From the human T2T-CHM13v2.0 reference genome, Homo sapiens: a stretch of 64,000 nucleotides of DNA. The stretch lies in NCBI RefSeq assembly GCF_009914755.1, contig NC_060947.1. The stretch is one strand, 5' to 3'. Below the pieces are notes generated by a model, which ran no database searches, had not been told where the DNA came from, and saw only the letters and a list, made by a program, of their open reading frames with translations. Shown here in pieces: positions 1 to 64,000 of the stretch. The position numbers and the translations under genes were made by a program. Each line of letters begins with the position of its first letter. Position 1 is the stretch's first letter.

Positions 1-44
1 AGAGTGTATTACACACACCACAGTGGTTGTTTTTTGGGTTTTTT

Positions 45-168
45 TTTTTCAGAAAAAGGGATCTCGCTATATTGCCCAGGCTGGCCTGGAACTCCTGGGC
101 TCAAGCTATCCTCCCACCTCAGCCTCCCGAGTAGCTGGGACTATAAGTGCACACCCCTGTGCCCAGCT
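45..168 (-). mobile_element. Alu monomer (FLAM/AluJ-like) in ELK1 intron 2
   Basis: Antisense Alu monomer with T-rich tail, flanked by ACACCACAGT on both sides. Confidence 0.8.
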
Positions 169-170
169 AC

Positions 171-425
171 ACACCACAGTTTTGTGAACACATTCTTTCA
201 ATGCAACAACACAGTCCTTATTCACATATACAACTAGCACTCTTAGAAACAGCTTTTATACCTATGCCTTTACAGAGCATATTACGTACCTCAGTCTTGT
301 GAACACATCCTTTTGAAAAGGAGGAAAACCCTTACTCATATATAAACTGGCATTCTTAGAAACATCTTTCATACATGTATCTTTTTATACTGCATTCCAC
401 ACACCACAGTGTGGTAAACATCCTT
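171..425. repeat. Degenerate ~115-bp tandem repeat
   Basis: GTGAACACA at 184 and 299; CTTAGAAACA and ACCACAGT/ACCTCAGT recur at the same period. Confidence 0.65.
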
Positions 426-429
426 TGGG

Positions 430-1120
430 GGTTGGTATTTGAACAGAGTGCTGAAAGGAACCATGCAGAGATCTGGGGGTGGTGTTCAAGGCACAAAGAA
501 CAGCCAATGCAAAGGCCCTGAGGCTGGCCCATGCCTGCTATGTTTGAGGAGCTGTGTGGTGGAACCAGTGTGGTTGGAGCACAGTAAGGGGGTGGGAAGG
601 TATAGGCGGTAATGCTAGAAAGGTTACTTGTTTTACCATTAATTCACAGTTAATATTTATTTACACTGGAAGGGATTCTAGTTCTGATCCCCCATTTCAC
701 AAATGAAGAAAAAGGCACAGAGAGGAAGTGGTTAAATCACTCATCTAAGGTCACACAGCTGCTGGGATTGGGGGGTGGGTGGGTGCTGAGAGAAGGTGAG
801 GAATGAAGACTGCTCTGCAGGCAGAGGGAACAGCAAGAACAAAAGCTTGGAGGTGAGAACTAATTTGGTTTTTAAGGACTGAGGCCTCACGTGGGGTGGG
901 ATGAGATCTAAGAGGGGAGCCTCAAAAATTATCCTGTGTCCTGAGTACTTCCTGGGCCACCTTTGAGTAAGGAATTTAACCTCCCTATGGCCCAATTCCC
1001 TCACTACCTATCTCATGGGGTTGTGGTGAGGATTAAAGGAACTCATTCATATGAAACACTCTGCCTGATATACGGCAGGTGCTCAATAAACGCTAGCTCC
1101 TATTGGCATTACTATCATCA
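430..1120. mobile_element. L2 and MIR fragments
   Basis: L2-like GCAAAGGCCCTGAGG; MIR-like CCCCATTTCACAAATGAAGAAA and GTGAGGATTAAA. Confidence 0.6.
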
Positions 1121-1184
1121 CTGGCGCTAATGTATTCACTTATTGTAGTGAGGCAGAACGTCTTTGTGGTTACGAGTGTGACCA

Positions 1185-2160
1185 GGCTGACCCACTATTA
1201 AGAGGTGGAGGACAGGGAAGGCCGTACAGTGCTCCATCACAAGGAAAAGAGGATCAGCACGTTCTCTTCTGGGAAGGGAAAAAAAAAGAGAAGGAAATTG
1301 AAAGTACACGGCCGATCTTCCCCCAATTACAAAGCACTGGACTCACGGGAGGGTATGCGGGGGACTGTGCAAGCATACAGGGGTGTGGGGGAGGAAGGCC
1401 AATGAACAGATCCACTGCAAAGGGAGGGGTGATGAGGCTCATCGTCTGAGGGGAAGGGGAGCAGAAAACCTTACAGACTCCTGCACCACAGTGAGAGGAG
1501 AGAAAAGCCATCACACAGACTGATTCAAAGCAGAGAGGGAAAAGGCTATGGACTGAGCTACTGAAAATAGGGAGATGTAAAGCACTAAACTAACCCACTA
1601 TTAAAAAGGAGAGAACCCCAAGCGCTAGAGCGACAGTCTACGAAAAAGAGGAGACAGGGCAATGGACTGATAGCTAAAGGGACGTGAATCCAAACATGAA
1701 GACTGATCCACTATAAAATGGTGGTGGTGGTGGTGGGGGGGGGGGGGGTGGTTTTGAAAAAAGCCATGGACTGATGCATTGGGGGACTGGAGGAGGCAGG
1801 AATACAAACTCAGGTAGACTCACTGTTAAAGAGGGATGCGGAGGAGTGCGGCGCCACGGATTGATTCGCTACGATGTACAGGAAGGGTGGAATAAATAAG
1901 GCCACGGACGGGTCTCCTGAAAGTTGAGGCTAGGAGAAATCCAAACACTCAGATACACCTACTATTAAGGGGGCTGAACACTGTCACAGGCTAGCTCCCT
2001 ATAAGTGGGGGTGGGTGGGGGGCGGGTGGGGGTAGGGGTAGGGGGAAAGCCTATGGACGAGTCCACCCTAAGTTGGCGTGGGGAAAAACATAAGCACGCA
2101 GACCGATCCATTATACAACGGGAGGGGGAGGTTAGGCCACGGTCAGATCCACTATAAGGG
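1185..2160. repeat. Cryptic degenerate array, core RGACTGATCCACTATWAA, about 15 units
   Basis: Best units at 1185, 1404, 1587, 1700, 1813, 1951, 2100, 2141; spacing mostly 33-50 bp between 1517 and 2141. Confidence 0.7.
1824..1929 (-). other. ELK1: ELK1 non-coding cassette exon 2 (106 nt, 5' UTR)
   Basis: Minus strand ttctcctag|CCTCAAC...TTTAACA|gtgagt; matches the long ELK1 5' UTR as recalled. Confidence 0.85.
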
Positions 2161-2386
2161 ACGAAGGGCTTGAGCAATGCCACACGCAGGTCCACCAGCC
2201 GTGGTGGTGGCGGCGGGGAGTCGAACACCAGCAGGCCACCGGCCAAGCCACATCCTCTGCGCGGGGGCGGGAAGGATACGTGGGGTCACGGACTGGGCCC
2301 TCCACCCTCCAGGCCCAGAGCTCACCTGTGTGTAGCGTGGCGGTGGCGTTGGCAATGTTGGCAGCTCCGGGGGGCGGGGGCTCCAT
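1826..2386 (-). CDS. ELK1 upstream ORF, spliced 2386-2326 + 1929-1826, 54 aa (MEPPPPGAANIANATATLHTASTFRRPV...RIPL*)
   Basis: ATG at 2386-2384, 61 nt in exon 1, open through exon 2 to TAA at 1828-1826. Confidence 0.7.
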
Positions 2387-3050
2387 ACGCGGCCCCACCG
2401 CCCCCCAGGCCTGGGTTCCGAGGCGGCGGTGGAGGTGGTGGTGGCGGTGGCGGCGGCAGCACCTAGAAGCCGCCCCTGCGTTTCCCTACAGCTCACGTGG
2501 GCCCGAGGAGGAGGAGCCCAATGTCCCGCCGCTCGCTGATTGGCCAAAGCGCTATTAATCGGCCGCAAGGCCTCGAGGGGTTGGGGGACGGGCCCTTCCC
2601 TACAGAGCTGTGCCGTGATTGGCGTAAGGGGAAATGATGGAACGCTCACGGCCCCTGGAGTCCCGAGGAGGCGCGTTCGGCCTTCACGGTGCTCCACGCC
2701 GATTGGCTCAAGGACTGACGGACTGTGAGCAACTGAAAAGGCTCGGGGCCTGTGTCGGGGGGGCGGGGGTCTGCCTCACACTGATTGGCTTACATGGGAT
2801 TGATGGAAGACAGCCCCCAAGGACGGGGGTGGGTGGCCCTGTTTTTCTCTGATTGGCGGACGAGGGACTTCTAGACCCCTGCCAAAACACCAAGGGGGCG
2901 GTGTCGCACGCCATGCTGCTCAGCGGAAGCAGGGCTTGTATAGAAATGGGCGTAGCAGCCGGCGGGAGTGGGTCGGACTGGGCTCCGCGTAGGCGGGCAG
3001 GGCAGCTCTACGGTTAGACAAGACCATAGAGCTGGGTAAAGACGAATTTA
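2100..3050 (-). promoter_or_regulatory. ELK1: ELK1 CpG-island promoter
   Basis: CpG-dense; E-box CACGTG 2494-2499; minus-strand CCAAT boxes at 2539, 2618, 2702, 2784, 2852; GC boxes; ETS-like GCGGAAG ~2923. Confidence 0.85.
2326..2507 (-). other. ELK1: ELK1 non-coding exon 1 (5' end approximate); the ELK1 CDS lies left of this window
   Basis: GC-rich (CCG/CCA)n leader ending CACACAG|gtgagc; recognised ELK1 5' UTR; sits downstream of UXT. Confidence 0.85.
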
Positions 3051-3716
3051 GAACACAGCGGAGGTAGGAGGGCAGGATGGCTGTCAGGCACACGAAAGAG
3101 CATTGAGTGGCAGAAACGAAATGCTTTCAGAGGGCAGGGTTGAACTGCGGCCAGAGTTAAAAAGGGGAGGAACCTGGCTCTGCATTGATTGGCGGTGGCT
3201 GGACTCAACCTAGAATAGGGGCCCGACTAGGGAGAGCGGGATCCAGGTCTGTGCCCATTGGAAGCTGGAACACTTACAAGCAGGGGCTAAGACAAGGTAG
3301 GGCTGAGTTAGGGTTTGGGTGTAATTTGGGGTACCTGGGGAATGATTGGGTGTGTGAAAGCGTAAACCTTAGGGCCCTTTGATTGTTGTGGGAATGAACA
3401 AACCTCCACCATGAATTGGCCCATTCTCTATGGCAATTCAAAGGGTGGCGTCTAGGAAAAGGAATGGAAGAAAGGGTGAGGTGGGGGGCCCAGGTTGCCA
3501 AGATGACAGAAGAGAGGGCAGTGCATAAGGTCAACTGGCAAATACTGCCAGGCAACAGGCTGGAGGCAGGACTGCTGGGGCATTTTGGAGGTTCCACAGA
3601 GAGACTGGATCTCTGGGTCTCTCAGTAACTTTGTGCCCTAGGAACAGGCCCCCGTGGCAACTAGCAGGGTTTATGGGGAAAAAGAAGGGCCATGTGACTC
3701 AAAGGCATTCAGGCTC

Positions 3717-3722
3717 TTTAAT
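3717..3722 (-). terminator. UXT: UXT polyadenylation signal ATTAAA
   Basis: TTTAAT on the plus strand, 22 nt beyond the stop codon. Confidence 0.75.
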
Positions 3723-3744
3723 GTCTGAGGATGGGGGGAAGAAG

Positions 3745-10866
<7,122 letters not shown>

Positions 10867-11017
10867 GTTGACCGATCCAGTTTGGCCTCACACACAGTTC
10901 ATCTCTACCCTCTCAACGCTGGGAATCGGCTTGTCCGGCTCAAGCTGGAGGTTCAGCCTTCCGCCCCTCCCAACTCGGGGACCCGACCACCCAGGGACAC
11001 CCAAGCGCGGCCTTTAC

Positions 11018-11085
11018 CTCAGGCCGCCAGCAATAAGAACGGTTGGTAGGAACCGCGGCTTCCGGGTGGCGCGGGTGAATGACGT
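11018..11085 (-). other. UXT: Probable UXT non-coding first exon (5' end approximate)
   Basis: Donor GAG|gtaaag at 11018/11017; matching acceptor ccccag|GAG at 10840/10839. Confidence 0.65.
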
Positions 11086-12009
11086 AAGTGGCAAGCGCGC
11101 TGGCCAACCAAATAGCCAGTTGGGGAGGGGCGGGCCTGAGTGGAAGAAGACGGGCCAAAGGGGAGAAGAGAAGGGCAGGGCTTCACGGAATCCGAGGAGA
11201 TCAAAGAAGACTAGGGCGTGCGAGCAGGGGCCGTCTGGCAATAAACCGGCCAATGGGGGACTGCAAAAGCGGCGCCTGGAGCCTATGGAGACCGTGTGTG
11301 GCTGGTGGGGGTGGGATTTAATGGGATTTGGCGGGTTCTAAGGTAGGCGCGACGCACAGGTGGAGGTAGAGGAAGTGAAGAGTTTAATATTTAAAAGGAC
11401 CTAAAAATTGACTATGGTTCTGGTCTATAAGGAAGATCCCGTGTGATCTGTCGGCCTGGATATTGATTTTTCACACGGGAGGTTTGGATTTCACTCCTGG
11501 CAATGGGACTGAGTATAAGCATTTAAAAGGTTTTAAACAGAGACAGGTTTTCTAAAATTCATCTTTGATAACTCCAGCTCTGCACTCGCAACCCATAAGT
11601 GAGGCTCAAGTGGAAATTGACAACACTCTCTGTCTAATCACCTCGTTTGATAGTCAAATGGAGAGGGTGGCTGAAGTCCTCTGCCGAAGATTGGCCATCT
11701 TGTAGTTAGGCATAGTTCCCATGTTTTTATTTAAATGGTAAGGTTTTTGTGAATTTATTCTTATGCACTAGAGTGACTGAGTGAATTTATTTTTCAGGTT
11801 AGATTTTCAAACAAGAACTTATAACCCAGCAAGAATGGGCCTTTGCCTGGAGAAGAATCCAGACCATGGGATGAATCCCCAAATGCTATTTCCATCTGTA
11901 GAGCCTAGAGCACCCACCCCTACCAAGGAAGTCTTCCCAGATAATTTGTGTTTCATATGTAAAAGCAAGTTTTTTTTTTCAAATGCTCAAAACCCAAGCA
12001 AGTTAAGCC

Positions 12010-13607
<1,598 letters not shown>

Positions 13608-13704
13608 GAATTTATGGATTTAAAGGAGGTCACTGCATTGTAAATCAAGTGTTGAGTGACAGTGGTACGCATAACAGTGAACCTCCTCATCTAAGCTCTA
13701 TATC

Positions 13705-14033
13705 AGGGGTCAGCAAATTATGGCCCCTGGTTTGCTGACCCTTTACAGTTTCCTATAGCCTGCAAACTAGGAATACTATTTACATCTTTAAAGGGCTTTA
13801 GAAAAGTAAAACTAATATTTTGTGACACATCAAAATTATATGAAATTTGCATTTTAGTGTCCATTAATAAAATTTTCTTGGAACACAAGTCTCACTCATG
13901 CGTTTACATATTGTCTGTTACTGCTTTCACGCTATAATGGCAGAGTTGAGTAGTTGCCAAAGAGACCACATGGTATGGACATCCTAAAGTATTTACTATC
14001 TGGCCTTTTACAGAAAAGGTTTGCCAACCCCTG
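13705..14033. mobile_element. MER58-like hAT element
   Basis: CAGGGGTCAGCAAA...TTTGCCAACCCCTG terminal inverted repeats. Confidence 0.75.
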
Positions 14034-14339
14034 CTCTGTACAATGCCTGTCACCAATACAGAGGTTGGGGCTCTAACCAGGTGGGTCTCCCTGGCTTCCA
14101 CTGGCGACCTCTTAACCTGGCTTATGGGTGCACATTTTCAGGCTGGTGCTTCTGGGAGATATGAGAGACACAGTCAGCTTGTTTCCAGCTCCAAGATGTG
14201 AGATGGACTGTGTCTCTTATGTCTGCATTTGAATCTTCTCTCCTTTCCATCCAACTTCCTGCCCCCAGCTCTGACTCATAGGTCTCTGTCTTTGCCTTTT
14301 CCCAAGAAGAGCAAGAAATGACTAAGGCCCAGGGGAGGC

Positions 14340-16735
<2,396 letters not shown>

Positions 16736-17587
16736 TGTGAGACAAAGTACCATATGTAAGAAGCTATGTTTGCTCATTCGGCTTACCAGCAGAATTTCAC
16801 AAAATCCCTTATCAGTGGAATTTTACAAAGCCCCTGACTCAGTGACTCAGCACCACCCACTGGAAGAATGTTCTGAAGATGATCAGCAGTATGGAGGACA
16901 GCCTGCCATGTCCCTTGTGTGAATCACAGCAGTTTTAGAAAGGATAAGTTCAGCGATCCTAATCCTGGCCTCTTCCTATACAGAAGATAACAGGATTATC
17001 TGACCGGATTAATAATTAGGCCTCTGTAGTCTATAACCAGATGTGCCCTCATACCCAAGCCTTGATGTGATTTTGCTCTAATGTAACTTCTGAGCACATT
17101 TGATGTAACTTCTAAGCTACATGCAGAGCTGCCACCACCTGTGTATAAACTGTGGCCTAAAACAGTTGGAGCAGTTTAACAGAAACTCTCTGAAAGACTC
17201 TCTCCGGTTGCAATCTTCAGTAAGAGTTCTGAATAAAATTAACTTAGGCCAGGCACAGTGGCTCACACCTGTAATCCCAGCACTTTGGGAGGCTGAAGTG
17301 AGCGGATCTCTTGAGTTCAGAAGTTCAAGACCAGCCTAAGCAACATGGCCAAACCCCGTCTCCACAAAAATACAAAAATTGGCCGGGTACAGTGGCGCAT
17401 ACCTCTAGTCCCAGCTACTCGGAAGGCTGAGGTGGGAGGATCGCTTGAGCCCAAGAGATGGAGTCTGTCTGCAGTGAGCCGACATTGTGCCACTGCACTC
17501 CAGCCTAGGTGACAGAGACCCTGTCTCAAAAAAAATAAATAAATAACTTTAATTCTTTAAAAGCCTGATTTTTTTCTTTAGTTGACA
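16736..17587 (+). mobile_element. ERV1 solo LTR (MER4 group, MER67-like) containing an Alu at ~17247-17545
   Basis: TG...TTGACA termini, AATAAA at ~17232; interrupts continuous L1 sequence. Confidence 0.6.
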
Positions 17588-17916
17588 GTATTTTTCAGTT
17601 CTAAAATTTTCATTTGGAAATTTTATGATGGCAGAGCCCTCATGAACTAATCACCTTCCAAAGGCCACACCTCTTAATACTGCTACATTAGGGATTAAGT
17701 TCCAATCTACGAATATTGGGAGATACATTCAGACTATAGCAGGCCCCCTCCATTTTCTCCTGAACATGCATGCAGATTTGCTTATGTGCTGTCTTCCAGA
17801 CCGCTTGGGGTAAGTAGGATCTTATCAAGGCCTTTTTTGCCTGTCTCATTCCCTGTATCTCCCTGTTAAATTTATTACTGAACTGTTGATTTATTACTTA
17901 ACCCCAGTCAGTATGA

Positions 17917-18437
<521 letters not shown>

Positions 18438-18714
18438 TGAGATCACTGTTGTTTTAAGTGTTGCTCCTGTGCATAGAATTTTCCTCACTGCTCTAAATAA
18501 AGTCAGCCCTCTCCTGCAGCAGAGCTGCTGGTTCTTTGGGTCTGCCCTTTCTTGGTGGAGCTTCTGTGCCTCAGAGCTGGAGGAGATAGTAACAGCTCTA
18601 GATTAAAACACCACAGGCACCTACTATTCTTACTGAGATCTGAGCTTCAGTAGATTTTCTTTTACTTTTTCCTATCAGAGCTTGTCAGAACACTTAATAT
18701 GTTGATTTTTAAAA

Positions 18715-20146
18715 ATATTTTATTTTTTGTGGGTACATAGGTGTATATATTTATGGGGTACATGACATATTTTGATACAGGCATACAATGTATAAAAATC
18801 ACATCAGGGTAAATGGGGTATCCATCATCTCAATCATTTAGCCTTTCTTTGTGTACAAACAATCCAATTATAGTCTCAGTTATTTTGAAATGCACAGTAA
18901 ATTATTGTTGACTATAGTCACCCTGTTGTGCTATCAAATACTAGATCTTATTCATTCTATTTAATTATATTTTTGTACACATTAGCCATCCCCACTTCTC
19001 CTGCAACCCCACTACCCTTCCTGGCCTCTGGGAACCATCATTCTATTCTTTATCTCCATGAGTCCAATCGCATTAATTTTTAGCTCCCACAAATAAGTGA
19101 GAACATGTGAAGTGTGTCTTTTTGTGCCTGGCTTATTTCACTCAATATCTTCCAGTTCCATCCATGTTGTTGCAAATGACAGGATCTCATTCTTTTTTTG
19201 TGGCTGAATAGCACTCCATTGTGCATATGTATCACATTTCCTTTATCCATTCATCTGTTGACAGACACTTAGGCTCCTTCCAAATCTTGGCTATTATGAA
19301 CAGTGCTACAATAAACATGGGAGTGAAGATATCTCTTCAATATACAGATTTTCTTTCTCTCTCTCTCTCTCTTTCTTTTTTTCTTTTCTTTCTTTCAGAC
19401 AGGGTCTCACTCTGTCACCCAGGTTGGAGTGCAATGGCTTGATCTTGTCTTGCTGCAGCCTTGACCTCCTAAGCTCAAACAATCCTCCCACCTCAGCTTC
19501 TTGAGTAGCTGGGACTACAGGCATGTGCCACCATGCCTGGCTAATTTTTATATATATATATATATAATATATATTATATTTATATAATAATTTATATATA
19601 TAATATATATTATATAATATATTATATATATAATATTATATAATATATATTATATATAATATATATAATATATACAATATGTACAATATATATAATTTAT
19701 ATATATATAATATATATATATTATATATATATATATTAGAGATGGGTTTCATCATGTTGCCCAGGCTCTATTTCTGTGAAGAATGTCATTGGTATTTTGA
19801 CAGGGGTTGCATTGAATCTGTAGATTGCTTTCGGTAGTATGGTCATTTTAACCATATTGATTCTTCCAATCCATGAATATGGAATATGTCTCCATTTTTT
19901 GTGTCCTCTTCAATTTCTTTGTTTCACAGTTTTATTGTGGAGATATTTCACTTCTTTGGCGAAGTTTATTCCTAGGTATTTTATTTTATTTGTAGGTATT
20001 GTAAATGGGATTACTTTGCTGACTTCTTTTTCAGATGGTTTGTTGTTGGCATATAGAAATGTTATTGATTTTTGTATGTTGATTTTGTATTCTGCAACTT
20101 GACTGAATTTGTTTATTAGTTCTAGTAGTTTTTTGGTGAAGTCTTT
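18715..20146 (-). mobile_element. Old L1MA 3' part with an Alu (~19380-19767) whose linker expanded into an AT-rich tract
   Basis: L1MA 3' UTR and ORF2 motifs; resumes at 22301 after the nested insertion. Confidence 0.75.
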
Positions 20147-22300
<2,154 letters not shown>

Positions 22301-25300
22301 GGTGAAGTCTTTAGGCTTTTCTAACTGTAAGATCATATTATCTGCAAACAAGGATAATCTGACTTTTTCCTTTCCAATTCAGATGCCCTTTATTTCTTTT
22401 TCTTGTCTGATTGCTCTAGCTAGGACTCCCAGGACTATGTTGAATAACAGTGGTGAAAGTGGGTATCCTTGTCTTGTTCCAGATCTTAGAGGAAAAGCTT
22501 TCAGTTTTTCTCCATTCGGTGTGATACTAGCTGTGGGTCTGCCACATATGGCTTTTATTATGTTGAGGTATATTCCTTCTATACCCAGGTTTTTGAAGGT
22601 TTTTGTCATGAAGGGATGTTGAATTTTATCAAATGCTTTTTAGCATCAGTTGAAATGATCATATGGTTTTTGTCATAACCAACAATCGAAGTGAAAACTA
22701 ATAAAATGCTACACTTTAACTTCATTCCCCAGCTTTTAAACTTTTTGTTGTTTCTATTTATAGCTTATTATACTGTCTCTATCTTGAAAAGTTGTGGTAT
22801 TATTATTTTTGATAGGTTCATCTTTTAGTCTTTCTACTCAAGATAGAAGTAGTTTACATACTGCTGTTACATTGTTACACTATTCTGTGTTTTTCTGTGT
22901 ACTTATTAGTACCAGTGAGTTTTGCACCTTCATGTTTGAAGGATATTGTTACTGAATATACTATTCTAGGGTAAAAGGTGTTTTTCCTTCAACACTTTAA
23001 ATATGTCATGCCACTCTCTCCTGGCCTGTAAGGTTTTTTGTCTCCTCTGACTGTATATTTTCAAATAGCCTGTCTTCAAGCTCACTAATTCTTTTTTCTG
23101 CTTGATCAATTCTGCTCTTAAGTGACTCTGATGCATTCTTCAGTATGTTAATTGCATTTTTCATCTCCAGAATATCTGCTTGATTCTTTTTATTTCAATC
23201 TCTTTGTTAAATTTATCTGATAGAATTTCAAATTCCTTCCCTGGGTTACCTTGAATTTTGTTGAGCTTCCTCAAAACAACTATTTTGAATTCTCTGTCTG
23301 AAAGGTCACATATCTCTGCCTCTCCAGGATTGGTTCCTGGTGCCTTATTTAGTTCATTTGGTGAGGACATGTTTTCCTGGATGGCGTTAATGCTTGAGGA
23401 TGTTCACTGGTGTCTGGGCATTGAAAAGTTAGGTATTTATTGTAGTCTTTGCAGCCTGGACTTGTTTATACCTGTCCTTTTTGGGAAGGCTTTCCAAGTA
23501 TTCGAAGGAACTTGGGTTTTGTGATCTAAGTCTTTGGCCACTGCAGTCATATCTGCATTAGAGAGCACCCTGAGCTCAGTAATGCTGTGACTTTTGCAGA
23601 ATGGTAGAGGTACCTCTTTGGTGATCTTGGGTAAGATCCAAGATAATTCCCTGTATTGCCAGGCAGAGACTTGCTCTCTTCCTTTAGTTTTCCCCAAACA
23701 AATGAAGTCTCTCTGTCTGTGCTGAGCTGCCTGTAGCTGGGGGAGGGGTGATACAAGCACCTCTGTGTTTACAACAACTAGGACTTCGCTGGGTCAGACC
23801 CAAAGCCAGCACAGCACTGGGTCTTGCCCAAGGTCCATGGTGTCCATTGCCTGGGTACCGCCTATGTTCACTCAAGGCCCAAGGACTCTACAGTCAGCAG
23901 GTGGTGAATCCAGCTAGGCTTGTGTATTTCCTTCTGGGCGGTGAGTTCCCCCAGGCCCCAGGCAGGTTCAGAGATGCCATCCAGGAGCCATGGCCTGGAG
24001 TCAGGAACCTTAGGATTCGACCTAGTGCTCTATTCTACTGTGGTGGAGCCGACACCCAAGTTGTAAGACTAAGTCCTTCCTACTCATGCTTCCCCTTTCT
24101 TCAAGCAAGGACATGTCTCCCTGTGGCTACCACCACTCTAGGCTTGCAGAAGGTACTGCCTGGCTACTGTTGATGTTCATTCGAGGCCCAAGGGCTTGTC
24201 AGTCAGCTTGTGGTGAATGCTGCCAGTCCTGAGTCTCTTCCTTCAGGGCAGTGGGCTCCCCTCTGGCCCAGGGCAGGTCAAGGAGCCAAGGCCTGGAATC
24301 GGGGACCCCAGGAACCTAGTTGGTGCTCTACCCCACTGTGGCTAAGCTGGTACCCAAGCTGCAAGACAAAGTCCCCTTCACTCTTCTCTCTCCTTTCCTC
24401 AAGCAGAAGGAGTCGCTCCCCATAGCCACCACAACTGGGAATGTGCTGGGTCACACCTGATGCCAACATGGCTCTGAATCTCATCCAACGCCCATGGTGA
24501 GTAGTGCCTGGCTATCACCTCTAAGTATTCAGGGCCTAATGACTCTTTAGTCAGTAGGTGATGACTCCTGCCAGGACTGGATCCTTCCCTTCAAGGCAGC
24601 AGGTTCCTTTCTGGCCTAGGGTGTGTCTAAAGTGCCTGGGAGCTAGGGCCTGGAATGGGGGCCTCAGAATTCTGCCTGATACCCTATTCTACTGTGGCTG
24701 AGCTGGTATCCAAGTTGCAAGACAAAGTCCCTTTAACTCTTCACTCTCCTCTCCCCAAGCAGAGGGTAAGAGTCTCTCCCAGAGCTCCAAGCTATGCTGC
24801 CTGGGGTTAGGAGAGGGGTGACACAAGCACTCCCTTGGCCACCCCAGCTGCTGTCTCACTAGGTCACATGCACCCCAAGTCCATTGGCTCTAAGCTCAGC
24901 ACAGCACCAGGACTTGCCTAGGAATTGCAGTCCTTGTGGCCTAGACTGCCTTTCAAGTTTATTTAAAACCCCAGAGTTTTTATTTATATTTTTTATTTTG
25001 CTTTAAGTTCCAAGATGCACATGCAGAATGTGCAGGTTTGTTACACAGGTATACATGTGCCATGGTGGTTTGCTGCACCTATTGACCTGTCATCTAAGTT
25101 CCCTCCCCTTGTCCCCTACCCCCTGACAGGCCCTGGTGTGTGATGTTCCCCTCCTTGTGTCCATGTGTTCTCATTGTTTAACTCCCACTTATGAGTGAGA
25201 ACATGCAGTGTTTGGTTTTCTGTTCCTGTGTCAGTTTGCTGAGGATGATGGCTTCCAGCTTCAACCATGTCCCTGCAAAAGACATGATTTCATTCCTTTT

Positions 25301-26740
25301 TATGGCTGCATAGTATTCCATGGTGTATATGTACCACATTTCCTTTATCCAGTCTATCATTGATGGGCATTTGGGTTGGTTCCATGACTTGGCTATTGTG
25401 AATAGTGCTGCAATAAACATATGCATGCATGTGTCTTTATAGTAGAATGATTTATATTCCTTTGGGTATATACCCAGTAATGAGACTGCTGGGTCAAATG
25501 GTATTTCTTGTTCTAGATCCTTGAGGAATCACCATACTGTCTTCCACAATGGTTGAACTAATTTATATTCCCACCAACAGTGTAAAATAAAACCACACAT
25601 CTACAACCATCTGATCTTTGACAAACCTGACAAAAACAAGCAATGGGGAAAGGATCTCCTATTTGATAAATGGTGCTGGGAAAACTGCCTAGCCATATGT
25701 AGAAAACTGAAACTAGGCCTCTTCCTTACACTTTATACAAAAATTAACTCAAGATGGATTAAAGACTTAAATGTAAAACCCCAAACCATAAAAACCCTAG
25801 AAGAAAACCTAGGCAATACCATTCAGGACATAGGCATGGGCAAAGACTTCATGACTAAAACACCAAAAGCAATGGCAACAAAAGCAAAGAAATGGGATCT
25901 AATTAAACTAAAGAGCTTCTGCACAGCAAAAGAAACTATCATCAGAGTGAACAGGTAACCTACAGAATGGGAGAAAATTTTTGCAATCCACCCACGTGAC
26001 AATGGTCTAATATCCAGAATTTACAAGGAACTTAAACAAATTTACAAGAAAAAACAAATAACCCCATCAAAAAGTGGGCAAAGGATATGAACAGACACTT
26101 CTCAAAAGAAGACATTTACGTGGCCAACAAAAATATGAAAAAAAGCTCCATATCAATGATCATTAGAGAAATGCAAATCAAAACCATAATGAGATGCCAT
26201 CTCACGCCAGTCAGAATGGTGATTACTAAAAAGTCAAGAAACAATAGATGCTGGTGAGGCTGTGGAGAAATAGGAACCTCAGAGTATTTTAGCCAGTGAT
26301 GGCAGAGCTTGCTGGAACTCAGGTTTTGATTGCTGGGATGGATGTCATCTGGTTAGGGCTCATCTAAATGCTCCCTCCATAGACGCCAGCTGAGTTCTGC
26401 CCCATGTTGCTTTTCGCTGTGACACGGCAGCACTGAGTTCCAATGCAAAGTCCCACATTCACTGTGTTCTCCCTTCCTCAAGCACACAGATTCTCTCTCT
26501 GCACCACATGGCCACTGCCAGATGGTGAGGGAAGGGTAGTGTAGGTGATTCAAGACTGTCTTTCCTACCTTCTTTAGTGCCTCTTTCCTTAAAATAATAT
26601 TAAAACCAAGTACTGTGACTGCTTACCTGCTTTTTGGTTCTTATGAAGGTGGTTTTCTGTGTGTGTAGTTGTTCAATTTGGTGTTCCTGTCGGGGGACAA
26701 TCAGTGGAAGCTTCTATTTGGCCATCTTGCTCTGCTTCCA
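22301..26740 (-). mobile_element. Old L1MA: ORF2 RT fragment, ORF1 and 5' UTR (host of two younger L1s)
   Basis: ORF 22379..22609 ([21 protein letters not shown]); ORF 23161..23370 (LSDREFKIVVLRKL). Confidence 0.8.
24978..26274 (-). mobile_element. L1PA (about PA7-8) with twin-priming 5' inversion
   Basis: Antisense 3' end to ~25587, then sense ORF2 to ~26277; TSD AACC(C/T)CAGAGT at 24967 and 26275. Confidence 0.85.
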
Positions 26741-26930
26741 AGCCTCAGTAGTTTTTCTTGAATAACCACTTCCCAATTTGTTATATTACCTTGGTAAATT
26801 TCCAGAGTCTTTAACTGGTTGTTTTTGGCAATTTTGTCCACTTTTGTCATGGCGTTTTGTGGAGAGGATTGCCAAGCTCCTTAGTCAACCTTTCCAGATG
26901 TCTCTCCCTTCCTTGTAACTAGAGTTTTGA

Positions 26931-27320
<390 letters not shown>

Positions 27321-27806
27321 TAGTTGGGTTATTTATTTATTTTGTTTTAGCAAAGTGTAAGGGTTCTTTATGTGTACTTTTTGTGCCATATCTGAGAAAC
27401 CATTAAGGGGCAGGATTTGAATACATATCTGGCTCCAGCATTCATGTTCTTAACCATTACACCACGCTGCCTGTCTTGAATTAGCAGTTTAGATATAAAT
27501 GATTTATGTATGTCGTGACTTAGACTCTTGATTTATTCCAAACATGCTTAGTCACCATGCAGTATCTGTATTTTCACATGTGTATTTGTATATATGTGAT
27601 GATTGTGACACATAAGAATGGTTATTGCATTATTCCCAACAATAGAAGATAATGGTTTGAAGCAGCAATAAGTGAGTACTATTATTGCTCTCCCTATTAA
27701 TGGTGCCCTTATTTCAGTGATGACGTTCTCTGTCTTTTTTGCCTATCACTTTTGTTTAATATTCTTTCCTCACTTCTAGAAAAAAATGTGTTTCTTCTTT
27801 AATATC

Positions 27807-28762
27807 TGATATGGTTAATGACAGAGCAGGAGCACCGTCATCTTGGACAAACACCGCCACTCTAAGTTCAAGCTCCCTTTCTAGCCTCATGCATTTCAAG
27901 GAAATCACTTCTTTTCTAACTACAAGCAGCCAGAAAAGAGCAGACAGTAAAACACAGATAAGACAGCTCAGGCACAGAGGGAGGCGGGGGGGAAGTCTCC
28001 TGGGTAACTGCCGAACTTCACCCTCATACAATGGACCCCAGTGAAACAGTGGGCCTTACTAAGCACATTCCTTTCCCTTCAGGTGCACTAAGATAGGGAA
28101 GCTAAAAGTAGACTGGGGGGGTATGCCTGCAGCTGCAGGAAGATGTATGGGAACAGACACAAAACTCTCCCTCCCAGATAAGCAAAATGAAGAGACACAG
28201 AAGCAGTCCAAGCCTCTGATAAACTCTCCCACCCTAAATCTTTAAAAACTCTTAGTCTGTAAGAGAGTGGGCTCTGATCTAACTTGGCCAGAATCCCCTG
28301 TCAGGTTTGTTTTCTCTAAAATAAACCTGTCCTTGACTGTTGAGCCACCTTTCATGTTTCTTTCCTCTTTCTTTAATTCTTAGAATTAGGCTTTGTGTTC
28401 CCCACCCAAATCTTATCTTGAATTGTAATCCCCATAATCCCCACGTGTCAAGGGAGAGACCAGGTGGAGGTAATTGAATTGAATCATGGAGGCAGTTTCC
28501 TCCATGCTGTTTTCATGATAGTGAGTGAGTTCTCACGAGATCTGATGGTTTTATAAGGGGATCTTCCCCTTTCACTTGGCACTTCTCCTTCCTGCCGCCT
28601 CGTGAAGACAGTGCCTTGCTTCCCCTTTGCCTTCTGCCATAATTGCAAGTTTTCTGAGGCCTTCCCAGCCATGCTGAGCTGTGAGTTATTTAAACCTCTT
28701 TCCTTTATAAATCACCCAGTCTCAGGCAGTTCTTTATAGCAGCGTGAAAATGGACTAATACA
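27807..28762 (+). mobile_element. MaLR solo LTR (THE1/MSTA) with a nested ERV1 LTR (LTR26-like, ~27819-28385)
   Basis: TGATATGGTT...CTAATACA, perfect 5-bp TSD ATATC; inner element starts TGACAGAGCAGGAGCA. Confidence 0.8.
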
Positions 28763-29069
28763 ATATCCCTCATAGCAGATGAAATATTGCATCCTTACCA
28801 TGGACATCTGTGGTTAATCCATTGGTGTAACTTGACAAACATAGTCAGATGGTGTTTAAAATATATTCACACTTACATAAATAGACATCACTTTAAGCTT
28901 ACTGCACTACTTATTTCTTAGTTACCTTACATTACGTAACAGGAATAATTTTTTTGTTTTATTTTTCTATAACCAACTGAAAGAATAAGTCATATCCCAT
29001 TCTAGTATGTTCTGAAATTTTTTAAGGCTTTAATGTTAAAAGTTGTCATTCCTTTTCTTTTCTTTTCTC

Positions 29070-32846
<3,777 letters not shown>

Positions 32847-34257
32847 TAAAATTTACAATTTTAACCATGTTTACTTTTCCATTCTTTTATTTTTAACCTT
32901 CTGGGAACTTCGGTTTTTGTTGTGCCTTTTGTAAACAGGTGAAAACTCAGGACAGGATTTAAAATGCTCTAGTACTTTGCACTATGGGTAAAAATAGTTA
33001 CAAATATTTATGTAGTTTTGGATGCTTAAAAGCTCAACTAGCCTTTACAAGAATAGATACAGAACAAATGAATTAGAGCAGGGAGAAAATGGAATGAGAG
33101 AAAATTAAAAACAAAAAATTTGACAGAGAAAAAGGCGACAAAGGAAGAAAAAATAAAAATAGAAAAGGTAGGACAAATAGAATACATTCAATAAGATGGG
33201 AGAAATAAATTCAAATATGTTAATAATCATAATAAATGCAATGGATTAAGCTCATCAGCTAAAAGATAAATATTGTCACTGGATTAAAAAATGCAAGTTA
33301 TAGTCTGTTTTTAGGAGGCATCTAAAAGATAAGGTCAGAAAGGTTGAAAGTCAAAGGATGGTGTAGTTATATTAATAGCAGACAAAATAGATCTTAAGGC
33401 CAAAAATACTAAAAACAAGAATAACTACATAATGATAAAAAATTCATTACACTAAGAAGTTTTAATGCAAAAATCATATGCACTTAATATATAATGATCT
33501 CAAAACATACAAGACAAAAGTTGATAGAACTTCTAGAATTAAAAATGAGAAATCTATCATGATACCACAGAGCACTTCTACTTGCTGGGATGTAGGAGGA
33601 CAACTCAGATTTTATGTTGCTAGTGAGTACCTTCAGGTATCACTACACCACTTACAGATATCATTTTCCAATCAAGGACAAAAGAGTAGAGTTGGGGCCA
33701 AAAAATCCAGGTTGTAAACTTGGTATGAACTCTACCACAGACTTTATACAAATCCAGGCATTGTAACCTAAACTCTTTAAGTCACAGTTTTCTAATCAGT
33801 AAAATGGCAATAAAAATCCCTACCCCTTTGAGATGTGGTGAGGAATAAATCATATAGTGCATGTGGTAGAAAGATCCCCTCCCCCATTGTTTCCCTAGCT
33901 GGCTCTGTCTGGACCAGATGACAAGGTACAGGGTAATTTCCCTTCCAAAGTGTCATTCCCTTCTAGGTGCCCAGAAGGTCACTGTTCTTCTATAAGGGAT
34001 TTATGAGAGTTTTGGGCCATTGAAAATAGGGTTTTCACGTGAAGTTTTTACAATATGTGCAGTGGAATGACATATTTGTTTTAGCAGAATTTTAATACTG
34101 TGTTCACTTGTGGCCAACTATGTAGGATGAGATGCTCCAAATGTCTCCTCATTGTCACCTCCATGAGCTATGCCCCATAAACCCTGGGAAAAACTGGATA
34201 TGAACATGCCCTCATTGGGACCTCAGCCCTCACACCTAGGTTCTCAGCCCCTTTGCC

Positions 34258-34314
34258 ATTTCTTCTTCCTCCTCCTCCTGTTCTTCTCCTTTCTTCTTTT
34301 CCTCCTCCTCCTTC

Positions 34315-34379
<65 letters not shown>

Positions 34380-34709
34380 TTTCTTTCTTTCCTCTTTCTT
34401 TCTCTTTCTTTCTTTTTTCTTTCTTTCTTTCTTTTCTTTCTTTTTTCTTCTTTTCTTCTCCTTCTCCTTCTTCCTTCTTTTTCCTTCCTCCTCCTCCTCT
34501 TCCTCCTCCTTCTCTTCTTCTTTCTTCTTCTCTCCCTCTTCATCCTCCTCCTTCCTCCTTCTTTCTTTCCTTCTCTTCTTTCTTCTTTTTTTCTTTTTTT
34601 CTTCTTCTTTTATTCTCCTTTTCCCTTCTTCTTCCTTCTCCCATCCACCTTCTCCCTTCTCCTCCTTCCTTCCTCTTCTTCCTCTTCCTTTTTTTTTTTT
34701 TTTTTTTTT
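34258..34709. repeat. ~450-bp polypyrimidine low-complexity tract with (TTTC)n, (CTT)n and (CCT)n
   Basis: Direct reading. Confidence 0.95.
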
Positions 34710-34879
34710 GTAGAGATGAGGTCTTGCTATTGCTGCTCAAGCTGGTCACGAAGCCATTTCTAAACATTTTCTATTCTCATCAGCTGAACAAGAATCTGGA
34801 CCTAACATTTCTCCCTGCCCAACCCAACCATAATGTATCACCTACCTAAAAGCCATTCTTTTTTTTTTTTTTTTTCTAA

Positions 34880-35740
34880 TTTGGTCTTGAGGTCTGTCTC
34901 ATGAGAGTGGCCATAAACTCTAACCCCATCCTGTTGGGGCTCCAGGGAATGTGGTTGTGGGTGTTTACAATGGGCCTTCCAGAGAATTCTTTGTCCTGGT
35001 GGGCGGCTTAGTGCCTGTGTCTGACGCATGACCAGGTGTCCCTCTCCCAGAAAACCTGTTCATTCTGGCAGACGCCCTTGTGGCTCTTGTCTGACCTGAG
35101 TCCAGCTTATTCCCACCAAGATAGCCACTCTCTAGGAGAGCTCTGACCGGGAGAGAAGTTAGGTTTGGGTGTGTGGGGCAGGTGAGACGCAGAGAGGCAA
35201 CTCAACAGAACACATGAAGTCATGGAGGCAGCGCATTCATTTCAGGTCCAGACGGAAGAGGGCAGCACACCTCACAGGGCCAAGGGGATGCAGAGAGCTG
35301 TCCACGACACACATGCTCAGCCAGCGAGTGGGGACAGAGAAGGGTATGTGGGGACGGACCTGTGGGGTGAAGCCTTTTTGGGGGCCTAGGGCATTACCTG
35401 AGCAGCTTTCCCATGAAGAGTTCTAATTGGTGGGTGTAGAGCAAGCAGGCGCAAGTTCCATGGAGTCACCCCGTCACTGGGAGGTGGTCACTGCGGCATA
35501 TCTGTGCAGTCCACATGGGGTGTGGGGATTAGAGGGGCGAGTCAAGTGGGTTGCGTCTAGCTGTCCGTTGGGGGAGGTGGTCACCAGCAGGTGATTGTAT
35601 AAGCAGTTATCTGGGTCGACCACATTGAGGAACAGGTGGAGAACTGGAGACTGTGTCAAGGGTGACTAAGCCCTGCTTCTTTCTTGTATGAGAAAGTCCA
35701 ACTTATATTCAGACTGGATGTCATAAAATTCTAGGAATTC
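34880..35740 (-). mobile_element. ERVL-type solo LTR (MER54/MER73/MER74-like)
   Basis: GGTCTTGAGGTCTGTCTC..GAGAGTGGCCATAAAC and GTATGAGAAAGTCCAACTTATATTC motifs. Confidence 0.55.
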
Positions 35741-36559
35741 ACTACAGCCTTGCTCTGTGGGGTGTAGAAATCCCTTCACATTGGCACTTGGTTTGGGGGA
35801 GCCTGTTTTGGAAAGTCCCCACTCTTCCCTCCTGAGGCTGCTAAAATAAACTGTTAAGCCATGTGGTTTGTTTGTTTGTTTTGCTAGCTCCGCTGTGTTA
35901 GCCACGAGGATCACAGCCAGTTTCATAACCATACCCCTTTCCAAGTTGCACTTTTCTTTCTCTTTCAGTGGCTTTAGGGCTTCTTGTTTTCCCTTCTTGA
36001 CCATCTGTAATACAAGAAAGAAGTTGGGAATGGGGTCGTAATGTGTCTGGTAAATCTTATGATTCATTCATAATTGGGAAAATCAGGAAACAATCCAAAT
36101 ATCTCTCAACTTGTGAATGGGTCAGCACATTGTGATTCATCCATACAATGGACTTATTTATTACACAGCCATAAAAAGAAACAAAATTACTGACTAATAC
36201 AATATGGATGAATTTAAAAAGCATTATGCTGAGTGAAAGAAGCCACACAAAAAATACTCTATTTTGTGTGATTATGTGACTCCATATGCATAGCTCTGTA
36301 CTGTATGATTATCCAAAACCCTAGAACAGGCAAATCTAGTCTCTAGGGGCAGAAAGAAGGTCATTGGTTACCTGTGATGGGAGACAGTATATAGACTGAG
36401 AAGGGGCATGAGGGAGCCTTCTGGGGGAGTATCTATATGCGGATTTGAATGAGTTGTCAAAAACCAGGCATTACACTTATAATGTTTGAGCACACTGTAT
36501 ACTTTACTGTGTATTTTATCCCCCAATAAGAGAAAAGTTAAAATAAAAAACGTACAGAT

Positions 36560-36955
36560 ATACCATGGAATATTATGCAGCCATATAAAGGAACGAGATC
36601 ATGTCTTTTGCAGGGACATGGATGGAGCTGGAAGCCATTATCCTCAGCAAACTAATGCAGGAACAGAATACCAAACACTGCATGTTCTCACTTATAAGTG
36701 GGAACTGAACAATACACATGGACACGGGGAGGAGAACAACACACACTGGGGCCTGTTGGGGGTGGGGGTGGGGGTGGGGGTGGGGGAAGGGAGAGCATCA
36801 GGATAAATAGCTAATGCATGTGGGGCTTACTACCTAGGTGGTGATGGGTTGATAGGTGCAGCAAACCACCATGGCACACGTTTACCTATGTAAAAAACCT
36901 GCATATGCTGCACATGTATCCCAGAACTTAAAATAAAATTAAATTAAAAAAAGAA
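36560..36955 (+). mobile_element. L1PA 3' end
   Basis: L1 3' UTR with G-tract and A tail. Confidence 0.85.
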
Positions 36956-37948
36956 AATATTGGACTCCAGTTAAGACAGGCTGAATCAGAAACTCTAGGG
37001 GTTGAACTCAGCAATCTGTGTTTTACCAAACCCATCAGGTTATTCTGATACACACTAAAGTTTGAGAATCGTGGCACTGAAAAACAAAAACCAAGAAACG
37101 TAGAACACAGGATTTACCTCAGAAAAATACCAGCCCATGCCTTTGCAAAGAAACATAGGTGTGTTTTTTCCCAAACTTATCAATGTTTTCACAGATTCTT
37201 TCTACTTTTCTAACCTTAGCACCTGCAGGGATCCTCCCTTGTGGCCCTCTCCCTGCTTGAAGTCCCACCCGAAAAGCTTGGGGACATAGCAGCAGCTGCC
37301 TCGGTACAGAGGACTAATAAATTTTGTTTGATGCTCTCTCTCCATACTACAATGCCTGGACCGAGGTTAGTGCCATAAATATGTGCCAAATGTATGAAGG
37401 TAGGTCTCCCTCAGCTTCCAAGAAGTCATTTCATCTCCTGGACTTTTTTTGAGGTGCGTGGCTCTTTATGACTTATTTGGTTTATGTGCAAGAAAAATCC
37501 TTTCTCAGGGAGGGAGGGCTGCAATAGGGTGGAGCAGTAGGGGCTGTTTGTTGCTCTGCTCCCTTAATTTCCATCTTTATCTGTTTCCTAGTGGACCTTT
37601 GCCAAGAGTCAGTGTCCTTGTGCATTTCACATAGACAAGCATACAAGTAACTATCTTGCTGGTACAAACTGATCTGAAATGCACATTCCCACAGTATTTC
37701 TGATTGTTTCCTTTATTGGAGCATAATTTATATGCAACAAAATGCTTCCATCTTGGGTATATAGCACGTTGAGTTTTTACAAATGTATAGACCCATGTAA
37801 ATAACCTTCATCTCTACCAAGATACTTCTATTACCTCAGAAAGTTCCATCATAGTCTCTTCCCAGTCAGTCCTCTTCACCAGTCCTAAAACTTCATGTAA
37901 ATGGAATCCATACAATTGTACTATTTTCTTTCTGGTTTCTTTTATTCA

Positions 37949-38334
<386 letters not shown>

Positions 38335-39674
38335 TTATTGGGCACGTTGCTTTTGAGATTCCTCCATGCTGTTGCATGTATCAGTTTTTTGTTCCTTTTT
38401 ATTCTGAATACTATTCCATTGTATGGATGTTCCTCAGGTTTTTTATCCAATCACCTGCCGATGGTTAGTTTGGGGTTATTATGAATAAAGTTGCTATGAA
38501 CACTCATGAGGGCCACTGGGTTGATTCCTGGAATGGAAACCATAACTTGCTTCAGGAGTGGTCAGTGTTTCTCTTCTCCATGAGTCAGTTTCAGACACTA
38601 TATGGATTAGTAATTGGCAATCTGAAAGATCAGTGGTTGAAGACCTGCTGGGGGCATGGCATTGGGGAGCCTGTGTTGGACATTATTCAAGGTTCTCATA
38701 AAAGGTTGCTAATGGCCCACTCTGGGACATAGTAATTGGTTATTACTGTGGATAAATGTTAGGAGGAACCTGGGCCATGCCAGTGATTGGGGGACCTTAA
38801 AATGCCCACTGCAGTCCCTGTAGTTCAGCCATGGGTGGATTCTGCTGGTCAGTGATTGGCAGCCAGAGGAATCAGGGTCATGGTTCCAGGGATTTGGGAC
38901 CTGAGGTTACCAAAGATCAACAGTCCTAAGTTGGTCAGCTATAGGTGGACCTGATGCTCACCTGATGTTTGGTGTCCATCACCAAAAGAAGGGGATGGGG
39001 AAGGTAAGTTTGAGTTTTTTGTCTTTGTCAGAGAGAGCTGTGTAGATTTCCCTGAATGTGCACTGAAATATGTGAAAGATCTGTTTGTGTGCACGAGATA
39101 TCATCCCTCAGCTGGAACGCTTGCTTAGAAGACGGTGGAAAATAGAAATACCATTTATTGGGAGCCGACTCTGTATGGGGTTCCATATGGCGTTTCAGCT
39201 GCTACTATTATATAATGGGCCAAATGATAATCATTGTTATCCAGCTGACAGAGTTGCTGTGATTAAATTAAATGAGGTACCTGACATCTGTCCCCAGAGC
39301 CTCAGGGCAGGAGCAGGTGAGTCAGAGGAAGCTGCAGATTCTGGACCTGCTGCCTTGGAGACAGATTAGGATCCTCCCACCAAGAGTGAGCGCCACATGG
39401 CTGATGCTGCCACGTCCAGGGCCCTGCGTGTTTCAATGGACTGTGTGACTCAGCTGGTGGAGAAGAGGGGATGTGGAGGGTCTAGCCCCATGGCCTAGGG
39501 AAGAAGGAAAAGGCAGCTCCCTGCAGGGTGTCTGAAGGGGAGGTCCGGGTGAGAACAGCCACTGGCCACAGCCAAGGAGATGCTATCCCCCACCCCAGCA
39601 GGGACCCTTCCCTTTCATCGGTTCTTTACAGACATCAGCTGATCCCCCCAGAGCCCCGTTCCCGCTCCCCGGCA

Positions 39675-41790
<2,116 letters not shown>

Positions 41791-41827
41791 ACTAAGTGTT
41801 CAACTTGTGTTCCACTGTTACTTTAAT

Positions 41828-42400
41828 GTATCCCTGGAATCCAATCAAGAGATAGAAACCACATGGTAGTTTAAATAGAGAATGTTTAATATAACTATTA
41901 ACTATAACAGGAGATTGGAGAAATGGGGGATTGGCTAGTAAGAGGTAAGAAGAACCCTCACTGCTCCCAAAACAAAGGAGGAATATCAGATTTAGGGAGT
42001 AGCCATTGTCCCCAGTGCCTAAGAAAGAGGCCACTCTCCATCTTTCCACCCCCTCTCAGAACCAGACCTCACTGGAAAGGGCTCCACTGTGACCTACTGG
42101 ATGGCAGAGAAGATTGCTGGGGTGCTTTGGAAATCTGCCCTCTGTAATGCAGAAGGAAGCTGTCCATGGGCAGGAGTCATGCTTTGGAACTCACAGCAAA
42201 GTCACTAGAGGGCTGCCGGGGGAAGCTGTTCATAGGGATGTGCCACATGCTGCTGGCCACTGGGCACTGCTGGCCACCTAGAGATGCATTGTGTAAGCCG
42301 CAGATGCTGCAGGAGCCTGATGAGGGGAGCTCATGAGAACCAGGAAGAGAAATCTCTTCCTCTTCCAAAGTCTTTCTAGTGCCCTCTACTGATAATTGGA
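41828..42400. mobile_element. LTR33-like ERVL LTR
   Basis: CCAATCAAGAGATAGAAACCACA...TTTAATATAACTATTAACT. Confidence 0.55.
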
Positions 42401-43229
42401 ACATTTAGGTGAATTCTTCTGTTTCCCATGTTCTTCAGTGTCACTATGCTATTCATTTTTAATACATGTATGTTCATTTGTTAGTTTATATGCCATTTAG
42501 AGTTTCCCCCACATCATAGTCCATTTTGAATTTGATTTTTTTAGGGTATGTGAAACAGTATGGTTCCAAGAGAAAAAGCTGCACAAAAGGTCCCTTCAAA
42601 GAAGTGCCACTTATCTCATCCCTACTATCCTGTCCCTTTCCCACCATCCCCTTATAAGTAAGTAATCTCTTTAGTTTCTATTATAGTTTATTCACCTGTA
42701 TTTCTTTTGCACAAGTGAGCAGGTACATGTATGTCTTCTTATATCCCTTCTTTCTGTGAAGGATAGCATACAGTAGATATTCTTTAGAGCTTTGCTTTTT
42801 CACTTACAGATATGTCCTAGAAATTTTTCTGTATTAATTCATGATATTCCTCTTTTTAACAGTTACCTAGTACTCCATTGTGTGTATATACCTTAGTTTG
42901 TTCAACTACTCTCCTATGTATAGACATTTATATTTTGTAATTACAATGCTGTAATGAATAACTTTGTGCATTGTATTTTGCTATTGTTAGAGATGTATCT
43001 TCAGGATATTGTTAAGTATTCTCCAATTCCCCTCCAGAAGGACTGTACCAGTTTTCATTCCCAACAGAAATATGCAAGAGTGACTGTTCCCCTACAGCTT
43101 CACCAACATAATATCTTATCATACTTTTAATATTTACCAGTCCAAAAGATGAGAAATGAAATCTCAATGTTGTTTTAGTGTGCATTTCTCTAATTATAAA
43201 TGAGTTTGAACTTTAAAAATATGTTTGGT

Positions 43230-44260
43230 TGAATAATATTCCATTGTGTGTATATATATATATCACATTTTCTTGATCCATTTGTCCATTAATGGACAGG
43301 TAGGTTGTTTCCATATCTTGGCTATTGTGAAAAATGCTACAATGAACATGGGAGTGCAGATATTTTCACTAGGTGGTGAAATATTATTCAGCCATATAAA
43401 AGGAGGAGATCCTGCCATTTGCCACAACATAGATGGACCTGCAGAACATTATGCTAAGTGAAATAAGTTAGATACAGAAAGAAAAATATTGCATGATTTC
43501 ACTTATGTATGAAATCTAACAAACAAAACTTAAAATATCCAGATATAGAGAATAAAACAGTGGTTACCAGGTGTATTAGTCCGTTCTCACACTGCTGTGA
43601 AGAAATGCCTGACTCTGGATGATTTATAAAGGAAAGAGGTTTAATAGACTCACAGTTCCGCATTGTTGGGGGGGCCTCAGGAAACTTACAACTGTGGCAG
43701 AAGGCAAAGAGATGCAGGCACCTTCTTCACAGGGAGGCAGGACGGAGTGAGTGCAAACAGGGGAAATGCCAGATGCTTATAAAACCATCAGGTCTCATGA
43801 GAACTCACTCACTATCACGAGAACAGCATGGGGGAAACCGCCCCCATGATCCAATTACCTCCACCTGGTCCCACCCTTGACACATGGGGATTATGGGGAT
43901 TACAACTGGAGATGAGATTTGGGTGGGGACACGAAGCCTAACCATATCACCAGGGATGGGGTTGGGTGGGGAGGAAATGGGGAGATGTAGCTCAAAGACA
44001 CAAAGAAGCAGATATGTGGGATGAACAAGTCTAGAGATCTAATGTACAACATGAGGACTATAGGCAATAAAATTGTGCTGTAATAGGGATTTTTGTTAAA
44101 TAAGTAGATTTTAGTTGCTATTGTCACTAAGAAGTAACTACGTGAGATGATGGATATGTTAATTTGCTTCACTACAGTAACCATTTTACTATTTATATGT
44201 ATCTCATAACATCATGTTGTAAACCTCAAATATACACAATAAAATTTATTTTAAAAATAA
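43230..44260 (+). mobile_element. L1MA 3' end with 5' inversion, interrupted by a MaLR LTR (43572-43949)
   Basis: TSD AAA(A/G)TATGTTTGGT at 43216-43229 and 44261-44274; LTR TSD CCAGG. Confidence 0.75.
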
Positions 44261-44379
44261 AAAGTATGTTTGGTGACCATCATATATCTTTTTTTGTGAA
44301 TTGCCTGTTCATGTCTTCTTCCCGCTTGTCTGTAATGTTTTTAGGCCCTTGTCTCTCAATTTTAATAGCCCTTTATATC

Positions 44380-47745
<3,366 letters not shown>

Positions 47746-49866
47746 ACCTATTTAACATATCCATTTGACATTTTCCTTCTGCCTTCTGATTTCACTTAAT
47801 ATTTCTTGTAATGCTGGTCATCTTAATTTATGACAGATATTTTTATGGGGCATAGAATTCTAGGTCGAGAGCTTTAATACTTTCAAGAAGTCCTCTGGCT
47901 TGCTTTATTTCTGATAAATAGCCTATTGTTTTTCTTATCTATGTTTCTCTGTAGATAGTGTATCTTTTTGCTTTGATTTCCTTAAATATTTCCTATTTTC
48001 AATCACTTGTTTCTACACTTTAATTATGGTGGGCCTTGGTGTAGTTTTCTTTAGGGGCCTATCATCCTCTTGGAATGAATAGATCTCTACCTCTGTATCT
48101 TTTAAAGATATAATTGACATATAATAAACTTCACATACGTAAAGTACATTCGATATATTTTTTCATGTGTATATATCTGTGGAACCATAACAGTAAAAAT
48201 AAGAGCATATCCATCAACACAAAAAGTTTTCTCATATGCCTTTGAGATTCTTCCTATCTCCCCATATTTAGGCAACCACTGCCCTGCTTTCTGTCACCAT
48301 GGATTAGTTTGCATTTTCTAGATGTGTGTATAAAGGGAGTTATATAATATGTAGTCTTTTGAGTCTGACTTCTTTCACTTAGCATAATTATTTTAAAATT
48401 CATCAAACTTGCGTACGTCAAGAAGTCATTCCTTTATTGCTGGGTAGTATTCCGTCTTATGGATATACCAGAATTTGTTTATCCATTTACCTGTTGATGG
48501 GCATTTGGGTTGTTTCCAGTTTTTGCTGTTCTAAATAAAACTACTATGAACATTTGCATGCATGCTTCTGTATGCATACATATTTCCTTTCCTTTCGGGT
48601 TAATACTTAGGAGTGGAATGGCTAAGTGATGTGGTAGGTATATATGTTAAACCTTTAAAGAAATTGCCGAACTGTTTTCCAAAGTTGTACTATTTTACAT
48701 TCCCACCAGCAGTGTAGGAGACTTCCACTCCTCTGCATCCTTGCCAAAACTTGGTATGGTTGGTCTTTTTAATTTTAGCCATTCAAACAGGTATAGTGTT
48801 ATCTCATTGTGGTTTTAATTTGCATTTTCCTAGTGACTAATTATATTGAGCATCTTTTCATGTACTTATTTGCCATCTGTATATTTTCTTTGGTGAAATG
48901 TGTGTTCAAATATTTTCTCTATATTTTAATTTGGCCTCACTTCCTATGAATTGGTGGCTCTATTCCCAGCTTATTTTACCATAAATAGGTATAGCTACCT
49001 TACTCCCTCCACCAAAGTTAGGAGAACATTATGACTTTAACCAAATAACTTTTCATGCCTCACTCTGACCTCCTTGAGACTACTCTACAGAACTCAGACT
49101 TAGAATTCTTTGTAGATGGGTCATATCTAAGACTGAACAAGGATAATTTCAAGCTGGATATGCTGTAACCACTTCCTAAGAGCCTATTAAATTCAATCCC
49201 CTTCCTGAAGTCAAGTCAGCAAAAGGAAGTGAACTTACAGGCTGGACTTCAGCCTGGAAGTGAGCAAGGGATAAAAGAGCTAACACATACACAGATTGCA
49301 GGTATACGTGTGGTGTGGTTTATGATTGCCACATGATATGGCAACAACAGGATTTCCTAACTGCTGCTGGTACTCTTAAGCATAGTGAGCACATTTGAGC
49401 ATTTCTAGATGTCTTTCTCCTCCCCATGGAATTCATTTCACATGAATTCAGTTAGTTCACCAAATTAAAGATGACTTGGTAACTCCAGATTACTTCTATG
49501 AAATCTTCAGCAAATTGCAGTCACAAATAAGTAACAGATTCAGAAAAAAAAGATATTGGGAGAGAACTGGATGTGCTCTTTATGGAGACAGCAAAACAGT
49601 TGCTTGATTTCTCCAGAAGTTATCCATTCTCTGGGATGGGAGTTGGTAAAAATTTGCACACTGTGGCCCATCATAGTCAAGAAAATGTAAAACTATTCTG
49701 GGACAACATTGGTGGGGAAATTTTAATCAGGTAGTAGACGAGGTCTCCAATGAACATTCCGCCTGCCAGACTCACAGCCCTGGAAAAACTATAAAAATGG
49801 GACATAGGAACTACAGTCTTGAGGACTTTTTGAACATTGACAAATGGACTTTATATAACTTCCTAC

Positions 49867-50710
49867 TGATAGAGGCAGGCAAGGTAGGGTCCTTGCCAAA
49901 AACTTCACCTTTGAGCTGAAAAGCCTGAAACCCATGGCCTAAAGTGAAAACTTCTATCCCTGTTCGCCCACTCTCTCCCAATTGGTTCTTTCCGAATAAT
50001 GCCTTTTTACCAATCAAATATTGCTTTTTCCAAGATTAGCCATGGCCCGCCCCACCACCACAGTCCTGTGCCTATAAAGACCCCAGACTCAGCTGGTAGA
50101 AGAGAGAGAGACAATTTGATTTCAGAGAGAGGCAACCTGATTTCAGAGGGATGGCTGGACTTCAGAGAAGAGCTGGCCAGAGACAGCCAGACTATGGGGG
50201 AAGATTACCTGTCTGTCTTGTCCCCTTTTCAGCTCCCACTGAGAGCCACTTTCATCACTCAAAGCAATTCTCTGCATTCACTGTCCCTCAATTTGTCAGT
50301 GTGACCTCATTCTTCTTGGGCACTGGACAAAATCTTGGGACTCACCGAGTGCAGGTACCTAAAAAAGGCTGTCACAATGGTCCTTTGCTCTTGCTGGCAG
50401 AGGACAGCCACCCCATGTGATGAGGCAAAGGTATAACTGAGCTGATAACACACTGCTGTCCATGGATGACAGGGCTAAGAGAGCATTATAATATGCCCTC
50501 TGGGGCCTCAGGGGTTGCAGGCACTCCCACCTGGGTGCTGCCACAGGGCCCACATGGAGCTTGTTCCTCCTGGTGCCCAAAGCAGCTGGCCAGATCCCAC
50601 ACTCACTTGCTAGCATTCTCCCTCTCATAAGGGGTTGAGTGTGGTGGGCTGAGTAAGTGGGGCACCCCCGTCACAAGTCCAATGAAGGGGTCGAGAGAAT
50701 TCCTGCATCA
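49867..50710 (+). mobile_element. ERV1 solo LTR (MER50/LTR27-like) inserted into the integrase
   Basis: TG...CA ends, perfect 4-bp TSD CTAC; CCAAT, GC box, TATAAA ~50073. Confidence 0.85.
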
Positions 50711-51685
50711 CTACGTCATGTGGATCTGAATACATATTTACTGTTTTCTGCCTTTTCTTTGGTTGGCCAAAAGCTTCCCCTGGTTGAAAAGCAGTGGCTC
50801 TGTGGCTAAAAACAGTAGGTTTTGTCTTTCCTACTTGGGAATTCCCTGCTTACTTCTCTTACTGGCCGAGATACTAAATTTATGGGGACCATAATTAAGG
50901 AACTTTGTAAGGTGCTGCCTATTAGCCAAAAATTACACTTTCCTTACCATCCCTAATCCTCAGAAAAAACTGGAGAGGTACTTTAAAATTAAAACTTGCT
51001 AAACTCTCTGAAGACTTATAATTACCTTGGACTAAGGTTCTCCAATTGGCCCCATTGACCATCTGGTGTTCTTCTGGCAAACATAGATTGTTATCTTATG
51101 AACTTGTTACAGCCAGACCAATGAAATTGGACATCACATCCCTTATTTTAGACTCTACTTTGTTGCAAGCAGATATGGCTCAATACTATAAAGGACTAAT
51201 GGGATATACTCAGATTCATCATCAAACAGGTTCAAATTGCCTTTTCAAAGGAGCCACCTTCTAAGCCTCTGCATGACTTACAACTAGAAGGCTTATTCTA
51301 ATGGAAGAGACACGAGTGAAAAACTGCTCTGGAGCTCCACTGGAAGGGCCTCTACCAGGTCCTCCTTACCACAGCTAAGTTATAAGGAATAGATAATTGG
51401 GTCTATGTCTCCTAGATAAAGAGACATTGACCTTTGATGGACTGGACTTCTACTTTCACTGGAAACTGAGAGATCCCTGAAACACTTCTGAGGCAGACAA
51501 TGGCATGAAGGAGACATTTCCCCAAGAATATAGGAACAAGCAGATGACCTTGAACAGTGCACACCTTCTGCTCAAGATGATGGAACAAAATATCTTTTTG
51601 ATCTTTATTATTTTCCTTTTCTTCCTAGCCTTGTTTCTTATCCTTTACCTTTTAATTTCTGAATTTGTGCATCTCTATAGAATTA

Positions 51686-52026
51686 CAGTAGTTCTCCCTT
51701 ATCCATGAGAGATGCATTTCAAGACCCCAAGTGGATGCCTGAAACCACAGATAGTACCAAACACTATATATACTATGTTCTTCCCTACATATACATATCT
51801 ATGATAAAGTGTAATTTGTAAATTAGGCACAATAAGAGATTAATAACAACAATAATAAAGTAGAACAATTATAACAATACACTATAATAAAAGTTATGTG
51901 AATGTGGTCTTTCTTTGTCTCTCCCTAAATATCTTATTGTACTGTACTCGTCTATTTTCAGACCACAGTTGATTAAGGGTAACTAAAACCATGAAAAATA
52001 AAATTGCAGATAAAGGGAGACTATTG
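51686..52026. mobile_element. MER44-like Tigger MITE; an antisense Alu follows at ~52065-52346
   Basis: CAGTAGTTCTCCCTTATC...GATAAAGGGAGACTATTG inverted termini, TA TSD. Confidence 0.75.
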
Positions 52027-52035
52027 TATCTCTAA

Positions 52036-52215
<180 letters not shown>

Positions 52216-54402
52216 TAATTTTTATTTTTTTTGTAGAGATGGGTTCTCACTATGTTGCCCAGGCTGGTCTTGAACCCCTGGCCTCAAGCAGTCCTCCTGC
52301 CTTGGCATCCCAAAGGGCTAGGATTACAGGCATGAGCCACTGCACCCTCTCCTTATTTCTCTGCCACATTTCATTTCTCTTCTCTCCTTTCCTTAATGCC
52401 CAAAGTTCTTGGATTTTTTTTTAAGATTTATGATTATGAAGCTAATGTCACCTATGATTTTTGCTTTTGCTCACTTTTTTTTCTGTCAGTTCCATTGTAC
52501 CTTCACAAATACTACTCGTTCCTTACTTGTTCTTGACCCTGAGAGAACTCTCCACACCACTATTGCTGTTGTTTGGGGCATAGTCCCCAAACTGGGTCTC
52601 TGACAAATCTCCAAGATTAACAAATTATATTCTGAAGAGGTAGAACTTGTTTTTCTGGAAAGGCTGAAGCAGGTAGATGTTGTTGGTCTGGCCTCAACAC
52701 TATCTTCACCCAGGCAAACCACAATGATAAAAGTATGAGTGTTTTTTAGATGCTGGAGAGACCCCAGGTGATTCGTATTTTGTTTTGAGGTCTAAGGATT
52801 GCTGATTTTTGCCAGCAAATTGGACAGGGTCATGCTGTCTTTCCCATCTCTTTCCTCTTTCTGACTATACAATTGGACTGAGTTTGAACAATTTATCACA
52901 TTTTTAGTTCAGAAGTTAAATCCTAGTTCCCAAGCCAGAAGAAAAATCCACCCTCTGAAAAAATGCCCATTCTTAGTAGGTGATGAGAGGGACTGTGTGA
53001 AGAAGCTGAAAGACTTGGAATCAATCGAAGTGAGATCTCCACACTCAGCGAAATGTTTTATGTTGCATCCATCCCTTAAGAGATTAGCCCTGTGGACTAT
53101 TCAAGTTCTACACAATGCCTAGTTTTCCAGGCTTTCATTTGTGAAGCCACCCAAGCCACTAACCATGTTACCAAAAATACTGACACACTCAAGAAATTCA
53201 GGAACTCCGGAAGGCTGGTGTTCGTCGTTGACTGGCATTATAGATCATCCTGGCATCTATGGGAGGTATATGCGCCGCTGTTGAGGATGAATGACATACA
53301 CAGATTCCAAAAACCTTTCTGATGTCTTTTTGGTGAATCAACACATCTGTGAAGCCAACCAAAACATTTATCAGGTAAGCAACAGAGTTCTGATTCCTGG
53401 GACCTATGGGCTGTCATCAGGTAGATAGGGATGGGACATGTTTCCCTGGATATTCTGAACAGGGACATCATTCTGAGGATATACTTTTCTCCAAAGGCTC
53501 GGAAGCTTTTACTATTTTTCCTGATAGGAATATCTCTAATCAAATGCATTCTATCATGTTTAATTAAGACCACCAGTACTGTCCTGTCCAAACAGATGAT
53601 CCAAACTACAATTAAGGAACAAAAGATCAAAGAACAAACTGCTCCTCCACTGCTCATCGTCGGAGCCTTCTTTACTTAATTCTTGAATCTTATACATTCC
53701 TGTACTTTTGTTTTATCTCTCTATAGATTTGGCCAGTGAAGAAAGGAGTTTATTTTGGCCAAGAGGAAGAGTTATAAAAGAATGAAAACAAACCTCAGTT
53801 TTTCTTGTTTCAACCTTTGCCTCCTTTCCCTTGTTTTCTTATTCTCCACTCCACACCCACTTCTTAAAAACTATCTCCTTCCCCCTTGAACCTTAAAAAA
53901 CTGCGAGGATTAAAAAAAACAGCTCTCAAAGAACTGTTCTGAAAGTTGCAGGCATGGGATTGCACCAATAATCCTGAGCAAAAAGCATGAAAAACTGGAT
54001 CAATTTATCAGTGGTTCCAACCAGAAATTTTCAGCAGGTACAGATAAAAAAAATTGCAACTGGGACCAGACTGCATTCATATACCCTTCTGTTCTTCTTG
54101 CCTAACATAAACTAATTCTGCTTCAGTACAGGAGGCTTCTTGTTCTTAAGATTTTCACTGATGCACATCAGTTGAATAAAATATTTAAACACTATTTGAG
54201 TGACATTATTTTTTTTCCTCTTGATAGGGTCATGTTGTGGTAATTAAGGGGTTAATTAATCAAAAGGATATAACAATCTTCAATGTTAAGGGATCTAATA
54301 ACAAACAGAGCTTCAAAATATGTCAAATAAAACCTGATAGAACTGCAAGGAGAAATACATAAATTTACAATTACAGTCAAATATTTCAACACTCCTATCT
54401 TA

Positions 54403-55250
<848 letters not shown>

Positions 55251-55313
55251 GTGATCCACCCGCCTCAGCCTCCCAAAGTGCTGGGATTACAGGTGTGAGC
55301 CACCCCGCCCAGC

Positions 55314-58300
55314 TGTATTCAGAATTTTTATAAGGGCCAGGAGTAATACTTTTGTTTCTTGACAGATTTTTCACAAGTCCATTTAATGTCTAGATTTTTA
55401 TGTTCCACTTGCCCTGAGGATTGCAGATGGTATGGGGCATTAAATTTTAATGAGTACTCCAGAGATTTTGCAAGCAAGAGGTTTATCTCTGATGTAAAAT
55501 GAGTTTCTTTGTCTGACTCGATCCATAAAGGGATGCCAAAGTGAGGTATCATCTCAGTTATCAATTTCCTCACCACTGTTGTGCCATTAGAACCTCCAAT
55601 CCATCCATGAAACCTGCAGACTATAGCCAAAGAGCAGGACAAGCCAAGGCTGGAAGTAAATCTATGAAATGTATCTGGAGTGCTGCAAGGAGAAGCGTGG
55701 GCCTTGGAAGACTGCCTGAGGAGTGTTGGTTTCCTCCAGAAACGTGATGAGATTTACAAGTAATGCATTGGGAAATAATTTGGACAGAAATTTTGTAGAT
55801 CCCAGGGTAAAATCAATTATTCTTTAGTTCCTCAACTATCCCTCATATGCACATATGTCCCATCCAATGAGACATAAGTACAAGCCAAAAGGTTAAATGA
55901 AAAGGGGCCACAGGAAGTCCATTTGGCCCAATATACAATCCATCTGATAATTACTTGGCACCCTTTTGTACCCATTTATCTTTTTCATATTTTGGGGCAT
56001 TTGCCTGAAAATGAATAATATCAGGTAGGGATAAAGGTAAGTTTATAAATTGGGTGGAAAAATAAAAAGGGGGTCAGTTTTTGGCTGTGTGCTTAGCAGC
56101 CTTTTCTACCCTATCATTCCTAAAGATATAGTGTCAGTCTCCTTAGTGTGAGATGGACAATGAACAATAGCAATTTTAGTATGAAGGTGAACAGCCTGTG
56201 ATAAGGCAGCGATTATATGTCCATTAGCAATAGGAGTACCAGCAGAGGTTCAGAATCCACGGGATTTCCAGATTGTGCCAACAGCATGACAGACTCCAAA
56301 AGCATATCGGAGTCAGTGTAAATCATGTCAGTTTTTCCTTTTGCCAATGTGTAAGCTCTAATAAGAGCTATAGGTTCAGCAGCCTGGGCTGACTTTATAG
56401 TCAGCAAAGAGTATGCCTCAAGCGTTTCATGTGGGGAAACTATGGCATAGCCAGTTATTATGTTTCCCTTAAAATTAAATTTGCGAGAGCCATTACAAAA
56501 TAGCAACACGGCTAGGTTGTCTAAAGGAGAGTCTGAGAGATCCCTTCATGGCTTTGAACTCATTTCTATAGCTGCTAGGCAATCAAGTGGAATGGAATGA
56601 GGCTCTTCATCATCAGGGAGGGGTAGGAGTGTAGCAGGATTTAGTGTCACAAAGGCGTAAGATGATGGAGGGATTGGTTCACAGGGCTTGCTCCTAGGTG
56701 CTCTGTCCATGTGTAGAGAGGTGCTGCATCTTAAGAACTTGAAAGAGAGCGGACACAGCATGGGAAACATTGAGGTGGATGGGGGAACCTAATGTATGGG
56801 TGCTGGCACCCATACATTAGGTAATACAGTAATTAGGGCGGCAGCTGATGCTACTGCATGCAGGCATGGGGGCGTGTCTGCTGCCACAGTATTCCATTGG
56901 CATGAGAAATATGCTACAGGTTGTATCTGAGAGGCAAAGGGTTGCCCTAGAATACCTGCAGCAATCTCACTATTTTCATGACAATAGAGGTGAAAACGTT
57001 TATCAAAATTAGGTAAGCCAAGAGCAGGGGGTAGGGCAATGCTAATTTTGAGGCTTCAAAAGAAGTTAATGCCTCTGAAGGCCAGAGAATGGTCTCTGGA
57101 GTGGTATCTGGAAGGAGGGCATATAGTGGGTTGGCAATAGCCACAAAATTAGGACTCCATGGTGGTCAATAGCCAGCTGCCCCTAGAAATTTACACAGCT
57201 GCTTTTTCATTTTAGGGAGAGGAATGGATAAAACTGACTCGAGGCATTTTGGGGTGAACTTCTGAGTGCCCTGAGGTATTTCATGTTCTAAGTAAGTAAC
57301 AGTTGTTTGCACTAACTGAAGTTTAGATCTAGAGGCTTTATGGCTTCAGTCAGCTAGTGCCTTTAGGAGAGTGAGGGAGCGTCTTTAAGGGTATCCTATT
57401 TAGTTTGGTTACAAAGCAAAAGGGCAAGGTCATCAATATATTGCACAAGAATGGAGTCTTGGGTGAAGGCTACAGAATTCAAGTAGGCTTTAAGGATTAG
57501 AGAGAATTTTGAGAGTGACTTACAATATCCCTGAAGCATGCGAGTCCATGTTAATTGCCTCCCTCTAAATGTAAATGCAAAGAGAAACTGAGTCAGGGTA
57601 CAACGGAAAGGAAAAGAAAGCTGAGCAGAGGTCAACTACATCACCAGGAATTGAGGTAGGGATAGTAGCTGCATTGGGGATAACAGGGTGGCAGGGAATT
57701 ACAAATCTTGTACAACTTACAAATCTTGTACAAATAGATTTGATTTCCATTGGAAGCAAATTTTCTTTCTTTCTGTACTGGTAAGATTGGGGTGTTACAG
57801 GGTGAAGTGGTGAAAATGAGTACACCTTGCTGCAAAAGGGAGTCTATGATAGGTTCAATTCCTCTCTCTGCATCTTGTGAGAAGGGGTACTGAGCTACTA
57901 CTGATGGGAAATGTTTGTTCCTTTTTCATGCAATGTGTACCGGTTCTGTACTCAGTAGTAGTCCAATCTCACTTGCACATTAAGCCCAGAGACAAGCTGG
58001 GACATCTTTTAAGATTGCATCCTCTTTAGAGGAATTTAAATCAAGGGGGGTTTCCATGAGAGAGCGTGTTAACTTTAATACTAAGGTTAATAGAAAGTTT
58101 GAAGTTTGGGCTGAAGGCAGAGACATAAAAACGCCTTCCTTATTACATTGTATGGCAGCATTAAACCTACATAATAAATCCCTACCTAAAAGGTTTGCTA
58201 AGTGAGGAGTCAGAAACTAGAAAGGCATGGCAGGTGTTAAGAGGGCAAAGGATGTTGGGGTGTCCTGAGATATGGGCGATGAAATAGGTTGCCCAGAGTT

Positions 58301-60290
58301 TTCAATAGCTTGAATAGAGGCAGAGGTAACAGGTAGAGATAATTCTTCTGAGTGAATAGTAGAGGAAGTCCTATCAGTGTCAATTAAATCCGGTTCTTAA
58401 TCCTCTACTTTAAGTTCAATGGTGGGCTTTGAGGTGCAACTGAGGATCAGCTGACCCCATCAATCAATGTAGTATTGTCCCAAAGGAGGGGAATAATGAG
58501 CCTTCTAAAGGTGTTGGATTCTAGGGAGAGTTTCTTCCTTTTTTTTTTTTTTTTTTTTTGTACAGGACAGCAATTTTTCCAATGCCTCTGCCTTTTGCAA
58601 TATCTGCAAATTTCAGAAGACAAACTAGAAAAATCTTGTGGCTGACCAAAGATATGAAAGAACTTTGAGTCATTCTTAGAGGCACGCCTTTGTTTCTGTA
58701 ACAATTCAAGCCGCAAGATGACTTGATTTTAGTTCTTTTTTTCCCTTTATTTTCTTGCAAGCTATTTTCAAATAATTGAGTGCCTGCTTCCATTATAATG
58801 CTTACAGACTGACCAGCCCAACCACTATACTAGTTTGGATTTGCCTTTTTGTATCAAGAAGATTTCCGGCCAGAGCAGAAACTGGAATATTTCTATGCTC
58901 TGGAGCTTCAGGATGTAATGCTGCATGCCTTTGAAAACCTTGTATACGTCTCTTGACAAAAGCCTTGGGGTGCTCTCCCTCGTTCTGAATACATAATTCA
59001 ACATTAGACAAATTTACCTTGGGAGGAGAGCCTCTAATATTGTCCCTATCAGGCCCCTGAATATCAGCAACTAGTTGGGCCTATCTCCTCATTTGCAGGA
59101 GGGCCAGGAAGGGGTTCCGGCCATCTGTTCACTCTGTGGAGGGAGTTTTCCCCAGGAGGCCGTCTGGCCTGTCTAATAACTGCAGTATGATCATGAGAGG
59201 GAAATACACCCCTTAGCAGCCAGTCAAGGTCTCTACGTATGGGGTTACAGATGGCCAATGATCTCTCCAACTATTCTCTGAACTTGGTAAGTCCTTCTGA
59301 AAGTGGGGGCAAAATTGCTTTATAATTTAAAATATCTGTTGCTCTCCAGGAGACGTGAATTCTTTGAGAAGGGAGTCCAGGATACATTTACAGAGGGCAT
59401 TGCATAGAGAGGTCTGGAGCTGATGGAGTCTGATTACAAAGCCTTGGGAAATAAGAGAGGTTTCAAGGCACAGAAAAACAAGTCTTGTTGGGTGTCCTTG
59501 GAGCCTGTGCCAGATTTATTTTGTGGTAGTCAGTTCTTACATAAATGACCTCTAAGCTTCAGGTTTTAAGACCAGGCCTGATTTGGGCTTTTAAGATCAG
59601 GAGGGTTTTTGTAAATCATCCAGGGAAAGAGAGATAAAAGAAGGCAGCTGGATGTCTAAGGAGTTTTTCCGGGGTTTGGAGGAGCAGAGAGAATTTGTTG
59701 AGAAGATAGAGGAGGAGGGAGAGGCTGAGGAGATGGGGCTGGATCTTGAGGAGGGGGGGTTCAATTCAGGGGCCCAGAGAGTGAATAGATCCTCTGGTGG
59801 GTCAGGGACATGGAGTTGGGGTGTGAGTGGAGAAGGGTGATTTATAGTGGGAAGGGGGATTTATAGTGGGAGCAGATTTCAACTTTTGTTCTAGGTCTGC
59901 TTTTGTTCTTTAATTTTGTTAAGGAAATTTTTAGGGCTAGTAATAATACTTTTCTGAATTTTTTGTTCTGCCTGATCTTCCCATAAATACAATAAGCAAA
60001 TAGTTTAGAATAAGCGTTCTCTAAAATTGTTTTCAAATAAATTTGAAATAAAATTTTTCTTTCTAATTCAAAGGATCTGTCTTCTGGTCATTGACAATTA
60101 GGATCTTCATTGGTGTATAGATTCCAATTGCGACTTAATTCAATAAGGCTTTTATGGAAGGACCACGTGGTAACTTTCCAGGCTTAGGAGAAATCTTTAC
60201 TAGGGATGCAAGGAGTGTTCCTGGAGTGGGTGCAGAAGATGCAGCCCCCATGATTCAAAAATTCATTCTCAGAGATAGATTAAGAAAGCA
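55314..60290 (-). mobile_element. Decayed class I ERV internal region gag-pro-pol (no LTRs seen)
   Basis: Gag start MGAASS at 60251; MHR-like QNEGEHPKAFVKR; zinc knuckle CRYCKRQRHWKNCC; protease LIDTD and LLGRDLL; RT SPCNTPILPV and QYIDDL; RNase H SAQAAE..YTDS; integrase FGIP..IESD..PYHLQSSGQVE. Confidence 0.9.
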
Positions 60291-60298
60291 AAGACCTT

Positions 60299-63200
60299 GG
60301 CTGGTGCAGTGGCTCATGCTTGTAACCCCAGCATTTTGGGAGGCCGAGGTCAGAGGATTGTTTGAGCCCAGGAGTTTGAGGACAGCCTGGGCAACATAGT
60401 GAGATTCCCATCTCTATAAAAAATGTGAAAATTAGCTGGATGTGGTGGTACGCTTCTAGTCTCAGGTACTTGAGAGGCTGAGGTGGAGGATCACTTGAGC
60501 CTGGGAAGTTGAGGCTGTAGTAAGCTGTGATCATGCCACCGCTCTCCAGCCTGGACTACAGAGTGAGACCTTGTCTCAAAGGAAGAAAATGATTACAAAA
60601 TAAATAAAGTTTTAATAAGTTTTAAAAAAGAAAAAAGAAAACAAAGAATTTTGTGGCTACAGGCAGTTAAGGGTCTCTGGGCTGATGGGATTGCTCCTGG
60701 GATTGCAGTCAAGTAGAGATTTAGCTGGGCCACATGGTTGCTAGCTGGGTATGCAGTGGGGTCTGCAGTTGGTGGTTCTAGTACCAGAGTCCTAGGCAGG
60801 TGTGGATCCTGCATGGTGTCTGGGCCAATAGAATTGCTTCCAGGACCTTGGTCAGTGGGACTGGTGTTGGGACAAGGATCCACTTCAAGGTCTGCAGTTG
60901 AGTACACAGACAGCAGCCCTGTTACCAGGTGTGTGAATGCACATGACTCCCACCAGTTCCCTGGGCCATCTCCTGCTGGGTTACTGGGTAGGTCACTAAA
61001 CAGGCAGGATTGGCTCTGGAATGTGGCTGAGAGAGGCTAGAACCAAGTCACAGGGCTGCTTCAGGGTCCACCGCTGGGACTGACATCTGCAGTTCTGCCT
61101 CTGGAAATATGGATAGGTGTGCCTCCTGCTGGGTTCCTGTATGGTCATGACTGCTCCCAGACCATGGCTGACAGGTCTTTTTCAGGGATGGTTTCTGTTA
61201 GTTTATTTTTTCCCTTGAATGGGCCATACTTTCCTGTTTCTTTGTATGCCTTCTGATTTCTTGTTGAAAACTGGACATTCAAATGTAATAATGTAATAAC
61301 TCTGTATATCAGATGCTCCCCTTTCCTCAAGGCTTTCTATTATTTATTTACTTGTTTATTTAATTGTTGTAGGCTGTCTCTGTGCTGAGAATCACCCTGA
61401 GGTGTAAATTCAGTCTTCTCAGGTCTTTACTAAGCCTGAGTCCCTTCCCCTGGGCATGTGTGGTGACTTTCTAATTTCCCCCATATGTATGGTTGCTTTT
61501 GAGTGTACTATGGCTGGCTCCCAAAAAAGGGAAAAAGAGAAAAATGAGAGAGAAAGGCACTGACCCTTTAAATCTCCTGGAAATCACATCAGTGGGGGTG
61601 GGTGGATGGGAGGTGAGGTTGTTTGTTTGTTTGTTTGTTTGTTTGTTTGAGACAGAGTCTTGCTCTATCACCCAGGCTGGAGTGCAGTGGCATGATCTTG
61701 GCTCACTGCAACCTCCAGGAGGTGAGGCTTTCAACAGTAGTGGGAGGTGTAACAACAATGGCTGCTAATTCATTTTCTGCAATTCTGTGATCAGAAGCAG
61801 TGATCAGTGATCCAAGCACAGATCCCTGATACTGGAAGATAGAGTTCTTTTTGCCTACTCTGCTCCTGCAAGTTGTGTGCAAGCTGCTCCAGGAACATGC
61901 GCACGGCTGTTTGCCATAGGGCTGAAAAGTCAGGGATGGGGAACTGCTACTGTGCTAAGAGCTTAAATTGACTGAAATTAACTGCAACTCACCATTTAGG
62001 CTTCCCCTGGAAATTGCAAGCCTTTGACAGACTCCAGAGTTCCAAAATAGTTATGTCAGACAGATTATGTCAGTGTAACTGTTATTTCTGTGGGGAGGTG
62101 GATTCCTGGTGCTTCCTACTCCACCACCTTCCCAGAATCCTCCTCTAGTCAACACTTTTGTTTTTCACAGAGTTTCACTCTGTTGCCCAAGATGGAGTGC
62201 AGTGGTTCAATTATAGCTCATTGCAGCCTGCAACTCCTGGGCTCAAGTGATCCTCCCACCTCAGCTTCCTGAGTAGCTGGGACTACAGGCAAATGCCACC
62301 ACACCCAGCTAATTTTTTATTTTTTGTAGAGACAGGGTCTCATGATGCTGCCCAGGCTGGTGTCAAGTGATCCTCCTGCCTTGGCCTTGCAAAGCACTGA
62401 GATTACAAGTGGGAGTCGCCATGCCTGGCCTTAGTCAACTAATTTTTTTTTTATGAAGTACAAAGCCATTTCAATGGAGAAAGTATTGTCTTTTTAATAA
62501 AGGATGCTGGATGTTCTCACTTGTAAGTGGGAGCTGAACAATGAGGATACATGGACACGGGGAGGGAAAGAGCATACACTGGGGCCTGTGCTGGGGGATG
62601 CGGGGAGAGGGAGAGCATCAGGAAAAATAGCTAATGCATGCTGGGCTTAATACCTAGGTGATGGGTTGATAGGTGCATCAAACTACCATGGCACACATTT
62701 ACCTATGTAACAAGACTGCACAGCCTGCACATGTATCCCGGAACTTAAAATAAAATAAAATAAAAATAAATGATGCTTGAACAATGGACTATCCATATAC
62801 AAAACAAAACAAAAAACAAGGCAAACTTCAACTTAACCTAACACTTTACATGAAAATCAATTCAAATAGACCATAGACCTATTGGTAAAATATAAAATTA
62901 TAAAACTTCTAGAAGAAAACATAGGAGGAAATCTTTGTGACCTTAGGTTAGGCAAAGAGTTTTAGACATGATACCCAAAGCATGATCCATAACAGAAAAT
63001 ACTGATACATTGGACATTATAAAAATCAATTACAAGTACAGAAACAGTCTGCAGAAAAAGGTTAAATTCAGAGTATCTGCTCCTGGAATGGTTCATGTTC
63101 TTGTTCCCTCGAATCTGGATGGACAATCTAGTGTTTGCCTCTAAGGACATGCCAGTCTGCCAACAAAGCACTTAACATCTAGTGTATCTGGGCAGTCAGA

Positions 63201-64000
63201 AGAGACCAAAGCTGTAAGTCAGTAATCACCAGCAACTGTTGTAGGAGCACTGTGCTGGGAGGAGAGAAACCTGTAAAATACACAGCAACACTGAGCAGAA
63301 TGACAGAAATGCTGTGGGAAAACTGAGGAAGGAGGAGCAAAGGGTCTGAAAAAGGCTTCCCAGTGGGGCAGGCATCTGAGGTGAGTCTTGAAAGATAAGC
63401 TGAATGTTGACAGGCAAAAATAGACAAACACAGATGTGAGAGGTTCAGGCAACACTCCCCCACCCATTATAATTCCAAGAAAATAAAAGGAATACCCATC
63501 ACTGTTACAATTATGCTTACAAGTGCATTCAGAAGAGGGGCAGTTCACCCAGTTGGAAAGGAAATAGAGTTTTCCAGATGGCGATGCCAAAGCTTAGTCT
63601 TGCAGGGTAAGCAGGAATTAGCAAAAGTAAAGGAAAGGCAAGCCTCAGTAAAGACCCTGAACTCGGAAGCCCATGCTGGATCAACAAGAGAGCGAATACT
63701 CCCTGATTGCTCGACGTTTAGAGAGGCTGGGAACCGGACTTGTTTTACAGGCAAGTGGGGCCCTGTCATAGAGAACTTGGAAAGACACGCTATAGAGTGG
63801 AGCCCTGATCCTGAACATCTTGGAGATCCAGGAAAGATTCCTAAGGAGGATGGTGACATTTTTTTTCTTTCTTTCTTTCAACAGGGTCTTTCTCTGTTGC
63901 CTGGGCTGGAGTGCAGTAGCACGGTCATGGCTCACTGCCACCTCAGTCTCTCAGGCTCAAGCCATTCTCCTGCCTCAGCCTCCCAAGTAGCTGGGACCAC
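60299..64000. mobile_element. Alus (~60299-60590, 61620-61717, 62160-62430, 63860-64000), L1M pieces and an L1PA 3' end (~62510-62770)
   Basis: Consensus-like motifs. Confidence 0.7.

What the first reader, a model, noticed from the sequence alone, without database searches (positions are those of the whole stretch)
20135..22312. L1 3' transduction delivered an intact NBEAL1 coding exon to Xp11
Seen: an old L1 is split at GGTGAAGTCTTT, which is duplicated at 20135-20146 and 22301-22312. Between the copies, on the minus strand, are a 1.2-kb young L1 3' end, its A-rich tail (~21102-21135), ~950 bp of further sequence, AATAAA (20168-20163) and a second poly(A). This is the structure of a 3' transduction. 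The cargo contains ttttttatag|105 nt|gtagga (20866-20970, plus strand), which reads [35 protein letters not shown] with no stop. Knowledge: I recognise this peptide as the NBEAL1 PH-BEACH junction (chr2q33); the GAG 3'-UTR diagnostic indicates L1PA2, active in great apes. Inference: a source L1 antisense in the NBEAL1 intron, ~130 bp past this exon, read through it, so the exon and its intron flanks were copied unspliced. This is exon shuffling caught at an early stage, too short for the ORF track to show.
Basis: partly seen in the sequence, partly recalled or inferred. Interest (0 to 1): 0.92.

Follow-up and report, generated by a model that had tools for sequence, protein, structure and literature searches.

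The report
L1 transduction carrying an NBEAL1 exon
A few million years ago an L1 jumping gene landed on the human X chromosome carrying 950 bases copied from the NBEAL1 gene on chromosome 2, including one whole coding exon, but it sits between genes inside an older repeat, so it is a clean example of a known process, not a new gene part.

Summary
GGTGAAGTCTTT occurs exactly twice in the window, at 20135-20146 and 22301-22312. It brackets one composite insertion inside an older minus-strand L1, whose two halves overlap by exactly 12 nt.

Read on the minus strand, the insert has four parts:
- a 1165-nt 5'-truncated L1 3' end (22300-21136)
- an A-rich tail (21135-21102)
- 950 nt of non-L1 DNA (21101-20152) ending 11 nt after AATAAA
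- a very short poly(A)

The 950 nt match one other place in this genome, chr2:203650523-203651477, colinearly, with 15 substitutions in 947 aligned bases and two indels. That chr2 stretch lies in a plus-strand BEACH-family gene, between its last PH_BEACH exon and its first BEACH exon. The 105-nt exon translates 35 of 35 to human neurobeachin-like 1; the X copy matches 34 of 35 (one Ser-to-Ile change). Both splice sites are unchanged.

So this is a real L1 3' transduction of an NBEAL1 exon, copied unspliced because the L1 transcript was antisense to the gene.

Three points are not supported:
- No L1 lies next to the chr2 copy in this assembly.
- No sibling copies were found.
- No gene is annotated at the landing site, so "exon shuffling" remains potential only.

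It is a new member of a known kind, of modest interest.

The parts
19601..20146 (-). Downstream half (in L1 sense) of the old host L1, part of ORF2. It ends in the 3' copy of the target-site duplication.
   Evidence: 71-74% identity over about 370 nt to 9 of 11 younger L1 loci (a tenth, L018, gave a 113-nt partial hit at 81%). Coordinates abut the other half with a 12-nt overlap.
20135..20146 (.). Target-site duplication, copy next to the terminal poly(A). Plus strand GGTGAAGTCTTT; AAAGACTTCACC in L1 sense.
   Evidence: Exact 12-mer found twice only; 0 of 100 shuffles reach 2 matches.
20147..20151 (-). Remnant of the terminal poly(A) of the retrotransposed RNA (5 T on the plus strand).
   Evidence: Read from the sequence. 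chr2 homology begins at 20151/20152.
20163..20168 (-). AATAAA polyadenylation signal used by the read-through transcript, 11 nt before the end of chr2 homology.
   Evidence: The same hexamer is present in the chr2 parent.
20152..21101 (-). Transduced segment: a copy of chr2:203650523-203651477 (NBEAL1 intron, exon, intron), antisense to NBEAL1 as carried in the L1 transcript.
   Evidence: Full-length colinear match. 15 substitutions in 947 aligned bases plus 2 indel events. Only two long copies in the genome.
20516..20735 (+). Alu-like element with an A-run before it, inside the cargo. It was inherited from the chr2 intron.
   Evidence: Query positions about 365-590 of the cargo match many loci at 78-94%. 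Present in both copies. The name Alu is from recall.
20866..20970 (+). Copy of the 105-nt NBEAL1 coding exon (phase 0-0) linking the PH-like and BEACH domains, with AG acceptor and GT donor kept.
   Evidence: Translation. 34 of 35 to human Neurobeachin-like 1 residues 681-715. 3 nucleotide differences from chr2, giving 2 synonymous and 1 Ser-to-Ile change.
21102..21135 (-). A-rich tail of the source L1, now (AAT)n(AAAG)n A8, internal to the insert.
   Evidence: chr2 homology ends at 21101-21104.
21136..22300 (-). 5'-truncated young primate L1: end of ORF2 plus the 3' UTR, 1165 nt.
   Evidence: 96.6-98.2% identity over its full length to 11 genomic L1 copies. It starts at CACCTTATAC, which is internal in all 11 relatives.
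22301..22312 (.). Target-site duplication, copy at the truncated 5' end of the L1.
22301..22900 (-). Upstream half (in L1 sense) of the old host L1.
   Evidence: 75-78% identity to younger L1 loci.

Best explanation
This is a single L1 retrotransposition event with a 3' transduction.

1. A young primate L1 once sat on the minus strand of chr2, antisense in the NBEAL1 intron that follows the PH-BEACH linker exon, about 131-134 nt from that exon. This is inferred.
2. Its transcript ran past the L1's own weak poly(A) signal and through the exon in antisense. Because the RNA was antisense, the exon's splice sites were not recognised and nothing was spliced out. This is inferred from the orientation.
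3. The transcript was cleaved and polyadenylated 11 nt after an AATAAA in the upstream intron. The signal and the end of homology are shown.
4. Target-primed reverse transcription then inserted the RNA into an old L1 at Xp11.23. The copy was truncated at its 5' end, leaving 1165 nt of L1, and a 12-bp target-site duplication formed. This is shown.
5. The source L1 is not at the chr2 site in this assembly. Most likely it never became fixed, or it was lost. This is inferred.
6. The delivered exon keeps its open frame and both splice sites. It lies in unannotated intergenic DNA, and its substitution rate does not differ significantly from that of the rest of the cargo.
For: - **One insertion.** The 12-bp duplication brackets the whole composite and is found only there. 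The old L1 halves overlap by exactly 12 nt in 9 of 9 loci where both halves hit, out of 11 loci examined.
- **Order of parts.** Minus strand: L1 3' end, A-rich tail, unique DNA, AATAAA, short A run, duplication.
- **Parent locus.** The unique DNA has one colinear parent, chr2:203650523-203651477, on the same strand as the window's plus strand. Homology stops at the poly(A) addition point on one side and at the L1 tail on the other. The chr2 sequence continues as unique DNA on both sides, so the direction of copying is chr2 to X.
- **The parent is an NBEAL1 exon.**
  - A PH_BEACH exon lies at chr2:203648735-860, and BEACH exons run from 203653428 onward, all on the plus strand.
  - The neighbouring exons translate to the residues that flank the 35-mer in a human protein fragment.
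  - 7 of 7 database hits carry Beach Pfam domains. 3 of the 7 are named neurobeachin-like 1 or neurobeachin-like protein 1.
- **L1 and cargo are of similar age.**
  - Cargo: 15 of 947 sites differ between the two copies, which is 1.58% and about 0.8% per lineage.
  - L1 body: 12 of 1164 columns (1.03%) differ from a 70% or greater majority of 11 relatives. Of these, 7 (0.60%) are shared with none.
- **Target sites.** Both the chr2 boundary (TC|AAAG in L1 sense) and the X target (CT|AAAG) resemble the L1 endonuclease site TT|AAAA. The sequence is; the consensus is recalled.
Against: - No L1 lies next to the chr2 segment in this assembly, and there is no L1 homology within chr2:203648500-203653800.
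- No sibling insertion carries the tag. 4 of 4 candidates were scored and only X and chr2 are long matches.
- The terminal poly(A) is only 5-8 nt.
- Both endonuclease-like sites differ from the recalled consensus at 2 of 6 positions.
- The internal tail could have acquired its AAT/AAAG pattern after insertion, so it does not prove a genomic origin.
- A nested second insertion into the L1's tail would leave the same picture.
Confidence: 0.88

Rival explanations
1. Two nested events. The truncated L1 inserted first, making the 12-bp duplication. Later a retrocopy of an unspliced, polyadenylated antisense transcript from the NBEAL1 intron inserted, in the same orientation, into the L1's poly(A) tail. 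The second event's own duplication would be hidden in A's.
For: By recall, A-rich tails are favoured L1 endonuclease targets. A-rich sequence lies on both sides of the cargo. No source L1 is at chr2 and there are no siblings.
Against: It needs a rare kind of retrocopy: a 950-nt antisense intronic RNA whose 5' end happens to lie at an endonuclease-like TC|AAAG site. Only 5-8 A follow the cargo, and these would have to hold its poly(A), a duplicated target and the rest of the L1 tail. The L1 and the cargo show similar amounts of change. By recall, 3' transduction affects a sizeable share of L1 insertions, so the prior favours it.
Confidence: 0.05
2. A template-switch chimera. Reverse transcription began on a polyadenylated antisense NBEAL1-intron RNA. 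At that RNA's 5' end it jumped to the poly(A) tail of an L1 RNA, giving one insertion with one duplication.
For: There is a single duplication around the composite. The 5' end of the cargo in L1 sense starts AAAG, which could pair with a poly(A) template. No source L1 is at chr2.
Against: By recall, known L1-mediated chimeras usually join at arbitrary internal points of the second template, not at the very end of its tail. The jump would have to capture a long A-rich tail. The same unusual antisense transcript is needed as in the nested-insertion rival.
Confidence: 0.04
3. A DNA-level duplication or gene conversion moved chr2 sequence next to a pre-existing L1 on the X chromosome.
For: None specific. 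There is only the fact that two copies exist.
Against: The copy ends 11 nt after an AATAAA and is followed by an A run. It starts exactly at an L1 tail. A target-site duplication brackets the whole insert. All of these are hallmarks of an RNA intermediate.
Confidence: 0.01

Closest known systems
L1 3' transduction (Moran et al. 1999; Goodier et al. 2000; Pickeral et al. 2000). I saw these only as entries in the reference list of PMC9311842; their content is recalled.
   Same: The L1 3' end with its own tail, then unique downstream DNA from the source locus, then a second poly(A) after a downstream signal, all inside one target-site duplication. The copy is 5'-truncated.
   Different: The cargo includes a complete coding exon with both splice sites. 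The source element is not in the assembly.
Dispersed copies of CFTR exon 9 with intron flanks next to L1 (Rozmahel et al. 1997; Ejima and Yang 2003). I saw these only as reference-list entries in PMC12533184; their content is recalled.
   Same: A natural germline case in which a single unspliced coding exon with intron flanks was moved by L1 machinery to other chromosomes.
   Different: By recall, the CFTR exon 9 copies are many. Here there is one copy only, from a different gene and at a different landing site.
SVA-mediated 3' transduction that duplicated AMAC1 (Xing et al. 2006; recalled, not seen in any call).
   Same: A retroelement read-through copied gene sequence to new loci in great apes.
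   Different: That case moved a whole intronless gene that stayed expressed. Here a single exon landed with no sign of use.
Polymorphic and somatic L1 transductions used to trace source elements (PMC9311842: abstract and passages seen; PMC4862182 and PMC13009371: listing and abstract start only).
   Same: The unique tag identifies the source locus.
   Different: Those events are recent and often have an identifiable live source. This one is roughly 3-13 My old by divergence, and its source is gone from the assembly.

Membership tests
L1 3' transduction | One target-site duplication brackets the L1 plus the extra DNA | tested here: met
   The 12-mer is found twice only. The old L1 halves overlap by exactly 12 nt in 9 of 9 loci with both hits, out of 11 examined.
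L1 3' transduction | The L1 3' end with its own A-rich tail lies upstream of the extra DNA, in the same orientation | tested here: met
   The L1 3' end is at 21136 and the tail at 21102-21135.
L1 3' transduction | The extra DNA ends shortly after a poly(A) signal and is followed by a poly(A) | tested here: met
   AATAAA at 20168-20163. chr2 homology ends 11 nt later, followed by 5 A (8 counting the duplication's AAA). The tail is very short.
L1 3' transduction | The extra DNA is colinear with a single-copy parent locus elsewhere | tested here: met
   chr2:203650523-203651477 matches all 950 nt. There is no third long copy; 4 of 4 candidates were scored.
L1 3' transduction | A source L1 lies directly upstream of the parent segment | tested here: inconclusive
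   Absent in this one haploid assembly. The site looks like an unoccupied TC|AAAG site. Other humans and apes could not be examined.
NBEAL1 coding exon | The translation matches NBEAL1 protein | tested here: met
   X copy 34 of 35 to 'Neurobeachin-like 1' residues 681-715. chr2 copy 35 of 35 to a human fragment carrying PH_BEACH and Beach domains. 91% to the hamster protein.
NBEAL1 coding exon | The parent lies in the gene, on the coding strand, between the neighbouring exons, with AG/GT boundaries | tested here: met
   The PH_BEACH exon is upstream and the Beach exons downstream on chr2 plus strand. The neighbouring exons translate to the flanking protein residues.
L1PA2 subfamily | Subfamily-diagnostic substitutions in ORF2 and the 3' UTR | not testable with these tools
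   No repeat library was on hand. GAG is present, but by recall it is shared with older families. The age from divergence is 5.3 My (95% range 3.0-8.7) at 0.15% per My, or 7.9 My (4.4-13.1) at 0.10%. Table 2 of PMC3286893 gives 7.62 My for L1PA2 and 12.71 My for L1PA3.
Exon shuffling (exon taken up by a host transcript) | The delivered exon lies within a transcription unit and is spliced into its RNA | tested here: not met
   The hub's RefSeq table lists no gene between 12014 and 59092. I had no RNA data, so unannotated use is not excluded.

The most novel reading that the evidence does not exclude
The delivered exon is on the same strand as UXT-AS1 and CXXC1P1 and keeps its open frame, acceptor, donor and at least 70 nt of unchanged intron on each side. 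It could be spliced into an unannotated plus-strand Xp11.23 transcript in some tissue. That would make this a natural L1-mediated exon shuffle in progress, not a dead copy.
Probability: 0.03. Interest if true: 0.6.

Novelty: new member of a known kind. Interest (0 to 1): 0.3.

Why it matters
L1 3' transduction was proposed in 1999 as a route to exon shuffling, but by my recall few natural germline cases carry a complete coding exon with working-looking splice sites. This is a well-resolved one: donor gene, exon, poly(A) site, target site and approximate age can all be read from the sequence. It also shows why antisense L1s inside genes can export unspliced exons.

Its weight is limited. The exon landed in intergenic repeat DNA, nothing shows it is used, and the mechanism is textbook. 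It is useful as a catalogue entry and a teaching example, and as a marker for dating and tracing a lost L1 source in the NBEAL1 intron.

Tried and rejected
- **The 35-residue peptide alone.** It gave no match in the PDB sequence search at E up to 10 and matched no Pfam family at E up to 10. It is too short, and the linker region is poorly conserved. The gene was identified by genomic position between Pfam-matching exons and by a protein database search.
- **First protein database search.** I re-sent the window's own 42-codon open frame, 20866-20991, which adds 7 intron-encoded residues.
- **Sibling transductions.** None were found with the full cargo, where only 40 of 5355 candidates were scored and the rest were Alu-type and other repeat matches. 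None were found with the unique 362 nt next to the L1, where 4 of 4 candidates were scored and the two extra hits were 33-nt matches.
- **Source L1 at chr2.** None was found.
- **Relaxed or retained constraint on the X exon.** The exon has 3 of 105 sites changed against 12 of 842 elsewhere in the cargo. Fisher p = 0.23, so this is uninformative.
- **Literature.**
  - No relevant paper combines NBEAL1 with transduction and LINE-1. The one hit, judged from its title and abstract start, concerns monkey methylation.
  - NBEAL1 with retrotransposition gave one hit, a virology meeting report judged from its listing.
  - None of the 12 listed of 18 papers contains NBEAL1.
  - Pickeral et al. 2000 is not held.
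- **DNA-level duplication.** Rejected, because the copy's ends coincide with a poly(A) site and an L1 tail.
Full report
**1. What is in the sequence**

The 12-mer GGTGAAGTCTTT occurs exactly twice in the 64-kb window, at 20135-20146 and 22301-22312. Shuffles of the window expect 0.03 matches, and 0 of 100 shuffles reached two.

The DNA outside the two copies is one older L1 on the minus strand. I compared window 19601-20146 and 22301-22900 by blastn with 11 other L1 loci.
- In 9 of the 11, both pieces hit one place.
- In all 9, extending the alignments over their unaligned last 10-13 nt makes the two pieces overlap by exactly 12 nt of L1 coordinate. For example, in L023 one piece reaches 3389 and the other 3378.
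- L018 gave a partial hit to one flank only, and L017 gave none.
- The old L1 is only 71-78% identical to the young copies over the long hits, so it is much older.

The 12-mer is therefore a genuine target-site duplication made in an intact old L1.

**2. Anatomy of the insert (minus strand)**

- After the duplication (AAAGACTTCACC in L1 sense) the L1 starts at CACCTTATAC, at 22300. In all 11 relatives this is internal ORF2 sequence preceded by ...CCTTCCTTA. The copy is therefore 5'-truncated.
- The L1 part, 22300-21136 (1165 nt), is 96.6-98.2% identical over its whole length to 11 other genomic L1 copies. In one search only 40 of 6172 candidates were scored.
- The L1 ends in ...CCCTAAAACTTAAATTATAATAATAATAAAGAAAGAAAGAAAAAAAAG. 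This is an L1 3' end with a degenerate A-rich tail (21135-21102).
- Next come 950 nt that are not L1 (21101-20152), with AATAAA at 20168-20163.
- The insert closes with 5 A (8 counting the AAA of the duplication) and the second copy of the duplication.

**3. Where the 950 nt came from**

A search of the window's own genome found the full 950 nt at only one other place, chr2:203650523-203651477, on the same strand as the window's plus strand. That call scored 40 of 5355 candidates. The remaining matches cover only the Alu-like and other repeat parts.

The unique 362 nt next to the L1 again found only X and chr2, plus two 33-nt matches, with 4 of 4 candidates scored. There is no sibling insertion with this tag in this genome.

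In a pairwise alignment the two copies differ by 15 substitutions in 947 aligned bases (1.58%) and two indel events. One is 8 nt in an A run and the other is a 3-nt ATA.

Homology stops at ...TGTTTAATTTAATTTATTTGCC on one side, which is 11 nt beyond the AATAAA in L1 sense. On the other side it stops at ...GAATTATCTTT, exactly where the L1 tail begins. The chr2 sequence continues as different DNA on both sides. The copy is bounded and the chr2 locus is not, so the transfer went from chr2 to X.

**4. The exon**

Window 20866-20970 translates to [35 protein letters not shown]. The evidence that this is an NBEAL1 coding exon is as follows.

- The chr2 counterpart (chr2:203651245-203651349) gives the same peptide with Ser in place of Ile at residue 21.
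- On chr2 plus strand, Pfam PH_BEACH positions 48-90 match at 203648735-203648860. Pfam Beach matches run from 203653428 (positions 2-34) through 203669983-203670105 (positions 199-240). The exon therefore lies between the last PH-like exon and the first BEACH exon.
- The neighbouring exons translate to ...FLNFKKE and KWVNREISNF.... These are exactly the residues that flank the 35-mer in a human protein fragment carrying both Pfam domains.
- A protein database search with the window's 42-codon open frame returned 7 of 7 hits carrying Beach domains.
  - 'Neurobeachin-like 1 [synthetic construct]' matched at 97%, and hamster and camel 'neurobeachin-like protein 1' at 91% and 89%.
  - In pairwise alignments the 35-mer is 34 of 35 to residues 681-715 of the first and 32 of 35 to the hamster protein, which has Thr at the variable site.
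- The same linker is weakly recognisable (57%, E = 0.009) in the chr3 BEACH gene, between its PH_BEACH and Beach matches.
- Beach matches fall at nine loci in the genome, and only one of them is on chr2. That this locus is NBEAL1 at 2q33 rests on the protein names and on recall. The papers listed place NBEAL1 at 2q33 in their titles and terms; I saw the listing only.

The X copy differs from chr2 at 3 of 105 exon bases: two synonymous changes and one Ser-to-Ile change. The nearest differences outside the exon are 137 nt upstream and 73 nt downstream, so the acceptor, the donor and their surroundings are unchanged.

The exon's 3 of 105 changes against 12 of 842 in the rest of the cargo is not a significant difference (Fisher p = 0.23).

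**5. Mechanism**

The L1 is on the window's minus strand, and the NBEAL1 exon reads on the plus strand. On chr2 the gene is on the plus strand. A source L1 giving this product must therefore have been antisense to NBEAL1, with its tail abutting chr2:203651477-203651480. That is 131-134 nt downstream of the exon in gene sense.

Read-through from such an element would traverse the exon in antisense. Its splice sites would then be meaningless, which explains the unspliced intron-exon-intron cargo. The transcript would end at the antisense AATAAA. One target-primed reverse transcription event at a CT|AAAG site in the old X-linked L1 accounts for the single duplication and the 5' truncation.

The chr2 boundary also reads TC|AAAG in L1 sense. 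This is like an L1 endonuclease site; the consensus TT|AAAA is recalled.

**6. What does not fit, or is missing**

In this assembly there is no L1 next to the chr2 segment. The sequence runs straight on (...GAATTATCTTT GAATCTTCC...), and blastn of the young L1 against chr2:203648500-203653800 found nothing. The source is therefore absent here. It may have been lost, it may never have been fixed, or it may be present only in other haplotypes or species. None of these could be checked.

The terminal poly(A) is very short. Two rivals leave the same picture and cannot be excluded from one genome. One is a second retrocopy inserted into the L1's tail. The other is a template switch from an antisense intronic RNA to an L1 RNA. 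Both need an unusual 950-nt antisense intronic polyadenylated RNA starting at an endonuclease-like site, so I rate them at about 5% and 4%.

**7. Age and subfamily**

The cargo differs from its parent at 15 of 947 sites. The Poisson 95% range is 0.89-2.61%.
- At 0.15% per site per My per lineage this gives 5.3 My (3.0-8.7). That rate is the one used in PMC3286893, from passages seen.
- At 0.10%, a recalled alternative rate, it gives 7.9 My (4.4-13.1).

The L1 body gives a similar figure.
- It differs from a 70% or greater majority of its 11 relatives at 12 of 1164 columns (1.03%). Of these, 7 (0.60%) are shared with none.
- That matches the roughly 0.8% expected on one lineage, so L1 and cargo are of similar age.
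- A second version of the same count added 60 nt of 3' flank. There the X copy scores 20 of 1223 columns, and the relatives 15-36 of about 1223.

Table 2 of PMC3286893 gives 7.62 My for L1PA2 and 12.71 My for L1PA3. L1PA2 is therefore plausible, but the upper bound of the slower-rate estimate also reaches L1PA3. The GAG triplet is there, but by recall it only excludes the human-specific Ta and pre-Ta groups. No repeat library was available to name the subfamily.

**8. Use at the new site**

The hub's RefSeq table shows no gene between UXT-AS1 (ends 12014) and CXXC1P1 (starts 59092), and no functional element near 20-22 kb. The exon sits inside an old L1. Nothing shows that it is transcribed or spliced, and I had no RNA data. 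'Exon shuffling caught at an early stage' is thus a possibility, not a finding.

**9. Comparison and novelty**

This meets every structural criterion of an L1 3' transduction except a visible source element. The closest precedent by recall is the dispersal of CFTR exon 9 with intron flanks by L1; those papers were seen only in a reference list.

Three searches of the held library found no paper linking NBEAL1 to L1 transduction.

Interest is modest.

Noticed in passing
window 20516-20531 versus L002 1865-1887: The A run in front of the Alu-like element inside the cargo is 8 nt shorter on X than on chr2. In the L1 read-through RNA this would have been a long U run that did not stop the transcript.
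   Followed up: partly
window 22297-22312: The duplication ends in CACC (L1 sense) and the truncated L1 begins with CACC, giving a 4-nt direct repeat at the 5' junction. Both copies are present, so this is not the usual single-copy microhomology.
   Followed up: partly
window 21136-21150: The young L1 ends ...CTTAAATTATAAT, where all 11 compared relatives have a G (AAAGTATAAT or close variants). This is a private change of this copy or of its lost source.
   Followed up: no
window 20330-20680: This part of the cargo matches several other loci (chr6, chr1, chrX, chr11) at 71-72% over about 350 nt. An older interspersed repeat seems to lie in the NBEAL1 intron just upstream of the Alu-like element. 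By eye and recall it resembles an old L1 3' end split by the Alu.
   Followed up: no
G000 C3:47020457-47020756: In the chr3 BEACH gene, the PH_BEACH match and the linker homologous to this exon both report an open frame of 128 aa. If that is a single frame, they lie in one exon, whereas on chr2 they are separated by about 2.4 kb of intron.
   Followed up: no
L019 (G000 C1:247682306-247686470): Both old-L1 flanks hit this locus at two or three separate places and in both orientations. This suggests nested or inverted L1 copies there.
   Followed up: no
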